Shown: in pieces, positions 1 to 46,456 of the stretch
Layout: the number at the start of each line of letters is the position of its first letter
How positions within the stretch are numbered: position 1 is the stretch's first letter
The notes under the pieces: model-generated
Seen by the model: the letters and a program-made list of their open reading frames with translations, nothing else
The model's database searches: none
What the model was told of the DNA's origin: nothing
Assembly: GCA_014859225.1 (NCBI GenBank)
Contig: JACUUP010000001.1
Span: 1 to 46,456, forward strand
Direction of reading: 5' to 3'
Source of the DNA: Candidatus Aerophobota bacterium
GTDB lineage: Bacteria; Aerophobota; Aerophobia; Aerophobales; B3-G15
DNA length: 46,456 nucleotides
Position numbers and translations under genes: made by a program

Positions 1-348
1 CTCCTTTGCTATACATACCTTCATGCGCAGGATGTAAAAGAATTTAAAGGTAATATTCTTCCCTACGGACCGCACCATACATTGAACCTGAATCTTCAGT
101 ATAAACTACAGGACAATCTTCGTACCTACATTGAGGGAAGCCTTATCGGAGAAAGGTATACCAACCGGGAAAATACAGAAAAACTTCCCGCCTACAGCCT
201 GATTGGAACCGGCTTCACATACAAACCAGTCCCTAACATAGAGACGTTCGTCAGGGTAGAAAATCTTCTGGATGTGCGTTACGAGAATATAAACGGCTAC
301 CCGATGCCCGGGATAACGATACGAGGAGGAGTGGATATTGCTTTATAA
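1..348 (+). CDS. TonB-dependent receptor-type outer-membrane beta-barrel, C-terminal fragment (5' end outside window)
   Basis: Frame 1 is open from nt 1 to the TAA at 346-348, so the TTG at 82 in the ORF track is internal. The tail ...FVRVENLLDVRYENINGYPMPGITIRGGVDIAL looks like terminal barrel strands of TonB-dependent receptors. exbB-exbD-tonB follow directly. Confidence 0.6.
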   Translation, partial: LLCYTYLHAQDVKEFKGNILPYGPHHTLNLNLQYKLQDNLRTYIEGSLIGERYTNRENTEKLPAYSLIGTGFTYKPVPNIETFVRVENLLDVRYENINGYPMPGITIRGGVDIAL

Positions 349-392
349 CGTGAAAATTCACAACGTTTATAGTTTCCAAAATAAATAAAGAC

Positions 393-1034
393 ATGCACAG
401 CATGAGTGAAAGGAGGTCTGCCTTGGTAGATTTAGCTCTGAAAGGAGGGATAGTGCTCTGGGTCATTTTCGCTTTTTCCGTTATTTCTTTGAGTATAATC
501 CTGGAAAGAATATACACCTTTAGATGCGCAAAAATGCACCTTCCTCAATTCATAAGGGAAATCAAAGAGTATCTGCAGCAGGGGCGCAAAAAAGATTTGC
601 TTGGCATATGTGAGCGCAAAAAAAGCCCCTTGAGTGGCATTTGCGCTCTGGCAATTCAAAACTTCAAACTGCCTGAGGCGGAAAAAGAAAAAATTATTTA
701 CCAGTTCAGTGCAAGCAAGGTAAGACAACTCGGGATAAGAGTCAAGGCACTGGGAATAATCGGACACATACTCCCACTTCTTGGTTTGCTTGGAACGGTG
801 ATTGGGATGATAAAAACCTTCATGGTAGTTGAAGCTGCCGGTAGCTCCGTTAATCCGGGTATGCTGGCAGGAGGTATCTGGGAAGCCCTCCTGACAACTG
901 CAGTGGCACTGTCTGTAGCCATACCAACTCTGGTAGCCTACCACTACCTGGAAGGAAGGCTGGAAGATTTTTCTTCACAGATGAGTGATGTCGTTTTCCA
1001 CGTGGAAAGAATGTTGAAGGAGAAAAGCCAATGA
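393..1034 (+). CDS. exbB: MotA/TolQ/ExbB family proton channel
   Basis: 213 aa with three TM segments. The conserved C-terminal core is ...LGLLGTVIGMIKTF...GMLAGGIWEALLTTAVALSVAIPTLVAYHYL. Stop overlaps the next start (ATGA). Confidence 0.85.
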   Translation: MHSMSERRSALVDLALKGGIVLWVIFAFSVISLSIILERIYTFRCAKMHLPQFIREIKEYLQQGRKKDLLGICERKKSPLSGICALAIQNFKLPEAEKEKIIYQFSASKVRQLGIRVKALGIIGHILPLLGLLGTVIGMIKTFMVVEAAGSSVNPGMLAGGIWEALLTTAVALSVAIPTLVAYHYLEGRLEDFSSQMSDVVFHVERMLKEKSQ

Positions 1035-1432
1035 AAGAGTTTCTCCGCAAAAAGATACCTCTTTCCCTGGAAATAACCCCGCTGGTTGACGTTGTGCTCC
1101 TCTTGCTCATTTTCTTTTTTATGACCTTTTCCGTGAGCATGCAGAGTATGCAGCTTGATCTTCCCGAGGCTTCGTCTGAAGAGCACGTAGAAGAAGCTTT
1201 AACTATCCTCATTAATCAAGATGGCGAGATTTTCCTGGGAGAGGATAGTATGAACCTTGAGACGCTGCTTCCCTTCTTAAGACAGTTATCTACTGAATAT
1301 GCAACCAGAACTATCAGCATCCAGGCAGATGCCAATGTTCCGCTCAAAGTTGCCGTTCAAGTTATGGATATCTGTCAAAGAGCAGGTTTTATGGGCATAT
1401 CTATAGCCACCAGGAAAGGTGAAAGTAACTGA
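1031..1432 (+). CDS. exbD: ExbD/TolR biopolymer transport protein
   Basis: 133 aa with a single N-terminal TM (ITPLVDVVLLLLIFFFMTF) followed by a periplasmic domain. Overlaps exbB (ATGA) and tonB (TGATG). Confidence 0.85.
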   Translation: MKEFLRKKIPLSLEITPLVDVVLLLLIFFFMTFSVSMQSMQLDLPEASSEEHVEEALTILINQDGEIFLGEDSMNLETLLPFLRQLSTEYATRTISIQADANVPLKVAVQVMDICQRAGFMGISIATRKGESN

Positions 1433-3132
1433 TGCGCTGGATACTACTTTCAATAGCTATACATATCGTGGTGATGAGCGGTGCTCTTTTGTTATTTGGG
1501 CAAAAAACAGTAAAAGAGGAAATAACACTAAACTACCAGTTCAAAGAAACACTTGAACGAGAACCAGCAGGACGTGGAACAGGCGAAATACGAAGGCTAA
1601 ACAATCTTCTATCACGGGATACTCTTTTGTCGGGTGAAGAGGAAATATTCATTCTGGAACAAGAAAGAAAGCTCATTATGCCTGCTCATAAAAATATCTT
1701 GTTAGAACAGGCTGAGCAGCATTTTTCTTTGCCACAAACAATGCAAGAGAAACATTTTGTATATCCAGTTGAAAATAGTCTACATACGGGAACAGCTATA
1801 TCCCCACGTACCCCAACCAGAAACAATGTGGAAACTATACGCCACACAAGCTTTGCCACTCATCCTCCAGAAAAAACACATGTATTAAGTATGTCCAGGC
1901 AGAGCGACGAGGAGAGCGTGCTTTTTCTTACACACCTGCCTGCGGTAAGCACGTCCAGCAAAACTTCCATTCGCTGCGACCCCTCCCTACCCCATCCGGG
2001 CTTGCTTCTAAAAGATGTAGTACCACACACCCCTTCAGAGTCTCCTGCAATCATAAGAACTGCTAAACATGCGTACCCAGAACACGCACATAAAGAAGCG
2101 CTCGCGTCTTTACCCATTCCTGCAGATAGTATCAGCACGAAGAGAGAAGAAACATCCATTCTACAAAAAGAAAAAAACCTCATCACAGTCGCTCAAAAAA
2201 ATATCCCTCTACAACAAGCTCAACATCATTTTCCCTTTCCTCAAGCAATTATGGAAACAAACTTTTCAGATAAAACTGAAAGTAGCCTGTATACGAAAAC
2301 TGCCATATCTCCACGTGCCCCGAGTAAAGAAGATCTGGAGCATCTACGGCGCGCAAGTTTTATATTTCCTCCAGAACACGCACCTGCATCCAGCACATCC
2401 GGGCAAGACGAGCAAAAAAATGTGTTTTTTGCCACACATCTACCTGCGATAACTACATCCACCAAAACTTCCATTCGCTGCCACTCCTCCATACCTTATC
2501 CGGGCTTGCCCGTGGAAGATGTGCTACCAGGCACCTTTTCAGATAATCCTGTGGCTACAAACGCTATTCATAATCCATACCCTGCAAACACCTATAAAGG
2601 AGCGAGTGGTGTTCGCTTCGCACATTTTTTACCAGATACCCTTTGCTCATCTTCTCCTTTATTTACAAAAGCACAAATGCTCACTCAGCAAAGTTTCGGC
2701 GAAGCTATAACCAACAATAGTTTTCCTGCAAAACTTTCCTCTCTAAAGGAAAATCTTTTTTCTCCCGAACAAAGAATCATCCATAAACCTTTTTCTGCAC
2801 TGACAAGCCCGATGAAAAATCAAGAATCTTCCAGCTCACTTACCGGTTACCTGAAGCACATAGTAGCAATTATTGAACAAAATAAAAGATACCCTTCTCG
2901 TGCCCGCAAAGAAGGTATGGAGGGAAGAGTGGGAATACGTTTTGTCATTACCAGAGCGGGAAAGGTGCAAAACTTTAAGCTGCTGGCTCCCAGCAACTTC
3001 CCCGAACTAAACGAAGCTGCAAAAATACTTATAGATAGCCTTTCCCCTTTTCCGCCTTTACCCGAGGATGTGAGCCGGGAAAAAATTACAATAAACATGG
3101 AGGTTGTATATGAACTTCAAGAAGCACCCTAA
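1432..3132 (+). CDS. tonB: TonB family energy transducer with an unusually long, internally duplicated linker
   Basis: 566 aa with an N-terminal anchor (ILLSIAIHIVVMSGALLLF). C-terminal TonB domain: YPSRARKEGMEGRVGIRFVITRAGKVQNFKLLAPSNFPELNEAAKILIDSLSPFPPLP. Third gene of the exbBD-tonB operon. Confidence 0.8.
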   Translation: MRWILLSIAIHIVVMSGALLLFGQKTVKEEITLNYQFKETLEREPAGRGTGEIRRLNNLLSRDTLLSGEEEIFILEQERKLIMPAHKNILLEQAEQHFSLPQTMQEKHFVYPVENSLHTGTAISPRTPTRNNVETIRHTSFATHPPEKTHVLSMSRQSDEESVLFLTHLPAVSTSSKTSIRCDPSLPHPGLLLKDVVPHTPSESPAIIRTAKHAYPEHAHKEALASLPIPADSISTKREETSILQKEKNLITVAQKNIPLQQAQHHFPFPQAIMETNFSDKTESSLYTKTAISPRAPSKEDLEHLRRASFIFPPEHAPASSTSGQDEQKNVFFATHLPAITTSTKTSIRCHSSIPYPGLPVEDVLPGTFSDNPVATNAIHNPYPANTYKGASGVRFAHFLPDTLCSSSPLFTKAQMLTQQSFGEAITNNSFPAKLSSLKENLFSPEQRIIHKPFSALTSPMKNQESSSSLTGYLKHIVAIIEQNKRYPSRARKEGMEGRVGIRFVITRAGKVQNFKLLAPSNFPELNEAAKILIDSLSPFPPLPEDVSREKITINMEVVYELQEAP

Positions 3133-4330
3133 TCTTTGTATTTTGAGGCTATGGGGAGCAGTAGGGGTGTGTGGGCTTTTCATTTTTCTTCTGGCGCCTA
3201 CTCTTTTTGCTGAACAAAATGTCACACTTCACCTCAATTTAGGGGTAGCGTACTACCACCAGCAACAATACGAGAGTGCCGAGCAAGAACTGAAAAAAGC
3301 ACTGACAATTCTACCCGACAGTTTTGAGGCACATTACAACCTGCACCTCGTGTACCTTGCTCAGGGAAAGGTAGCTTTAGCAGAACATGAACTTAAAACC
3401 TGCCTCGCTTTAAATCCCGACTATCCCGAGCTTCACTTTCAACTCGGCAATGTATATTTCTACCAGAAAAAAATGGCTGAGGCTAAAGAAGAGTATCTAC
3501 AAGAGCTTGAGAAAAATCCTCACCACCTTTTTTCCCTGTACAACCTATCTAAACTATACGAGAGCCAAACAATCTGGGAGGAAGCAGAACGGTATTTGAA
3601 TAGAATAGAAAAAATCAATCCTGATTTTCCTGCAATATACGATGAGCTCGGTAAGCTACATTATCTGATGGCAAATACAGAGGAAGCCCTGGTAACTTTA
3701 AATAGAGCACTGGACAAGGGCTCAAATGATATCCACTCCTACATCTACCTTGCAAGAATTTATCAGGAAAAAGAAAACTACAAAGAGGCAAAAGGTGTAA
3801 TGCAAAAGGCAGTTGCAAAGTTCCCCGACAATTTTCACGTTCACATAGAAGCAGGATACCTGCACCTGAAGCTCAAAGAGTATTCTCTGGCAACCGAGTA
3901 CCTGCAAAAGGCTTTAGCCCTCACCCCGGGTGATGTAGCTACCATGTACTATCTTGGCTACATCTACACACAGCTTGAGCAAATAGATGATGCCATAGCC
4001 TGTTACGAATTCATTATAAGCACAAGGGAACAAGGGTATGAGGATACCTACTTTCTCCTTGGTAACCTCTACTACGGAAAAAATGACCTGGACAAAGCTG
4101 CCCATTTATATCTAAAAGAATTAGAGATGAATCCTCAGAATACGGATGCGCTCTTTAATCTTTCTCATACCTACTTTCAGCAGGGAAAGTTAGACGAGGC
4201 AGAAATGAGTTTACGCAAACTCCTTGAAATGAAACCAGACGATACTTCGGCTCATCTATTACTTGGTGATACGTACATGCAGAAGAATATGTACGACAAA
4301 GCAATTGAAGCATACGAGAAGGCTAAGTGA
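3110..4330 (+). CDS. TPR-repeat protein with signal/anchor sequence
   Basis: Repeated 34-aa TPR units (e.g. AHYNLHLVYLAQGKVALAEHELKTCLALNPDY, LHFQLGNVYFYQKKMAEAKEEYLQELEKNP). I prefer the ATG at 3110, which has GGAGG 6 nt upstream, over the track's TTG at 3104. Confidence 0.8.
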   Translation: MNFKKHPNLCILRLWGAVGVCGLFIFLLAPTLFAEQNVTLHLNLGVAYYHQQQYESAEQELKKALTILPDSFEAHYNLHLVYLAQGKVALAEHELKTCLALNPDYPELHFQLGNVYFYQKKMAEAKEEYLQELEKNPHHLFSLYNLSKLYESQTIWEEAERYLNRIEKINPDFPAIYDELGKLHYLMANTEEALVTLNRALDKGSNDIHSYIYLARIYQEKENYKEAKGVMQKAVAKFPDNFHVHIEAGYLHLKLKEYSLATEYLQKALALTPGDVATMYYLGYIYTQLEQIDDAIACYEFIISTREQGYEDTYFLLGNLYYGKNDLDKAAHLYLKELEMNPQNTDALFNLSHTYFQQGKLDEAEMSLRKLLEMKPDDTSAHLLLGDTYMQKNMYDKAIEAYEKAK

Positions 4331-4444
4331 TAAAAACAAAAAAAAGGGGGGGAGGCAGATTTATTTATTGAATGTCAAATACTCAAGACCTGACCCCAAA
4401 AAGACATTTACTAATTAATCTCATAGGATGCACGTTAATAGGTA

Positions 4445-4804
4445 TTATCCAATATACCTCATCCTGTATTTGTCTGGCTCTACTACGCAAAAATACTTAT
4501 GTAATTGTGTTTCAACGTGTTCTCGGAGAACTCGCTTAAGCTCTTTATGTATCTCATTGATACTCATAGGTTTACCTCTCAGTAGAATTACACCTGAGGA
4601 TGAGATTTTCTCAATAAATACAAGAGCACCAAAATCCTTATCCCGTGTAATAAATATCCGATTCGTCTCTTTGGCTTTTTTTAATAGTTCACGGTCTGAT
4701 GCCCTGTGCATCCCAATTTCCCGAGCGGTAACAACATTGTGTCCCAATTTTATCAGATAATCAATTGTTACCTGATAGATATCCTGGTCAATTAAGAAAT
4801 GCAT
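4445..4804 (-). CDS. DUF5615-type PIN-like (Mut7-C-like) putative toxin
   Basis: 119 aa. MHFLIDQDI...REIGMHRASDRELLKKAKETNRIFITRDKDFG is the pattern of DUF5615 proteins that pair with DUF433. Overlaps the upstream gene by 1 nt. Confidence 0.7.
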   Translation of the reverse strand: MHFLIDQDIYQVTIDYLIKLGHNVVTAREIGMHRASDRELLKKAKETNRIFITRDKDFGALVFIEKISSSGVILLRGKPMSINEIHKELKRVLREHVETQLHKYFCVVEPDKYRMRYIG

Positions 4805-5070
4805 TATATCTTTTCAAGGTGAACTTCTTCTGAGCGCACAATATCAGTAGCATAGCTAACGCAAGCCTTAACATCATCGGTATCTAAATCGGGATAATAT
4901 TTAGTTACTATCTCCTCAAACGGAATACCTTCCTGCACTAATTCGAGCACATCCTCTACAGTAATCCGTGTACCGGCTATACAGGGTTTGCCAAAGTGAA
5001 TATTTGGGTCAATAACTATTCTTTCTGTATATTTTTCTTTTTTCGCCATTCTTAAACTCCTTTTCAGCAA
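4804..5070 (-). CDS. DUF433 domain putative antitoxin
   Basis: 88 aa. IDPNIHFGKPCIAGTRITVEDVLELVQEGIPFEEIVTKYYPDLDTDDVKACVSYA matches the DUF433 signature (FGKP.I.GTRI.V..VL). AAGGAG RBS and its own promoter. Confidence 0.75.
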   Translation of the reverse strand: MLKRSLRMAKKEKYTERIVIDPNIHFGKPCIAGTRITVEDVLELVQEGIPFEEIVTKYYPDLDTDDVKACVSYATDIVRSEEVHLEKI

Positions 5071-5088
5071 AACGCATTTACTTTGTTT

Positions 5089-5116
5089 ATTTTAATGCAT
5101 TGAAAAGCACTGTCAA
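5089..5116 (-). promoter_or_regulatory. sigma70-like promoter of the DUF433/DUF5615 pair
   Basis: On the minus strand: TTGACA (5116-5111), 16-nt spacer, TAAAAT (5094-5089), about 20 nt upstream of the ATG at 5070. Confidence 0.5.
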
Positions 5117-5162
5117 TTTGCACAAAAAGAAAATCAGTTGCTATTTTAAAAAAATCCCGCAC

Positions 5163-5855
5163 TTATTCATCTTTGTCCCTACGCTCCTGCACCTTTCTTT
5201 TTATCCTTTCCATCATGTCTTTCAACTTCTGTGTTTGTTTTCGCTCCTCTTCTGTTTTTGGTTCAAGCTCAGGTCTTGTTACTCTCCAGGTAACCTTTCT
5301 ACACACAGCATCTTCAGGATAAGCACCAGGGTCATAAAGAGTGTAGTCCCTGAATTTTGTGGACTTTTCCTGATAACAGGACCATACTGCCTGTCTTATA
5401 ACATCAGGATGCCCCTCATTTAGAAGATTGACGAGGGACACCTGTTTTCTTAACCTTTCCACTATCTCCGAAGGGATATTAAATAGATAAGGTGTTGGAG
5501 CCTTTGCTCCGATAATTTTCTTTCTCTCATCTATCCCATTTTTAAAAAGCTTCATAAGGGCATCACCTGTTGCATGGCCAGGAGATTCAGGTCCGGCAAG
5601 CACAAGATAACGGATATTGGGATTTGCCACCAGGTTACAGACCATCTTCTCTATCCCGATGTTCTCTGTTTGAAGAGTTCCAGATAAGGCGGCTCCCGCC
5701 TCAACTCCCACCCTTACCAGATTTTCAATGTCAGGGGGAATATTATCATAAGGATAGTTCAGAATAATCACCACTGCAACAGGTGATAGGTCATTTCCTC
5801 TCAGGTAATGCCCTTCTTCTGGGGGATAATCAGCCGGGGGTTGAATTTTTCGCAT
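5163..5855 (-). CDS. soluble MtrA-like corrinoid-binding protein (homologue of tetrahydromethanopterin S-methyltransferase subunit A)
   Basis: 230 aa. ...SPVAVVIL...GTLQTENIGIEKMVCNLVANPNIRYLVLAGPESPGHATGDALMKLFKNGIDERKKIIGAKAPTPYLFNIPSEIVERLRKQVSLVNLLNE aligns with my recollection of MtrA ([41 protein letters not shown]...), including the GH histidine. The C-terminus is a K/E-rich tail rather than the membrane helix of MtrA. Confidence 0.75.
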   Translation of the reverse strand: MRKIQPPADYPPEEGHYLRGNDLSPVAVVIILNYPYDNIPPDIENLVRVGVEAGAALSGTLQTENIGIEKMVCNLVANPNIRYLVLAGPESPGHATGDALMKLFKNGIDERKKIIGAKAPTPYLFNIPSEIVERLRKQVSLVNLLNEGHPDVIRQAVWSCYQEKSTKFRDYTLYDPGAYPEDAVCRKVTWRVTRPELEPKTEEERKQTQKLKDMMERIKRKVQERRDKDE

Positions 5856-5874
5856 TAGCTCTCTCTTGTAGAAT

Positions 5875-6309
5875 TTATGCCTCTTTCAGAGCATCTACAA
5901 TTAAGTTTTTTGCCTTCTCCACATCTTCCTGAGAAATATACTCCATTAAGGGTTTTAGACTCTTTCCAATATCCTCATGAAGCGCTTTTTTCTTCATCCC
6001 TATATCTCTTGCCAGGACAAAACTTTTGGTTGGTTTAAATCCTGCCTCTTCCACCACTTTTCTTGAGCACTCACTGGGACATCCATCAACGGTAATTATT
6101 TTCTTTGCTGCCTTTGTCTTACCATGAACGGGAGGCACGCCTACCGGAAGTCCAGCCAGGCATCCTATTGCTACTTTATCAAGACCAACTTCTTTCACTG
6201 CTTCCATGCTGGCAAGCGCTGCAACAATTCCTGTATTAGAGAGTCCTCCAAAGCAGTTAAAAATGATATTTTCATGCGTTGGCATTCCTTCTTTCCATTC
6301 TGGCATCAT
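5875..6309 (-). CDS. DGC-domain putative zinc-binding protein
   Basis: VDGCPSEC (the DGC motif) plus two further Cys (NCFGG, IGCLAG). I prefer the ATG at 6309, which follows AAAGGAGGAAGA. That ATG overlaps the stop of the upstream thioredoxin-fold gene (ATGA). The track start at 6327 would overlap by 22 nt. Confidence 0.65.
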   Translation of the reverse strand: MMPEWKEGMPTHENIIFNCFGGLSNTGIVAALASMEAVKEVGLDKVAIGCLAGLPVGVPPVHGKTKAAKKIITVDGCPSECSRKVVEEAGFKPTKSFVLARDIGMKKKALHEDIGKSLKPLMEYISQEDVEKAKNLIVDALKEA

Positions 6310-6545
6310 TCTTCCTCCTTTAACCATTTCTTTATTTTATCAGGTGAGGCAATCTCCCCTGAACATTTAATTTTGCCATCAATGGCAAGCGCCGGAGTCA
6401 TCATCACCCCGAACTTACTAATTTCTCGTACATCTTGCACCTTTTCAATCTCGGCTTCAATACCAAGCTCTTCAATTGCTTCCCTGGCATTTGCCTCTAA
6501 TTTCCTGCATTTTGCACAACCTATTCCAAGGACTTGGACTTTCAT
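6306..6545 (-). CDS. small thioredoxin-fold protein (redox-active disulfide protein 2 / Thioredoxin_3 type)
   Basis: 79 aa. MKVQVLGIGCAKCRKLEANAREAIEELGIEAEIEKVQDVREISKFGVMMTPALAIDGK has the CxxC (CAKC) and the family's typical layout. Confidence 0.8.
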   Translation of the reverse strand: MKVQVLGIGCAKCRKLEANAREAIEELGIEAEIEKVQDVREISKFGVMMTPALAIDGKIKCSGEIASPDKIKKWLKEEE

Positions 6546-6577
6546 ACTATCACCCTCCTTACGGTGTTTTTTTTATT

Positions 6578-7612
6578 TTAAAATACAAATGTTCCAAAAA
6601 TCATCCCGATAAAAGTGGACATAATAACAACTAAACCTATGTAAACAAGTGCCCTCTTTGTCCCCATAATACTTCTTATCACCAGCATATTAGGAAGGGA
6701 AAGTGCAGGCCCTGCAAGAAGAAGAGCCAGGGCAGGCCCTCGTCCCATACCCAAATCAAGAAAAGCTCTTAAGATGGGAACCTCGGTTAAGGTGGCAAAG
6801 TACATAAGAGCCCCGGCAACTGATGCTATGAAATTAGACCTTAGGGCATTTCCTCCCACCCAGGTCCTTATCACCTCAGGTGGTAAATACTCCCTGATTA
6901 TCCCGGCAGCAAACACTCCCACAAGAAGCCAGGGCAAAATAAGCCTGGTAAACTGCCAGGTTGCGGCAAGCCAGGATACAACTTCCTCTTTGCTGAACCA
7001 GAGCTTCAGCAGGATGACCAGGAAAACAAGTAACGCCACCACTATCCACCACCTCCCCCAGGCACCAAAAATGAGAATTGCTACGAGGTCGGCAAAAAAC
7101 AAAAGGGTTACAAGGGGATTTTTCCGGGAATCGTCAGTATCAGCTGTAAGGACAAACTCCTTTTTCTTCCCTTTCTCCCTTTTTTCCTGGAATAATTTTG
7201 CCATTATAAGTCCAATAATGATGGAAAAGCCAACTGCTCCAATTGCTCGTGCTATACCAAGCTCTATCCCTAAAAGACGTGCAGAGTAAATAATGGCAAG
7301 AAGGTTGATGGCAGGCCCTGAGTAGAGAAAAGTCGTGGCAGGGCCTATGCCTGCTCCCATAGTATATATCCCGGAGAAAAGGGGAAGAATCGTGCAGCTA
7401 CACACAGCAAGCACTGTTCCTGCAACCGATGCGATAGCGTAGGATAGGAATTTATTGGCAGATGGACCAAAATATTTTAAAATTACCTCCTTTTTGACCA
7501 TGCTGCTTATTGCCCCGGCTATGAAAAATGCAGGAACAAGACAGGTCAAAACATGAGCCGAGAGATACTCAAGTAGTGCCCTTGCCCCTGATAAGAAAAC
7601 GGATACGAACAT
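6578..7612 (-). CDS. ArsP-like (PF03773/DUF318-type) permease
   Basis: 344 aa and polytopic. AVCSCTILPLF keeps the vicinal Cys pair of the ArsP TPFCSCS motif. Lies immediately downstream of arsR. Confidence 0.75.
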   Translation of the reverse strand: MFVSVFLSGARALLEYLSAHVLTCLVPAFFIAGAISSMVKKEVILKYFGPSANKFLSYAIASVAGTVLAVCSCTILPLFSGIYTMGAGIGPATTFLYSGPAINLLAIIYSARLLGIELGIARAIGAVGFSIIIGLIMAKLFQEKREKGKKKEFVLTADTDDSRKNPLVTLLFFADLVAILIFGAWGRWWIVVALLVFLVILLKLWFSKEEVVSWLAATWQFTRLILPWLLVGVFAAGIIREYLPPEVIRTWVGGNALRSNFIASVAGALMYFATLTEVPILRAFLDLGMGRGPALALLLAGPALSLPNMLVIRSIMGTKRALVYIGLVVIMSTFIGMIFGTFVF

Positions 7613-7669
7613 TCATTTCTCCTTTTTATGATTCAATGGTCAGCTTAGCATATAGTGTGCAAAAAAATT

Positions 7670-7981
7670 TTAAGTTAACAGGGCCATTTTTTCCTTTACC
7701 AGTTTTTTTACAAAAGATAAAACAAGCTCAAGTATTTTAAACACATTGTCATCCTGCACCCGGTAGTAAACACTTACTCCCTCCTTTCTTGAGGAAAGTA
7801 TCCCGGCTCTTTTTAAAGCAGCAAGATGACGGGAGACATTGGATTGCTCTTCTCCTAAGTAAGGAAAAATCTCGCACACACATCTTTCCCCTTCCCTCAG
7901 GTAGTTAACAATTCTTATTCTTGTGGGATGCGAGAGTGCCTTCAAATACTCAGCCTGTGCCTCATACACCCTCTGGTTCAT
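7670..7981 (-). CDS. arsR: ArsR/SmtB family metal(loid)-responsive repressor
   Basis: 103 aa. LKALSHPTRIRIVNYL...ERCVCEI...SNVSRHLAALKRAGIL is a winged HTH with the CVC alpha-3 site of As(III)-type ArsR. Confidence 0.9.
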   Translation of the reverse strand: MNQRVYEAQAEYLKALSHPTRIRIVNYLREGERCVCEIFPYLGEEQSNVSRHLAALKRAGILSSRKEGVSVYYRVQDDNVFKILELVLSFVKKLVKEKMALLT

Positions 7982-8000
7982 TTCATTCTCCTTTTATGCT

Positions 8001-8052
8001 TTTATGATTAGATGCTCATAAAGTATTATAAATAAAATTATACTACTGTCAA
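8001..8052 (-). promoter_or_regulatory. arsR (cassette 1) promoter and putative operator
   Basis: On the minus strand: TTGACA (8052-8047), 16-nt spacer, TATAAT (8030-8025). The inverted repeat TTTATGA-N8-TCATAAA (8001-8022) lies just downstream of the -10. The same architecture recurs at cassette 2. Confidence 0.55.
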
Positions 8053-8058
8053 GAATCA

Positions 8059-8097
8059 GGCTCTCTCACCTATAAAACAGGAGTGGTGGCTATTTTT
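8059..8097. repeat. 39-bp direct repeat, copy 1 (flanks the HEPN/MNT insert)
   Basis: GGCTCTCTCACCTATAAAACAGGAGTGGTGGCTATTTTT matches 9356-9394 at 38 of 39 positions. Confidence 0.9.
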
Positions 8098-8327
8098 AGC
8101 AGTATTTGCCTCCAAAGCGAGCAAAAAGGGGCAGATTACGCTTGTTCATTTTTTTTTAAACTGTTGTTTTAACCCACACGAAGGACAAACGCAGGACCTG
8201 GCAATACGAGGTTTAATAACCTTAATCCGCAGTTCCTTGCTATCTTTAGACACTTGATGCTCCCTTCTTTTTGGTAGGAGGTGATTTAAAAACCTGGTTT
8301 TCCCCATGGAAAAAATATGCTAAAAAA

Positions 8328-8357
8328 TTGACATAAACCTGCCACTTTTGGTATAAT
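8328..8357 (+). promoter_or_regulatory. near-consensus extended -10 promoter
   Basis: TTGACA (8328-8333), 18-nt spacer including TGg, TATAAT (8352-8357). It points at the MNT/HEPN genes but lies about 250 nt upstream of the MNT start. Confidence 0.55.
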
Positions 8358-8609
8358 GAAATGTGGGGAATGTGAAGGACTGGTTAGTGGCAACTTTCAC
8401 TGGAATACGCAGTATAAGTGCGTATACTTTATCATTGTTGAACCTGAAAGTATCCAGCTGGTTATCAAATCTTATCAACCTAAAAGCATTCTCAATGTTC
8501 AGAAACTTTTTGAGAACAAAGAGTTTGAAGAATTCATCTGAATTTATAAAAATATAAAGGAAGAAAATAATTGTAGCTTTAAAAACATTGGGATAGGAGG
8601 ATAAGAGCA

Positions 8610-8939
8610 ATGAGACTAAATGAAAAGGAGGAACTTGCACTGAGAAAATTTAGATCGACAATAGAAAAAGTATTAGGAGGTAATCTTGTAGAAGTAAAGT
8701 TGTTTGGCTCCAGAGTTCGTGGAGACGCTCGGAAGGACTCTGATATAGATGTACTAGTAATCATATCAAGTGGTGACTGGCGGATGCGGGATGTAATTTA
8801 TGACATAGCTACTGATGTACTTCTTGAAACTGAAGTTTGCATATCTCCAAAGGTTATCAACAGAAAGGAGTATGAGTATCTTTCCAATATAGGAGCTCCT
8901 TTTATAACAAATGTTATTCGAGAAGGAATTACAGTATGA
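8610..8939 (+). CDS. MNT-type nucleotidyltransferase (antitoxin of HEPN/MNT type VII TA)
   Basis: 109 aa. LFGSRVRGDARKDSDIDVLVI is the GS-x-RG...DxD minimal nucleotidyltransferase motif. GGAGGA RBS. Stop overlaps the HEPN start (ATGA). Confidence 0.85.
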   Translation: MRLNEKEELALRKFRSTIEKVLGGNLVEVKLFGSRVRGDARKDSDIDVLVIISSGDWRMRDVIYDIATDVLLETEVCISPKVINRKEYEYLSNIGAPFITNVIREGITV

Positions 8940-9325
8940 ACGAAAGGGAGTGGGCTAATAAAGAATTGATACGGGCTAAAAAGGCTCTTCTTGCGGCAAA
9001 GACGCTATTAGAGAAAGATTTGTTTGAGGATTGTGTCTCCAGAGCTTATTACGCTGTCCTTCATGCTGCAAAGGCAGCTTTGACCTTATCTAAAATTGAA
9101 GTGGATACCCATAATGGAGTACGAAGAATGTTTGGCCTTCATCTTGTTAAAACGGGAAAAATAGAGAAAGAATTTGCGAAAATACTCACAAGAGAGCAAG
9201 AAGATAGAGAAATGGGAGACTATGAAGTTGGTGTCGAAATAGAAGAAGAAACAGCAAGACAAAGAGTTAATGAGGCTGAGAAATTTATACGAAGAATTGA
9301 ACAATACCTTCAGGTAACTAAGTAA
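8936..9325 (+). CDS. HEPN domain protein (toxin of HEPN/MNT TA)
   Basis: 129 aa. SRAYYAVLHAAKA contains the Rx4-6H HEPN motif. All-helical composition, paired with MNT. Confidence 0.85.
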   Translation: MNEREWANKELIRAKKALLAAKTLLEKDLFEDCVSRAYYAVLHAAKAALTLSKIEVDTHNGVRRMFGLHLVKTGKIEKEFAKILTREQEDREMGDYEVGVEIEEETARQRVNEAEKFIRRIEQYLQVTK

Positions 9326-9355
9326 ATATAAAACTTGCTCGAATTTTTAGCAAGA

Positions 9356-9394
9356 GGCTCTCTCATCTATAAAACAGGAGTGGTGGCTATTTTT
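9356..9394. repeat. 39-bp direct repeat, copy 2
   Basis: GGCTCTCTCATCTATAAAACAGGAGTGGTGGCTATTTTT. It includes the stop codon and last 5 nt of the 9387-10058 gene. Confidence 0.9.
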
Positions 9395-10058
9395 TCTCTC
9401 CTGTCTCATCCTTGTTTCCCACTATCTTATCCACAACTTTTTTCCAGGAGGTAGATTCGCCACCGAATCCTTCATAAAAGAAGCGATAATCGTGTTTTCT
9501 AATAAACTCTTGGAGCTGAAAAAGATGTTCCTGTAAGGTGTGCAACTGACACTGCTTGAAGATTTCCTTTTCTTCCTCTCTGGCTAATCTTGAACAAATC
9601 ACCAGGAAATGTTGCATACAAAGTCCAAAACTTTGCTGATAGAGATTCTGAAAATCCTTTTCAGGAAAATTTTTTAAAAAGATACTGATATATCGCTCCT
9701 CAACCTCATCGGAAAACCTACAAACCGGACACCCTTTCCCAGGATAAGAAATTTCTGCTCCTTTTTCTATTTTCTCCCTGAGAATTGAGCAAATATCCTC
9801 GTAGATTATTGCTATACCCAGGGGCTTTCCCACCTCTTTGGCTAATGTGGCATGTCTTGGGCAGAACCCATACGATTTTCTCAATTTCTCCCTAACCCCG
9901 GGGTCATTGACCAGTTCATAAAAAAGAGTGTCCATAAAGGAGAGCTCAGACTTTTTAATAAGAAAACAAACAGGGCATGTGTTTTCTTTCATAGCCTCCA
10001 GAAGTTCAAAATAGCTGCTGTCATAAAAACTTTCGTTTCTCTGTTTTTCTTTTCCCAT
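9387..10058 (-). CDS. uncharacterised protein with two CPVC...(F/L)CxxH modules (possibly DUF6062-like; family name from memory, unverified)
   Basis: 223 aa. C28-P-V-C31...C66-P-R-H69 and C110-P-V-C113...C147-M-Q-H150 have near-identical spacing (34-35 residues). It sits downstream of a fluoride riboswitch. Confidence 0.8.
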   Translation of the reverse strand: MGKEKQRNESFYDSSYFELLEAMKENTCPVCFLIKKSELSFMDTLFYELVNDPGVREKLRKSYGFCPRHATLAKEVGKPLGIAIIYEDICSILREKIEKGAEISYPGKGCPVCRFSDEVEERYISIFLKNFPEKDFQNLYQQSFGLCMQHFLVICSRLAREEEKEIFKQCQLHTLQEHLFQLQEFIRKHDYRFFYEGFGGESTSWKKVVDKIVGNKDETGEKK

Positions 10059-10143
10059 TTTGTGCCTTACAGGTTAAAAATCAAAAGTCTTTGGAAAAAT
10101 ATGTAATCTCCCCCAGAGCTCATGTAAACATAGCTTATGTTTT

Positions 10144-10229
10144 AAATAAAAAACCCCTACTTTTAAAAAGTAGGGGTTATCATCCTGCACTAATTTGCAG
10201 GCAGTTAAGGGTGAACCCCATCACCTTGA
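10144..10229 (-). promoter_or_regulatory. fluoride riboswitch (crcB motif) with intrinsic-terminator expression platform
   Basis: Minus-strand RNA: AAGGUGAUGGGGUUCACCCUUAACUGCCUGCAAAUUAGUGCAGGAUGAUAACCCCUACUUUUUAAAAGUAGGGGUUUUUUAUUU. P1 is GGUG/CACC around an 8-nt loop AUGGGGUU. The conserved AACUGCC is present. P3 is CCUGCA/UGCAGG, followed by GAUGAU...CCUAC. The pseudoknot pairs GGGGUU with AACCCC. It aligns column by column with my recollection of the Thermotoga petrophila aptamer (GGCGAUGAGGCCCGCCCAAACUGCCCUGAAAAGGGCUGAUGGCCUCUAC). The 3' pseudoknot strand is also the 5' arm of the terminator stem, as in an ON switch. Confidence 0.8.
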
Positions 10230-10248
10230 TTTATTGGGCTTGAGAGAC

Positions 10249-10276
10249 ATTCTAATTACTTTCAAGCTTAAGTCAA
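10249..10276 (-). promoter_or_regulatory. promoter driving the riboswitch leader
   Basis: On the minus strand: TTGACT (10276-10271), 16-nt spacer, TAGAAT (10254-10249), about 15-20 nt upstream of the aptamer. Confidence 0.55.
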
Positions 10277-10324
10277 ACAAGTAATTGGTTCAAGCAGAAG
10301 TTTAGTTTCATATATACAAGTCCA

Positions 10325-10633
10325 TTATTCTGTTTTCACTATCTGCATACCCATTATCCTTACTCCACCCTCTGTCCTCATGGACAAAGTCGCCGGCTTC
10401 GTAATAAGGCACTGTCCTTCTCTGATGGTTATCTTTTCCTCGTCCACCGTCACCTCAGCTTCTCCCTCAACAACATAAAAAATGACATGAGAAGACATCT
10501 CACAAACTGGAATTTTGTCCCCGGGAGATAGTGCAATAATTAATGTCTTAAATTCCTTTGCCTTATGAAAAACATTCTTTTGCCTCTCTTCATACGGGTA
10601 TGCGGTCATTGTTTTGAGGTCAAATACCTGCAT
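10325..10633 (-). CDS. cupin domain protein
   Basis: 102 aa. SSHVIFYVVEGEAEVTVDEEKITIREGQCL is typical of a small monocupin beta-barrel. Overlaps the upstream permease gene. Confidence 0.7.
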   Translation of the reverse strand: MQVFDLKTMTAYPYEERQKNVFHKAKEFKTLIIALSPGDKIPVCEMSSHVIFYVVEGEAEVTVDEEKITIREGQCLITKPATLSMRTEGGVRIMGMQIVKTE

Positions 10634-11192
10634 TATTTTCTTCTCCTTTTTTAGATTTGTTCATTTTTTTATCGCCCCATTCAACTACTCGTTCTATAAA
10701 AAACCCCATGGCGGCCACCAGGATAATAGTTAGAATGAGTCTGGTAGCCATAAATCCGAATCCTAAAAATTGTAGCTCCACCATCTCCTGAGGAATCTTT
10801 ATGCACGCCCAGGCAGATAGAAAAATAACTATATTGGAGATACTTGCCCCTTTTTTAATGAGAGCCGAAGCTAAAGGAAACGCCACATAAAGAGGACCTG
10901 TGGGAAGCGCACCAAAAAGGATTGCCACAAAGATACCCTTTGTACCTGAAGTTTTGCCCAAATACTTTACCACAAGCTCCCTGGAGATAAAAACACTGAA
11001 AAGACCCATTAAAACCATTACTGCAGGAAGTATCATGATCATCTCAAGAAAAAAATCCCAGGCGGTAGTAGTTACTGGTCCTTTTTTCTCCGGGAAAACT
11101 ACAATAAGAATCGCTACGAAAATCACTATTGCTGCCAGCATAGCCCAATCTCTTACCAATTTTCCTGTTTGTTTTCCTTTTTTACCCCTCAT
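10620..11192 (-). CDS. permease, second component of a two-gene PF03773-like transporter
   Basis: 190 aa with about 5 TM segments. GALPTGPLYVAFPLASALIKKGASISNIVIFLSAWACIK resembles the equivalent segment of the upstream partner. ATGA overlap with that partner. Confidence 0.7.
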   Translation of the reverse strand: MRGKKGKQTGKLVRDWAMLAAIVIFVAILIVVFPEKKGPVTTTAWDFFLEMIMILPAVMVLMGLFSVFISRELVVKYLGKTSGTKGIFVAILFGALPTGPLYVAFPLASALIKKGASISNIVIFLSAWACIKIPQEMVELQFLGFGFMATRLILTIILVAAMGFFIERVVEWGDKKMNKSKKGEENNAGI

Positions 11193-11671
11193 AGAACCGC
11201 CCCCATAATAAGAGCAATAACAATGGCAATGACAAAACTTATTCCATTACGAAGAAAAGCCATTTTCTTTCCCAGTTCTTTTATCTCCAGAGGCAAGGTA
11301 ACTGTTCCAATCATGGTCAATGTGGTGATAAATGCTGCCACGGCAGAAATTGATGCCCCGCTTTTAAGAAGCGATGCAGCAAGGGGAAAGGAGACAAGAG
11401 CTGGAATGTGCAAAACTGCCCCTACCATGGCAATAATAACTATTCCAATCAGGCCGGATTGCTCACCTATAAATTGAGAAATTTTTTCCGGTGGGATAAA
11501 TCCTAAAAGAAGACCAATGAGGATGACAATAATAAGCACAACCGGCAAAATACGCAAAAGTGATTTTGCTGCTACTATAAGAGATTTTTTTGTTTTTTCT
11601 TTGTTTTTAAAAACCGCAAAGAAAAGACAACTAAGGGCAAAGACATTTATGAAAACAGCGGTTAGACTCAT
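11189..11671 (-). CDS. permease, first component of a two-gene PF03773-like transporter
   Basis: 160 aa. AVLHIPALVSFPLAASLLKSGASISAVAAFITTLTMIG is paralogous to the partner gene. Confidence 0.7.
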   Translation of the reverse strand: MSLTAVFINVFALSCLFFAVFKNKEKTKKSLIVAAKSLLRILPVVLIIVILIGLLLGFIPPEKISQFIGEQSGLIGIVIIAMVGAVLHIPALVSFPLAASLLKSGASISAVAAFITTLTMIGTVTLPLEIKELGKKMAFLRNGISFVIAIVIALIMGAVL

Positions 11672-11704
11672 ATTTTCACCTCTATTATTAAAATTTCCAA
11701 AAAC

Positions 11705-11786
11705 AAAAAGGGGACAGATTTATTTTTTTCTTGTGGATACAACAAAGAGACACAAAAAAAGAGAAAATAAATCTGTCCCCTTTTTT
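11705..11786. repeat. long perfect hairpin element, copy A (bidirectional terminator-like)
   Basis: The arms AAAAAGGGGACAGATTTATTTT (11705-11726) and AAAATAAATCTGTCCCCTTTTT (11765-11786) are perfect reverse complements around a 38-nt loop, with T-runs on both strands. The same arms recur at 15764-15831. Confidence 0.85.
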
Positions 11787-11809
11787 TTCTTTGTGACCCC
11801 CCTGATTAT

Positions 11810-12034
11810 TTACTCTTTTTCTATTTCCTCTATCCTGTTTTTTACCGCCTCAAGTTTTTTCTCCAGTACATCCTTCATATTCCGCAAGTACTCTATCTCC
11901 TCTTCCTTAGAGACAGGGTGACAGCATCCCCAGAAAGGATGCCCCATGGGATGCACATACTGGTAAAAATGAGGATGGGGATATCCTCCCACACAACATC
12001 CTGAGTGTATGTAGCCTCCACACATAATAATCAC
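11810..12034 (-). CDS. DUF5320-like small protein with Cys/His-rich N-terminus
   Basis: 74 aa. The N-terminal half is MCGGYIHSGCCVGGYPHPHFYQYVHPMGHPFWGCCHP. The C-terminal coiled coil EEEIEYLRNMKDVLEKKLEAVKNRIEEIEKE matches the DUF5320 tail as I remember it (...LK.Q...L...L..I..RI.ELEK). Confidence 0.55.
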   Translation of the reverse strand: MIIMCGGYIHSGCCVGGYPHPHFYQYVHPMGHPFWGCCHPVSKEEEIEYLRNMKDVLEKKLEAVKNRIEEIEKE

Positions 12035-12055
12035 CTCCTGCTTATTTTTTATAGG

Positions 12056-12823
12056 CTATAGTGCCTTTATAAGATTTTTTCGGTGCAATTTAACAGCAAA
12101 AGTAAAAAATGCTATAGAAAAAGCTAAGAGCGCTATAATATTAAGAAAAACAGGGTAAAATTCCAAGCCATATAAGCTATACCTGATTAAATCCGCACTA
12201 TAAGTCAAAGGAGAGACGCTGGATACAGCCTTTCCCCAGGAAGGAAGATTCTCCAGAGGTATAAATATACCGCTTATGAAAATGAGAGGAAACCTGATAA
12301 GGGCAGAGAGCATCATTACTTGAGAGGGAGCCTCAGTTGCCGGGGAAGATAAAAGAACTCCCAGGGAGGAAAAACATAAAGAAGATAAAACCATACCCAC
12401 TAAAAAAATGGCTGAATGTAAAATGCTCGTATGGAAAAAAATAATACCTATCAAAAGAGGTGCAAAAGATATAACTATACCAAACACAAGCCCCGCAAGC
12501 ACATCACCTAAAAGAATGGCAAAAAGGGAAACAGGCGTGCTGAGGAGCCTCTCGTAGGTTCTGGCACCTCTTTCCCAGGGAGTTACTAAGGGTCCAACCG
12601 AGGAAGAGGTGAAAAAAAGGGTCATACTCACAAGCGCAGGAACAAGAATATGGGTTTGAACCTGCCTTCCCAGGGAAAAGGCTAAAAAGAAAAACACAGG
12701 AAAAAGGATGCCAAAGATTATCACCGGAGGCTTCAGATAGTAAATACGGGCATCTTTTTCCGCCACTACCAGTGAACCTCTTAAGTTGAAAATGAAATTA
12801 GAAAATCTTTGCTCTTTAAACAT
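12056..12823 (-). CDS. ABC-2 type transporter permease
   Basis: 255 aa with 6 TM segments. Immediately downstream of, and overlapping, the ATPase gene. Confidence 0.85.
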   Translation of the reverse strand: MFKEQRFSNFIFNLRGSLVVAEKDARIYYLKPPVIIFGILFPVFFFLAFSLGRQVQTHILVPALVSMTLFFTSSSVGPLVTPWERGARTYERLLSTPVSLFAILLGDVLAGLVFGIVISFAPLLIGIIFFHTSILHSAIFLVGMVLSSLCFSSLGVLLSSPATEAPSQVMMLSALIRFPLIFISGIFIPLENLPSWGKAVSSVSPLTYSADLIRYSLYGLEFYPVFLNIIALLAFSIAFFTFAVKLHRKNLIKAL

Positions 12824-13769
12824 CGGTTGTCTCCCTTTCTTCGGTAAGTTTTAGAAATACATCTTCTAAACTTGGACCCAGTGTATTAAGCGAGGTAAAG
12901 TGTAAATTATTTTTCATTGCATGTTCGCCAAGTTTCTTGATTAGCGCATCTGGATTCTGGGTGTAGAGTTTAAATTTATCACCTAATCTCTGGCATCGGT
13001 TAACCTCCGGGATGCTTTCCATCCAATTGACATCTGCAAAAGTTACGTTAAAGGAAACTTCTACCGATTGAGTCTTTTGGAAAGCACCCTTTAGTTGCTC
13101 CGGACTATCAGAGGCAACTATCCTGCCTTTGTTAATGATAGCCACTCTATCACAGAGAATATTTGCCTCATCAATGTTATGCGTGGTTAAAAAAATAGTT
13201 TTCCCTTTTGACCTTAGCTCCTGTAATATATCTCTTATCATTCTGCTACTTTTCACATCCAATCCAGAAGTTGGCTCATCAAGAAAAAGTACTTCCGGCT
13301 GATGAATTAAACACATAGCAAGAATGAGTCTTTGTTTCATCCCCCTGGAGAATCTTCTTGTTTTTTCTTCTTTTCTTTCCCAGAGGTCAAATTTTTGCAG
13401 AAGCTCTTTTGCTCTTTCCTCCCTTTCCCTTCGCTTAACAGCATACATTTTCCCCATGAGCATTATGTTATCCCGGGCAGAAAGGTCCACATACACATTA
13501 CACACCTCGGGAACAACTCCCATTATCTTTTTTGCTGCAATTGGATTTTTAAGGGTATCAATCCCTGAAACCTCAACTTTTCCCTTATCGGGCAAAAGGA
13601 TTCCCGTGACAATACGTATGGTGGTGGTCTTTCCTGCCCCATTTGGTCCCAGAAAACCAAAAATCTCACCCTTTATCACCTCAAAACTTACATTATCCAC
13701 CGCCAAAAAATCCCCATAGTATTTGGTGAGACCATGAACTTTAACTGCCACCTCTTTTTTCTCCATCAT
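12816..13769 (-). CDS. ABC transporter ATP-binding protein (DrrA/CcmA-like exporter type)
   Basis: Walker A GPNGAGKTT, signature FSRGMKQRL, Walker B VLFLDEPTSGLD, H-loop TTHNIDEA. Confidence 0.9.
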   Translation of the reverse strand: MMEKKEVAVKVHGLTKYYGDFLAVDNVSFEVIKGEIFGFLGPNGAGKTTTIRIVTGILLPDKGKVEVSGIDTLKNPIAAKKIMGVVPEVCNVYVDLSARDNIMLMGKMYAVKRREREERAKELLQKFDLWERKEEKTRRFSRGMKQRLILAMCLIHQPEVLFLDEPTSGLDVKSSRMIRDILQELRSKGKTIFLTTHNIDEANILCDRVAIINKGRIVASDSPEQLKGAFQKTQSVEVSFNVTFADVNWMESIPEVNRCQRLGDKFKLYTQNPDALIKKLGEHAMKNNLHFTSLNTLGPSLEDVFLKLTEERETTDV

Positions 13770-13959
13770 GTTCTATCTCTCCCGAAAAATGCTGCTAATT
13801 TCTATTTTTCCCATAGCATTACCAGAACTTATTTTCTTTTTGTAACCTGCAAACTTTTTGCTTGCCATTTGTCCTGCTAAAATAAGTGTATCAATATTTA
13901 CTTATATAATAACAAAAAACTATACCCTGTCAAGTGGGTTTAATTGAAAGTGAATTTAG

Positions 13960-13988
13960 TTGACATATAGAGGAAAACAGCGTAAAAT
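13960..13988 (+). promoter_or_regulatory. pfkA promoter
   Basis: TTGACA (13960-13965), 17-nt spacer, TAAAAT (13983-13988). The TTG used as ORF start in the track is the -35 hexamer. Confidence 0.55.
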
Positions 13989-14016
13989 CAAGCAAAAATA
14001 CAGCAAAGGTGAAAAT

Positions 14017-14985
14017 TTGAGAAAGATTGGAGTTCTTACCAGTGGAGGCGACGCTTCCGGAATGAATCCCTGTATTAGAGGAGTAGTTAGAGCTGCTACC
14101 CAGGAAGAGCTGGAAGTTGTGGGCATAAGACGAGGGTATGCAGGATTAATCGAGCAAGATATCCAGCCAATGGATGCAAGCTCAGTCTCGGGTATTATTT
14201 GTCAGGGAGGGACCATACTGAAGACTGCACGTTCTGATTATTTTATGCAACAGGAAGGACAAAGAAAAGCGGTTGACAACATTAGAAAAATGGGAATAGA
14301 TGCCCTGGTTGTTATTGGGGGAGATGGTTCGTTTAAGGGAGCTAAAATGCTTGATGAGGTATGGGGAGTTCCTACGGTAGGAATTCCCGCCACAATAGAT
14401 AATGACATCTGGGGAACTGATTTTACCATAGGATTTATGAGCGCGGTAAACACTGCCCTTGAGGCAATAGATAAAATAAGAGATACCGCTACCTCGCATA
14501 ACCGTTTATTTTTGATAGAGGTCATGGGAAGAACTTCCGGATTCATTGCCCTGTGGGCAGGGGTTGCCGGAGGTGCAGAGGATATTGTAATTCCAGAGAT
14601 ACCTACTAACCTTGATAGTATCTGTGCAAAATTGGAAGAGGGGCGAAGACGGGGGAAAACCAGCAGTATAATGGTTGTGGCAGAAGGAGATGAGGCGGGT
14701 AACGCCTTTGAGATTGCATCAAAGATAGAGCAAACGATACATTACGAGGTTAGAGTAGCAGTTTTAGGGCATATGCAAAGAGGAGGCGCACCAGGTGTCT
14801 GGGATAGAATTCTCGGTATGAAATTAGGAAAAGGTGCAGTTGACGTGATATGTGAGGGAAAAAGGAATGTTATGGTCGGGCTGGTAAACGGAAAGATTAA
14901 AGTTTCGCCGATAGAAGATAGCTGGAAAAGAAAAAAAGAGATAGACCTTGAGCTTTACCGCTTAAACCAAATTATGGCTACGTAA
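14017..14985 (+). CDS. pfkA: ATP-dependent 6-phosphofructokinase
   Basis: (M)RKIGVLTSGGDASGMNPCIRGVV, VIGGDGSF, IPATIDND, EVMGR and GHMQRGG are PfkA motifs. The start is assigned to the TTG at 14017, which has AAGGTGA 5 nt upstream and lies downstream of the promoter. Confidence 0.9.
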   Translation: MRKIGVLTSGGDASGMNPCIRGVVRAATQEELEVVGIRRGYAGLIEQDIQPMDASSVSGIICQGGTILKTARSDYFMQQEGQRKAVDNIRKMGIDALVVIGGDGSFKGAKMLDEVWGVPTVGIPATIDNDIWGTDFTIGFMSAVNTALEAIDKIRDTATSHNRLFLIEVMGRTSGFIALWAGVAGGAEDIVIPEIPTNLDSICAKLEEGRRRGKTSSIMVVAEGDEAGNAFEIASKIEQTIHYEVRVAVLGHMQRGGAPGVWDRILGMKLGKGAVDVICEGKRNVMVGLVNGKIKVSPIEDSWKRKKEIDLELYRLNQIMAT

Positions 14986-15036
14986 AAGAAATTTTTGATA
15001 ACAAATTAACCTGTGCGTGGATACACATAGGGTAGA

Positions 15037-15600
15037 TCACAGCTCAGGAGTGGCATACCCTGCGTCCTTTAGAACCTTCAGCAAACTTTCTCTTGCCTTT
15101 TTGTATTCATCGGTAAAAAAAGGCTTGCACATATCAATAGATACTTCCTCAGTCACCAGTTTACTGGCAAAAGCCATGCAGGTTGCCTGTCCACAATCTC
15201 CACAGTTGGTTCGGGGTAAAAGCTTGTAGATACCAAGGGCTGTTAATTTGGCACGCGTCTTGTAGCTCGGAGTAATCGTGTCTTTGTCCTCGTAGGTTCG
15301 GTTGATCAGGTCTTTTACCTCACCCAGAACTTTTTTTGCCTCTTCAGGATTTTTGCATCCTGCAACAAGCATATTTTCAGGATAAAGAGTAACCCCTCTA
15401 CCCTCTTGCCTAAAAGAAAGTGTCCTGGCTTCTGGATTATAGATAGTCCCTTTAAAGATGGCATTCAAGTAGGGAAATGCAGGGCTAATATCACCTATAA
15501 GCTCTGCTGTAGCCGTAACCGTCTCTACCTCTCCGGGACGGCAGGGTGGAAAAAAGGTATTGATTTTACGAAGCTCTTTGAGAAGCATACACCCTCTCAT
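15037..15600 (-). CDS. protein with C-terminal CFeSP (AcsC)-type [4Fe-4S] domain; N-terminal ~125 aa unknown
   Basis: LTALGIYKLLPRTNCGDCGQATCMAFASKLVTEEVSIDMCKPF aligns with my recollection of the N-terminal Fe-S domain of the corrinoid iron-sulfur protein large subunit (LTGLEIYKQLPKKNCGECGTPTCLAFAMNLASGKASLDSCPY). The exact start (Met1 or Met5) is uncertain. Confidence 0.7.
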   Translation of the reverse strand: MRGCMLLKELRKINTFFPPCRPGEVETVTATAELIGDISPAFPYLNAIFKGTIYNPEARTLSFRQEGRGVTLYPENMLVAGCKNPEEAKKVLGEVKDLINRTYEDKDTITPSYKTRAKLTALGIYKLLPRTNCGDCGQATCMAFASKLVTEEVSIDMCKPFFTDEYKKARESLLKVLKDAGYATPEL

Positions 15601-15763
15601 AATAGTTATTGTCTACTTTAACCATGTTGGTCAGCTCCTGGTATTTAATCGTAAAAGACAATTAGCAAAAAGCAGCCTACCCTACTCAAATTCCAACCAG
15701 CAAACCTTATAATAGAACACAGGAGGAAAATGTCAAATATCGCATTCTATATCAAAAAGTATC

Positions 15764-15831
15764 AAAAAGGGGACAGATTTATTTTCTGCTTTGCAGGAAG
15801 AAAATTAAAGAAAATAAATCTGTCCCCTTTT
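15764..15831. repeat. long perfect hairpin element, copy B
   Basis: AAAAAGGGGACAGATTTATTTT (15764-15785) and AAAATAAATCTGTCCCCTTTT (15811-15831). The arms are identical to copy A, but the 25-nt loop is unrelated. Confidence 0.85.
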
Positions 15832-15857
15832 ATTTTGGAGGATATTCAGCTGGAGGT

Positions 15858-16100
15858 TCAACTTTTCTCATTCTTGAGCCATTTTTTTATTTTATCAGGT
15901 GAGGCAATCTCCCCTGAACACATGAGCTTGCCGTCAATGGCAAGAGCCGGGGTCATCATTACCCCGAATTTGCTAATTTCTCGCACATCCTGCACCTTCT
16001 CAATCTCGGCTTCAACACCGAGCTCATCAATGGCTTCCCTGGCATTTGCCTCAAGCTTTCTACACTTTGCACAACCTGTTCCAAGAATCTGAACTTTCAT
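15858..16100 (-). CDS. small thioredoxin-fold protein (paralogue of 6306-6545)
   Basis: MKVQILGTGCAKCRKLEANAREAIDELGVEAEIEKVQDVREISKFGVMMTPALAIDGK... About 90% identical by hand alignment to the cassette 1 protein. ATG at 16100 with a GGGAGGG RBS. The longer track ORF (to 16178) overlaps the permease. Confidence 0.8.
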   Translation of the reverse strand: MKVQILGTGCAKCRKLEANAREAIDELGVEAEIEKVQDVREISKFGVMMTPALAIDGKLMCSGEIASPDKIKKWLKNEKS

Positions 16101-16128
16101 ACTATTCACCCTCCCTGCCGTGTTTTTT

Positions 16129-17166
16129 TTAAAACACAAATATTCCAAAAAGCATCCCGATAAAGGTGGACATAGCAACTACTAAAGTTATGTAAACAAG
16201 TGCTCTTTTTGTTCCCATGATGCTTCTTATAACGAGCATATTCGGGAGCGAGAGCGCAGGTCCAGCAAGAAGGAGCGCTAAGGCTGGCCCTCTTCCCATA
16301 CCTAAATCGAGAAAGGCTCGCAGGATTGGAACCTCGGTCAACGTGGCAAAGTACATCAATGACCCGGCAACTGATGCTATGAAATTAGAACGTAGTGCGT
16401 TTCCTCCCACCCAGGTCCTTATCACCTCAGGTGGCAAAAACTCTCTGATTATCCCGGCAGCAAATACTCCCACAAGGAGCCAGGGCAAAATTAGCAGGAC
16501 AAACTGATAGGTTGCTGCAAGCCAGGACAAAATCTCATTCTTGGTGAACCAGATTTTCAGCACAATGACCAGGAGCACGAGCAAGCCTGTAACTATCAAC
16601 CACTGTCCCCAGGCACCAAAAATGAGGATTCCTACGAGGTCGGCAAAGAATAAAAGGACTGCAGCAGGATTTTTTGAAGGTGTTTTGGGGTCAGCTACCG
16701 GAGAAAATTTTACCTTTTCCGCATCCTTTGTCCTTTTTTTCTCAAATATAGATGACATTATAAGACCAATAACGATGGAAAAGCCAACTGCCCCAATTGC
16801 TCGTGCTATACCAAGCTCTATCCCTAAAAGACGCGCCGAGTAAATAATGGCAAGCAGATTGATAGCAGGGCCTGAGTATAAAAAAGTGGTGGCAGGACCT
16901 ATTCCTGCTCCCAGGCTGTATATTCCGGAAAAAAGGGGAAGGATGGTGCAACTGCAAACAGCAAGCACTGTTCCTGCAACTGATGCTATGGCGTAGGATA
17001 AAACCTTGTTGGCAGAAGGTCCAAAGTACTTCAAGATAATTTCTTTTTTCACCATACTGCTTATCGCCCCGGCAATAAAAAAAGCAGGAACAAGACAGGT
17101 TAAAACATGAGCCGAGAGATACTCAATGAGTGCCCTCACCCCTGATAAGAGAATGGACACTAACAT
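16129..17166 (-). CDS. ArsP-like (PF03773-type) permease, paralogue of 6578-7612
   Basis: 345 aa, collinear with the cassette 1 permease and with the same AVCSCTILPLF motif. Most differences lie in the central loop. Confidence 0.75.
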   Translation of the reverse strand: MLVSILLSGVRALIEYLSAHVLTCLVPAFFIAGAISSMVKKEIILKYFGPSANKVLSYAIASVAGTVLAVCSCTILPLFSGIYSLGAGIGPATTFLYSGPAINLLAIIYSARLLGIELGIARAIGAVGFSIVIGLIMSSIFEKKRTKDAEKVKFSPVADPKTPSKNPAAVLLFFADLVGILIFGAWGQWLIVTGLLVLLVIVLKIWFTKNEILSWLAATYQFVLLILPWLLVGVFAAGIIREFLPPEVIRTWVGGNALRSNFIASVAGSLMYFATLTEVPILRAFLDLGMGRGPALALLLAGPALSLPNMLVIRSIMGTKRALVYITLVVAMSTFIGMLFGIFVF

Positions 17167-17221
17167 TTGTTTCTCCTTTTTATGATTAAATGGTCAGCTT
17201 AGCATATATTGCGGAAAAATT

Positions 17222-17533
17222 TTAGCTTAAAATGGCGGCTTTTTCCTTTGCTACTTTTTTTACAAAAGATAAAACAAGCTCAAGTACCTTAAACACATTT
17301 TCATCCTGCACTCTGTAATAAACACTTACCCCCTTTTTCCTTGAAGAAAGTATCCCTGCTCTTTTTAAAGCAGCAAGGTGGCGCGAGATATTGGACTGTT
17401 CCTCCCCAAGATGAGGAAAAATCTCACATACACACATCTCATTCTTCCTCAAATACTCAACAATCTTTATCCTGGTTGGATGAGATAGCGCCTTGAAATA
17501 TTTTGCCTGTGCCTCATAAATTTTTCCATCCAC
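17222..17533 (-). CDS. arsR: ArsR/SmtB family repressor, paralogue of 7670-7981
   Basis: 103 aa. NEMCVCEI keeps the CVC site. 82 of 103 residues are identical to the cassette 1 ArsR by my hand alignment. Confidence 0.9.
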   Translation of the reverse strand: MDGKIYEAQAKYFKALSHPTRIKIVEYLRKNEMCVCEIFPHLGEEQSNISRHLAALKRAGILSSRKKGVSVYYRVQDENVFKVLELVLSFVKKVAKEKAAILS

Positions 17534-17555
17534 CGTAGTTTCCTTTATTTATGCT

Positions 17556-17607
17556 TTTATGGTTAAATACTCATAAAGTGTTATAAATAAAATCATCTTC
17601 CTGTCAA
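17556..17607 (-). promoter_or_regulatory. arsR (cassette 2) promoter and putative operator
   Basis: On the minus strand: TTGACA (17607-17602), 16-nt spacer, TATAAC (17585-17580). The inverted repeat TTTATGG-N8-TCATAAA (17556-17577) sits in the same relative position as in cassette 1. Confidence 0.5.
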
Positions 17608-17696
17608 GTCAGAGGTCTCTTACTTGATACAGGTCACACATCCACCTGTCATTTTTACAAGGTCTACGGACTTAAGTTTAAATACGACCCCAAACC

Positions 17697-18044
17697 TCAG
17701 GAGCGTACCATAGTTAAAACCATCTTAAATTTATTTATTGCCTTGAGAACATGGGGCTTATTCGCAGGCATTATAATCATCTCACCTTCTTTTACACAAA
17801 AGGGTTTGCCAGAGATAGCAATCTCTGCCTCACCTTCAACAAGAAAGATAAGAGCATCAAAAGGTGTTGTATGCTCACTGAGTCCCTGTCCTTTATCAAA
17901 AGCAAAGAAGGTTACTGTGCCTGCTTTCTTATCAATTATGCTTCTACTTACTATAGATTCTTCCTGGTATTCTGCCAGCTCAGTTAGTTTTAGAGATCTG
18001 GCAACAAGCTTTTCCATAGTTTCTTGCCTGTTATTTTGCTCCAT
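17697..18044 (-). CDS. cupin domain protein
   Basis: 115 aa. GLSEHTTPFDALIFLVEGEAEIAISGKPFCVKEGEMIIMPANKPHVL contains the cupin motifs (G.xEH...G...P...H). Confidence 0.75.
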   Translation of the reverse strand: MEQNNRQETMEKLVARSLKLTELAEYQEESIVSRSIIDKKAGTVTFFAFDKGQGLSEHTTPFDALIFLVEGEAEIAISGKPFCVKEGEMIIMPANKPHVLKAINKFKMVLTMVRS

Positions 18045-18082
18045 ATTTTGACTCCTTGACTAAGATTTCAGTGCCCATAACA

Positions 18083-18106
18083 TGACAGGCGAGACGCCTG
18101 TCCTAC
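18083..18106 (-). repeat. 24-nt palindromic REP-like element (inverted copy)
   Basis: TGACAGGCGAGACGCCTGTCCTAC is the reverse complement of the element at 41201 and 42842. The core GACAGGCG-NNN-CGCCTGTC forms an 8-bp stem. A degenerate copy lies at about 18143-18172. Confidence 0.85.
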
Positions 18107-18383
18107 TTTACCTTAGCTGTCCTACGATGTATTAGCCATCTCTGGCAGGATGGGCGAGATGCCTGTTCTGCCTCTAAAGACCACTTCAACACTTCATTTC
18201 TTCTCGCAACCAAGGTGGTTTACTAACTACTTAACAGTATTTTTTATCTTACTTTTCTTTTTACCTTAAGTCAATTCTTTTTCTCTTAATCCGGGAACTT
18301 TTTTTGTGTTTTTATGTCTAAATTAGTTGTAAATATGGTTACTAAAATATTTTTTAAAAGGTCAATAAAAAAGGGAGGATTTG

Positions 18384-19478
18384 ATGAAAGGCGCAGGAAA
18401 AAAATTTATTGTGTTGGTAGCGGTTTTAACAGTATTTGGCGCAGGCGCATCGTTAGCTTTGGCAGCACAGGTTCCAGAGTCTCCTGAAGTCATCTCTTTA
18501 ACTGATGCAATAAAACTGGCAGCTGCCCATAGCCCGCACATAAAAAGAGCTGAGCTTGAGCTCAAAGAAGCAGAGCTTTCTCTCAACGAGGTACGGGCAG
18601 AGCAGTATCTTCAACCCTCACCTGTTAGGCTTCGGGAAGCAGAAAATTCAGTCAAGCTGGCTGCGATAGATCTTGAAACGGCGAGGCAGGATGTAGCTTT
18701 TTCCGTTGAAGAGGCTTATTATGAGATTATAAGGCAGCAAAATCTGGTGAAAGTTAATGAAGAGGCGCTACTATCGGTTACAACTGACCTGAAAACGGTG
18801 GAAAGTAGATTTAGGGCAGGAGTTGCCTCCAGGTTAGACCTTTTAAGCGTGAGAAACCAGGTAAGCTCCGTGGAAGTTACATTGCAGGCAACTAAGCGAG
18901 ACCTGGAGAATACACTCTTTGCGTTCTCGCTTCTTACAGGAGTAGAAATTGGCGAAATTAAACTTAGCTATGAAAGCTACGAGGATTACACCATTCCAGA
19001 CGTGGAAATAAATTTAGATACATCTATCAAGGAAGCTTTAAATAACAGAGTAGAGGTTAAAAAAGCAAAGTTAAATGTAAACTTGCGAGAAACCGATTTA
19101 GAATTGGCAGACCCTGCCTATACCCCTGATATACAAATAGAGAGAATAAGGATAGCCTTAGAAAAGGCAAGGATAGATGAAGGAAGCGTGAAAGAGGAGA
19201 TAATTCTTGAGGTTAGACGTTTATTTAATACTCTGAAAAAATCAGAGCAGCTTATTGAAGTTAACCGACAAAAATGTGAACAGCTCAAAGAAGCCTTAAG
19301 TGTTGCAGAAGCAAGATTTGAGGCAAAAATAGTTACAATTGGCGAAGTCCTGGATGCCAAAACAAACCTCATAGAAGGAGAAAGTAGTTACATCAATTCT
19401 ATTTTTGACTACAATCTTAATCTGACAAGATTTTTTAACTATATTGGGCAGAGCTTCAGCGAAAGAGAGGAAAAATGA
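18384..19478 (+). CDS. TolC-family outer membrane efflux protein (short paralogue 1)
   Basis: Signal peptide ...GAGASLALAAQ. Coiled-coil rich, with typical TolC repeats (LTDAIKLAAAHSPHIKRAELELKEAE..., ...RFEAKIVTIGEVLDAKTNLIEGESSYINSIFDYNL). The ATG at 18384 has GGGAGG 5 nt upstream. Confidence 0.8.
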   Translation: MKGAGKKFIVLVAVLTVFGAGASLALAAQVPESPEVISLTDAIKLAAAHSPHIKRAELELKEAELSLNEVRAEQYLQPSPVRLREAENSVKLAAIDLETARQDVAFSVEEAYYEIIRQQNLVKVNEEALLSVTTDLKTVESRFRAGVASRLDLLSVRNQVSSVEVTLQATKRDLENTLFAFSLLTGVEIGEIKLSYESYEDYTIPDVEINLDTSIKEALNNRVEVKKAKLNVNLRETDLELADPAYTPDIQIERIRIALEKARIDEGSVKEEIILEVRRLFNTLKKSEQLIEVNRQKCEQLKEALSVAEARFEAKIVTIGEVLDAKTNLIEGESSYINSIFDYNLNLTRFFNYIGQSFSEREEK

Positions 19479-20794
19479 AAATAGGCAAATTCGGGATAGT
19501 AGCAGTTATAATAGCTTTTTCTTTTCTCCCGCATATTGTTTTTGCTCAAGAATTCACCCTAAAAGAAGCTATTTCCTATGCCTTGAAAAACTCACCCCTA
19601 ATACAAGAGATTGAAGAAAACCTGGTATCTGCCAGAAGTAAGTACAAAGAAGAGCTTTCTACTCTTCGCACCTCGGTTGACTTGAGTGCCAGCACAGCAG
19701 CAGAAGCAGAAAGAGAATCTTTAACATCATCTATAAAGCTAAATCTTAAAAAACCCTTAAGCTTTTCACCTCATAGCTTAAGGTCGGTAAAAATAGCAGA
19801 GTTAGAGATGGAAAGTGCCCGGGCAAGATACAAAGCTCAGATGGCTGATGCCCTGCTGGAGATTAAAAACGCCTACTATTCGCTTTTTAAGGCACAGGAG
19901 TTTTCCCAACTGGCAGATGCAAAGCTAAAGGAAGGCAAAGAAAAGGTAGAGATTGAACAAAAAAAGGTTGAAAGAGGGGTTGCCTCAGAAATTGACCTTC
20001 TTCGGGCAAAAATTGAACTTGGCAACCTGGAAAAAGCAGTAATAGAGGCAGAAAATCAACTTGCTCTGGCAAAAATAAAGTTAAATCAAATCTTAGGAAG
20101 AGAACCTAAAGCGAAAATCTTTGTTAAAGAAGAGCTCAACGCTTCTTTACCTTTTGCCATGGACCGCAACTCTTTAATTGCTGAGATACTAACAAAAAGA
20201 CCAGAAGTTATTGAAGCTCAAAATTCCCTTGCGGGGACAAGTTTAGCTTTAGAGGAACTTATCTCTCAAAAAAGCCCTTCTTTTTCAGTTTATGGCGCCT
20301 ATCAGGTTGAGAATGGAGAAGCAAGGCTTAGCCTTGATGACAGGCTTAATGCCGCAGGCGAGATTTCCTATTCACCCAATACTGTATCTACTCTTGAAAA
20401 TTCAAAAGATGGGTGGAGGGTTGGAGTAACGCTAACCTGGACTGTCTCCGATGGGGGAGGACTTGATGAACGCATAAAGCAAAAACAATCTTCAGTGCGT
20501 CAGGCTGAAATAGCTCTCCAAAGAACTAAAGATTCTATTATTATTGAGGTAGAGTCTGTTAGGATGGCGGTGGAGGAAAATGAAAAACTTCTGGAAATAG
20601 CCAAAAAGCAGTTAGATGGGGCACAAAAAGTTTATAATATAAGTGAGGAAAGATTTCAAGCAGGGGTAATTACCGCATTTGAACTTCTACAAAGAGGTGG
20701 AGAAGCTCTGGAGGCAGAAAAAAACTATCTTTCAGCTCTTGTTGAATATAGCTTAAGTGTTGAGCGCTTAAAAAAGTGCCTGGTTATTGAATAA
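19475..20794 (+). CDS. TolC-family outer membrane efflux protein (paralogue 2)
   Basis: Has its own signal peptide (...LPHIVFAQE). LKEAISYALKNSPLIQ... and ...RFQAGVITAFELLQRGGEALEAEKNYLSALVEYSLSVERL are TolC signatures. ATGA overlap with paralogue 1. Confidence 0.8.
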   Translation: MKIGKFGIVAVIIAFSFLPHIVFAQEFTLKEAISYALKNSPLIQEIEENLVSARSKYKEELSTLRTSVDLSASTAAEAERESLTSSIKLNLKKPLSFSPHSLRSVKIAELEMESARARYKAQMADALLEIKNAYYSLFKAQEFSQLADAKLKEGKEKVEIEQKKVERGVASEIDLLRAKIELGNLEKAVIEAENQLALAKIKLNQILGREPKAKIFVKEELNASLPFAMDRNSLIAEILTKRPEVIEAQNSLAGTSLALEELISQKSPSFSVYGAYQVENGEARLSLDDRLNAAGEISYSPNTVSTLENSKDGWRVGVTLTWTVSDGGGLDERIKQKQSSVRQAEIALQRTKDSIIIEVESVRMAVEENEKLLEIAKKQLDGAQKVYNISEERFQAGVITAFELLQRGGEALEAEKNYLSALVEYSLSVERLKKCLVIE

Positions 20795-20835
20795 AAAGCT
20801 ATGGCTAAAAAGATGCTAAAGTGAGGATAACAGAT

Positions 20836-21921
20836 ATGCTTTTAAAAAAGAAAAAAGTATGGATTCCTTTAATAATTTTAATAGCTGCTGCAGGAACAGG
20901 GGGAACGCTTTATTATTATACGAGAGCAGATACAAAGAATACTGCAAGCATGGCTCAAATGCGAGAAGTGCCAGTCTGGCGGGGGGAAATAATAGATACG
21001 ACCCAGGCAGATGGAGTTGTGGGGGCCAACAGACGATTTGCGCTCAGAGCAAAAAATTCAGGCGAGATCGCCCGGGTGTATGTGAGTGAAGGTGAAATGG
21101 TGGATGAAAAACAGCTTATTGCCGAGCTTGATACCGAAGAGCTAAAAATTAGATTAAGGCAAGCTGAGATAAAATTTAACTCAGCCCGGCAGACGCTTGA
21201 GCGAGTCAGGTATCTTTTTGAGCAAAAAGCTATCTCAAAAGGGGAGCTGGAGGATGCTGAGTTTAGTTTTGCTGAGGCAGAAGAAAATTTAAATCTGGCG
21301 AAACTTCAATTTGAGCAAGCCTTTTTTAAATCCCCTATCCGGGGAGTTGTTACCAGTCTTCCAGTGCAGGAGACCGATATGGTATCTTCGGGAAGCGATG
21401 TTGCCATTATATCAGAGCTTGACCCAATAAAAGTTATCGCCTATATAAATGAGATAGACATAAGATTGTTAAAAGTGGGGCAAAAAGCAATCATTGTAGC
21501 TGATGCCTATCCTAAGAGAGAATTCCAGGGAAAAGTGATTAAAATTGCACCTGAGGCAGGAGTGCAGGATGGTGTGGTAAGCTTTGAGGTTACGGTGGAA
21601 CTTTCAAATAAAGAGGGAATGTTAAAACCAGGAATGAGCACCGAGGTACAAATAATTACCACGCAAAAAACCGATGTCCTTTTAGTTCCACGTGAGGCAA
21701 TAAGGATTGAAGAAGGACAAACATTCGTTATGGTTAGAGAGGGAGAGAAAGAAACTCTGAAAAAGGTAAGAACGGGATTAATCAGCGTAAATTTTACCGA
21801 AATTATTGAAGGCTTGAAGGATGGGGATAAAGTTCTCGTTTCTGCACAAACTCCTTTAGCAACACCAGCTGTAAGACCTGGTGCACCCGGAGGAATAGTT
21901 CCCATGATGCGGGTCCGCTGA
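20836..21921 (+). CDS. efflux periplasmic adaptor (HlyD/MacA family)
   Basis: N-terminal TM, then a coiled-coil hairpin (LKIRLRQAEIKFNSARQTLERVRYLFEQKAISKGELEDAEF...), then beta-barrel domains (SPIRGVVTSL...). The ATG at 20836 with a GAGGA RBS is preferred over the GTG at 20821. Confidence 0.8.
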   Translation: MLLKKKKVWIPLIILIAAAGTGGTLYYYTRADTKNTASMAQMREVPVWRGEIIDTTQADGVVGANRRFALRAKNSGEIARVYVSEGEMVDEKQLIAELDTEELKIRLRQAEIKFNSARQTLERVRYLFEQKAISKGELEDAEFSFAEAEENLNLAKLQFEQAFFKSPIRGVVTSLPVQETDMVSSGSDVAIISELDPIKVIAYINEIDIRLLKVGQKAIIVADAYPKREFQGKVIKIAPEAGVQDGVVSFEVTVELSNKEGMLKPGMSTEVQIITTQKTDVLLVPREAIRIEEGQTFVMVREGEKETLKKVRTGLISVNFTEIIEGLKDGDKVLVSAQTPLATPAVRPGAPGGIVPMMRVR

Positions 21922-21942
21922 GAAAAATGACAAGGATGACAC

Positions 21943-22626
21943 ATGCTCATACAATTGCAAGATGTAGTTAAAATTTACAATTTAGGTGCCCATTTTATAG
22001 AAGTTCCCGCTTTGCAGGGCGTTTCCTTGAATATTGAAAGGGGCGAGTTCGTAGCCATAATGGGGCCTTCCGGCTCAGGCAAATCAACCCTCATGAACAT
22101 CATAGGCTGCCTTGACCGTCCTACAAAAGGGTCATATTTTCTTGAAAATACTGATGTATCCAGACTAAGCGACAGGGAGCTGGCAAAAATCCGTAATCGT
22201 CAGATTGGATTTGTATTCCAGACATTTAACCTGCTTCCAAGAGAAACTGCCCTGCAAAATGTTGAATTACCCATTATATATGCAGGCATAAAAGCTTCAG
22301 CCAGGAAAGAGAAAGCTAACCAGGCACTTGGGCAGGTGGGGTTAGCTGAGCGGGAAGCCCATAAACCAAACGAGCTATCCGGGGGGCAACGGCAGAAGGT
22401 AGCAATAGCAAGAGCTCTGGTAAATAGCCCTTCTATAATTCTTGCTGATGAGCCCACAGGTAACCTGGATACCACATCAGGCAAAGAAATTATGCAAATA
22501 TTTGGAGAATTAAACAAGGAAGGACGGACAATTATCCTGGTAACGCATGAGGCAGAAATTGCAACCTATGCGAAAAGATTTATAAAAATGCGTGACGGAA
22601 AGATTGTTGAAGATAGTTCAAAATGA
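21943..22626 (+). CDS. ABC transporter ATP-binding protein (MacB/LolD type)
   Basis: Walker [11 protein letters not shown]-loop [10 protein letters not shown], signature [15 protein letters not shown], Walker [12 protein letters not shown]. Confidence 0.9.
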
Positions 22627-22638
22627 GGTAAAGTCATT

Positions 22639-23844
22639 ATGAATTTTTGGGAATCGGTAAAAGTAGCTCTTTCTGGAATTGCCGCTAATAAGCTACGGTC
22701 TCTTCTCACCGTGCTCGGTGTAATCATTGGAGTTGGCGCGGTTATAGCTATGCTCTCTTTGGGAGAAGGAGCCAGGGTGCAGATATCTGAGAGAATCGCC
22801 GGTCTTGGAACTGACCTTTTAATAATTCGCCCGGGACGATTTGGGCTTCCGGGTGCTGCGGCGGGTGCACGCGGCTCCGCCGACGTTCTCACCTTTGAAC
22901 ATGCCAGGGCTCTGGTGCAAAACACAAGCAGTATCATTCGGGTTGCACCTGAAGTTTCCAGAACAGTTACCATAAGTGCAGGGGGAACGAATCTAAGGGA
23001 AACAGTGGTGGGAACAACACCAGATTTCACTGAGGTAAGAAGGACATCTGTTGCTTACGGGAGATTTTTTGACAATGAGGAGATAGAACGGGCAAGTAGA
23101 GTAGCGGTTCTTGGTTCTGGCGTGGCGAACGAGCTTTTTACAAACGCAAGTCCCTTAGGACAAATGATACGAATAGATGGGCGCTCATTTACCGTCATTG
23201 GAGTACTTGCAGAGCGAGGACAGAGAGGGATGTTCAACACGGATGATAATATATATGTTCCCCTTACTACCGCCCAGCAACGTCTTTTCGGAACAAAGTA
23301 CCTCGGGACAATATACGTCCAGGCACGCGAAAACAACCTGGTAAGACAGGCAGAAGATGAGGCTTCTGCTCTGCTTTTAGTTGAACTTGGCAACACTGAA
23401 CTTTTTTTTATCCAGAACATGGGTGAAATTCTCGCTACCGCAGAAGAGACGGCAAAAACATTCACCTTCCTGCTGGCAGGAATCGCAGCAATCTCCCTGC
23501 TGGTGGGAGGCATAGGAATTATGAATATCATGCTGGTATCGGTCACGGAAAGAACAAGAGAGATTGGTATAAGAAAAGCGGTAGGTGCCTCAGGTAAAGA
23601 TATACTTTTCCAATTTATCATTGAAGCCGTGGTACTGAGCGCTACGGGAGGCATACTCGGAATACTATCAGGAGTTGTTATCTCAAGATTAGCCTCTTCT
23701 TTCAGTGGCTGGCCCGTGGTAGTATCAATGACCTCTATAGTATTTGCTATTAGCCTCTCCTTAGCGGTAGGGCTCTTTTTTGGAATCTGGCCCGCCAGCC
23801 GTGCCGCTAAAATGGACCCCATTGAAGCTCTGCGCTACGAATAA
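22639..23844 (+). CDS. ABC transporter permease (MacB/FtsX type with large periplasmic domain)
   Basis: 401 aa. TM1 is followed by a ~230-aa periplasmic domain and a C-terminal FtsX 3-TM bundle (GGIGIMNIMLVSVTERTREIGIRKAVGA...). Confidence 0.85.
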   Translation: MNFWESVKVALSGIAANKLRSLLTVLGVIIGVGAVIAMLSLGEGARVQISERIAGLGTDLLIIRPGRFGLPGAAAGARGSADVLTFEHARALVQNTSSIIRVAPEVSRTVTISAGGTNLRETVVGTTPDFTEVRRTSVAYGRFFDNEEIERASRVAVLGSGVANELFTNASPLGQMIRIDGRSFTVIGVLAERGQRGMFNTDDNIYVPLTTAQQRLFGTKYLGTIYVQARENNLVRQAEDEASALLLVELGNTELFFIQNMGEILATAEETAKTFTFLLAGIAAISLLVGGIGIMNIMLVSVTERTREIGIRKAVGASGKDILFQFIIEAVVLSATGGILGILSGVVISRLASSFSGWPVVVSMTSIVFAISLSLAVGLFFGIWPASRAAKMDPIEALRYE

Positions 23845-23881
23845 TACTTGCACAATTTCAATTCTTAGTTATAATAAATAT

Positions 23882-24751
23882 ATGCAGATGAAAAGAAAGG
23901 TCAAAATAGTAATAAAACGGTGGATAGAGGGTGGATTAGCTATTTTTTTAATTCTTTTGCTCTCTCAACCTACCTATATTATTTACTTTGACCATAGCCC
24001 CGAGGAATACATCAAATGGATTGAGAGACTATCCTCATTTTACAGCAATTACCCGAGCCTTGATGATTACTACTCCTCTCTGGAAAAGGATAGTTCTTTT
24101 TATAGATTGGTTTTAAACCAATTAAAGGATAAAGAAAAAAATTATTTTCTACAAATGAGACCCTTCATAAGTAAGATAGCAAAAGCCTCCCAGAAAACAG
24201 GTGTTCCTACACATTCTATCGCCTCTCATATAAAGCGAGAATCTCAATTTGACCCCTGGGCGGTCAGCAATAAAGGAGCATATGGACTTATGGGTATAAC
24301 GATATGGGCCTATCAGGATATATATCGGCTCCGTAGTAGGACAAAGTGGGTTGCCGAGGCACTTGAAGAATACGGAGATTTTAGCTGGGAGGAGGTTCAA
24401 TTTGACCCCGAGCTAAATATAGTAGTGGGAACTGCTTACTATAAGTTTCTCCTTAATCAATTCAAGGATACCACGTTAGCCTCCCTTGCCTACAACTGGG
24501 GTATGGGTAATGTTTATTTAATGCAGGAAAGATACGGGGATAAAGAAGGTATTTTTGCTCGCCTGGAGGACCTTGCCTCCACTCGTTCCGAGTGGGTGGA
24601 GCCTTTTGAATACCCGGAACACATATCTAACTTTAAGGCTGTTTTCCAAAAAGTAGAGGAGAGAATTAAGTTTGCTTATGCCACTTATAAAGAAATTCAT
24701 CTGGATAGTTTTGCCTCTTTAGAATCACCTGAGAAAAATCCATCCTCTTAA
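23882..24751 (+). CDS. lytic transglycosylase (SLT domain) with N-terminal anchor
   Basis: HIKRESQFDPWAVSNKGAYGLMGIT...AYNWG is the SLT catalytic motif (ES...S..GA.GLMQ...AYN.G). The ATG at 23882 avoids the overlap with the preceding permease gene. Confidence 0.75.
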   Translation: MQMKRKVKIVIKRWIEGGLAIFLILLLSQPTYIIYFDHSPEEYIKWIERLSSFYSNYPSLDDYYSSLEKDSSFYRLVLNQLKDKEKNYFLQMRPFISKIAKASQKTGVPTHSIASHIKRESQFDPWAVSNKGAYGLMGITIWAYQDIYRLRSRTKWVAEALEEYGDFSWEEVQFDPELNIVVGTAYYKFLLNQFKDTTLASLAYNWGMGNVYLMQERYGDKEGIFARLEDLASTRSEWVEPFEYPEHISNFKAVFQKVEERIKFAYATYKEIHLDSFASLESPEKNPSS

Positions 24752-24799
24752 ATAAATTTCATTCCTACTTACGGTACATCTTTCCGGGAAATGAAAGTT

Positions 24800-26215
24800 T
24801 TATGTTTTCTTGAGATTTGCTAAAACTTCAAGCTTTTTTTTATCCTGCTCATCTTGTTTATCTTCATCTTGAACCATGGGATTGAGAATTCTTTTCTTCA
24901 TTTTGGACAAGGTCTTCTTATAATAAAGGTTAAAGGCCAAAAGGAGCAAAGCGTACTTCCATCTTCCACCTGAGAATATCCCTGTTAGTCTTTTAAAAAT
25001 AGAGAAAAAGCTAAGGATATTTACATAAGCCCATGCCAACCCTTTATCCAGCTCTTTTGGACTCATTTTTTTTGGTTTAAATACTACATGACCGCAATCA
25101 TAGTTAGACCAATCCCTATCAAATATTCTATTCTCATTTTCCAGCTGCCTATGAAGCCTGGTTCCAGGTAAAGGTGTAAGAATGGAATACTGAGCACTAT
25201 CCAACCTGGTTTTATTTATAAAATCTACAGTCTCCTTAAATATACTTGCATCATGATTATCCATCCCAAATATAAAAGCCGCGTGAAGAAATATCCCAAA
25301 CCGATGGAATCTCTTTATAGCCTCCTCGTAAAACTCAACTTTGTTTTGAGTTTTGCCGACCTCTACAAGCGCATCCTTTGATACCGTCTCGAAACCTACA
25401 AAAAGTGCCTTACAGCCGCTTTTTTGTGCTAATTCTAAAAGCTCTTCATCGTAAGCTGCATTAATAGATGATTGACTCATCCACATTATTTTTAAGGGGA
25501 TAAGAGCTTTGAAAAGTTCTTTAGCATAAGCTTTATTCCCCATAATATTGTCATCAAGAAATGCAAAAAGCCGCCCCTTTAATCCTTTACCTATATGTTC
25601 CTTAATAAAATTTACAACTTGATTTACCGGGCGAAATCTTATTTTTCTACCAAAAAACTCGGTAACTGAGCAAAAAGAACAGTTGTAGGGACATCCTCTG
25701 GTAAGATGAAGAGCTTTGTCCGCAATGTATCTTTTCCCCTTTAAAATATCCCATCTGGGGAACGGTATTTTAGAAAGGTCGGGCAACTTTTCAGCTTTAT
25801 AGATTTTTTGTAAAGCTTCTTTTCCACCCTTTATAAAATCATCCATTAGCTTTTCCCATGCACCCTCAGCTTCTCCAATTACAACCGAATCGGCATGTTG
25901 AAGACCTTCCTCCGGTAAAACAGATACATGGGAGCCTCCCAGCACCACAGGAATTTTCCTATCCCTAAATTGGCGCGCAATTTCATAAGCCCGGGGAGCA
26001 GCAGATGTCATAGTGGTTATGCCTACCAGGTCAATTTTTTTATTAAAATCTATAGGTTCAACATTTTCATCCGTAAGAGTTACCTCAACCCCCGCCGGAG
26101 TAACTGCAGCCACATTGAGCAATCCAAGTGGGGGAATTTTAAAAATCTTTTTCCTCTCCGCTCTCTTTGTTTGAATATTTGCCATCCATGTCGGTGCTAT
26201 TAACTCTACTCGCAT
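24800..26215 (-). CDS. B12-binding domain radical SAM protein (class B, DUF4070-type C-terminus)
   Basis: N-terminal Rossmann-like B12 domain (DLVGITTMTSAAPRAYEIARQFRDRKIPVVLGGSHVS). Radical SAM CPYNCSFC. The C-terminal FDRDWSNYD segment is followed by a hydrophobic helix. Confidence 0.8.
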   Translation of the reverse strand: MRVELIAPTWMANIQTKRAERKKIFKIPPLGLLNVAAVTPAGVEVTLTDENVEPIDFNKKIDLVGITTMTSAAPRAYEIARQFRDRKIPVVLGGSHVSVLPEEGLQHADSVVIGEAEGAWEKLMDDFIKGGKEALQKIYKAEKLPDLSKIPFPRWDILKGKRYIADKALHLTRGCPYNCSFCSVTEFFGRKIRFRPVNQVVNFIKEHIGKGLKGRLFAFLDDNIMGNKAYAKELFKALIPLKIMWMSQSSINAAYDEELLELAQKSGCKALFVGFETVSKDALVEVGKTQNKVEFYEEAIKRFHRFGIFLHAAFIFGMDNHDASIFKETVDFINKTRLDSAQYSILTPLPGTRLHRQLENENRIFDRDWSNYDCGHVVFKPKKMSPKELDKGLAWAYVNILSFFSIFKRLTGIFSGGRWKYALLLLAFNLYYKKTLSKMKKRILNPMVQDEDKQDEQDKKKLEVLANLKKT

Positions 26216-26304
26216 TTTCCCTCCTATATAGATATTGACGATAAGTCACTTTGCTCAGGTTTACTCTTTTTAAGAGCTGTAAAATCACCAAGTTGGCTGT
26301 TGCA

Positions 26305-26356
26305 ATTATAGCGTAAAGTAGCCCTCTGTCAATTTGACACGTTTGACGCGCTTGAC
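26305..26356 (-). promoter_or_regulatory. promoter of the radical SAM gene with upstream direct repeats
   Basis: On the minus strand: TTGACA (26332-26327), 16-nt spacer, TATAAT (26310-26305). Immediately upstream are three GTCAA pentamers at 9-nt spacing (plus-strand TTGAC at 26334, 26343 and 26352). The first forms the palindrome TGTCAA-T-TTGACA with the -35. Confidence 0.5.
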
Positions 26357-26397
26357 ATTTCCAATTAAAAAAGTGATAAAAGGCAAAAAAAAATAAA

Positions 26398-27252
26398 CTA
26401 TGTTAGAGATTTTAACCAATTCTTAGCCATATACGAACTCCTGACGAAGGGTGATGAGGCAACATAAAGAAAACGTAAGCTGTAGGCAACCTTCTCATAC
26501 CATTCAAAAGTTGCCGGCGGGATAAACTCTTTTACCTCAAGGTGCTCTGGCGAGGGTCTCAAGTACTGTCCTATTGTTAGAATATCACAATCCACATTTC
26601 GTAAATCTTGCATCACCTGCACCACCTCATCTTTTTTTTCTCCCAGGCCCACCATTAATCCTGATTTGGTGTAAATTTTTGGATAGATTCTCTTACACTC
26701 TTTTAAAAGCTGTAGGGAACGCTGATAATCAGCCTCTGGCCTTACCTCAGTGTATAATGCTGGAACAGTTTCCAGATTGTGGTTTAAAACAAGTGGCTTC
26801 GCTTGCAAGACCTCTTGCAGAGAAGACAGGGAACCACAAAAATCCGGTATTAAGACTTCCACAAAAGTCTTCTCTCCACATAGTTTTTTTATAGCAGTAA
26901 TAGTTCCGGCAAACTGCCTTGCTCCTCCATCCGGTAAATCATCCCTGGTTACCGAGGTTATAACTACATATCTTAAATCAAGTTTAGCTACAACCTGTGC
27001 TATTCTCTCTGGTTCCTCCATATCGGGGAAAAGAGGTTTTCCCTTTTTTACTGCACAAAAATAGCAATTCCTGGTACACACATCTCCTAAAATCATAAAA
27101 GCAGCGGTTCTTTGAGAAAAACACTCTCCAATATTGGGACATCTTGCCTCCTGGCATACCGTATGAACTGAAAAAGAATGTAAAAGATGCTCCATCTCTT
27201 CTATAACCTCAAAAGAGGACACTCTCTTGGTGAGCCAGGAAGGTAACTTCAT
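26398..27252 (-). CDS. lipA: lipoyl synthase
   Basis: CQEARCPNIGEC (auxiliary cluster) and CTRNCYFC (radical SAM cluster). C-terminal ...PFVRSSY motif. Confidence 0.9.
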   Translation of the reverse strand: MKLPSWLTKRVSSFEVIEEMEHLLHSFSVHTVCQEARCPNIGECFSQRTAAFMILGDVCTRNCYFCAVKKGKPLFPDMEEPERIAQVVAKLDLRYVVITSVTRDDLPDGGARQFAGTITAIKKLCGEKTFVEVLIPDFCGSLSSLQEVLQAKPLVLNHNLETVPALYTEVRPEADYQRSLQLLKECKRIYPKIYTKSGLMVGLGEKKDEVVQVMQDLRNVDCDILTIGQYLRPSPEHLEVKEFIPPATFEWYEKVAYSLRFLYVASSPFVRSSYMAKNWLKSLT

Positions 27253-27420
27253 TGTATTTTCCTCGGTTGATTATAAACAAAAATACCTTTTATGTCAAAA
27301 AAATCAATCAAGCTTATTTCAATTGACAATTCTGATAGATTTAGCATAATAAAGAAAATATTACCCCTCAATAAATTGATAAATGTTGAGGTGCGTGTAT
27401 AAAGGGGCGAAGGTATCAAA

Positions 27421-27825
27421 ATGTTTTACATTGAGGAGCTTTTCAGTGTAAGTTTTGAGGAAGAGGAGAAAATAAAGAACAACCCTGTGCCCTACGGTAA
27501 ACCCTGCAAAACATCGGTTGAAAAAACAAGATACGTGGGTATAGCTCGGATACGCGGAACAGAAGCTCAAGATTACAGATTGGAGCAAGTCACCATAATA
27601 ATTCTTCCAGGTAAAGATGAGGTTACGGAGGAAAAAAAGAACAGGATAACCGTGTACACTCAAGCCTTAGCAAGGAAAAGATACGCTAAAATAGTAAGGG
27701 AAGACTTTATTATTAATATTGACCCTGATATCTCTTCTCTCCTGCACGATGTTGCTTTGTGGATGCCTTTTAAATTTATGTTCCAGCGAGTGGAAGAGGC
27801 AATTGAAGATATGTTATCTTTATGA
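27421..27825 (+). CDS. hypothetical protein
   Basis: 134 aa with reasonable coding composition. A TTGACA-type promoter lies about 90 nt upstream. I recognise no motif. Confidence 0.5.
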   Translation: MFYIEELFSVSFEEEEKIKNNPVPYGKPCKTSVEKTRYVGIARIRGTEAQDYRLEQVTIIILPGKDEVTEEKKNRITVYTQALARKRYAKIVREDFIINIDPDISSLLHDVALWMPFKFMFQRVEEAIEDMLSL

Positions 27826-27869
27826 GATTAAGTTGAATTAAAGACTTCAAACAGGGGGAAAGTGAAAAA

Positions 27870-28586
27870 ATGATAAAAAAAATAGTAATTGGCCTGGTTA
27901 TATTTTTACCCTTAATGTGCGCTTCGTTTTCCTTTGCACAAATACCTGAGATTGTCCCTGATGATTGGGTCAGTATTTCGGGAAACATTGACCGGGCAAA
28001 GGCAGAAGAGGTTATACTTGCGCTCATAAATCTGGACTCCAAACCAGAAACAGCTCCCATTGGAATAAGAATCTCTTCTCCCGGTGGGTCTTTAATGCCG
28101 GTTATGGCAATATGCGATGTGATAAGAAATTTACGCCGCCCTGTAATAACTCTCGCTTTAGGTGAGGCATTCTCAGGGGCTGCAATAATCTTAACTGCAG
28201 GTGATAAAAGATTTATAGGTGAGCACACTATGGTAATGCTGCATCAACCTGCCATTATTTTTGACAGATGGAGCTCCAGCTTTGAAGACCTCAGAGAGTT
28301 TGCCTCAGTTTTAACCAAAATAGAAGACCAGATGTATAACCTGTTAGCCAAAAATACAGGAAAATCTATTGAAGAGATAAAACAGATGTTGAAAAAAGAG
28401 GTATGGTTTACGGCTACAGAAGCAATAGATTTTGGACTGGCTGATGAAATTTTAAGTCAAGAAGTTTTAAGGATAAAAATAAAAGAGGAGCCTGCCACCC
28501 CACCACCAATAGAAGAAGAGGGGGAAGATGAATGTGAAAGCCCCCCACCCACTCAATCTTACCAGAATGTTGAGATAAGTAGCTAA
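27870..28586 (+). CDS. ClpP-fold (S14-like) serine peptidase with N-terminal signal peptide
   Basis: ISSPGGSLMPVMAICDVIRNLRRPVITLALGEAFSGAAIILTAGDKRFIGEHTMVMLHQP aligns with the ClpP core (INSPGGSV..G.AIYDTM......V.T...G.AAS.GA.LL..G.....R......IMIHQP). The Ser and His are present. The N-terminus MIKKIVIGLVIFLPLMCASFSFAQ looks like a Sec signal. The tail is acidic and Pro-rich. Confidence 0.7.
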   Translation: MIKKIVIGLVIFLPLMCASFSFAQIPEIVPDDWVSISGNIDRAKAEEVILALINLDSKPETAPIGIRISSPGGSLMPVMAICDVIRNLRRPVITLALGEAFSGAAIILTAGDKRFIGEHTMVMLHQPAIIFDRWSSSFEDLREFASVLTKIEDQMYNLLAKNTGKSIEEIKQMLKKEVWFTATEAIDFGLADEILSQEVLRIKIKEEPATPPPIEEEGEDECESPPPTQSYQNVEISS

Positions 28587-28698
28587 CCTAAACTTGTTTG
28601 CCGTCTCAAAAAATTTTTCAGAGGTCTGGAGCACCTTATTTGACATAAAGCTATGATACAGGTATCTTTTATAAAGATTTTGTTTTAAGGAGCGCAAG

Positions 28699-29313
28699 TT
28701 GCCCCTTTTTTTGCTTACAGTTGCCCTTATCTCCCTATCAGGAGTAATGATGCCAGGACCTGTCCTTGCTGCCACCATAGCGAAGAGCGGAGGGTCAAAA
28801 TTCGCCGGCTCTTATATTGCCCTTGGCCACGGACTGGTGGAATTTCCTCTTATGTTTGCCATTTATTTTGGACTTTATAATTTTTTTCAAAACAATTTAA
28901 TTAAAATCACGCTTGGACTGGTGGGGGGAGTTGTGTTAATCTATATGGGAAAAGGCATATTTAATTTGAAGAAGGAAGCAGAAATTACTATTAAAGATAA
29001 TAATACCTCCACCTCTACGCTAACTGGAGCCATTACCAGTATGCTAAATCCTTACTTTATTCTCTGGTGGGTAACGGTGGGGACTGCTTTAATTATGAGA
29101 AGCGCACTTTTCGGTCTTTTAGGGCTTATTCTTTTTGGAGTTGTTCACTGGTTATGTGACTTCATATGGTATTCATCAGTCTCCTACGGAGTTTATCGCT
29201 CGGGTGAAATCTGGGGTAAAAAAGTTCAAATTGTCCTGCTCGGGATATCCAGTCTGCTGTTAATTGGCTTTGGGACATGGTTTATTATCTCATCATTTAA
29301 ATGGATAACCTAA
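28699..29313 (+). CDS. LysE family translocator
   Basis: 204 aa with 5-6 TM segments. The N-terminal ...SGVMMPGPV... matches the LysE/RhtB PGP motif. TTG start with AAGGAG 7 nt upstream. Confidence 0.7.
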   Translation: MPLFLLTVALISLSGVMMPGPVLAATIAKSGGSKFAGSYIALGHGLVEFPLMFAIYFGLYNFFQNNLIKITLGLVGGVVLIYMGKGIFNLKKEAEITIKDNNTSTSTLTGAITSMLNPYFILWWVTVGTALIMRSALFGLLGLILFGVVHWLCDFIWYSSVSYGVYRSGEIWGKKVQIVLLGISSLLLIGFGTWFIISSFKWIT

Positions 29314-29314
29314 T

Positions 29315-30298
29315 ATGCGTATATCTTTCTTAATCTTCTTTGCCTCTTTTTTGGTCACCATTTTAATAATGCCGAATGCTATTTCTTTATTAAGAAAAGC
29401 AGGCATAGTGGGTAAAGACGTCAATAAACCCGGTCAACCAGAGGTGGCTGAAATGGGTGGATTAATTATGGTTGCCGGATTCGCCGCAGGGGTTATCCTG
29501 GCAATTGCTTTAGAGACTTTTTTTTCTCGCTCCATAGATCTGGACTTTGTGCACACCTTTGCCATATTATCTACTGTGCTTATGATTGCACTCATAGGAA
29601 TAATAGATGATTTAATCCTGGTACCCAAATCTATAAAAGCTATTACACCACTTTTTGCTTCCTTTCCTCTTTTAGCGATTAAAGCAGGATACACAACTAT
29701 GAGCATCCCTTTTGTAGGAACGGTTAATTTTGGAATTTTATATCCCATACTGCTTCTTCCACTGGGAATCACCGGCGCAGCTAATGCGGTTAATATGCTG
29801 GCTGGATTTAATGGTCTGGAGGCAGGAATGGGAATGGTTGCTATTGCCTCTTTGAGTATCATTGCCTATATAACTGGCGCAGCAACATCGTTTATAATTC
29901 TTATATCTGCACTGGGAGCACTCATTGCTACATTCTGCTTCAACTGGTATCCAGCTAAAGTGCTCATTGGAGATGTTGGAACTTTAAGTATAGGAGCTAT
30001 TATTGCCTCAGCCATTATCATAGGTAGCTTTGAGCTTGCAGGAGCAATAATAATCATCCCTTATTTTGCTGATTTTATGATAAAAATTTTTCATGGTTTT
30101 CCCAGTAAAGGATGGGGAGGAAACTACTATAAAGGAAAGCTCTACTGCCCCTCCCATGGTCCGGTAAGCCTGTGTCAGCTCATTATGAAAATATCAAAAG
30201 GGATAAGTGAAAAACATTTATCCTTAAGCTTAATCCTGATAGAGCTTGTGCTTGGGGTTGTAGCTATACTTTATTATCTTAGCGTATGGAAATTTTAA
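29315..30298 (+). CDS. glycosyltransferase family 4 (MraY/WecA/AglH-like) polyprenyl-phosphate HexNAc-1-P transferase
   Basis: Polytopic. IIDDL (the DD motif), NAVNMLAGFNGLEAG and LIGDVGTLSIG are characteristic. Confidence 0.75.
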   Translation: MRISFLIFFASFLVTILIMPNAISLLRKAGIVGKDVNKPGQPEVAEMGGLIMVAGFAAGVILAIALETFFSRSIDLDFVHTFAILSTVLMIALIGIIDDLILVPKSIKAITPLFASFPLLAIKAGYTTMSIPFVGTVNFGILYPILLLPLGITGAANAVNMLAGFNGLEAGMGMVAIASLSIIAYITGAATSFIILISALGALIATFCFNWYPAKVLIGDVGTLSIGAIIASAIIIGSFELAGAIIIIPYFADFMIKIFHGFPSKGWGGNYYKGKLYCPSHGPVSLCQLIMKISKGISEKHLSLSLILIELVLGVVAILYYLSVWKF

Positions 30299-30317
30299 CC
30301 TTAAAAAGGGGAAACTT

Positions 30318-31571
30318 ATGAATCAAACAATCGCTGAAAAAATCATCTCCGCCCACTGTGACAGAAAGGTTAAACAGGGGGACATAGTAATTGCTGACGT
30401 TGACTTTGCCATAGCTCAGGATGGCACAGCGCCTCTTGCCATAGATGTGTTTAGAAAGATGGGACAAAAAAAGGTATTCTCCATGGAAAAAATCGCTTTT
30501 TTTGTAGACCACAGCGCCCCCCCTCCAGGTAAAGACATATCCACTCTGCATAAACTAATGCGTGATTTTGTCAGGGAGCAGGGTATTTATTTTTACGATG
30601 TAGGCTCGGGAATCTGTCACGTTGTCACCACAGAAGAAGGACATGTAAGACCAGGATATCTGGTGGTAGGAGCAGATTCTCACACCTGCACCTACGGTGC
30701 CCTTAATTCATTTGCCACAGGGGTTGGCTCAACAGACCTTGCCGCTGTTATGGCATCGGGCAAAATATGGCTGAGAGTTCCCGAAAGCATCAAAATCATA
30801 CTCTCTGGAAAAATCCCCCCCGGGGTATACTCCAAGGATATAATCTTATACTCAATGGGAAAAGTTGGCTCGTGGGGAGCTGTTTATAAATCTATTGAAT
30901 TTGAGGGCGAAGTTATTAAAAGTTTATCTGTGGAATCAAGATTCACCATAGCTAATATGGCGGTGGAAATGGGAGCAAAAACTGGCTTGATGCAGGTTGA
31001 TGAAAAGACAAGAAAATGGCTAAAGGATAAAGTAAAAGGTGAGATTAATCCAATTTTTCCTGATTCTGGAGCCTCCTACACCAAAATTCTAAAATATGAT
31101 ATCTCTCACATCACGCCCCAGATAGCCTGCCCCCATAGTGTAGACAATACTCACCCCATTGAGAATGTTGAAGGAACTCCTGTTCAACAAGCTTTTATAG
31201 GCACCTGTACCAATGGAAGGCTGGAGGACCTTAAGATTGCCGCCTCTATCTTAAAGGGAAGAAAAGTTAATCCTGAGCTAAGACTAATCATCGCTCCTGC
31301 TTCAAGGAAAGTATACCTGGATGCCTTAAGAGAGGGTATAATATCACAGCTAATAGAGGCAGGCGCAACAGTTGTGTCACCAGGATGTGCATGTTGCGTG
31401 GGAACACACAGCGGTATCCCTGCCGATGGAGAAAATGTCATCTCCACCGCTAATCGTAACTTTAAGGGCAGAATGGGGAATCCAGATGCTTTTATATACC
31501 TTGCCTCACCCGCAACAGTGGCTGCCTCTTCTATAGAAGGAAAAATTACCGACCCCAGAAGATATATATAA
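30318..31571 (+). CDS. leuC: aconitase-family dehydratase large subunit (3-isopropylmalate dehydratase/homoaconitase, short archaeal type)
   Basis: 417 aa. VGADSHTCTYGA, GTCTNGR and SPGCACCVG provide the three cluster Cys. Followed by the small subunit. Confidence 0.8.
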   Translation: MNQTIAEKIISAHCDRKVKQGDIVIADVDFAIAQDGTAPLAIDVFRKMGQKKVFSMEKIAFFVDHSAPPPGKDISTLHKLMRDFVREQGIYFYDVGSGICHVVTTEEGHVRPGYLVVGADSHTCTYGALNSFATGVGSTDLAAVMASGKIWLRVPESIKIILSGKIPPGVYSKDIILYSMGKVGSWGAVYKSIEFEGEVIKSLSVESRFTIANMAVEMGAKTGLMQVDEKTRKWLKDKVKGEINPIFPDSGASYTKILKYDISHITPQIACPHSVDNTHPIENVEGTPVQQAFIGTCTNGRLEDLKIAASILKGRKVNPELRLIIAPASRKVYLDALREGIISQLIEAGATVVSPGCACCVGTHSGIPADGENVISTANRNFKGRMGNPDAFIYLASPATVAASSIEGKITDPRRYI

Positions 31572-31585
31572 CAGGAGATACATAA

Positions 31586-32098
31586 ATGAGAGGAAAACTT
31601 CTAAAAGGAAAGGTGCATAAATTGGGAGATAACATAAATACCGATTACATCATCTCGGGTAGATATAAATTTAAAACGCTTGATAATGTAGAGCTTGCTA
31701 AACACCTTCTGGAGGATATCCATCCCAATTTCTACCAGAAAGTCTCCCCGGGTGATTTTATTGTAGCAGGTGAAAACTTTGGATGTGGCTCATCAAGAGA
31801 ACAGGCTCCCTTAGCTATTAAATATGCTGGAATCGGAGCGGTGCTGGCTAAATCCTTTGCACGCTTATTTTACCGTAATGCTATAAATGTTGGACTTCCC
31901 ATAATCATAAGCAATACTGACAGGATTAAAGAAAATGACACTATTTTAGTTGACCTTGCTAAAGGAAATATCAGTATTCCTGAACAAGGCATAAACCTAT
32001 CCATAGAGCCTTTCCCTCCCGAGATACTTAAAATAATTGAAGCAGGAGGACTGGTAGAGTATTTCAAAAAGTATGGAGGCTGGCCCCTCTCGCTTTGA
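31586..32098 (+). CDS. leuD: aconitase-family dehydratase small subunit (LeuD/HacB type)
   Basis: 170 aa. [14 protein letters not shown]...[15 protein letters not shown] is the swivel-domain motif. Confidence 0.8.
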
Positions 32099-32182
32099 AA
32101 GAGAGCTCTCTTTAAAATCTTCATTGACAAAGGTAGCTTTTTTGTTTATTATTTTTAACGAATAAGAGAAGGAGAAGATAAG

Positions 32183-33262
32183 ATGGCTACGGGTCTCATC
32201 ATGGCAGGAGGATTTGGCAAAAGACTATGGCCAGAGAGCAAACTTAACCATCCCAAACAATTCTTAGCAATCAAAGAAAAAAAGAGCCTCATTCAGTTGG
32301 CGTATCAAAGATGCATCAATCTCTTTGGAGCTGAAAATACATTTATTATAACCCGCCAGGAGCTTAAAGAAAAAATTCTCTCTCATATACCCTCAGTTTC
32401 TTCTGAGCAAATAATACCTGAACCCGTGGGAAGAGATACAGCTGCCTGTATCGGCTTTGGTGCTATTTACATAAAAAGAATAAGGGGAGATAGTCCTGTG
32501 GTTGTCCTTCCATCTGACCATTTAATTGAGGATAAAGGAAAATTTAATGAAATTATGAAGGCTGCAACTAAGTTTGCACAAAAAGGATACCTTGTAACTG
32601 TTGGTATTAAACCTACAAGAGCTGAAACAGGATATGGGTATCTTCAGATAGCCAATAAAATAGAAGATTTTAATCACATTTCCTGTTACAAATTAGAAAG
32701 GTTTACGGAAAAACCCTCCCAGGCAAAAGCAAAAAGTTTTGTTGAAAGTGGAAATTTTCTCTGGAATGCAGGCATATTTGCCTGGCGTCCCAGTGTAATA
32801 CTAAAAGAGATAAAAAAGTACCTTCCACCTCTTCACCAAGGCCTGGAAAAAATAAAAATGGCTCTGGGAAAAGATGAGGAGGAAGAAACTATAAAAAAAG
32901 TTTATCCTCATCTTCCCAAAATATCTATTGATTATGGGGTAATGGAAAAAACCAAAAAGGCGGTAGTAATTCCTGCAGAATTTGCCTGGGATGATATTGG
33001 TGAATGGCGAGCCCTGGAAAGAGTATTTCCTGAGAATCAAAAAGGCAACATTATTCAGGGACTGGTAAAGGAATTGGGAGTGGAAGATTGCATTCTGGTA
33101 AACAGAGAAGAAAAAATGTTAGGAGTTATAGGGATTTCCAATGTAATTGTTGTAAACTGCAAAGGAGGGCTTCTTCTGGTAAATAGGGAGTTTTCCTTCA
33201 GAGTGAAAGAGCTGGTAGATGAGCTTCTTCAGGATGAAAAATTGAGAAAATATGCAGAGTGA
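32183..33262 (+). CDS. mannose-1-phosphate guanylyltransferase (no PMI cupin domain)
   Basis: IMAGGFGKRLWPES...PKQFL, EPVGRDTAACIG, PSDHLI, GYGY and WNAGIFAW are typical NTP-transferase/ManC motifs. Confidence 0.75.
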   Translation: MATGLIMAGGFGKRLWPESKLNHPKQFLAIKEKKSLIQLAYQRCINLFGAENTFIITRQELKEKILSHIPSVSSEQIIPEPVGRDTAACIGFGAIYIKRIRGDSPVVVLPSDHLIEDKGKFNEIMKAATKFAQKGYLVTVGIKPTRAETGYGYLQIANKIEDFNHISCYKLERFTEKPSQAKAKSFVESGNFLWNAGIFAWRPSVILKEIKKYLPPLHQGLEKIKMALGKDEEEETIKKVYPHLPKISIDYGVMEKTKKAVVIPAEFAWDDIGEWRALERVFPENQKGNIIQGLVKELGVEDCILVNREEKMLGVIGISNVIVVNCKGGLLLVNREFSFRVKELVDELLQDEKLRKYAE

Positions 33263-34295
33263 ACAAGAACTTCGCTGGAAAAAATTAGAACAAAAGTTAA
33301 AAGAAAAAGACCTGGATGCTTTTCTTGTGACAGGAAAGATGGATATCTTTTACTTCTCCGGCCTGTGCTCAGGGGGAACAGTTCTTTTCACCTCTAAGAA
33401 AAAATTCTTTTTCCTCCCTCCTATGTATGCAGAAGAGATAACAAAGGATGAGAGCGGATGGGAAGTGCTTGTATATGAGAACAGCCTTGAGAGTGAACTT
33501 GAAAATGTAAGCAGAAAAATAAATGTAAAAAGGTGTGGATTTGACTCAAATCAGCTTTCTTTTGCCCTTTACAAAAAGATAAAAGAAAAATTTAAGGCCG
33601 AGCTTGTTCCCTGCGATGGTATGGCTGAAAAAATCAGAGCTATAAAAGATGGAAAAGAGCTCAATTTAATTAGAAAAGCCCGACAGATAACTATTGATGC
33701 TTTTTATCATTTAAAAAAAATTTTGCACAATGGAATGAGCGAGAAGGAAGTTGCCAATGAAGCAATAAATTATATACTAAGAGAAGCTGATGATGTATCT
33801 TTTTATCCCATAGTGCTTTTCGGAAAGAGAACCTCCCGGCCCCACGGGAAAGCCACTGAACAAAAATTAAGGGATAATGAGCTGGTGCTTATTGACATGG
33901 GAGCAAAAATCGGGGGTTACTGTGCAGATATAACCAGAACGTTTATGTGGGGCAAGGTGCAGGAAAAGTGGGAAAAAATTTATAATTTTGTGCATACGCT
34001 TCAACAATTAGCTATACAGCACATAAAGCCAGGAGTGAAAGCTAGTAAAATTGATGAGTTAATCAGAGAAGAAACTGCTAAGGCAGGTTACCAGAAAAAA
34101 CTTTTGCATGGAGCAGGTCATGGAATAGGACTTGAAGTTCATGAACAACCAATTCTTAAACGTAATTTTGATACTGTGCTGGAGGAAGGGATGGTAGTTT
34201 GTGTTGAGCCGGGGATATATTTTGCTGGAGAAGGAGGCGTAAGAATAGAAGATATGGTTTTAGTAACAAACCAGGGAGGACATATTTTATTATGA
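33252..34295 (+). CDS. M24 family Xaa-Pro aminopeptidase
   Basis: Pita-bread fold motifs DMGAKIGGYCADITRT, HGAGHGIGLEVHEQP and VEPGIY...GGVRIED. Located upstream of efp, as is common. Confidence 0.8.
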   Translation: MQSEQELRWKKLEQKLKEKDLDAFLVTGKMDIFYFSGLCSGGTVLFTSKKKFFFLPPMYAEEITKDESGWEVLVYENSLESELENVSRKINVKRCGFDSNQLSFALYKKIKEKFKAELVPCDGMAEKIRAIKDGKELNLIRKARQITIDAFYHLKKILHNGMSEKEVANEAINYILREADDVSFYPIVLFGKRTSRPHGKATEQKLRDNELVLIDMGAKIGGYCADITRTFMWGKVQEKWEKIYNFVHTLQQLAIQHIKPGVKASKIDELIREETAKAGYQKKLLHGAGHGIGLEVHEQPILKRNFDTVLEEGMVVCVEPGIYFAGEGGVRIEDMVLVTNQGGHILL

Positions 34296-34849
34296 TAACC
34301 GCTAATGATTTAAGAGAGGGAATGACAATTGATATAGATGGAGAACTTTATGTAGTGGAAGAGTTTCAACATGTAAAAAGAGCAAGAGGAGGAGCTTTTG
34401 TTAGATGTAAACTTAAAAATCTATCAACCTCTCAAGTTTTAAGAAAAATCTTCCAGCCGGATGAGAAAATGAAAGATGCCTTTATTGAACAAAAGCCCTT
34501 TCAATATCTTTACCAGCAGGGAGATATTTTTTACTTTATGGACCTGGAAAGTTTTGAAGAAAAAACTATGCACAAAAATCAAATTTCTGATAAGGCTTAT
34601 TTTTTGAAAGAAAATATTGAGGTCAATCTTAATATTTATGAGGGAAAAATTGTAGTAATTGAACTTCCAACTTTTGTGGAAATGCAGGTGAAAAAAACCG
34701 AACCAGGAGTAAAGGGAGACACGGTAGGCTCTGCTACTAAACTGGCAGTTTTAGAGTCAGGTCACAAAGTCCAGGTTCCGCTTTTTATAAACGAAAAAGA
34801 TGTTATTCGTCTGGATACACGCAGCGGTGAATATGTTGGAAAAAAATGA
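34292..34849 (+). CDS. efp: elongation factor P
   Basis: 185 aa. ITANDLREGMTIDIDGELYVVEEFQHVKRARGGAFVRCKLKNL... has the canonical EF-P layout. Confidence 0.9.
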   Translation: MITANDLREGMTIDIDGELYVVEEFQHVKRARGGAFVRCKLKNLSTSQVLRKIFQPDEKMKDAFIEQKPFQYLYQQGDIFYFMDLESFEEKTMHKNQISDKAYFLKENIEVNLNIYEGKIVVIELPTFVEMQVKKTEPGVKGDTVGSATKLAVLESGHKVQVPLFINEKDVIRLDTRSGEYVGKK

Positions 34850-34866
34850 AAATAGAGGAATAATGA

Positions 34867-35310
34867 ATGGATTTAGAACAATTAAAAAACATAATAACTA
34901 TTTTTGAGTTTTCTTCTCTTTGCGAACTTGAAATAGAAGAGAGGGGAGTTCGGTTTCGTCTGGTTAAAAAGGTATCCTCTCCTGAGACCTCTATTCCTGA
35001 ATTTGCCCGGAGCAAAGAAATTGAAGTAACTCCAACTCAAGAACAGCCTGAAAAAGTCAGTGATAAAGAGGTTATAGTTAGATCACCTCTGGTGGGAACT
35101 TTCTATAGAGCTCACTCTCCGGGTGAGGAACCTTTTACAGAAACAGGTGAACATATCCATCCCGGACAAACCCTCTGTGTTATTGAAGCTATGAAGGTTA
35201 TGAACGAAATATCCTCCGAGGTTTCGGGGAACATTAAGAAAATCCTGGTGGAAAATGGGCAACCCGTTGAATACGACCAGGAACTTTTCATTATTGAAAG
35301 GGAAGATTAG
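34867..35310 (+). CDS. accB: acetyl-CoA carboxylase biotin carboxyl carrier protein
   Basis: C-terminal biotinyl domain with [12 protein letters not shown] (AMKM-type biotin Lys). Confidence 0.9.
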
Positions 35311-36666
35311 TTGTTTACCAGAATTCTCATTGCCAATCGGGGTGAGATAGCTCTACGCATTATAAGAGCCTGCAAGGAACTGGGAATAGAGTCAGTGGTA
35401 GTATTTTCCAAAGAGGATGAGCAATCCCTGCCGGTTTTATTTGCGGATGAGGCTATATGTATAGGGCCACGCGAGCCAGCGGAAAGCTACCTTAATGTCC
35501 CTCGCATAATAAGCGCTGCGGAAATAGCTGGTGCTGATGCTATCCATCCGGGATATGGTTTTTTAGCAGAAAATGAACAGTTCGCAGAAGTTTGTAGAAG
35601 TTCAGGCATAGAGTTTATTGGACCAAATCATGAGGTTATGAGAAAACTTGGCAACAAACTGGAGGCTCGCAATACTTTATCCGAAGCCAGAATACCTGTG
35701 CTTCCCGGCTCTCCCAGTATAATAAATGATAAAAGAGAGATAGAAAAATTCGCCTCTAAGATTGGCTATCCAGTAATACTCAAGGCAACAATGGGTGGAG
35801 GCGGGAGAGGAATGAGGGTCATCTGGAAAAAAGAAGACATTGACAGTTTATTCAGTCTCGCCCGACAGGAAGCTAAGATTGCTTTTGGTCATCCGGACCT
35901 CTATTTAGAGAAATATGTTCCTAATGCAAGACATATAGAGTTTCAGATAATGGCGGACAATTTTGGCAGTATAGTTCATTTTGGGGAAAGAAATTGTTCT
36001 ATACAGAGAAGATACCAAAAACTTATAGAAGAGTCTCCATCCCCTTCCATAGACCAGAAGATGAGAGATGAAATGGGAAAAACTGCTGTAAAAGTGGCAA
36101 AACAGCTACATTATACAGGAGCAGGAACTGTTGAATTCATAGTAAACAAGCACAACAACTTTTATTTTATGGAAATGAATACCCGTCTTCAGGTGGAACA
36201 TCCGGTTACAGAAATGGTCACGGGAAAAGACCTGGTAAAGGACCAGATAAGAGTGGCAAGTGGAGAACCCTTAGGTTATATACAGAAAGATGTCAGGATG
36301 TACGGTGCAGCTATTGAATGCCGCATTAATGCTGAGGATGTTGAAAAAAACTTTACTTCCTCACCAGGAAAAATTTCTTCCTTTCATGTTCCCGGAGGCC
36401 CGGGCATTAGAGTAGACACCCATGTTTTCACTGGATATACGATATCCTTTTCTTATGATTCACTAATAGCCAAACTTATAAGCTGGGGAATAGATCGCTC
36501 GGAGGCAATACTCAGAATGAAACGAGCCCTGGAAGAATTTGTAATTGAGGGAGTTAAAACTACAATCCCCTTTCATCAGAGAATCTTAGAACATGAGAGC
36601 TTTGTAGCGGGCAAATTTGATACGGAATTTATAGAAAGAGAGATAATGCAAGAGATTAATAAATAA
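35311..36666 (+). CDS. accC: acetyl-CoA carboxylase biotin carboxylase
   Basis: (M)FTRILIANRGEIALRIIRACKELGI, GYPVILKATMGGGGRGMRV and EMNTRLQVEHPVTE are present. TTG start directly after accB. Confidence 0.9.
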   Translation: MFTRILIANRGEIALRIIRACKELGIESVVVFSKEDEQSLPVLFADEAICIGPREPAESYLNVPRIISAAEIAGADAIHPGYGFLAENEQFAEVCRSSGIEFIGPNHEVMRKLGNKLEARNTLSEARIPVLPGSPSIINDKREIEKFASKIGYPVILKATMGGGGRGMRVIWKKEDIDSLFSLARQEAKIAFGHPDLYLEKYVPNARHIEFQIMADNFGSIVHFGERNCSIQRRYQKLIEESPSPSIDQKMRDEMGKTAVKVAKQLHYTGAGTVEFIVNKHNNFYFMEMNTRLQVEHPVTEMVTGKDLVKDQIRVASGEPLGYIQKDVRMYGAAIECRINAEDVEKNFTSSPGKISSFHVPGGPGIRVDTHVFTGYTISFSYDSLIAKLISWGIDRSEAILRMKRALEEFVIEGVKTTIPFHQRILEHESFVAGKFDTEFIEREIMQEINK

Positions 36667-36678
36667 AGGAGGATTTAT

Positions 36679-36981
36679 TTGGAAAAGGAAAATAGCTACG
36701 AGGTAGAAAAAAAAGTCACAATAAATCTGATAAAAAAAATTGTCAGGGAAGTGGATGGAGTCCACTCTATTAAAAGCGGCTTTTTAGGCAAAACTATCCG
36801 AATAAAACAAGATTTTGAGGGTATGGATATCTCCCTGGGATTAGTTCTAAAAAGAGGAACCTTCATCCCCGAGGTTGCGCAAGAAGTCCAGAAAAAATTA
36901 AAGCAAGAGATGGAAAAAACACTGGGAACTTCTGTAAGAAAGATAGATATAAAAATTAAAGGGATTAAGTTTTCCCCTTAA
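36679..36981 (+). CDS. Asp23/Gls24 family envelope stress protein
   Basis: 100 aa. ...VREVDGVHSI...GMDISLGLVLKRGTFIPEVAQEVQKKLKQEMEKTLG... is the Asp23 pattern. TTG start with a GGAGGA RBS. Confidence 0.65.
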   Translation: MEKENSYEVEKKVTINLIKKIVREVDGVHSIKSGFLGKTIRIKQDFEGMDISLGLVLKRGTFIPEVAQEVQKKLKQEMEKTLGTSVRKIDIKIKGIKFSP

Positions 36982-36999
36982 ATAGAAAAGGAGGCTGTC

Positions 37000-37521
37000 A
37001 TGAAGATATATCAAAAAGGTTTATGGGTCATAGGATTAATTGCACTGGCTGCTCTTTCGCTGGGGGGATTTTTGATAAGTGCGGGAATTATGCCTAAAAT
37101 TCTTATTTTCGGTGCTCTAACCGGGATAGAACTGAACATCCTTATCCGAGCTATATCTACCATAGTCTTTGCTTTACTCTTTATTCTTAGCATCTACCTT
37201 CCCCTGTTCACCTGGACAGAAAAAAAGGGGACAGTCATTCCCCTGAGAAATCCTCTGGGAAATGTGGAAATATCCCAGGGAGCAATATCTGATTTCATAG
37301 AAAGAGTAGGCGCAGAAGTTGAAGGAGTTGAAGATTTGAGGGCACAAGTTAAATCTACAGAGGAGGGAATTGATGTAGAGCTTTCTCTTTCGGCTCAGGG
37401 GCAAGGGGAGATACCAAGACTGATAGACGAGCTGCAGAATGTGATAAAAAAATACCTGAATACTACAGTAGGTATTGAGAATATAGGAGAAATTAAGGTA
37501 AAAGTTAAAAAAATTATTTAA
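37000..37521 (+). CDS. AmaP-like membrane anchor protein (Asp23 partner)
   Basis: 173 aa with two N-terminal TM helices, then an Asp23-like soluble part (GNVEISQGAISDFIERVGAEVEGVEDL...). Position after the Asp23 gene fits. Confidence 0.45.
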   Translation: MKIYQKGLWVIGLIALAALSLGGFLISAGIMPKILIFGALTGIELNILIRAISTIVFALLFILSIYLPLFTWTEKKGTVIPLRNPLGNVEISQGAISDFIERVGAEVEGVEDLRAQVKSTEEGIDVELSLSAQGQGEIPRLIDELQNVIKKYLNTTVGIENIGEIKVKVKKII

Positions 37522-37562
37522 ACCTCAGTGCACCCTGTCCTGAATATAGAAAGGGAGAGAAT

Positions 37563-40424
37563 GTGAAAAGATGGATGTTAAAGATTGGTGTTTTCTTATT
37601 AATTGCTCTTTTTCCCTCCTTTGCCCTGGCTCACTTTAACCATCCTGAACTTAACTGGCAAATAGTAGAAACTCCCCATTTTTTAATCCATTATCATCAA
37701 AATACCAAAAATTTTGCTCACCAGAGTGCTCAAATAGCAGAAGAGCTTTACGAAAAATTAACCTCTAATATAGGTTATTATCCGCGGGAAAAAATTCCTG
37801 TGGTAATAGAAAACATAGATGATAAAACAGGCGGTTACACCACTATCTTTACCAATAAGATAGTTATCCAGGCTAAATCTGACCCTTTGCGAAGCTCAGG
37901 CAATCTTTCCTGGCTGGAGGAGGTACTGGCACACGAGCTAACCCATTACATTAGCTTTGCGGCAATAGATGAATCCATCGTCCCTTTAAGAAAAATGATG
38001 GCTCATTTAGCTATTCCCATGTGGTTCATTGAAGGGCTGGCTCAATACTTAGGAGAGGAATGGCATTCCTTAAAGCAGATGAGCGTAGCTGACCAGGCAA
38101 GGGAAAATAAGATAATGTCTGAGGGGGATTTAGGGGCTTTTTATTTTTTTGATGGCTGGGGAAGGATGAGTGGATATTACCAATCTAATAGCTTTGTTCG
38201 CTACATTTTTGAAACCTACGGCAGGGATAAAATATCCGAAATACACAATAATCTCGGAAAGCAACCTTTACTGAGAGTAGTAGGAGTAATTGATATTACG
38301 GGTGGCGCAGCCCTATACCCTATACCTCGATTTGTAAATTTCGACCAGGCTCTAAGGGAAACTTTGGGGAAAGATACTCTGCAGCTTTATCAGGAATGGA
38401 GAAAATGGGTGATGGAAAAACATAAACTTAAGGAGGATGAAATAGATTTTCTCTTAAAAAAACCTGCCATCCTGTTAGGAAACAGAGCCCAGAGTCCCAC
38501 CTTCTCACCTGATGGGAACTACATCGCCTTCGCATCTAACAAAGATTATGATTTTGCCATATTTGACCTTTACCTTTTCCATCTTTCTACAGAAAAAATA
38601 AAAAAACTTGTTAGTGGGATAAATACTTATTTTTCTTTTTCACCCGATGCAACCTCCATAGTTTATTCCAAAACAGATTTTTATTCTCCCAGCCGCTCCT
38701 TTTTATCTGACCTTTATCAAATTGATCTATCTACGGGGCACACAAAAAGGCTAACCTACGCCGAAAGAGCCTTTCAACCTGTATTTTCTCCTGAAGGTGA
38801 TAAAATCCTTTTTGTAAAAAAAGAGGGAGGAAACTCCAACCTTTATTATCTTAGCCTTAAAACAGGAAAAGTTTCCCCTTTAACTTTTGAGGATGATGGG
38901 CTAACTCAAAACTTTTCTCCCGCATTTTCTCCTGATGGGGAAAGTGTTGTTTTTGTCAGATTTGCAGAAAACAGAAGAAACCTTTATATTTTAAGGATGG
39001 AAGATAAAAAAATTCATCCGCTAACAGAAGGAGATGGCGATGATAGAAACCCAGTTTTTTCTCCGGATGGGAAAAGGGTACTATTTATCTCCGACAGATG
39101 CAGTCCTCAAAAAATAAACAGGGAAGTTTTTAACCTCTGGTCTTTGGAACTTGAAACGAACAGATTAACAAAACACACTCAGGTTGATGGAGGGGTGTTT
39201 GACCCTGCTATCTCACCTGATGCAGGTAAAATTGCCTTGTCCGGATATAGGGAAGAGGTTTTCTCCATCTATATTTTCCCCTTTGATAAGATAATCTCCC
39301 AGGAATTTCCCTTAGAGGATGAATTTGAAGATGAAAAAAACGAGCAACAAGACCACATCACTGAGGGGCAAAAAGAGATTATAGCTGAGGTTGCTCAAGA
39401 AAAAGAGCCTGTAAGGACAAAAACATACCCTTATAGTCCCAGCCTGAAGCTGCACTATATTTTCCCCTGGTTTTCCATAAGTGAAACTGAATCTTTTTTC
39501 TCGCTTGATTTTTATGCATCAGATGTTCTGGAAAAACATGGGCTGATGGGCTCGCTTTATCTATCCAGAGATACACAGTATGAGTTTTTTTATGTAAACA
39601 GAAGTTTTGAGCCCACACTGTGGATAAATATGTATCATAAAGAGGGACGGTCAACTTTTAAAGAAAAAACTTTCCCGGTAGAAATTACAGGACAGGCGGC
39701 AGGAGTTTATTATCCTTTAAATAATAAAATATCAACCCAACTTACTTACTTCCAGGAGGAGCTAAAAACACATCTTTTTACGAGAGCCCTTGAGCCAGTT
39801 CCCTGGGAGGGGAGTATCAGAGCACTTAAAGGAGAGCTTGGCTATTCTAACCTTCTGCCCACAAGAGATTCTGAAACTTTGCCCCGGGGAAAAAAACTTT
39901 ACCTTGGAGTAGAGTACTCCGATAGACAAATTGGTAGTGACCTTAATTATTTAGCCTGGTATGCCCATCTGAACAATTACTTCAAACTTTCTGATAACAC
40001 AAGTTTTGCCGTAAGATTAGCAGGAAAAAGGATAGAAACCCAAGATGAGCCTCGTCCTGTTTTTTCCCTTGATGGATGGAGAGAGTTAAGAGGATATCCC
40101 CAGCACTTTCTGGACGAAGCTGCCGGGGAAAATCTTCTGCTTGGCTCAGTGGAGTATAGATTCAGACTGCAAGAAAGAATGGGAGGCTCTTCATTTTTTT
40201 ATCTTGACAGCCTGGGGGGAGCACTTTTCTTTGATGCAGGAGTAACCTGGCTGGAGGAGGAAAACCTGAAAAAGAAAAGAATTTACAAGGATGCGGGATT
40301 TGAGTTTCGCTTACGAATGCTCCCTTTTGGTAAGTACTCTTCCGTTTTGCGCTTTGGTATGGCGTGGCCCTTTGATTACGATAACCGGGGACGATTCTTC
40401 ATCATGTTAGGAGGCATATTTTAA
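37563..40424 (+). CDS. outer-membrane fusion protein: peptidase-MA-like domain + PD40/TolB-type beta-propeller + Omp85-type C-terminal barrel
   Basis: Signal peptide ...FPSFALA. HELTHY...WFIEGLAQY is the HExxH...EGxAxY motif of the peptidase MA family. At least seven FSPDG/ISPDA PD40 repeats. The C-terminus has LRGYP (an Omp85 loop-6 RGY/F-like motif), ...GFEFRLRM... and a final ...FFIMLGGIF ending in Phe. Confidence 0.7.
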   Translation: MKRWMLKIGVFLLIALFPSFALAHFNHPELNWQIVETPHFLIHYHQNTKNFAHQSAQIAEELYEKLTSNIGYYPREKIPVVIENIDDKTGGYTTIFTNKIVIQAKSDPLRSSGNLSWLEEVLAHELTHYISFAAIDESIVPLRKMMAHLAIPMWFIEGLAQYLGEEWHSLKQMSVADQARENKIMSEGDLGAFYFFDGWGRMSGYYQSNSFVRYIFETYGRDKISEIHNNLGKQPLLRVVGVIDITGGAALYPIPRFVNFDQALRETLGKDTLQLYQEWRKWVMEKHKLKEDEIDFLLKKPAILLGNRAQSPTFSPDGNYIAFASNKDYDFAIFDLYLFHLSTEKIKKLVSGINTYFSFSPDATSIVYSKTDFYSPSRSFLSDLYQIDLSTGHTKRLTYAERAFQPVFSPEGDKILFVKKEGGNSNLYYLSLKTGKVSPLTFEDDGLTQNFSPAFSPDGESVVFVRFAENRRNLYILRMEDKKIHPLTEGDGDDRNPVFSPDGKRVLFISDRCSPQKINREVFNLWSLELETNRLTKHTQVDGGVFDPAISPDAGKIALSGYREEVFSIYIFPFDKIISQEFPLEDEFEDEKNEQQDHITEGQKEIIAEVAQEKEPVRTKTYPYSPSLKLHYIFPWFSISETESFFSLDFYASDVLEKHGLMGSLYLSRDTQYEFFYVNRSFEPTLWINMYHKEGRSTFKEKTFPVEITGQAAGVYYPLNNKISTQLTYFQEELKTHLFTRALEPVPWEGSIRALKGELGYSNLLPTRDSETLPRGKKLYLGVEYSDRQIGSDLNYLAWYAHLNNYFKLSDNTSFAVRLAGKRIETQDEPRPVFSLDGWRELRGYPQHFLDEAAGENLLLGSVEYRFRLQERMGGSSFFYLDSLGGALFFDAGVTWLEEENLKKKRIYKDAGFEFRLRMLPFGKYSSVLRFGMAWPFDYDNRGRFFIMLGGIF

Positions 40425-40435
40425 TTTCTTTGTTG

Positions 40436-40463
40436 TTGGCAACTTAAATTTTCAAATTATAAT
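40436..40463 (+). promoter_or_regulatory. promoter of the PIN gene
   Basis: TTGGCA (40436-40441), 16-nt spacer, TATAAT (40458-40463), 18 nt before the ATG region. Confidence 0.5.
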
Positions 40464-40480
40464 GCATATGGAGAAAAAAA

Positions 40481-40927
40481 ATGAAAATATACCTGGATAC
40501 ATCTGTAATATCTGCTCTTTTTGATAACAAAAATCCCGAAAGAAAAGCATTAACAGAGGAGTTCTTCTCTGGCATTAGACTTTACAGAACTTACATATCA
40601 GAACTTAGTCTTGTGGAGATCGCAAAAACACCCGATAAATCTCTAAGAGACAAAATGAGACAGGTAGCTAAGAGATTCTCAATTCTTGAAATAAATGAAG
40701 AGGTAGAAAAACTGGCAAGTGAATATGTCAGGTATAAAGCTGTTCCTAAATCTTATTCGGAGGATACCTACCATATAGCAGTTGCTGTTCTAAACGAAAT
40801 AGATTATCTTTTAAGTTGGAATTTTCGGCATATCGTCAGGAAAAGGACGAGGGACATTGTAAGGATGATAAATACTTTAAGAAATTTAAAAAGTATAGAG
40901 ATAATTACACCAGGAGAGTTATTGTAG
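40481..40927 (+). CDS. PIN domain nuclease (VapC-like putative toxin)
   Basis: 148 aa. Acidic PIN residues fall in the expected order (YLDTSVI; SELSLVEI; EDTYHIAVA; ...SWNFRHI). Confidence 0.65.
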   Translation: MKIYLDTSVISALFDNKNPERKALTEEFFSGIRLYRTYISELSLVEIAKTPDKSLRDKMRQVAKRFSILEINEEVEKLASEYVRYKAVPKSYSEDTYHIAVAVLNEIDYLLSWNFRHIVRKRTRDIVRMINTLRNLKSIEIITPGELL

Positions 40928-40940
40928 GGGAGGTGAAAAA

Positions 40941-41129
40941 ATGAAAGAAAAAAAAATAATGAAAATAAAGAGAGATGTTGAAAAGGAATTTCCAGGTGAT
41001 TTTGCGTTACAACAGGTTCATATAGCGAGAAAATTGCTTTCCGAAGAAGCAAAAGAGAAAAATCTGAGTTTATGGAGGCACATTAAAATGCAAGCCAAAG
41101 AGGTGGAAAAAGTGGTGCACGACCTATAA
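40941..41129 (+). CDS. small hypothetical protein downstream of PIN (possible cognate partner)
   Basis: 62 aa, K/E-rich and helical. A strong RBS GGGGAGGTGA lies 5 nt upstream. The gap to the PIN gene is 13 nt. Confidence 0.5.
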   Translation: MKEKKIMKIKRDVEKEFPGDFALQQVHIARKLLSEEAKEKNLSLWRHIKMQAKEVEKVVHDL

Positions 41130-41200
41130 CAAGAGGTGCACAATTCGTATTCGGGAAGTTAGGCATAGAGAATTTTATCCCTGACTTTAAAATAAATACA

Positions 41201-41224
41201 GTAGGACAGGCGTCTCGCCTGTCA
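41201..41224 (+). repeat. 24-nt palindromic REP-like element
   Basis: GTAGGACAGGCGTCTCGCCTGTCA is identical to 42842-42865 and is the reverse complement of 18083-18106. Confidence 0.85.
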
Positions 41225-41255
41225 CCACACAGGAGGAGTTTGCTGTACAAGTTGC

Positions 41256-41283
41256 TTGACATTTTTAAAAAAGAAGGTAGAAT
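41256..41283 (+). promoter_or_regulatory. sigma70-like promoter with no gene for ~560 nt
   Basis: TTGACA (41256-41261), 16-nt spacer, TAGAAT (41278-41283). The next credible start codon is at 41845. Confidence 0.45.
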
Positions 41284-41844
41284 AGTTTGCAGTGCTATAC
41301 AGATGCGCTCTTCTTCAAGATGTAATTAGGTTGCCCCGCTCAGAAATTGTTTTACCTTACCACAAGTAGCGAAAGAAGATACGAGTAGCTTAAAGCTCGC
41401 CCGGATACAGAAAATGAGTTCCATAGCAATAGCTTGGAAAATGTAAAAAGGTATTTTCATGAAAAATTTCCGGGCAAAGAAATTAAGGATGAGCTGTAAA
41501 TTATTGAAACTTTCTCCCCTAAGAGTTATATTTTTGCTTTCCATAATAAAGCTAACCAGAATAAAATCTTTCAGAAATCTTGTCCCCAACTTTAAAAATA
41601 AAGATAGGGTGGAACCGAGGACAATAAGGTTGCTTTTTAGCGAACTTCTTCGATGCACGGATAGGACAGAGAAACTTATGACGCCACCTCTTTTGCTTTT
41701 TATCGTAGAATCTTCCTCTGGATGCCATCTCAAAACTTGACATAGGAGAACAAAAAGGGACGCAGTGTACTTGGAAATAGTGCAATAAAGCTGGTTTACG
41801 AATTTAGTGAAAGACAGAATTTTTAATGTAAAGGAGATAGAGCC

Positions 41845-42039
41845 ATGGGTAAAAATTTCGATGCATATATAGCACTCGATAAAAAGGGGTTAGAGAATAA
41901 ATACGTGATCATTGTGAATGGTGAGGTGGTAGCAAAGGGTGAGAATATCGAGGAAATGCTCGATAGGGTGCGGCGAGAATATCCTCACGAAAGACCCTTT
42001 ATAGCGAAAGTGCCCGAGGAAAGGGTACTAGTGCTATGA
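41845..42039 (+). CDS. DUF5678-like small protein
   Basis: 64 aa. ...KYVIIVNGEVVAKGENIEEMLDRVRREYPHERPFIAKVP matches the pattern I associate with DUF5678 partners of retropepsin-like proteases. AAGGAG RBS. ATGA overlap with the next gene. Confidence 0.6.
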   Translation: MGKNFDAYIALDKKGLENKYVIIVNGEVVAKGENIEEMLDRVRREYPHERPFIAKVPEERVLVL

Positions 42040-42434
42040 TACGTCAAAGATTCAGAGAAGAAAGAAGTAACTTAGGAATCGTTCTTCGCCCTCTAGCAGA
42101 GGTAATTTTGGAAAATGATAGTTTTGCCGTGGAAATACCAATGTACATAGATTCAGGTGCTGACGTTTCAATGATACCTTTTCGTTTTGGCAGGGCACTT
42201 GGTTTTAAGCAAGAGGAAGAAGATGCTATCCAGGAGATTAAAGGAGTTTCAGGAGCAGGAGTTTCTTATATTCTCAAGGAGGTCTCTTTGGTGTTGAATG
42301 GCAAAAGGCTGAAAATAAGGATAGCGTGGGGATTAGTTGAAGAAATACCGATGCTTATGGGAAGAATGGACATATTTGATAAATTTCGGGTGATTTTTGA
42401 TGAAAGAAATGGATGGATTGATTTTGAGGAATGA
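42036..42434 (+). CDS. retropepsin-like clan AA aspartic protease (AF_0612-type)
   Basis: 132 aa. YIDSGADVSMIP is the D-S/T-G-A active-site motif. The ...IPMLMGRMDIFDKFRVIFD tail is typical of single-domain bacterial/archaeal retropepsins. Confidence 0.7.
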   Translation: MIRQRFREERSNLGIVLRPLAEVILENDSFAVEIPMYIDSGADVSMIPFRFGRALGFKQEEEDAIQEIKGVSGAGVSYILKEVSLVLNGKRLKIRIAWGLVEEIPMLMGRMDIFDKFRVIFDERNGWIDFEE

Positions 42435-42583
42435 CGGCGGAACAGCGTATAACTATAAAGACCGTATCTGGCTACGGCGCTTGGCACCTCTGCCCAAATT
42501 CCCTCTTTGAGGAAATTCAGATACACTCGGAGCCGTTAGGCGCCATCGACTTCGGGAGAACAAACAACAAAAACTATACATAA
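42431..42583 (+). CDS. candidate small protein (50 aa), below the ORF-track cutoff
   Basis: The ATG at 42431 overlaps the protease stop (ATGA), the same junction as the previous gene pair. Translation: MTAEQRITIKTVSGYGAWHLCPNSLFEEIQIHSEPLGAIDFGRTNNKNYT. Third-codon positions are G/C-rich, like the two upstream genes. I recognise no family. Confidence 0.4.
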   Translation: MTAEQRITIKTVSGYGAWHLCPNSLFEEIQIHSEPLGAIDFGRTNNKNYT

Positions 42584-42633
42584 CATATTATACAAGGAGA
42601 TAATCTAATGGTAGGGGAGGAAAGCCCGAACAT

Positions 42634-42720
42634 ATGATAGTTCAGGGAATAGTGCTTTTTGCTATAGGCTCTGTTTATCGTAATGCAAAAGCTATTAGAA
42701 GAGAAATCAGGAAAGAATAG
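42634..42720 (+). CDS. candidate 28-aa hydrophobic peptide (type I toxin-like), coupled to a 9-codon upstream mini-ORF
   Basis: AAGGAG (42594-42599), 8 nt, ATG 42608 (MVGEESPNI), whose TGA overlaps the ATG at 42634 (ATATGA). That second ORF encodes MIVQGIVLFAIGSVYRNAKAIRREIRKE, one TM helix plus a basic tail. A 10-bp-stem hairpin follows at 42749-42784. Confidence 0.35.
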   Translation: MIVQGIVLFAIGSVYRNAKAIRREIRKE

Positions 42721-42841
42721 AACAATAATGAATAAGAAAACTCCGAGAGCATAGCATAACAGGCGAGACACCTATATGCTATGCATGCTTTAGTGGATAT
42801 TGACAAAAAATGATTGTAATAAGTTAGGATTCACCTATTCC

Positions 42842-42865
42842 GTAGGACAGGCGTCTCGCCTGTCA
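42842..42865 (+). repeat. 24-nt palindromic REP-like element
   Basis: GTAGGACAGGCGTCTCGCCTGTCA, a direct repeat of 41201-41224. It lies 47 nt beyond the dnaE stop. Confidence 0.85.
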
Positions 42866-42911
42866 CTGCACAACCCATGTAGCCGCAAGGCTATAGGAGA
42901 GTAGCACCCAC

Positions 42912-45900
42912 TTACTCTATCCAGCAGCTTCCCTCCCCTATTAGTTTATCCACCTGAGCGATAAGTTCTTCGGAAAAATCTACTTTTAAGGATTTTGATT
43001 GAATGAGTAAACTTTCCCCATTGTCATTCTTGAATTGAAGATACACAGAATTTTCACCCGTTCTTTCCTCCAGAGTCTCTTTTATCTTTTTCAATTTGTG
43101 CTTTTCCCAGTTTTCCGGACCAATTCTAATGTAAAACTTACCATCCCTTTTTTCTATGGTGGAAAACGAAAGGATACGCTCAGCTATAATTTTGGGAGGC
43201 TCACTTGCCGCATCTATTCTGCCCTCAACAATTACCAGCTCTCCTTCCTTCACAAAAGAAGAACAAGTTTCATACACTTTGGAAAAAACGACCACCTCTA
43301 CATCTGAGTGAGGGTCCTCAAGGGTGAAAAAAGCCATGGGTTGGCCCCTTTTGTCTTTCTTTGAGGATACAGCACTTACAACCCCGGCTGTTTTTACCTC
43401 TCTTCCATCCTCCAGTTTACTTAACTTGTCTGTTGAATGGGTAGAGCAGGCGGCTATTCTCCTCTGGCATCCATCCAGGGGATGCCCGGATAGGTATACT
43501 CCTAAAAGTTCTTTTTCCCAATTTAATCTTTTAGAGCGGGATATCTCTTTAATCTGTGGTAGCTCTATTTTGGCTTCGGCTGCTTTATCACCAAAAAGAG
43601 AAAGTTGCCCTCTTTCTTTTTCTTTATGCATCTTTACCGCATTTTCTATAGCATCCTCAATTACTGCTAATTTTTGCGAACGATAGCCAGGAAGACAGTC
43701 AAAAGCTCCACATTTCACAAGACTCTCAAGAACTTTTTTATTTACAACTCTGAGGTCTACCCTCTGGCAAAACTGGAAAATTGAGGTAAATTTCCCCCCT
43801 TTTTCTCTTTCCTGGATAATAGATGCTATAGCAGCTCCTCCTACATTTTTTATGGCAGTTAGACCGAATCTTATCTTTCCCGAACTTGCACGAGAGGTAG
43901 CAGGTATCTTACTCTCTGTTACTATGAAATTGTCCCCAGACTCATTTATATCAGGAGGAAGAACTTCAATTCCCATACGCCTGCACTCATTTATATAAAA
44001 AGTTAACTTATCCGTGTTGTCTTTCTCTGAAGTTAAAAGAGCAGCCATAAACTCAAGCGGATAGCTGGCTTTTAGATATGCTGTCTGGTAGGAAATTAAA
44101 GCATATCCTGTTGAATGGGATTTATTAAATCCATACCCGGAAAAATGTGCCATAAGTTCAAATATTTTCTCTGCAATCCGGGGAGAAATTCCTCTTTGCA
44201 CTGCCCCTCTTATAAATTTTTCCCTCTGCTCTTCCATAAGTTTAGGTATCTTCTTTCCCATAGCTCTTCTGAGGATATCAGCCTCACCCAGGCTAAAACC
44301 AGCAAGTTCATTGGCAATTTTCATAACCTGTTCCTGATAGAGTATAACCCCGTAGGTTTCTTTTAGGATAGGTTCTAATCCAGGATGAAGATACTCTACT
44401 TCACTTCTACCAACCTTTCTGGTTATAAAATCATCAACCATTCCACTTTGCAAAGGACCTGGTCGGTAAAGAGCAAGCACAGCGATGATGTCTTCAAACT
44501 TTTCCGGTTTTAATCTTTTTAAAAGGTCCTGCATACCTCTTGATTCTAACTGAAAAACACCCGGGGTCTCTCCACGAGATAGCATTGCATAGGTAGGTTT
44601 ATCATCAAGGGAGATATTTTTTAAACTAACCTTTTCAGCTCTACAGCTTTCAATGAGCTCAAGTGTTTCTTTAATCACATTGAGAGTCTTTAATCCTAAA
44701 AAATCCATTTTAAGAAGACCAATACTCTCAAGGGAATGCATATCATACTGGGTAGTAATTTCATTCCTGTTAGTCCGATAAAGAGGAGTGTAGCGGGTTA
44801 GCCTGTCAGGAGCTATTACCAATCCTGCTGCATGGGTGGAGGCGTGCCTTGTTAAGCCTTCAACCCTCTGGGCAATCTCAAACAAAGACTGTATCTGACT
44901 ATCCCTGGCTATAAGGTTTTTAATTTCTTCATTTTCCTTCAGGGTTTCTTTTAGCCTGGCGTTGGGAGGAATTAACTTGGCAATTTTGTCCACAGCAGTA
45001 TAGGGCATACCCAGGACTCTTCCTACATCGCGCACAGCTGCACGAGCAGCCATTGTTCCAAAAGTAATTATCTGAGCAACGTTTTCCCCTCCGTATTTTT
45101 CCCTTACATATTCAATCACCTCACTTCTTCGTTCATCCTGGATATCTATATCTATATCGGGCAGGCTTTTTCTTTCTGGATTTAAAAATCTTTCAAATAT
45201 CAAACCGTACTTTAGAGGGTCAATCTCTGTTATACCGAGAAGATAGGCAACAAGAGAACCAGTAACCGAGCCTCTACCCGGCCCAACGAGTATACCTTTT
45301 TCTTTAGCATAACGGATGAAGTCCCATACTATAAGAAAATAACTGGCATATCCCATGCTGAAGATAACATCAAGTTCGTAATTTAATCTTTCTCTGAGTT
45401 CTCTGGAAATATTAGAGTAGTGTTTAACTAAACCCTCTTCGCAGAGCTTTTTTAAATACTCTGTCAGCGTATAAGTTTTGGGAGGATGGTAAAGAGGAAG
45501 ATATATCTTTTCCTCTTTTAGAGATAAATTGCACTTTCTGGCAATTTCTCCAGAAGTATAGATAAATTCTTTATCAAAGTTAAAGGCTTCTAACATTTGC
45601 TCAGCAGAACGAAAGTAAAGTTCGCAAGAAGAAAACTTGAGACGGGAAGTATCCTCCAGAGTTTTTCCTGTCTGAATACAGATAAGTACCTCTTGAGCCT
45701 TAGCATCCTCTTGCTGTATATAATGAACATCATTAGTAGCTACAAGAGGAATAGAAAGTTTTTTGCCCACTTCTTTTAGTTTACTATTGGCAAGTTCCTG
45801 TTCCTCTAAACCATTAGCCTGAATTTCAAGATAAAAATCATCAGCGTAAATTTCTCTAAACTCCCCTGCAACCTTAAAGGCTTTCTCAATATCACCTTTT

Positions 45901-46346
45901 ATCAGGAGTGAGGGAATCTCACCCTTTATACATCCTGAAAGAGCTATGAGCCCCTCACTAAATTCGGAAAGCAGTTTTTTGTCAACTCTCGGGTTGTAGT
46001 AGAAACCTTCCAGGAATCCCTTACTCACAAGTTCCATTAAGTTTTGGTAACCCGTTTTATCCCTGCAAAGCAAGGTTAAGTGGTACGAGGTATCTTCTCC
46101 CTTTGTTCTTCTCTTCTTGAAACGAGACTCGGGAGCTACGTATACTTCGCAACCTATAATTGGGTGCAGTCCCCTTTTGTATGCCTTTTGATAAAACTCT
46201 ATTGCTCCAAACAGATTCCCATGGTCGGTTAAAGCGAGAGCCGGCATATTCAACTGATAAGCTCGTTCAATAAGTTGAGAAATACTACAGGCTCCGTCTA
46301 AAAGGCTAAATTCGCTATGGGTATGCAGGTGAACAAAATCAGACAT
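42912..46346 (-). CDS. dnaE: DNA polymerase III alpha subunit
   Basis: 1144 aa. N-terminal PHP domain (FVHLHTHSEFSLLDGA), polymerase core (...GRGSVTGSLVAYLLGITEIDP..., ...PDIDIDI...), HhH (...) and a C-terminal OB fold. Confidence 0.95.
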   Translation of the reverse strand: MSDFVHLHTHSEFSLLDGACSISQLIERAYQLNMPALALTDHGNLFGAIEFYQKAYKRGLHPIIGCEVYVAPESRFKKRRTKGEDTSYHLTLLCRDKTGYQNLMELVSKGFLEGFYYNPRVDKKLLSEFSEGLIALSGCIKGEIPSLLIKGDIEKAFKVAGEFREIYADDFYLEIQANGLEEQELANSKLKEVGKKLSIPLVATNDVHYIQQEDAKAQEVLICIQTGKTLEDTSRLKFSSCELYFRSAEQMLEAFNFDKEFIYTSGEIARKCNLSLKEEKIYLPLYHPPKTYTLTEYLKKLCEEGLVKHYSNISRELRERLNYELDVIFSMGYASYFLIVWDFIRYAKEKGILVGPGRGSVTGSLVAYLLGITEIDPLKYGLIFERFLNPERKSLPDIDIDIQDERRSEVIEYVREKYGGENVAQIITFGTMAARAAVRDVGRVLGMPYTAVDKIAKLIPPNARLKETLKENEEIKNLIARDSQIQSLFEIAQRVEGLTRHASTHAAGLVIAPDRLTRYTPLYRTNRNEITTQYDMHSLESIGLLKMDFLGLKTLNVIKETLELIESCRAEKVSLKNISLDDKPTYAMLSRGETPGVFQLESRGMQDLLKRLKPEKFEDIIAVLALYRPGPLQSGMVDDFITRKVGRSEVEYLHPGLEPILKETYGVILYQEQVMKIANELAGFSLGEADILRRAMGKKIPKLMEEQREKFIRGAVQRGISPRIAEKIFELMAHFSGYGFNKSHSTGYALISYQTAYLKASYPLEFMAALLTSEKDNTDKLTFYINECRRMGIEVLPPDINESGDNFIVTESKIPATSRASSGKIRFGLTAIKNVGGAAIASIIQEREKGGKFTSIFQFCQRVDLRVVNKKVLESLVKCGAFDCLPGYRSQKLAVIEDAIENAVKMHKEKERGQLSLFGDKAAEAKIELPQIKEISRSKRLNWEKELLGVYLSGHPLDGCQRRIAACSTHSTDKLSKLEDGREVKTAGVVSAVSSKKDKRGQPMAFFTLEDPHSDVEVVVFSKVYETCSSFVKEGELVIVEGRIDAASEPPKIIAERILSFSTIEKRDGKFYIRIGPENWEKHKLKKIKETLEERTGENSVYLQFKNDNGESLLIQSKSLKVDFSEELIAQVDKLIGEGSCWIE

Positions 46347-46456
46347 TTGGATTCCTCAGGAGTGAAATTTTGAAATTTCCTAAATAATACTACTTGAAAA
46401 TCTCCCTCTGTCAACTAAAGTTCCTGCTTAATCAAAAATTCTAAAATGGGCTCTCA

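Follow-up and report, generated by a model that had tools for sequence, protein, structure and literature searches.

An MtrA-like, probably cobamide-binding protein as an accessory component of arsenic-resistance gene clusters of anaerobes

The methanogen protein MtrA and its soluble cytoplasmic homologues (5LAA, 5L8X, 8Q3V; PF04208) share a fold in which the cobalt of the corrinoid is coordinated by a histidine, His84 in MtrA, with Glu54 as its hydrogen-bonded partner (PMC4915002). Among corrinoid proteins tied to a toxic metal(loid), HgcAB combines a corrinoid protein with a ferredoxin and has a demonstrated activity in methylating Hg(II). The hgcAB genes of P. mercurii ND132 answer to an ArsR-like regulator that responds to arsenic, and the same strain has an arsenic-inducible ArsR-ArsP-ArsE operon. 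Arsenite is methylated by the SAM-dependent methyltransferase ArsM, and organoarsenicals are the province of ArsP/ArsEFG-type modules, whose characterised members lack a corrinoid protein. Methylotrophic methanogens demethylate DMAs by way of their corrinoid systems (PMC10579292). The implicated MtaBC/MtaA-type systems act on methylated arsenic under anoxia through a protein-bound cobamide methyl carrier of the MetH-type B12-binding family, which has MT1 and MT2 enzymes and activases of its own; these systems take arsenic as a side substrate and are encoded outside ars operons. Additionally, As(III) is methylated by methylcobalamin without any enzyme under reducing conditions, the ratio of CH3-Cob(III) to Cob(I) setting methylation versus hydride formation (PMC6950371). 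Our literature search found no paper tying the MtrA-like family described here to arsenic.

The window analysed here comprises 46,456 nucleotides of the Candidatus Aerophobota (Aerophobetes) contig JACUUP010000001.1. Five co-directional minus-strand genes encode ArsR, a PF03773 permease, an ArsE-family thioredoxin, a DGC-domain protein and an MtrA-like protein, and the open reading frame list and translations place all five head to tail where a sequence-only reading had put them. They form a single ArsR-controlled operon with the MtrA-like gene last. A predicted sigma-70-type promoter (TTGACA-16 nt-TATAAT; 8025-8052, minus strand) agrees with the consensus at 12 of 12 positions and sits 44 nt 5' of the arsR ATG. 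Between its -10 box and the arsR start, the inverted repeat TTTATGA-N8-TCATAAA (8001-8022, minus strand) coincides with the operator position proposed earlier and is a candidate ArsR operator; a near-identical element precedes a paralogous arsR at about 17.55 kb. The thioredoxin gene ends in the ATGA with which the DGC gene opens, and 19 nt separate the DGC gene from the MtrA-like gene, both as previously described. The longest DGC reading frame spans 5875-6327 on the minus strand, but because the ATGA overlap stands behind an AGGAGG site we set the start at 6309, giving a protein of 144 rather than 150 aa.

Each of the five proteins matched the Pfam model expected of it (HTH_5, ArsP_1, Thioredoxin_3, DGC and MtrA, respectively). 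ArsR (103 aa; 7670-7981, minus strand; HTH_5 5.9e-17; NCBIfam NF033788 95.1 bits, cutoff 55) carries the predicted ERCVCEI sequence, a CVC pair within the DNA-binding region, and CVC[D/E] occurs in 39 of 66 ArsR genes adjoining MtrA-like genes at other loci. The permease (344 aa; 6578-7612, minus strand; ArsP_1 2.7e-82) likewise contains the anticipated AVCSCTILP, whose CSC motif is retained in 29 of 37 related permeases. It passes no NCBIfam equivalog, the curated ArsP and ArsG models included; the closest models, SO_0444 Cu/Zn efflux and SaoE, both score under their cutoffs. The thioredoxin-fold CxxC protein (79 aa; 6306-6545, minus strand; Thioredoxin_3 9.6e-29) has a GCAKC motif and belongs to the MTH895/ArsE family (TIGR00412 105.6 bits, cutoff 62). 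This trio matches ArsP/ArsEFG-type modules, and the homologous operon of ND132 is the arsenic-induced one; unlike those modules, the window has no ArsF. The DGC-domain protein (5875-6309, minus strand; Pfam DGC 1.2e-17) shows a VDGC motif and four conserved cysteines, C19, C50, C77 and C81, each kept in 22-25 of 25 sequences; a PDB sequence search returned no solved relative of its family. The zinc finger named in the sequence-only reading is thus at best putative.

A second module lies at 15037-17533 on the minus strand, with ArsR (17222-17533), ArsP_1 (16129-17166) and Thioredoxin_3 (about 15858-16100) 79, 85 and 91% identical in amino acids to their counterparts in the first. Nucleotide identity is 82% over 1766 nt, promoter and operator included. 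Where the first module has the DGC and MtrA-like genes, the second has a 187-aa protein with a PF04060 Fe-S domain (15037-15600, minus strand), homologs of which were found in two ars loci with MtrA-like genes (L023 and L047).

The MtrA-like protein itself (230 aa; 5163-5855, minus strand) matches Pfam MtrA (PF04208) over residues 5-168 (1.1e-41), and PDB profile searches recovered 5laa (6.5e-46) and 8q3v (6e-42). Foldseek aligned it with 5laa and 5l8x at a TM of about 0.8 and 35-38% identity, from an AlphaFold model of moderate quality (pLDDT 72) that resolves the family-specific C-terminal region poorly. In the profile alignment H94 corresponds to the cobalt-ligand histidine and E64 to its glutamate partner, in agreement with the homology and GH histidine claimed earlier, and nucleotide-tail contacts are shared with methanogen MtrA. 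The cobalamin-contact positions Y17, T63, E64, N65, G67, N74 and H94 are kept in 73-81 of 81 sequences. The protein probably binds a cobamide, judging from these residues. Unlike methanogen MtrA it is bacterial, has a 10-residue insertion (41-50) and lacks a membrane helix (maximum 19-residue Kyte-Doolittle mean 0.87), being soluble like the cytoplasmic homologues, and no mtrB-H genes were found in the flanks of its gene, as the sequence-only reading held for both the helix and the partners. That reading saw the helix replaced by a K/E-rich tail. This stands in that 23 of the final 35 residues are charged, but the tail is more than that: a Rossmann-like core (about 5-170) is followed by a family-specific motif (about 185-205) with conserved W190, P195, P199, K200 and R205, and only then by the charged helix.

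The family has two conserved cysteines, and these raise the very unlikely alternative that cobamide binding has been lost and that the MtrA scaffold now serves as an ArsD-like arsenic-binding chaperone or regulator through Cys73 and Cys160. Cys73 is invariant and family-specific, being Ala in MtrA, and isolated MtrA holds cobalamin less tightly than MtrA in its complex (PMC4915002). However, no more than two cysteines are conserved, and Cys160 is common to true MtrA; one family member, P0276, has Ala in place of Cys73 yet retains the histidine; and retention of the cobalamin contacts at such frequencies would be hard to explain without the ligand.

The database name of the protein, 'tetrahydromethanopterin S-methyltransferase subunit A', would suit a remnant of tetrahydromethanopterin/coenzyme M C1 metabolism lying by chance beside an ars-like operon. 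The protein passes the NCBIfam subfamily model NF002126 (190.6 bits, cutoff 161), and MtrA-like proteins of non-methanogens are usually read as C1 enzymes (PMC11291895). Yet it scores below the cutoff of the true mtrA equivalog TIGR01111 (136.5 bits, cutoff 249), helix and mtrB-H partners are missing as noted, and the shared promoter and close spacing put the gene inside the ArsR operon. Its relatives tell against chance as well. The family counts more than 3,800 matches at 63-87% identity across phyla and is encoded by 393 species-level genomes of about 15 phyla; in three independent metagenome lineages the gene stands among ArsR, Acr3, ArsC, ArsM, DGC and Thioredoxin_3 genes. Counting ArsR, Acr3, ArsC, ArsM and ArsP_1 as core ars genes, at least one lies within 6 kb in 65 of 79 species-level MtrA-like loci and at least three in 41 of 79, nearly always on the same strand; among loci with full flanks the figure is 35 of 38. 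With increasing distance the core ars genes thin out tenfold, from 0.51 per kb to 0.05 per kb across 8 kb, and neighbours exceed curated cutoffs (ArsM 310 bits, cutoff 263; ACR3 382 bits, cutoff 283). This synteny, the distance decay and the enrichment over control loci given below contradict chance adjacency, which we consider extremely improbable. The linkage to ArsR/permease modules is thus far beyond chance, and the gene lies outside H4MPT/coenzyme M metabolism whatever its database name says, in arsenic-resistance clusters and not methanogenesis operons.

We compared these loci with 80 Acr3-anchored control loci, a set that has another anchor gene, shorter contigs and a bias toward one Acr3 type; only 2 of the 80 contain an MtrA-like gene. 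ArsP_1 (OR 4.0), Thioredoxin_3 (OR 4.4), DGC (OR 6.2), DsbD and large thioredoxin genes are enriched 4-6 fold around MtrA-like genes (p 3e-4 to 9e-4), so that the expected co-occurrence with PF03773, Thioredoxin_3 and DGC is borne out. The proposed pairing of MtrA-like and DGC genes holds only as this enrichment: the two are direct neighbours in 1 of 18 loci having both, and they are independent accessory genes of one cluster type with no conserved direct pair. The MtrA-like family truly belongs, as an accessory, to a type of arsenic-resistance module that is characteristic of anaerobes and combines an ArsP_1 permease and an ArsE-family thioredoxin with a DGC protein of four conserved cysteines. 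Matches to MtrA models, the retained histidine, synteny and enrichment together therefore give good support to the metalloid-resistance linkage and to probable cobamide binding, the part of the earlier proposal of a cobamide-dependent metal(loid) system that stands.

Its methylation or demethylation part is weakened by some of the evidence. ArsM, a protein of unrelated fold and cofactor that shares ars clusters with the MtrA-like gene, shows no enrichment (42% versus 39% of control loci, p=0.85), and this window has none. Near MtrA-like genes we found no conserved methyl-loading partner (MtrH, MeTr, MtaB or MtaA type) and no conserved activase of RamA type; because none travels with the gene, methylation or demethylation is something that we only infer. 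A live rival, although we rate it as unlikely, is that the bound cobamide passes on electrons at low potential, as carrier or reductant, and transfers no methyl group; it could, for instance, feed thioredoxin-coupled ArsC, a thiol relay (Thioredoxin_3, DGC, DsbD/thioredoxin) or ArsEF-like reduction of organoarsenicals. The lack of a methyl-loading enzyme favours it, as does the observation that all enriched partners are thiol/disulfide proteins, which fit a purely redox role equally well. ArsC directly adjoins the MtrA-like gene in 14 of the 28 loci that have it, and one locus (L073) fuses it in-frame to the MtrA-like protein; ArsF-family proteins occur in about 10 loci. P0276 is a ferredoxin fusion, small ferredoxins adjoin the gene in several loci, and loci without ars genes have a NuoF-like oxidoreductase or a ferredoxin-nitroreductase beside it, all of which hints at Co(I) chemistry. 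With an NADH-dependent Fe-S flavoprotein among the occasional partners or fusions, these iron-sulfur associations are compatible with redox chemistry no less than with methyl transfer. Against a role without methyl transfer, ArsC is depleted relative to controls (35% versus 62%), and we know of no characterised system in which thioredoxin-type ArsC requires cobamide. Methyl carriage is, to our knowledge, the sole function of the MtrA fold. Additionally, methyl carriers typically hold their corrinoid His-on and leave its upper face exposed (PMC4915002).

Links to methylation are hinted at by ArsM being the immediate neighbour in 14 of the 24 loci that have it, and by a sister family (NCBIfam NF002128) of Burkholderia, Cupriavidus and Planococcus. 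Its proteins have an MtrA domain with the same histidine and TEN motif, about 40% identical over the MtrA core only, but differ in a Cys-rich N-terminus, a C-terminal PterinBD-DUF4346 domain and occurrence in aerobes. Their genes adjoin metal-responsive regulators (CadR/PbrR-like MerR, ArsR/SmtB), metal efflux genes, AhpD-like or DsbD proteins and small SAM methyltransferases, the latter a further hint of a methyl link. In about nine contexts inspected the setting was Cd/Pb/Zn/Cu as often as arsenic, and two (L092 and L097) had no metal genes. A complete ArsM fused to a sister-family protein, encoded behind acr3, hints in the same direction; it comes from one metagenome contig of 3 kb, a search for a second such fusion found none, and it concerns the sister family and not the one described here.

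A more doubtful possibility than electron transfer is that under arsenic stress the protein serves to sequester or chaperone cobamide, shielding Co(I)/CH3-Co(III) from As(III)-thiol side reactions or supplying B12-dependent enzymes, arsenic conversion not being its purpose. As(III) reacts non-enzymatically with free methylcobalamin and cob(I)alamin (PMC6950371), which makes loss of or damage to the cofactor pool through arsenic plausible. A small protein that stands alone, lacks a constant catalytic partner and changes place from one ars cluster to another would suit this role, and very strong family conservation is as expected of a tight ligand binder. However, the MtrA-like gene has no linked cobalamin riboswitch, transporter gene or adenosyltransferase gene, and the B12 chaperones known so far come from other families. 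The ferredoxin fusion and the ArsM adjacency and fusion also point toward active chemistry.

The reading we prefer, to which we give about an even chance, is an ArsR operon whose cobamide-binding MtrA-like accessory protein acts on arsenic, likeliest by methyl transfer. As(III) would free ArsR from the inverted repeat. The MtrA-like protein would carry a cobamide cycling through Co(I) and act directly on thiol-bound trivalent arsenic, most likely moving a methyl group to or from it via CH3-Co(III)/Co(I); the same Co(I) chemistry could instead end in reduction to arsine. Thioredoxin and DGC, with DsbD/thioredoxin elsewhere, may hold or reduce arsenic and cofactor, and the product would leave through the ArsP_1 permease. 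The nearest parallel is HgcAB: the MtrA-like protein, with its predicted cobamide, is likewise tied to a toxic metal(loid) and in some cases has a 2x[4Fe-4S] ferredoxin as partner or fusion domain. The two are not homologous, HgcA having a CFeSP-type corrinoid domain, a Cys ligand and a membrane domain where the MtrA-like protein has the MtrA fold, a His ligand and a soluble form, and methylation is demonstrated for HgcAB but proposed for the MtrA-like family. The MtrA-like family is a widespread, previously unremarked member of ars clusters in oxygen-avoiding bacteria, and it hints at B12-based arsenic handling.

Sequence analysis of relatives shows that the gene for the MtrA-like protein is solidly linked to a metalloid resistance system. 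The protein passed the NCBIfam subfamily NF002126 (190.6 against a cutoff of 161) and is 100% identical to an NCBI entry from the Aerophobetes lineage, named ‘tetrahydromethanopterin S-methyltransferase subunit A’. Searches returned more than 3,800 matches at 63-87% identity in Aerophobetes, Nitrospirota and Terriglobia, and a scan of one genome per species placed the family in 393 genomes. The first three homologs on long contigs all lay among genes for ArsR, Acr3, LMW-PTP ArsC, an ArsM-like methyltransferase, DGC and Thioredoxin_3. We then took the 80 best loci, covering about 15 phylum-level lineages (Acidobacteriota, Planctomycetota, Nitrospirota, Aerophobetes, Chloroflexota, Desulfobacterota, Lentisphaerota, Verrucomicrobiota, Omnitrophota, Bipolaricaulota, Spirochaetota, Armatimonadota, Nitrospinota, Bacillota and others), and searched their six-frame ORFs with HMMs built from the window proteins and from neighbours that carry a Pfam label. 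Counted on 79 loci and to a distance of 6 kb from the MtrA-like gene, we found ArsR in 51, Acr3 in 48, ArsP_1 in 32, DsbD_TM in 31, Thioredoxin_3 in 30, LMW-PTP ArsC in 28, an ArsM-type methyltransferase in 24, a large thioredoxin in 22-23, DGC in 17-18 and a small ferredoxin in 13, where the ranges reflect two counting methods that differ by one. These families lie almost always on the strand of the MtrA-like gene, and representative neighbours pass curated cutoffs (ArsM, 310 versus 263; ACR3, 382 versus 283). At least one core ars gene is present in 65/79 loci and at least three in 41/79; the 14 loci with none are mostly short contigs, and a core ars gene occurs in 35 of the 38 loci whose contigs run on for 4 kb or more in each direction. 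Core ars density falls from 0.51/kb beside the MtrA-like gene to 0.05/kb at 7-8 kb. The sequence-only reading had set synteny with ArsR/permease modules in relatives as a test, and since synteny holds at this level, fully flanked loci included, we regard the linkage as real.

To ask which genes accompany the MtrA-like gene beyond a generic ars cluster, the 48 MtrA-like loci containing Acr3 were compared with 80 metagenome loci anchored on Acr3, a control with a different anchor, shorter contigs (median 7.4 kb) and a bias to one Acr3 type. Enriched over this control were ArsP_1 (52% versus 21%; OR 4.0, p 4.5e-4), Thioredoxin_3 (52% versus 20%; OR 4.4, p 3.5e-4), DGC (29% versus 6%; OR 6.2, p 6.7e-4), DsbD_TM (50% versus 19%; OR 4.3, p 3e-4) and large thioredoxin (35% versus 10%; OR 4.9, p 9e-4), whereas ArsR was similar (77% versus 65%; OR 1.8, p 0.17) and ArsC was, if anything, depleted. 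An enrichment of ArsM was ruled out by the same comparison (42% versus 39%; OR 1.1, p 0.85). Because ArsR, ArsM and ArsC show no general deficit in the controls, a pure length artefact is argued against. The neighbourhood statistics suggested by the sequence-only reading therefore came out in favor of ArsP_1, Thioredoxin_3 and DGC, and the MtrA-like gene travels with exactly the thiol-rich module seen in the window. It was present in just 2/80 control loci, and is thus a minority accessory gene. It also has no fixed direct partner: when present in a locus, the immediate neighbor is ArsM in 14/24, ArsC in 14/28, large thioredoxin in 9/22, Thioredoxin_3 in 10/30, Acr3 in 15/48 and DGC in 1/18. 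The proposed association with DGC consequently stands as co-enrichment and falls as a direct pair; with one adjacency in 18, the 19-nt junction between the two genes in the window is no conserved pairing.

In the window itself, all five minus-strand ORFs were found in the translations, with the motifs quoted for them, and profile searches support each domain: ArsR (7670-7981; Pfam HTH_5, 5.9e-17; NCBIfam NF033788 passed), the permease (6578-7612; ArsP_1, PF03773, 2.7e-82; no NCBIfam equivalog passed), the 79-aa thioredoxin (6306-6545; Thioredoxin_3, 9.6e-29; TIGR00412 ‘MTH895/ArsE family’ passed), the DGC protein (5875-6309; PF08859, 1.2e-17, 64.3 bits versus 27; no NCBIfam family) and the 230-aa MtrA-like protein (5163-5855; PF04208, 1.1e-41, 142.9 bits versus a gathering threshold of 25, residues 5-168). 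The operon layout was likewise borne out. A sequence scan places a perfect consensus promoter, TTGACA-16-TATAAT, at 8052-8025 (-), and the inverted repeat TTTATGA-N8-TCATAAA is read at 8022-8001 (-), between the -10 box and arsR. Gaps of 57 nt and 32 nt follow along the operon, then an ATGA stop/start overlap, then the 19 nt before the MtrA-like gene; as the overlap sits behind an AGGAGG site, the DGC start is set at 6309, for a length of 144 aa. ArsR, the first gene behind promoter and repeat, carries a CVC motif predicted to be an As(III)-type Cys site. Typical ars operons have Acr3/ArsB and/or ArsC, as do many relatives (Acr3 in 48/79, ArsC in 28/79), but an HMM search matched neither Acr3 nor LMW-PTP ArsC anywhere in the window, which also lacks ArsB, and the PF03773 permease is the sole transporter of the operon. 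Judged by its predicted regulator, its synteny and its module type, the operon is nevertheless ars-like. No intrinsic terminator or hairpin was found 3′ of the MtrA-like gene and no cobalamin riboswitch in the window; a sequence scan gives a promoter-like site at 5116-5089, ahead of the DUF433/DUF5615 toxin-antitoxin pair that forms the next unit. Genes for ExbB/ExbD/TonB and for a TPR protein lie in the flanks, as do two toxin-antitoxin-like pairs, DUF433/DUF5615 (PIN-like) at 4445-5070 (-) and nucleotidyltransferase/HEPN at 8610-9325 (+), which bracket the operon and may mark a mobile or variable region.

A second ArsR-ArsP_1-Thioredoxin_3 module lies at 15037-17533 (-), with 79, 85 and 91% amino acid identity to the first and 82% nucleotide identity including promoter and operator. 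Here a 187-aa PF04060 Fe-S protein takes the place of DGC and the MtrA-like protein. Both the corrinoid iron-sulfur protein and RnfB carry the PF04060 Fe-S domain at their N-terminus; in L023 and L047, two of the MtrA-like ars loci, homologs of the 187-aa protein adjoin ferredoxins. Elsewhere in the window, a third ArsP_1 (PF03773) permease is split into half-size genes at 10620-11192 and 11189-11671 (-), overlapping by 4 nt and followed by a small cupin gene (10325-10633, -). A fluoride riboswitch (RF01734, 50.4 bits versus a gathering threshold of 34) is located at 10164-10234 (-), and directly downstream is a DUF6062 gene (PF19538, 5.8e-22; CPVC motifs) at 9387-10058 (-); we know of no recognised fluoride-riboswitch target of the DUF6062 type.

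The second question is whether the protein can still bind a cobamide. In MtrA, the cobamide subunit of the methanogen methyl-H4MPT:CoM methyltransferase, His84 ligates cobalt and is hydrogen-bonded by Glu54, Asn55 contacts a corrin side chain, Thr53, Gly57 and Asn64 contact the nucleotide tail, and Tyr18 and Val61 stack the cobalamin base (Wagner et al., PMC4915002). Profile alignment gives H94, E64, N65, T63, G67, N74, Y17 and M71 as the window equivalents of His84, Glu54, Asn55, Thr53, Gly57, Asn64, Tyr18 and Val61; together with the PF04208 match, this upholds the corrinoid core and His ligand proposed from the sequence. The polar and aromatic positions of the site are kept in 73-81 of 81 family sequences, with H94, E64 and T63 each retained in 80/81, and the M71 position is always hydrophobic (V, I, M or L). 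Such a pattern is expected of a protein that still binds cobamide, and the MtrA-like protein, on the conservation of this site, probably does. An 18-member family profile matched the solved MtrA structures in the PDB (5laa, 6.5e-46; 8q3v, 6e-42; 5l8x, 3.9e-35) and nothing meaningful beyond them, and the AlphaFold model (pLDDT 72) superposes on MtrA structures at a TM-score of about 0.8. Its fold and cofactor site place the protein in the MtrA superfamily. It is no MtrA orthologue, however, because it fails the true-mtrA equivalog TIGR01111 (136.5 bits versus a cutoff of 249.15), lacks the membrane helix and lacks Mtr partners. The helix loss and partner absence claimed earlier were both seen: the maximal 19-residue hydropathy is 0.87, and mtrB-H are absent from the annotated window ORFs, with no recurrent neighbor family of that kind in the 79 MtrA-like loci. 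Where MtrA has its membrane anchor, the family has a strongly charged C-terminal helix; in the window protein, 23 of the last 35 residues are charged and a long soluble helix is predicted. Further differences from MtrA are a 10-residue insertion (41-50), a conserved motif around W190-R205, and Cys73, which is invariant in the family and Ala in MtrA.

Two other members of the module, the permease and the DGC protein, were compared with their families. The window permease carries a CSC pair (AVCSCTILP), and CSC is found in 29/37 related permeases, in 5 of them as PFCSCS. ArsP of Campylobacter is a methylarsenite efflux permease in which a Cys-x-Cys pair in a membrane helix is functional. The closest partial NCBIfam matches of the window permease are SO_0444 Cu/Zn efflux and SaoE, both below cutoff, and arsP itself has been divided into two distinct clusters that probably differ in function (review PMC6205960). 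In the DGC family, D75, G76, C77 and C81 are invariant and C19 and C50 are kept in 22-24/25 sequences; a sequence search found no solved structural relative of the DGC protein, and a literature search found nothing tying the domain to arsenic, as all matches concerned diguanylate cyclases. The Acidobacteriota-type ars cluster of L004 and L005 (2532-5286) has three DGC-domain genes in a row, one of which is a fusion with a glycine-cleavage H (lipoyl) domain; in L004 the row is followed by a lipoate-protein ligase. This lipoyl-DGC array may serve As(III) as a decoy dithiol or as a carrier.

There are several possible routes by which a corrinoid could act on arsenic. Under reducing conditions, As(III) is methylated by methylcobalamin with no need of an enzyme, and whether methylation or formation of the hydride (arsine) prevails is set by the CH3-Cob(III)/Cob(I) ratio (PMC6950371). 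In methylotrophic methanogens, corrinoid systems convert the methyl groups of DMAs to methane, while ArsI needs O2 and anaerobic demethylation, bacterial above all, is described as unsettled (PMC10579292; 10.64898/2026.08.27.747368). From this chemistry, methylation and demethylation are both plausible. In an unbiased clustering of all neighbor ORFs, whose additional clusters were mainly shadow ORFs, antisense or out of frame, within conserved genes, no MtrH/MeTr-, MtaA/MtaB- or RamA-type protein appeared, and the missing methyl-loading and activating partners count against a classical methyl-transfer system. Small ferredoxins do recur in the MtrA-like loci (13/79), sometimes adjacent, and one family representative, P0276, is a 2x[4Fe-4S]-ferredoxin::MtrA-like fusion. 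Two of the few well-flanked loci with no ars genes are also informative: in L025 (4859-7987) the MtrA-like gene follows, by 14 nt, a 1,042-aa NuoF-like NADH/FMN/Fe-S/FAD oxidoreductase, and in L081 (5750-8315) it lies between an AhpD-like protein and a ferredoxin-fused nitroreductase. Both oxidoreductase and ferredoxin-nitroreductase are candidate electron donors for the corrinoid, and we count these neighbors, with the ferredoxins and the P0276 fusion, in favor of low-potential cobalt chemistry. A tie to arsenic enzymes comes from an in-frame MtrA-like::LMW-PTP-type ArsC fusion in a Planctomycetota MAG (L073, 1243-2883) and from the high ArsM adjacency when ArsM is present. Other apparent ArsC-MtrA-like fusions were N-terminally over-extended ORFs, leaving L073 as the sole real one.

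Conservation of the binding site and genomic linkage are thus the observed parts of the picture. The cobamide would cycle through Co(I) and would act on thiol-bound arsenic; we infer that it most likely does so as a methyl carrier. Of the operon for cobamide-dependent metal(loid) methylation or demethylation and export that was first proposed, the metalloid-resistance linkage and the probable cobamide binding are kept, and methylation or demethylation becomes one of several live mechanisms. That the family is the basis of an O2-independent, cobamide-dependent arsenic transformation in anaerobic bacteria, be it methylation, methylarsenical demethylation or arsine formation via Co(I)/CH3-Co(III), is a tentative proposal that we hold to be somewhat unlikely as it stands.

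A sister family widens the setting. Proteins annotated ‘DUF4346’ and 40% identical were found by tblastn of plasmids; they are about 390-460 aa long and consist of an N-terminus rich in Cys, an MtrA domain in which the TEN motif and the His are retained, and a PterinBD-DUF4346 domain at the C-terminus (NCBIfam NF002128). With more than 2,500 matches, the family extends to cultured Burkholderia, Cupriavidus and Planococcus, and the loci inspected include L089 (5455-6834), L090 (5560-6741), L091, L093, L095 and L096. On Planococcus plasmids the gene is last in an ArsR/SmtB - HMA - P-type ATPase operon; in Paraburkholderia and at two metagenome loci a CadR/PbrR-like MerR regulator lies divergent to it, and it is followed by an AhpD-like protein or a small SAM methyltransferase, with a CDF efflux gene near one of the two metagenome loci. 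A CDF efflux gene follows the sister gene in Cupriavidus, and in L093 ArsR, multicopper oxidase and DsbD surround it. Metal-related genes were absent from L092 and L097, 2 of about 9 contexts inspected. An assignment of the small SAM methyltransferases to NCBIfam CpaM (corrinoid protein-associated methyltransferase) was rejected, all being far below cutoff. On one metagenome contig (L094), P0184 (958-2940) joins a full ArsM (367 bits versus 263) and the Cys-rich-MtrA-DUF4346 module in one 660-aa protein; an ACR3 gene (2-961) immediately precedes it and overlaps it by 4 nt. The fusion may be an assembly or frameshift artefact, and as no second ArsM::MtrA-DUF4346 fusion occurs among the best 120 of 6,687 matches, P0184 counts as one adjacency only. 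From this small sample, the contexts suggest metal(loid) stress regulons as the general setting of MtrA-like domains in bacteria. Other architectures were also seen: in P0272, P0273 and P0275 a Cys-rich stretch of about 200 aa extends the MtrA-like protein at its C-terminus, P0273 having in addition a weak TusA-like N-terminus, and P0303, P0306, P0312 and P0323 form a separate clade in which the MtrA domain is fused to a thymidylate-synthase-like (folate-dependent) domain.

The closest functional analogy is HgcAB, which likewise combines a corrinoid protein and ferredoxin with an arsenic-responsive ArsR-like regulator, and is not homologous. In HgcA the corrinoid domain is CFeSP-like, the ligand is a ‘cap helix’ Cys and the partner is a ferredoxin. 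The MtrA-like protein does not match this domain, its matches being PF04208 and the MtrA structures, and a ferredoxin is an occasional partner here (13/79 loci and one fusion). The hgcAB genes have been placed under an arsenic-responsive ArsR-like regulator, and in P. mercurii ND132 arsenic induces a homologous operon, ArsR-ArsP-ArsE. The ArsR-PF03773-Thioredoxin_3 trio of the window resembles ArsP/ArsE-type organoarsenical modules, a likeness drawn in part from NCBIfam family names. In the searchable library we found no paper linking the MtrA-like family to arsenic; two arsenic-genomics surveys leave cobalamin and MtrA unmentioned, and where MtrA-like proteins of non-methanogens are discussed, it is solely as C1 enzymes whose activity is ‘unclear’ (PMC11291895).

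The database name shared by thousands of bacterial proteins, ‘tetrahydromethanopterin S-methyltransferase subunit A’, calls for correction, as it can mislead metabolic reconstructions toward methanogenesis-like C1 metabolism. Few detoxification systems are as well catalogued as arsenic resistance operons, and to our knowledge no described ars gene uses a corrinoid; an ars cluster with a corrinoid component is what is new here. The known methylarsenite-detoxifying enzymes, ArsI and ArsH, both need oxygen. Anaerobic arsenic transformation has practical weight for arsenic speciation in rice paddies and for straighthead disease (PMC10579292; 10.64898/2026.08.27.747368), and methylation, demethylation and volatilisation of arsenic by anaerobes other than methanogens is the gap that the MtrA-like family touches. 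Does an enzyme underlie a cobalamin-dependent, oxygen-independent transformation of arsenic in bacteria? The MtrA-like protein is a concrete candidate, being 230 aa long, soluble and very strongly conserved, and should express easily. If the proposal is true, it would be an anaerobic counterpart of O2-dependent ArsI/ArsH or an alternative to SAM-only ArsM, and would supply the long-missing enzyme behind methylcobalamin-dependent arsenic biomethylation. Taken with the sister family, it would represent a general corrinoid branch of metal(loid) resistance, parallel to HgcAB and of independent origin. The parallel with ArsR-controlled hgcAB, and the Cd/Pb-type regulators of the sister family, suggest that metal(loid) stress responses may repeatedly include an overlooked element of corrinoid chemistry.

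Follow-up and report, generated by a model that had tools for sequence, protein, structure and literature searches.

We consider it highly probable (roughly 0.85) that, on the minus strand of the window analysed here (the whole 46,456-nt stretch of contig JACUUP010000001.1 from a Candidatus Aerophobota bacterium), a fluoride riboswitch of the transcriptional ON type, which has its own promoter, gates a monocistronic gene of the DUF6062 family. The riboswitch is ordinary: it belongs to a known class, its expression platform is of the textbook kind, and it offers nothing new for RNA biology. What is apparently new is which family it controls, DUF6062. The features involved are listed below, in order of transcription.

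10271..10276, minus strand: sigma-70-type -35 hexamer TTGACT (consensus scan; TTGAC conserved among related leaders)
10249..10254, minus strand: -10 hexamer TAGAAT, separated from the -35 hexamer by a 16-nt spacer (consensus scan)
10164..10234, minus strand: fluoride riboswitch aptamer, crcB motif, RF01734 (covariance-model match)
10210..10225, minus strand: P1 hairpin, GGUG 10225-10222 pairing with CACC 10213-10210 around the loop AUGGGGUU
10214..10219, minus strand: pseudoknot 5' strand GGGGUU, within the P1 loop, with 10178-10173 as its partner
10184..10201, minus strand: P3 hairpin, CCUGCA 10201-10196 pairing with UGCAGG 10189-10184 (MFE and centroid folds, Rfam alignment)
10173..10178, minus strand: pseudoknot 3' strand AACCCC, identical with the first six bases of the terminator 5' arm
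10142..10178, minus strand: intrinsic terminator, AACCCCUACUUU 10178-10167 pairing with AAAGUAGGGGUU 10163-10152 across a 3-nt loop, then UUUUAUUUAA 10151-10142
9387..10058, minus strand: DUF6062 gene, 223 aa, locus tag IBX65_00075 (ORF; Pfam PF19538)

The initial annotation, made from the letters of the DNA, recognised a fluoride aptamer here and proposed a search with the Rfam model RF01734. That search returns a match to 10234..10164 of the minus strand that scores 50.4 bits (gathering score 34; E = 3.9e-11) and spans the whole model (positions 1-64), and RF01734 is the sole Rfam family detected across the window. Every aptamer element that had been named is found in its place on the minus strand, and the conserved unpaired nucleotides of the family (GAUG.., AAC.GCC and.UGAUGA..CCUAC) are all present in the window aptamer, as aligned by Rfam. 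Our own covariance model, R1, which was built from 16 Rfam-confirmed aptamers adjoining homologues of the downstream gene, scores the window aptamer at 71.1 bits. The 114-nt leader folds at -34.5 kcal/mol (z = -3.7 versus shuffled sequences) as P1, P3 and the terminator, and the P3 stem comprises six pairs in both the MFE and the centroid folds. On the basis of membership of the RF01734 family, the ligand is probably fluoride.

Compensatory changes in related aptamers indicate that this structure is under selection. An alignment of 63 R1 hits, representing 61 distinct aptamers that are all linked to DUF6062 genes, was used to assess covariation. Across P1 and the pseudoknot, 99.8% of the cells in this alignment form standard pairs, as against 42-60% in control alignments in which the 3' partners were slid by 1-3 columns. 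P1 is 100% paired, with compensatory changes in three of its four pairs, and the pseudoknot is 99.7% paired, with compensatory changes in four of its six; in all, compensatory double changes occur in 7/10 pairs, for example from G-C to A-U at two pseudoknot positions. It could be argued that the window aptamer is a decayed relic, or that it senses a ligand other than fluoride, and one outer P3 pair is indeed non-canonical in the Rfam alignment. However, the match covers the full model at 16 bits over threshold and retains all of the conserved single-stranded nucleotides, the pseudoknot, P1, P3 and the terminator are intact, and the relatives exhibit the compensatory changes described above. 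A relic or a different ligand is thus very improbable.

The pseudoknot 3' strand had also been read as doubling as the 5' arm of a strong terminator, and the terminator scan bears this out. The stem at 10178..10152 (minus strand) has 12 pairs, five of which are G-C, and is followed by the U-run UUUUAUUU; its first six bases, AACCCC at 10178-10173, are common to the pseudoknot 3' strand and the terminator 5' arm. This stem dominates both the MFE and the centroid folds. The overlap is also frequent among relatives: in 64 of 70 distinct related aptamers, a simple search for a hairpin followed by a U-run locates a terminator overlapping the pseudoknot 3' strand. Overlap of this kind is the competing-structure layout of the classic transcriptional ON switch, and family knowledge of RF01734 suggests that the window switch would likewise follow ON logic.

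In the mechanism that we propose, RNA polymerase would start near 10242, the probable transcription start, and transcribe the 71-nt aptamer. At low fluoride, the pseudoknot would remain unlocked, AACCCCUACUUU and AAAGUAGGGGUU would pair, and transcription would end in the U-run near 10145. At toxic fluoride, a complex of F- and Mg2+ would lock the GGGGUU:AACCCC pairing and sequester the 5' arm of the terminator, permitting read-through into the ORF that begins at 10058. The product would be an all-helical protein of two homologous repeats, each with an invariant CxxC...CxxH site.

The switch appears to have a promoter of its own, as the initial annotation had claimed. The TTGACT-16-TAGAAT arrangement is present at 10276..10249 (minus strand) with 10/12 consensus matches, but a match of this quality is by itself not above chance in an AT-rich region, where two such sites are found and 4.3 are expected. 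The promoter call is instead supported by conservation of the -35 and -10 elements in related leaders. In nine of ten aligned leaders, TTGAC and a TAnAAT-like box occur at fixed spacing without gaps, and TACAAT, TATAAT or TAAATT is found in relatives at the aligned -10 position.

It may also be that the switch is no independent unit with its own promoter and mainly attenuates transcription within a longer operon, which would include genes for an ABC-2 transporter, a DUF5320 protein, a split ArsP-type permease and a cupin in addition to DUF6062. All six of the upstream genes (13769..10325) share the minus strand with the DUF6062 gene, and the scan identifies no terminator-like site between the cupin stop codon at 10325 and the promoter and aptamer, so read-through from the cupin gene may add to the switch's own transcription. 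Comparable neighbours occur elsewhere: ABC ATPase and permease genes are located directly upstream of the aptamer in loci L002 and L103, as is a cupin gene in L134, and in L083, in which no aptamer was detected, an ABC ATPase and a permease gene directly precede DUF6062. However, nine of ten related leaders keep both the TTGAC of the -35 element and the -10 box, even where the upstream genes differ or face away, which argues for a dedicated promoter, and we consider a mainly attenuating role rather unlikely. The internal-attenuator reading is compatible with the main riboswitch explanation.

The product of IBX65_00075 is 100% identical to a database entry, a Candidatus Aerophobetes MAG protein annotated as hypothetical. 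It had been described as an uncharacterised 223-aa Cys/His protein, a description that fits well: the protein matches Pfam DUF6062 (PF19538) in two stretches with 78.7 bits (cut-off 27), and its Cys/His ligands are invariant in the family. Its N- and C-terminal halves each exceed the DUF6062 cut-off separately. There is no NCBIfam match and no predicted transmembrane segment, and DUF6062 is the only Pfam hit, so the protein is neither CrcB/Fluc (PF02537) nor CLC-F. The ORF starts 85 nt past the terminator U-run. The next downstream genes, a plus-strand nucleotidyltransferase/HEPN pair, are convergent, and the switch transcript therefore carries the DUF6062 gene alone. After the DUF6062 stop codon, no convincing terminator structure is present (z = -0.5).

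The reported lack of a crcB/fluC or CLC-F gene in the window also holds. A tblastn search with queries from related loci, backed by a positive control, finds no CrcB, enolase, MFS, Na/H antiporter, PPase or other regulon gene in the 46 kb, and the polytopic ORFs of the window belong to other types (ArsP_1, ABC-2, LysE, Glycos_transf_4 and FtsX), none of which is a CLC protein.

Related loci were surveyed for the same association. The set comprises 160 DUF6062 loci from species-representative genomes and JGI metagenomes, which were reduced to 128 distinct loci by collapsing those with DUF6062 proteins at least 95% identical; an aptamer was counted if it lies on the same strand, no more than 3 kb upstream and with no intervening opposite-strand gene. 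The initial annotation had raised the possibility that homologues of this gene are never associated with riboswitches in other genomes. In fact, a same-strand fluoride aptamer is present in 44 of the 123 distinct homologous loci with upstream DNA, and in 37 of the 52 in which the DUF6062 protein is at least 35% identical to the window protein. The proportion is 9/11 at 55% identity or more, 28/41 at 35-45% identity and 7/71 below 35% identity, a group which consists mostly of Chloroflexota. Our own model yields 92 aptamer hits in 1.4 Mb, and 91 of these lie on the DUF6062 strand. The distance from the aptamer end to the DUF6062 start is 35-90 nt in most loci. Carriers of the aptamer include Aerophobetes-like MAGs, Omnitrophota, Ignavibacteriales, UBP3, Sumerlaeota and thermophilic candidate genera.

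Our model is AT-rich, but this does not account for the low count in the distant clade. Of the 20 closest loci, 14 have a fluoride aptamer on the DUF6062 strand according to the Rfam model, which detects no fluoride aptamer in 11 sampled Chloroflexota loci, and a regular expression for the aptamer core identifies nothing beyond the hits of our own covariance model. As the distant clade is only rarely riboswitch-linked, the core function of DUF6062 need not be specific to fluoride.

The genes surrounding DUF6062 in these loci provide further context. Neighbourhoods were delineated with our own crude ORF caller and with BLAST clusters, each cluster being named from one Pfam-scanned representative, and neighbours were counted on the same strand within 3.5 kb in the 128 distinct loci. 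Enolase is the most frequent (26/128), followed by MFS transporters and a second DUF6062 (21/128 each), HEAT-repeat proteins (13/128), His_Phos_1 proteins (10/128) and Na/H exchangers (9/128), with H+-PPase, USP and DUF190-CBS at 5/128 each. One recurrent layout consists of an aptamer, DUF6062, enolase and a 97-aa HEAT-repeat protein; it often goes on with a second aptamer, an MFS transporter, a second DUF6062, an AAA-like protein, a protein with a bacterial PH domain and a Na+/H+ exchanger. Aptamer and DUF6062 are also found in operons with enolase, a Na/H antiporter, H+-PPase and USP. The closest Aerophobetes-like relatives have, between the aptamer and DUF6062, a His_Phos_1 gene whose product belongs to the phosphoglycerate-mutase family. 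These neighbour classes match the known classes of fluoride regulons (PMC7266159, PMC11139923).

These observations bear on a different interpretation of the family, in which the family serves a general zinc, redox or proteostasis function, has no activity specific to fluoride and has come under fluoride control in some lineages only, as have USP and MutS-like genes. A general protein would fit the distant clade, where 64 of 71 loci have no aptamer upstream on the same strand, and also the very large size of the family, which contains 4,943 clusters at 50% identity (E <= 1e-3; 3,529 at E <= 1e-10). In Ktedonobacteria, moreover, the gene is divergent beside a DnaJ-domain gene and adjoins glutamate synthase. 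However, several loci without an aptamer still have neighbours typical of fluoride regulons. In five Chloroflexota loci (L011, L019, L028, L044 and L052), DUF6062 lies beside enolase, and CrcB and DUF190-CBS genes are same-strand neighbours of DUF6062 in aptamer-less metagenome loci, both in L124 and L127 and DUF190-CBS in L152. In L038, where the aptamer is on the opposite strand, DUF6062 is beside enolase, CrcB and DUF190-CBS. The association with aptamers also spans several phyla and differing operon layouts. We therefore view a general function with lineage-restricted fluoride control as possible rather than probable.

The DUF6062 protein itself carries a set of candidate metal ligands, which in the window protein are C28, C31, C66 and H69 in one half and C110, C113, C147 and H150 in the other. 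In an alignment of 28 homologues, C66, H69, C110, C113, C147 and H150 are invariant and C28 and C31 nearly so; in the domains from the surveyed loci, all eight Cys/His residues, in two CxxC...CxxH copies, are invariant (155/155). Each half contains CPxC, approximately 34 residues and then G(F/L)CxxH, and the two halves are homologous (hhalign probability 97%, E = 9e-11). Further near-invariant motifs are YExVNDPGVR and E(F/L)(I/V)RK(H/Y)DYR. The repeats may each form a Cys3His zinc site, two in all, as the ligand pattern weakly suggests.

An AlphaFold2 model of the window protein is all-helical (mean pLDDT 90, pTM 0.83). Foldseek searches of this model against the PDB and BFVD return nothing at E <= 0.001, with TM-scores below 0.3, and the family profile has only chance-level matches to PDB sequences (best E = 0.03). 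Pfam scans run at E up to 10 on the whole protein, on each half and on distant homologues find DUF6062 and otherwise only chance-level hits. None of these fold, sequence and domain comparisons hints at a biochemical activity.

The domain also occurs in larger architectures. Many cluster representatives of about 480 aa contain two DUF6062 domains, and in several fluoride operons a dynamin-family GTPase domain precedes it in a fusion protein. Among these dynamin-GTPase fusions, the one in L158 has a significant Pfam DUF6062 hit, the one in L155 contains a DUF6062 domain by hmmsearch with all eight ligands, and those in L129 and L111 are assigned through BLAST clustering only. A protein with a His_Phos_1 N-terminus and a DUF6062 C-terminus (P0018) was considered as a fusion clue and set aside, as it is without the first CxxC and looks chimeric or frameshifted.

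Given these properties, DUF6062 might be a regulator that relays the fluoride signal, for instance as a transcription factor containing zinc or as a partner-switch protein akin to anti-sigma factors. It is small, soluble and all-helical, has Cys/His metal motifs and is the sole product of the window switch. ZAS anti-sigma factors and Hsp33-type redox switches are likewise small, soluble, helical Cys/His proteins with zinc sites, and DUF6062 shares with them invariant Cys/His clusters at helix starts. This is a resemblance only: DUF6062 differs in having two copies of CxxC-x34-CxxH, and no similarity to ZAS or Hsp33-type proteins was detected in sequence, profile or fold. Scans at E up to 10 detect no HTH, ZAS, zinc-ribbon or other regulatory domain, and the model has no regulator fold match. 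Two or three tandem paralogues per operon, double-domain proteins and fusions to dynamin-like GTPases are, in addition, atypical of transcription factors. A regulatory role is accordingly improbable.

We favour instead a direct part in fluoride tolerance: in several uncultivated phyla, DUF6062 may act as an effector when cells respond to fluoride stress. That it has some role in fluoride tolerance seems to us reasonably probable; any specific biochemistry is much less so. DUF6062 is most often predicted to be co-transcribed with enolase and with a phosphatase of the phosphoglycerate-mutase family, and we propose, as a weak suggestion, that it works alongside these fluoride-sensitive enzymes of lower glycolysis. 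A more specific and tentative idea is that DUF6062 is an unrecognised fluoride-tolerance protein that does not act by export, with a new helical fold and two Cys3His sites, and that it protects, aids or replaces phosphoryl-transfer steps that are sensitive to fluoride. If it does act in this way, the likely targets are enolase, phosphoglycerate mutase or, in the dynamin fusions, the GTPase. Such a role for DUF6062, if true, would constitute a new branch of fluoride resistance across several uncultivated phyla.

To our knowledge, export by Fluc/CrcB or CLC-F is the sole well-understood defence against fluoride. Other fluoride-resistance determinants exist and are poorly defined (PMC11139923). 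The window locus and its relatives offer a concrete, testable candidate for a defence other than export. They also give DUF6062 a working functional context, as a large family with invariant metal ligands that is found repeatedly behind fluoride riboswitches and beside enolase. The family could matter for the engineering of fluoride tolerance in organofluorine biodegradation or biosynthesis.

The link between DUF6062 and fluoride appears to be unreported, with the possible exception of an unnamed hypothetical protein in the lists of Baker et al. 2012. A full-text literature search returns no paper mentioning DUF6062, none that joins "fluoride riboswitch" and "dynamin", and no described function or structure for the family; the reviews of fluoride regulons that were consulted name no DUF6062-like protein. 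Fluoride riboswitches ahead of genes that do not encode transporters are themselves normal, and the described "super-regulon" includes such genes (PMC7266159, PMC11139923).

The window switch closely resembles the crcB leader of Bacillus cereus and the Thermotoga petrophila aptamer, with the same P1 and P3, the same pseudoknot joining the P1 loop to the 3' tail, and the same GAUG...GAUGA..CCUAC nucleotides. Its expression platform is that of the B. cereus crcB archetype, in which a terminator competes with the pseudoknot 3' strand (PMC8752731). Unlike these crcB-motif examples, the window switch precedes a gene for a soluble protein, DUF6062, rather than crcB or CLC-F, and the contig lacks an exporter. 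Another related system is the validated fluoride-riboswitch operon of Enterobacter cloacae FRM, ppaC-uspA-eno-gpmA-crcB-orf5249 (PMC5533749). As far as checked, DUF6062 is not found in that operon or in any described fluoride operon, and the window transcript, which consists of DUF6062 alone, is unlike the multi-gene E. cloacae transcript. The likeness is that the E. cloacae riboswitch switches on genes other than transporters, whose products make up for enzymes inhibited by fluoride (PMC5533749). In the relatives of the window locus, DUF6062 is grouped with enolase, gpmA-family His_Phos_1 proteins, USP, H+-PPase and CrcB, in parallel with the E. cloacae operon.

An operon lies upstream of the fluoride riboswitch, on the same strand.

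Window 10325-13769, minus strand: ABC ATPase, ABC-2 permease, DUF5320 protein, two ArsP_1-type permease genes of half size, and cupin (102 aa)

Some of its components also adjoin DUF6062 genes in related loci, including the ABC genes (L001, L002, L005, L083 and L103), the cupin (L134) and the half-permeases (L119). Because these components recur near DUF6062 in relatives, a linkage conserved beyond the riboswitch itself is suggested.

In some relatives, a single protein of 550-600 aa carries a dynamin-family GTPase domain (Pfam Dynamin_N) at its N-terminus and a DUF6062 domain at its C-terminus.

L158:4147-5946, dynamin-DUF6062 fusion protein
L155:4173-5948, dynamin-DUF6062 fusion protein
L129:6675-8342, dynamin-DUF6062 fusion protein
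L111:4315-5967, dynamin-DUF6062 fusion protein

The fusion genes lie within fluoride-riboswitch operons, adjoining a standalone DUF6062 gene, and all eight Cys/His residues are retained in the DUF6062 domain. The match to the Pfam DUF6062 model is significant in L158 only; for L155, L129 and L111 it is not significant, and these proteins were assigned via BLAST clustering and hmmsearch. Three more uncharacterised proteins are recurrent across extended fluoride operons, with equivalents found across L115, L117, L096, L108 and L111.

L088:7233-7526, 97-aa HEAT-repeat protein carrying CxxC...CxxC at its N-terminus
L142:10202-10903, 233-aa AAA/STAND-like P-loop protein
L132:10858-11823, 320-aa protein weakly matching a bacterial PH domain

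In the 225-aa database protein P0018, a His_Phos_1 N-terminus is joined to the C-terminal three-quarters of DUF6062. The first CxxC of DUF6062 is missing, and the protein is probably a frameshifted or chimeric gene call spanning adjoining His-phosphatase and DUF6062 genes.

Two loci have a pair of same-strand fluoride aptamers in tandem, separated by approximately 60 nt, 3' of the DUF6062 genes.

L155:8303-8486, aptamer pair, with the end of the locus reached shortly past it
L158:6746-6929, aptamer pair, with genes for a Na+/H+ exchanger and MFS downstream

These may be tandem riboswitch arrangements. In two close relatives, a cobalamin riboswitch truncated by the contig end is located 3' of the fluoride-riboswitch/His-phosphatase/DUF6062 unit.

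L084:3776-3905, cobalamin riboswitch
L085:6862-6956, cobalamin riboswitch

The loci of Ktedonobacteria type (L022, L030, L042, L049, L055, L058, L059, L066, L077 and L080) belong to an aptamer-less clade. Here a gene encoding a 300-aa DnaJ-domain protein is always divergent from DUF6062, and the glutamate synthase large subunit gene adjoins DUF6062 in every case. It could be that this arrangement reflects inherited synteny or a link to proteostasis.

Other gene modules are present in the window, one of them in two copies.

6306-7981 and 15858-17533, both minus strand: ArsR-type regulator (103 aa), ArsP_1 permease (344/345 aa) and small CxxC thioredoxin-like protein
5163-6327, minus strand: MtrA-like protein of 230 aa, from the tetrahydromethanopterin S-methyltransferase subunit A family, and adjoining DGC-domain protein (150 aa)
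8610-9325, plus strand: NTP_transf_2 nucleotidyltransferase (109 aa) and HEPN protein (129 aa)

In the three-gene module, the two window copies of the permease are each approximately 79% identical to one and the same L005 permease. The MtrA-like/DGC-domain pair is unusual for a bacterial MAG. The nucleotidyltransferase and HEPN genes, which have overlapping start and stop codons and are convergent to the DUF6062 gene, look like an MNT/HEPN toxin-antitoxin module.

Follow-up and report, generated by a model that had tools for sequence, protein, structure and literature searches.

Cassettes encoding ArsR, ArsP and a thioredoxin-like protein are common in anaerobes, and their accessory genes (DGC, MtrA-like, VKOR and the Fe-S protein described here) have no assigned function. 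Identified enzymes are also still lacking for the anaerobic handling of methylated and pentavalent arsenicals. Operon C of Pseudodesulfovibrio mercurii ND132, with ArsR-ArsP-ArsE (PF13192)-DGC (PF08859), is reportedly up-regulated by As(III) and As(V) (preprint 10.1101/2022.10.17.512643). It has the same core of ArsR, ArsP_1 and thioredoxin-like protein as the two cassettes compared here and carries DGC as cassette 1 does, but it has neither a PF04060 protein nor an MtrA-like protein. The methylarsenite permease ArsP, SO_0444 and SaoE are PF03773 proteins with a vicinal cysteine pair that is also found in the permeases of both cassettes, and CSC is a signature common to SO_0444 and SaoE (preprint 10.1101/2022.07.06.499078).

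The accessory Fe-S protein of cassette 2 can be compared with the large subunit of the corrinoid iron-sulfur protein (CFeSP; AcsC/CdhE; PDB 2ycl, 4djd, 4c1n, 9fzy), with which it shares PF04060 and the cysteine spacing CX2CX4CX16C. In CFeSP the cluster domain stands at the N-terminus. It stands at the C-terminus in the Fe-S protein, which has a TBP-like fold as partner domain instead of a TIM-barrel or corrinoid-binding domain and is surrounded by ars and thiol-redox genes, not by Wood-Ljungdahl genes. Work from the Ragsdale laboratory reportedly showed that the CFeSP cluster serves reductive activation of Co(II). The N-terminal Fe-S domain of RnfB/RsxB belongs to the same Pfam domain but is less similar than that of CFeSP, and the Fe-S protein, unlike RnfB, has no membrane anchor, no extra Fer4 domains and no rnf genes nearby. 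By homology to CFeSP, its cluster domain is predicted to hold a low-potential electron-transfer cluster.

Two paralogous cassettes

The window, which is the whole analysed stretch of 46,456 nucleotides from a Candidatus Aerophobota genome, contains both cassettes. Cassette 2 (15037-17533, minus strand) has the order ArsR, ArsP_1 permease, thioredoxin-like protein, hairpin and PF04060 protein. Its arsR paralogue (17222-17533, minus strand) has a GTG start and encodes 103 amino acids matching HTH_5 (E = 1.8e-16) and NF033788 (98.8 bits, cutoff 55). The recognition region reads EMCVCEIFP in cassette 2 and ERCVCEIFP in cassette 1, and the cysteine pair CVC in this DNA-recognition region is presumably a type-1 As(III) site, as in R773-type ArsR. 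The ArsP_1-family permease (16129-17166, minus strand) has 345 amino acids (PF03773, E = 3.7e-79, 266 bits against a cutoff of 32.3). The MTH895/ArsE-type thioredoxin-like protein (15858-16100, minus strand, 80 amino acids) matches PF13192 (Thioredoxin_3, E = 1e-28) and TIGR00412 (106 bits, cutoff 62) and has the active site CAKC, with GCAKC at residues 9-13. In HMM searches the permease scored below the equivalog cutoffs for SO_0444 (115.4 against 300) and SaoE (98.1 against 325); these scores exclude an SO_0444 Cu/Zn efflux protein or a SaoE equivalog and leave a member of the broad PF03773 family.

The original prediction of a diverged, collinear paralogous ArsR-permease-thioredoxin cassette agrees with these four genes and with a DNA alignment of 81% identity over 1766 bp (17623-15873 against 8069-6318), which takes in the -35 TTGACA and a 25-bp operator-like site. 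Its hand counts were correct, with 82/103 identical residues (80%) in ArsR and 71/78 (91%, predicted as about 90%) in the thioredoxin-like protein. The permeases are collinear as proposed, are identical at 290 of 345 positions (84%) and both keep the vicinal pair CSC in the motif AVCSCTILP. The accessory genes downstream do differ, being MtrA-like/DGC in cassette 1 and the PF04060 protein in cassette 2. With dS at 0.7-1.2 and dN/dS at 0.08-0.15, the duplication is old, which agrees with the earlier view that it is not a recent copy, and both copies are under purifying selection. As judged from sequence, cassette 2 is intact and goes back to an old duplication of a metalloid efflux cassette that is ArsR-repressed, has an ArsP-type permease and includes a thioredoxin-like protein of its own, and by analogy the efflux substrate of the cassettes is probably an arsenical.

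The promoter and ArsR operator-like site of cassette 2, as read from the sequence, lie at 17554-17607 on the minus strand. The promoter has -35 TTGACA (17602-17607), a 16-nt spacer and -10 TATAAC (17580-17585), and the operator-like imperfect palindrome CTTTATGAGTATTTAACCATAAAAG is found at 17554-17578. This 25-bp site has the form CTTTATGAG-N7-CATAAAAG and occurs only twice in the window, where no occurrence is expected by chance. The other copy (7999-8023) is upstream of arsR in cassette 1, where the promoter is TTGACA-16-TATAAT (12/12), and the same operator-like site was found upstream of ArsP in a relative (L094). The promoter and operator architecture is therefore conserved, as had been proposed, in that the -35 TTGACA and the 25-bp site are shared. 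Since the operator-like site is common to both cassettes, they probably form one ArsR regulon. The cassettes may be derepressed by arsenicals, by analogy with the arsenic-induced P. mercurii operon.

The region downstream of the thioredoxin gene

A remnant of an MtrA-like gene (15830-15871, minus strand) lies just upstream of the Fe-S gene, overlapping the thioredoxin gene at its 3' end, and consists of ATG, 12 codons and a stop (peptide MRKVEPPAEYPPK). The remnant is identical at 33 of 42 nucleotides to the start of the MtrA-like gene in cassette 1 (5814-5855), against 24 of 42 for the next best ungapped match to that start anywhere in the window, and it gave E = 3.9e-6 in a tblastn search limited to a 341-nt stretch. 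Its peptide fits the MtrA-like N-terminal motif M-x-K-x(2-3)-P-x(2-3)-[YFW]-P-P, which is present in 83 of 120 homologues, and direct adjacency of Trx_3 and an MtrA-like gene was found elsewhere (L105). The same tblastn search of the 341-nt stretch found no further MtrA-like remnant downstream, and no remnants of other cassette genes were found in the 170-nt spacer. The 13-codon remnant shows that cassette 2 formerly ran on into an MtrA-like gene that is now deleted to these codons.

The remnant is followed by a long perfect hairpin (15765-15831, minus strand) with the arms GGGGACAGATTTATTTTCT and AGAAAATAAATCTGTCCCC, flanked by an A-run and a T-run. Its fold energy is -40.2 kcal/mol (z = -5.3) and it is terminator-like in both directions; the terminator scan did not call it because its loop is longer than 8 nt. 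The hairpin is a repeated element with identical arms and a different loop at 11710-11780. Between the hairpin and the Fe-S gene there is a sigma-70-type promoter-like site (15709-15736, minus strand; TTGACA-16-TATTAT, 11/12), and the search of the window for the 25-bp site gave no ArsR operator-like site near it.

The MtrA-like start in cassette 2 is paired with a remnant of a DGC start in a relative. These paired remnants indicate rapid turnover at the position that follows the thioredoxin gene, which is useful to know when such operons are read in metagenomes.

The two-domain Fe-S protein and its family

The Fe-S gene (15037-15588, minus strand) encodes 183 amino acids from M5. The 187-aa protein of the original prediction exists as an open reading frame (15037-15600) from the ATG at 15600, but the homologues all start with MLLK... 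and M5 is preceded by the Shine-Dalgarno sequence AGAGGG, so that the most likely start is 15588. PF04060 'FeS' was found at residues 128-160 of the 187-aa frame (53.3 bits against a cutoff of 23, full model 1-33), and all 28 aligned homologues match it. The HMM search that had been suggested thus confirms a CFeSP-type domain. The predicted cluster ligands are C129, C132, C137 and C154 in the 183-aa numbering. In the alignment of the 28 homologues C129, C137 and C154 never vary and C132 is kept in at least 90% of the sequences; a fifth cysteine, Cys16 in the TBP-like domain, is invariant or nearly so.

The CFeSP gamma subunit model NF003195 matches residues 118-171 of the frame with its positions 2-55 (E = 1e-17), and the NCBIfam RnfB models match the cluster domain at E = 3e-7. 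The score for NF003195 is 64.2 bits against 306 and covers positions 2-55 of 450, and the protein was consequently rejected as a CFeSP large subunit (AcsC/CdhE). In Foldseek the AlphaFold2 model (pLDDT 86) matched CFeSP N-domains (54 residues, 46-48% identity, rmsd 2.5-2.9 A). This identity and the cysteine spacing bear out the prediction that the C-terminal half is a CFeSP-type [4Fe-4S] domain. The further claim that the domain is dedicated to corrinoid redox chemistry does not hold because RnfB also has PF04060, and the matches to RnfB chains and models mark PF04060 as a general electron-transfer module.

Residues 1 to about 105 form a single TBP-like domain, and residues from about 113 to 175 the CFeSP/RnfB-type [4Fe-4S] domain. 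The N-terminal domain has no match in Pfam, and it was the structure prediction suggested for this part (AlphaFold2 with Foldseek) that gave the TBP-like fold. The top 27 matches of the N-domain are all TBPs (TMq 0.48-0.57, rmsd mostly 2.0-3.0 A), with E-values of only 0.01-0.2, and the model superposes on one TBP repeat over about 80 residues (rmsd 2.0-2.5 A, TMq 0.54-0.57), a repeat having the topology strand-helix-4 strands-helix. In a profile search against PDB the E-values were 8e-16 for CFeSP, 7e-5 to 1e-3 for RnfB and 0.0075 for an archaeal TBP (2z8u). The TBP-domain superfamily includes TBP, the N-domain of RNase HIII, N-domains of DNA glycosylases and the archaeal single-domain TbpA. 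Brindefalk et al. (2013, PMC3597702) reported monopartite TBP-domain proteins in some Archaea only, and a term search of their text gave no mention of Fe-S or iron-sulfur. On the basis of the fold and a marginal E-value, the N-domain may be homologous to TBP, and DNA binding is putative.

The Fe-S gene belongs, by sequence, to a widespread, uncharacterised family that joins a TBP-like domain with a conserved cysteine to a CFeSP/RnfB-type [4Fe-4S] domain and comprises at least 243 clusters at 50% identity (representatives at E <= 1e-30). Neighbouring genes were analysed in 96 loci (626 kb; 82 clusters at 90% identity) by naive ORF calls and single-sequence phmmer queries. Within 4 kb of the Fe-S gene, the 82 non-redundant loci contain Acr3 (21), ArsR (17), Trx_3 (17), ArsP (13) and ArsC (10), more rarely DGC (9), DsbD (5), CMD (5) and VKOR (4), and no MtrA-like gene. 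Scored genes thin out with distance, their density being 3.8 per 10 kb within 2 kb and 0.84 per 10 kb at 6-8 kb. Among the 53 loci that have 3 kb or more of flanking sequence, 22 are without scored ars/thiol genes. A Pfam scan of 111 otherwise unassigned neighbours gave SBF/Acr3 (9), thioredoxin (4), LMWPc (3), rhodanese (3), DsbD_TM (3) and Aminotran_5 (2).

Examples of operons are ArsR-ArsP_1-Trx_3-VKOR-FeS (L001), ArsR-ArsP_1-Trx_3-TauE-Fer4-VKOR-FeS (L004), ArsR-TauE-FeS-Acr3 (L091) and Trx_3-DGC remnant-FeS-ArsR (L087). Tight couplings include VKOR-FeS and FeS-Acr3 overlaps as well as DGC-FeS and Trx-FeS, and small ferredoxin genes lie close by in L004 and L102/L103. The order Trx_3 followed by the Fe-S gene recurs in unrelated lineages, and the gap is only 25 nt in the closest relative (L087). 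The family is a recurrent component of ars islands in Bipolaricaulota, Chloroflexota, KSB3, Syntrophales and others, and very probably travels with ars and thiol-redox operons in many anaerobic lineages independently of MtrA-like proteins.

Possible roles of the Fe-S protein

The best explanation overall, although it falls just short of an even chance, is that the Fe-S protein serves thiol-based metalloid detoxification, either as a low-potential redox relay or as a sensor. The family would then be a concrete candidate for connecting this process with the ferredoxin pool or with Fe-S status. An electron relay in particular is a tentative proposal. Like its counterparts in CFeSP and RnfB, the cluster domain would be a low-potential module that carries one electron at a time. 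It would receive electrons from a ferredoxin-type donor and pass them via the N-domain and its conserved cysteine to the arm of anaerobic metalloid detoxification that works by thiols and disulfides, made up of the Trx_3/ArsE-like protein, DGC, VKOR/DsbD and thioredoxin-dependent ArsC. Such an input would keep this arm reduced without NADPH-thioredoxin reductase, and in family members fused to an HTH domain the same module could be a redox-sensing input. However, the Fe-S gene in the window is separated from the cassette by the hairpin and has its own operator-less promoter-like site, only one cysteine is conserved beyond the cluster motif, although the Fe-S disulfide reductases that are known rely on a cysteine pair, and the loci without scored ars/thiol genes also speak against a relay. 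A sensor or regulator would be at least as compatible with the HTH fusions and with the nucleic-acid-binding background of the TBP fold.

In the sensor or regulator reading, DNA or a transcription factor would be bound by the TBP-like domain, which may form a homodimer that mimics the two-repeat TBP saddle, and the state of the cluster (redox, or damage by As(III) or other thiophilic agents) would tune ars and thiol-stress genes. This is a somewhat unlikely reading, which draws on the TBP matches, C-terminal LuxR/GerE HTH fusions (P0054, P0059, P0060), an N-terminal MarR HTH fusion (P0243), a Sigma70_r4-like ORF that overlaps the start of the Fe-S gene in L006, and the IMG label 'ArsR family metal-binding transcriptional regulator' on many members. 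The separate promoter-like site in the window agrees with it, and fusion of the family module to a cysteine desulfurase (class-V aminotransferase) in P0316 would suit a sensor cluster that is labile and can be rebuilt. Most members are nevertheless stand-alone proteins without a recognised DNA-binding motif, and their genes stand at the 3' ends of operons in which ArsR is already encoded. The HTH fusions are rare (about 4 among 79 word-search hits and 150 listed representatives), the Foldseek E-values for TBP are weak, and the helix-grip/TBP fold is also used for ligand or protein binding.

A bolder form of these proposals, which is distinctly unlikely, would make the 183-aa protein the founding member of a bacterial family that couples a single TBP-fold domain to a CFeSP-type [4Fe-4S] cluster. 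The protein would then be either an Fe-S-gated DNA-binding regulator of arsenic/thiol-stress operons, as a homodimer resembling the TBP saddle, or the still missing ferredoxin-dependent reductase by which strict anaerobes turn pentavalent (methyl)arsenicals into the trivalent forms that ArsP/Acr3 export. In both cases the anaerobic arsenic cycle would gain a new component without a characterised counterpart.

It is very improbable that the cluster is cargo rather than a redox centre and that the protein carries clusters or sulfur to protect or rebuild Fe-S proteins in metalloid stress. The P0316 fusion, the Aminotran_5 and rhodanese neighbours and the older database name 'Fe-S cluster assembly protein' point that way, as does an N-terminal extension of about 95 amino acids in about 13 of 150 representatives with a faint match to Se_S_carrier (E = 0.07), but this match is below threshold, these contexts are a small minority, and the clusters of homologous domains are stable electron-transfer centres whose four cysteine ligands come from one chain. 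Just as improbably, the Fe-S gene is a mere neighbour, expressed from its own promoter after deletion of the MtrA-like gene and without a functional tie to cassette 2: the strong hairpin, the promoter match, the missing operator and the spacer free of other cassette genes are consistent with this, but read-through of a large-loop hairpin is plausible, the ars context is dominant for the family, and the Trx_3-FeS order is recurrent.

The original prediction suggested that the Fe-S protein and the MtrA-like protein could be two halves of one system, loosely like HgcA and HgcB, in which the Fe-S protein would deliver low-potential electrons to Co(II) of the cassette 1 MtrA-like protein, as HgcB would for HgcA or the CFeSP cluster for its own corrinoid. 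The likeness is that one genome has genes for both a corrinoid protein and an Fe-S protein, with control of the ArsR type. However, HgcB is a 2x[4Fe-4S] ferredoxin and not a PF04060 protein, and hgcA and hgcB are adjacent and co-inherited, whereas the two genes here are 9.5 kb apart and were never co-localised in 107 loci. No MtrA-like gene was found in the 96 Fe-S loci and no PF04060 protein in 11 MtrA-like loci (5 distinct), all inside ars islands, and as a general rule the two-halves idea is therefore unsupported. The prediction itself had counted independent transcription of the Fe-S gene as a sign against it, and the hairpin and near-consensus promoter-like site suggest just that. The MtrA-like family also appears far larger (3758 matches at E <= 1e-20, in another database and not strictly comparable), and PF04060 serves RnfB as well. 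The tempting link to corrinoid reactivation is removed as unsupported, and such a partnership is highly unlikely even though the cluster domain is nearest to CFeSP and an acetyl-CoA synthase gene is found about 6 kb away from the L001 operon. Given the MtrA-like start retained directly upstream of the Fe-S gene and the operator shared by the cassettes, a link may be specific to the source genome. Both families were found together in the window and in one relative's sample series only, and the metagenome series of this close relative has a cassette-1-like and a cassette-2-like locus.

Two diverged copies of an ars-type cassette

Cassette 2 consists of four collinear minus-strand genes at 15037-17533, and each of the predicted genes is present as an open reading frame with a family match: arsR (17222-17533, 103 aa, ArsR HTH_5), an ArsP_1 permease (16129-17166, 345 aa, PF03773), the thioredoxin-like Trx_3 (15858-16100, 80 aa, PF13192 / TIGR00412 'MTH895/ArsE family thioredoxin-like') and a 187-aa frame (15037-15600) with PF04060 'FeS' at residues 128-160, here called the Fe-S gene. 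Membership in SO_0444, SaoE, BigR, TsoR and CmtR was ruled out by scores far under the cutoffs. The cassette 1 counterparts of ArsR, permease and Trx_3 lie at 7670-7981, 6578-7612 and 6306-6545. BLASTP gives identities of 82/103, 290/345 and 71/78 respectively, in agreement with the earlier hand counts for ArsR and Trx_3.

At the DNA level, 17623-15873 and 8069-6318 can be aligned across 1766 bp with 81% identity. The three gene pairs show dS of 0.7-1.2 and dN/dS of 0.08-0.15 (Nei-Gojobori), which, as had been proposed, rules out a recent duplication and indicates that the duplication is old and that both copies have been maintained. The alignment reaches approximately 90 bp upstream of arsR and includes the promoter and operator architecture said to be common to both cassettes. 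Both promoters have a -35 TTGACA and a 16-nt spacer; the -10 hexamer is TATAAT in cassette 1 (12/12) and TATAAC in cassette 2. A 25-bp imperfect palindrome, CTTTATGAG-N7-CATAAAAG, is found upstream of both arsR copies and nowhere else in the window, and is a putative ArsR operator.

An ars-type cassette in two copies is in itself ordinary. The cassettes do differ after Trx_3, as originally predicted: cassette 1 continues with a DGC-domain gene (5875-6327) and, downstream of it, an MtrA-like gene (5163-5855), whereas cassette 2 continues with the Fe-S gene. The interest lies in the rapid turnover of accessory genes at this position and in the Fe-S protein, which represents a TBP-like/[4Fe-4S] family, fairly widespread but uncharacterised, that recurs in ars islands.

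The Fe-S protein and its family

The Fe-S gene most likely spans 15037-15588 and encodes 183 aa, since all homologues open with MLLK... and the second ATG is preceded by a Shine-Dalgarno sequence. In an alignment of 28 homologues the CX2CX4CX16C cysteines (C129, C132, C137 and C154) are invariant or near-invariant; Cys16 is a fifth conserved cysteine and a PYL motif is located at 39-41. AlphaFold2 models are confident (pLDDT 86), and the C-terminal domain fits onto the cluster domain at the N-terminus of solved CFeSP large subunits, with 46-48% identity. In a profile comparison with PDB sequences, CFeSP matches at 8e-16 and RnfB at 7e-5 to 1e-3. The call of a CFeSP-type domain was right, but the domain is not specific for corrinoid chemistry because RnfB matches too. 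The protein as a whole was rejected as a CFeSP subunit (NF003195, 64 bits where the cutoff is 306).

Pfam searches with the N-terminal domain at E <= 1 gave noise alone. When this domain was modelled separately, the top 27 PDB matches were all TATA-binding proteins (Foldseek E = 0.01-0.2), superposing over approximately 80 residues with TMq 0.48-0.57 and rmsd mostly 2.0-3.0 A, and a sequence profile reaches an archaeal TBP at E = 0.0075. The domain is interpreted as one TBP-like (helix-grip) repeat that is probably homologous to TBP. A survey of the TBP-domain superfamily includes TBP, RNase HIII, DNA glycosylases and archaeal single-domain proteins (PMC3597702); a term search of its text found no mention of Fe-S or iron-sulfur.

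A word-indexed search gave about 60 full-length relatives (157-204 aa long, in most cases 171-189 aa), and an exhaustive profile search gave 243 representatives at E <= 1e-30 in 50%-identity clusters. Members with a named source come from Bipolaricaulota/Acetothermia, KSB3, Chloroflexota, Syntrophales and a deltaproteobacterial MAG. Databases label the family inconsistently, as '(Fe-S)-binding protein', 'Corrinoid/iron-sulfur protein large subunit', 'Fe-S cluster assembly protein' or 'hypothetical protein', and in IMG as 'ArsR family metal-binding transcriptional regulator'. Nothing relevant emerged from literature searches on the gene combination, on PF04060 together with arsenic or on the product name used by IMG.

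Fusions of the module occur with a LuxR/GerE HTH at the C-terminus in three family members (P0054, P0059 and P0060), and at the N-terminus with a MarR HTH in P0243 or a cysteine desulfurase in P0316. About 13 of the best 150 representatives have an N-terminal extension of approximately 95 aa; one such sequence gave a sub-threshold Se_S_carrier match (E = 0.07) and three others none, so that a resemblance to Se/S carriers can be taken as a lead only. Extensions of approximately 60 aa in several representatives look like miscalled starts and were discounted.

Gene neighbourhoods and turnover downstream of Trx_3

Pfam-annotated loci show the Fe-S gene in the orders ArsR-ArsP_1-Trx_3-VKOR-FeS (L001, where VKOR and FeS overlap by 29 nt), ArsR-ArsP_1-Trx_3-TauE-Fer4-VKOR-FeS (L004), ArsR-TauE-FeS-Acr3 (L091), FeS-Trx_3-YlbF-YlbF-FeS-CMD (L104) and Ferredoxin-unknown-FeS (L102). 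In L001 and L004 the operon is set among hydrogenase maturation genes (hypC/D/E/F), and in L001 (14147-16552 plus flanks) it lies approximately 6 kb from an acetyl-CoA synthase gene containing an intein with a LAGLIDADG domain.

For a broader survey, 80 more metagenome loci were fetched with the family alignment, and the open reading frames called in them were searched with the cassette proteins. Counted over 82 clusters at 90% identity, the genes found within 4 kb of the Fe-S gene were Acr3 (21), ArsR (17), Trx_3 (17), ArsP_1 (13), ArsC (10), DGC (9), DsbD (5), CMD (5), VKOR (4) and ArsM (3), with MtrA-like in none. Of the 53 loci flanked by 3 kb or more, 31 contained at least one of ArsR, ArsP_1, Trx_3, DGC, VKOR, Acr3, ArsC and ArsM. 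The scored genes thin out with distance, which served as an internal control: there are 3.8 per 10 kb within 2 kb and 0.84 per 10 kb at 6-8 kb. Among 111 same-strand neighbours with no other assignment, the commonest Pfam matches were SBF/Acr3 (9), thioredoxin (4) and LMWPc (3), together with rhodanese, DsbD_TM and methyltransferases (3 each).

The appeal of the locus came from the idea that the Fe-S protein and the MtrA-like corrinoid protein are two halves of one system. This is not supported by co-localisation: an MtrA-like gene was found in 0/96 loci of the Fe-S family (626 kb) and a PF04060 protein in 0/11 MtrA-like loci (five distinct contexts). At the level of these loci the two are therefore alternative accessories of one operon type, not a conserved pair.

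The MtrA-like family is large and highly conserved, with 3758 matches at E <= 1e-20 and 63-87% identity among the 120 listed; the closest named homologues among the matches listed are from Candidatus Aerophobetes (84%). All five distinct readable contexts (11 loci) fall inside ars islands: ArsP-Trx_3-DGC-MtrA; ArsR-Trx_3-Fer4-DGC-DGC-DGC-methyltransferase-MtrA, adjoining Acr3 and ArsC; Trx_3-DGC-thioredoxin-DsbD-ArsR-MtrA-ArsC-ArsM-Acr3; ArsR-ArsM-Acr3-ArsC...DGC-DGC-OsmC-Trx_3-MtrA; and MtrA-Acr3. These settings suggest a corrinoid protein that takes part in arsenic chemistry, and no description of such a role was found in the literature searched with MtrA and ars terms. Taken together, the islands of four of the loci (L098, L100, L105 and L106) have Acr3, LMWP-type ArsC, an ArsM-like methyltransferase and several DGC proteins, and also a GCV_H fusion, an LplA-like ligase and DsbD.

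Cassette 2 retains a remnant of an MtrA-like gene. The minus-strand sequence ATGAGAAAAGTTGAACCTCCAGCTGAATATCCTCCAAAATAA (15830-15871), encoding MRKVEPPAEYPPK followed by a stop, overlaps the last 14 nt of the Trx_3 gene and matches the first 42 nt of the cassette 1 MtrA-like gene at 33/42 positions, while the runner-up ungapped match on either strand of the window reaches 24/42. The peptide conforms to an N-terminal motif present in 83 of the 120 MtrA-like homologues listed. Cassette 2 therefore formerly ran from Trx_3 into an MtrA-like gene, an order that is intact in L105. No further MtrA-like, DGC or VKOR remnant was found past the 13 codons by tblastn from the hairpin to the Fe-S gene.

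The hairpin (15769-15827) has perfect 19-nt arms and a stem lengthened by A and T runs, and folds at -40 kcal/mol (z = -5.3); it was detected by folding, a terminator scan with a loop-size limit having failed to call it. A second copy with identical arms, A and T runs and another loop is located amid same-strand genes at 11710-11780. Judged from these two copies, the hairpin looks like a species-specific repeated palindromic element, either a bidirectional terminator or REP-like. Thirty nucleotides past it a promoter, TTGACA-16-TATTAT (11/12), is predicted on the minus strand at 15736-15709, and no ArsR operator was found upstream of the Fe-S gene at <=3 mismatches.

The closest relative, L087 (Fe-S protein 68% identical), has the gene order ArsP_1, Trx_3, a 34-codon frame, FeS and ArsR, with a 25-nt gap before FeS and the hairpin absent. 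The 34-codon frame (MAEEKHWKEGMPTHENIIFTCFGGLSNT..., 1214-1318) is a truncated DGC gene that matches the N-terminus of the L094 DGC protein at 21/22 residues. Just upstream of this stub, at 900-975, the start of the Trx gene, from its ribosome-binding site into the first codons, is duplicated in tandem (~47 nt), which may be an assembly artefact. Four loci from the same sample series (L094-L097) have operator-ArsP-Trx_3-DGC-MtrA-like without arsR, and their MtrA-like protein is 87% identical to that of the window. The cassette promoter and operator sequence (…TTTATTTATAATACTTTATGAGCATTAAATCATATAAGCATAAA…) stands directly before ArsP (L094 1450-1512; also in L095-L097). An operon that lacks arsR and retains the operator implies control in trans, and such regulation through the common operator is plausible.

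The layout of these loci indicates that the two-cassette arrangement is older than the split of these organisms. The interval that separates Trx_3 from the Fe-S gene has undergone two independent remodelling events, which left a DGC stub in L087 and an MtrA-like stub in the window. The Trx paralogues are 91% identical within each genome and 86-87% across genomes, which hints at gene conversion; the stubs could thus be ends of conversion tracts, or alternatively products of simple deletions.

Proposed function and genomic setting

The cassette probably exports a thiophilic metalloid, most likely trivalent arsenicals: its ArsR is of the CVC type, its permease has the CSC motif, and As induces a related ArsR-ArsP-ArsE-DGC operon in P. 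mercurii ND132 (preprint 10.1101/2022.10.17.512643). The preferred reading of the Fe-S protein is a ferredoxin-linked electron relay, because two known electron-entry modules are homologues of its cluster domain and small ferredoxins sometimes adjoin its gene. It would relay ferredoxin-derived electrons to translationally coupled thiol/disulfide proteins, with Trx_3, DGC, VKOR/DsbD and Trx-dependent ArsC as the candidate targets. A role as Fe-S sensor or regulator is nearly as probable; in its favour are the fusions to HTH domains, the TBP-like fold and the separate promoter predicted for the gene in the window. Corrinoid reactivation, carriage of Fe-S or sulfur, and a gene merely adjacent to cassette 2 rank lower than either the relay or the sensor.

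The window is ordinary bacterial chromosome (DnaE, AccC, PFK, LeuC). Toxin-antitoxin-like pairs lie on both sides of cassette 1, DUF433 with DUF5615/PIN-like downstream (4445-5070) and nucleotidyltransferase with HEPN upstream (8610-9325), which suggests an island-like, exchange-prone setting. A third ArsP_1-family locus (minus strand, 10325-11671) contains two adjoining half-size permease genes (11189-11671 and 10620-11192), both of which match the first half of PF03773, and after them a cupin gene (10325-10633). Another cupin gene (17697-18044) precedes cassette 2, and the two cupins are weakly similar (12/37 residues). A B12-binding radical SAM enzyme is encoded on the minus strand at 24800-26215, approximately 9 kb from cassette 2, so the organism uses cobalamin in other contexts too.
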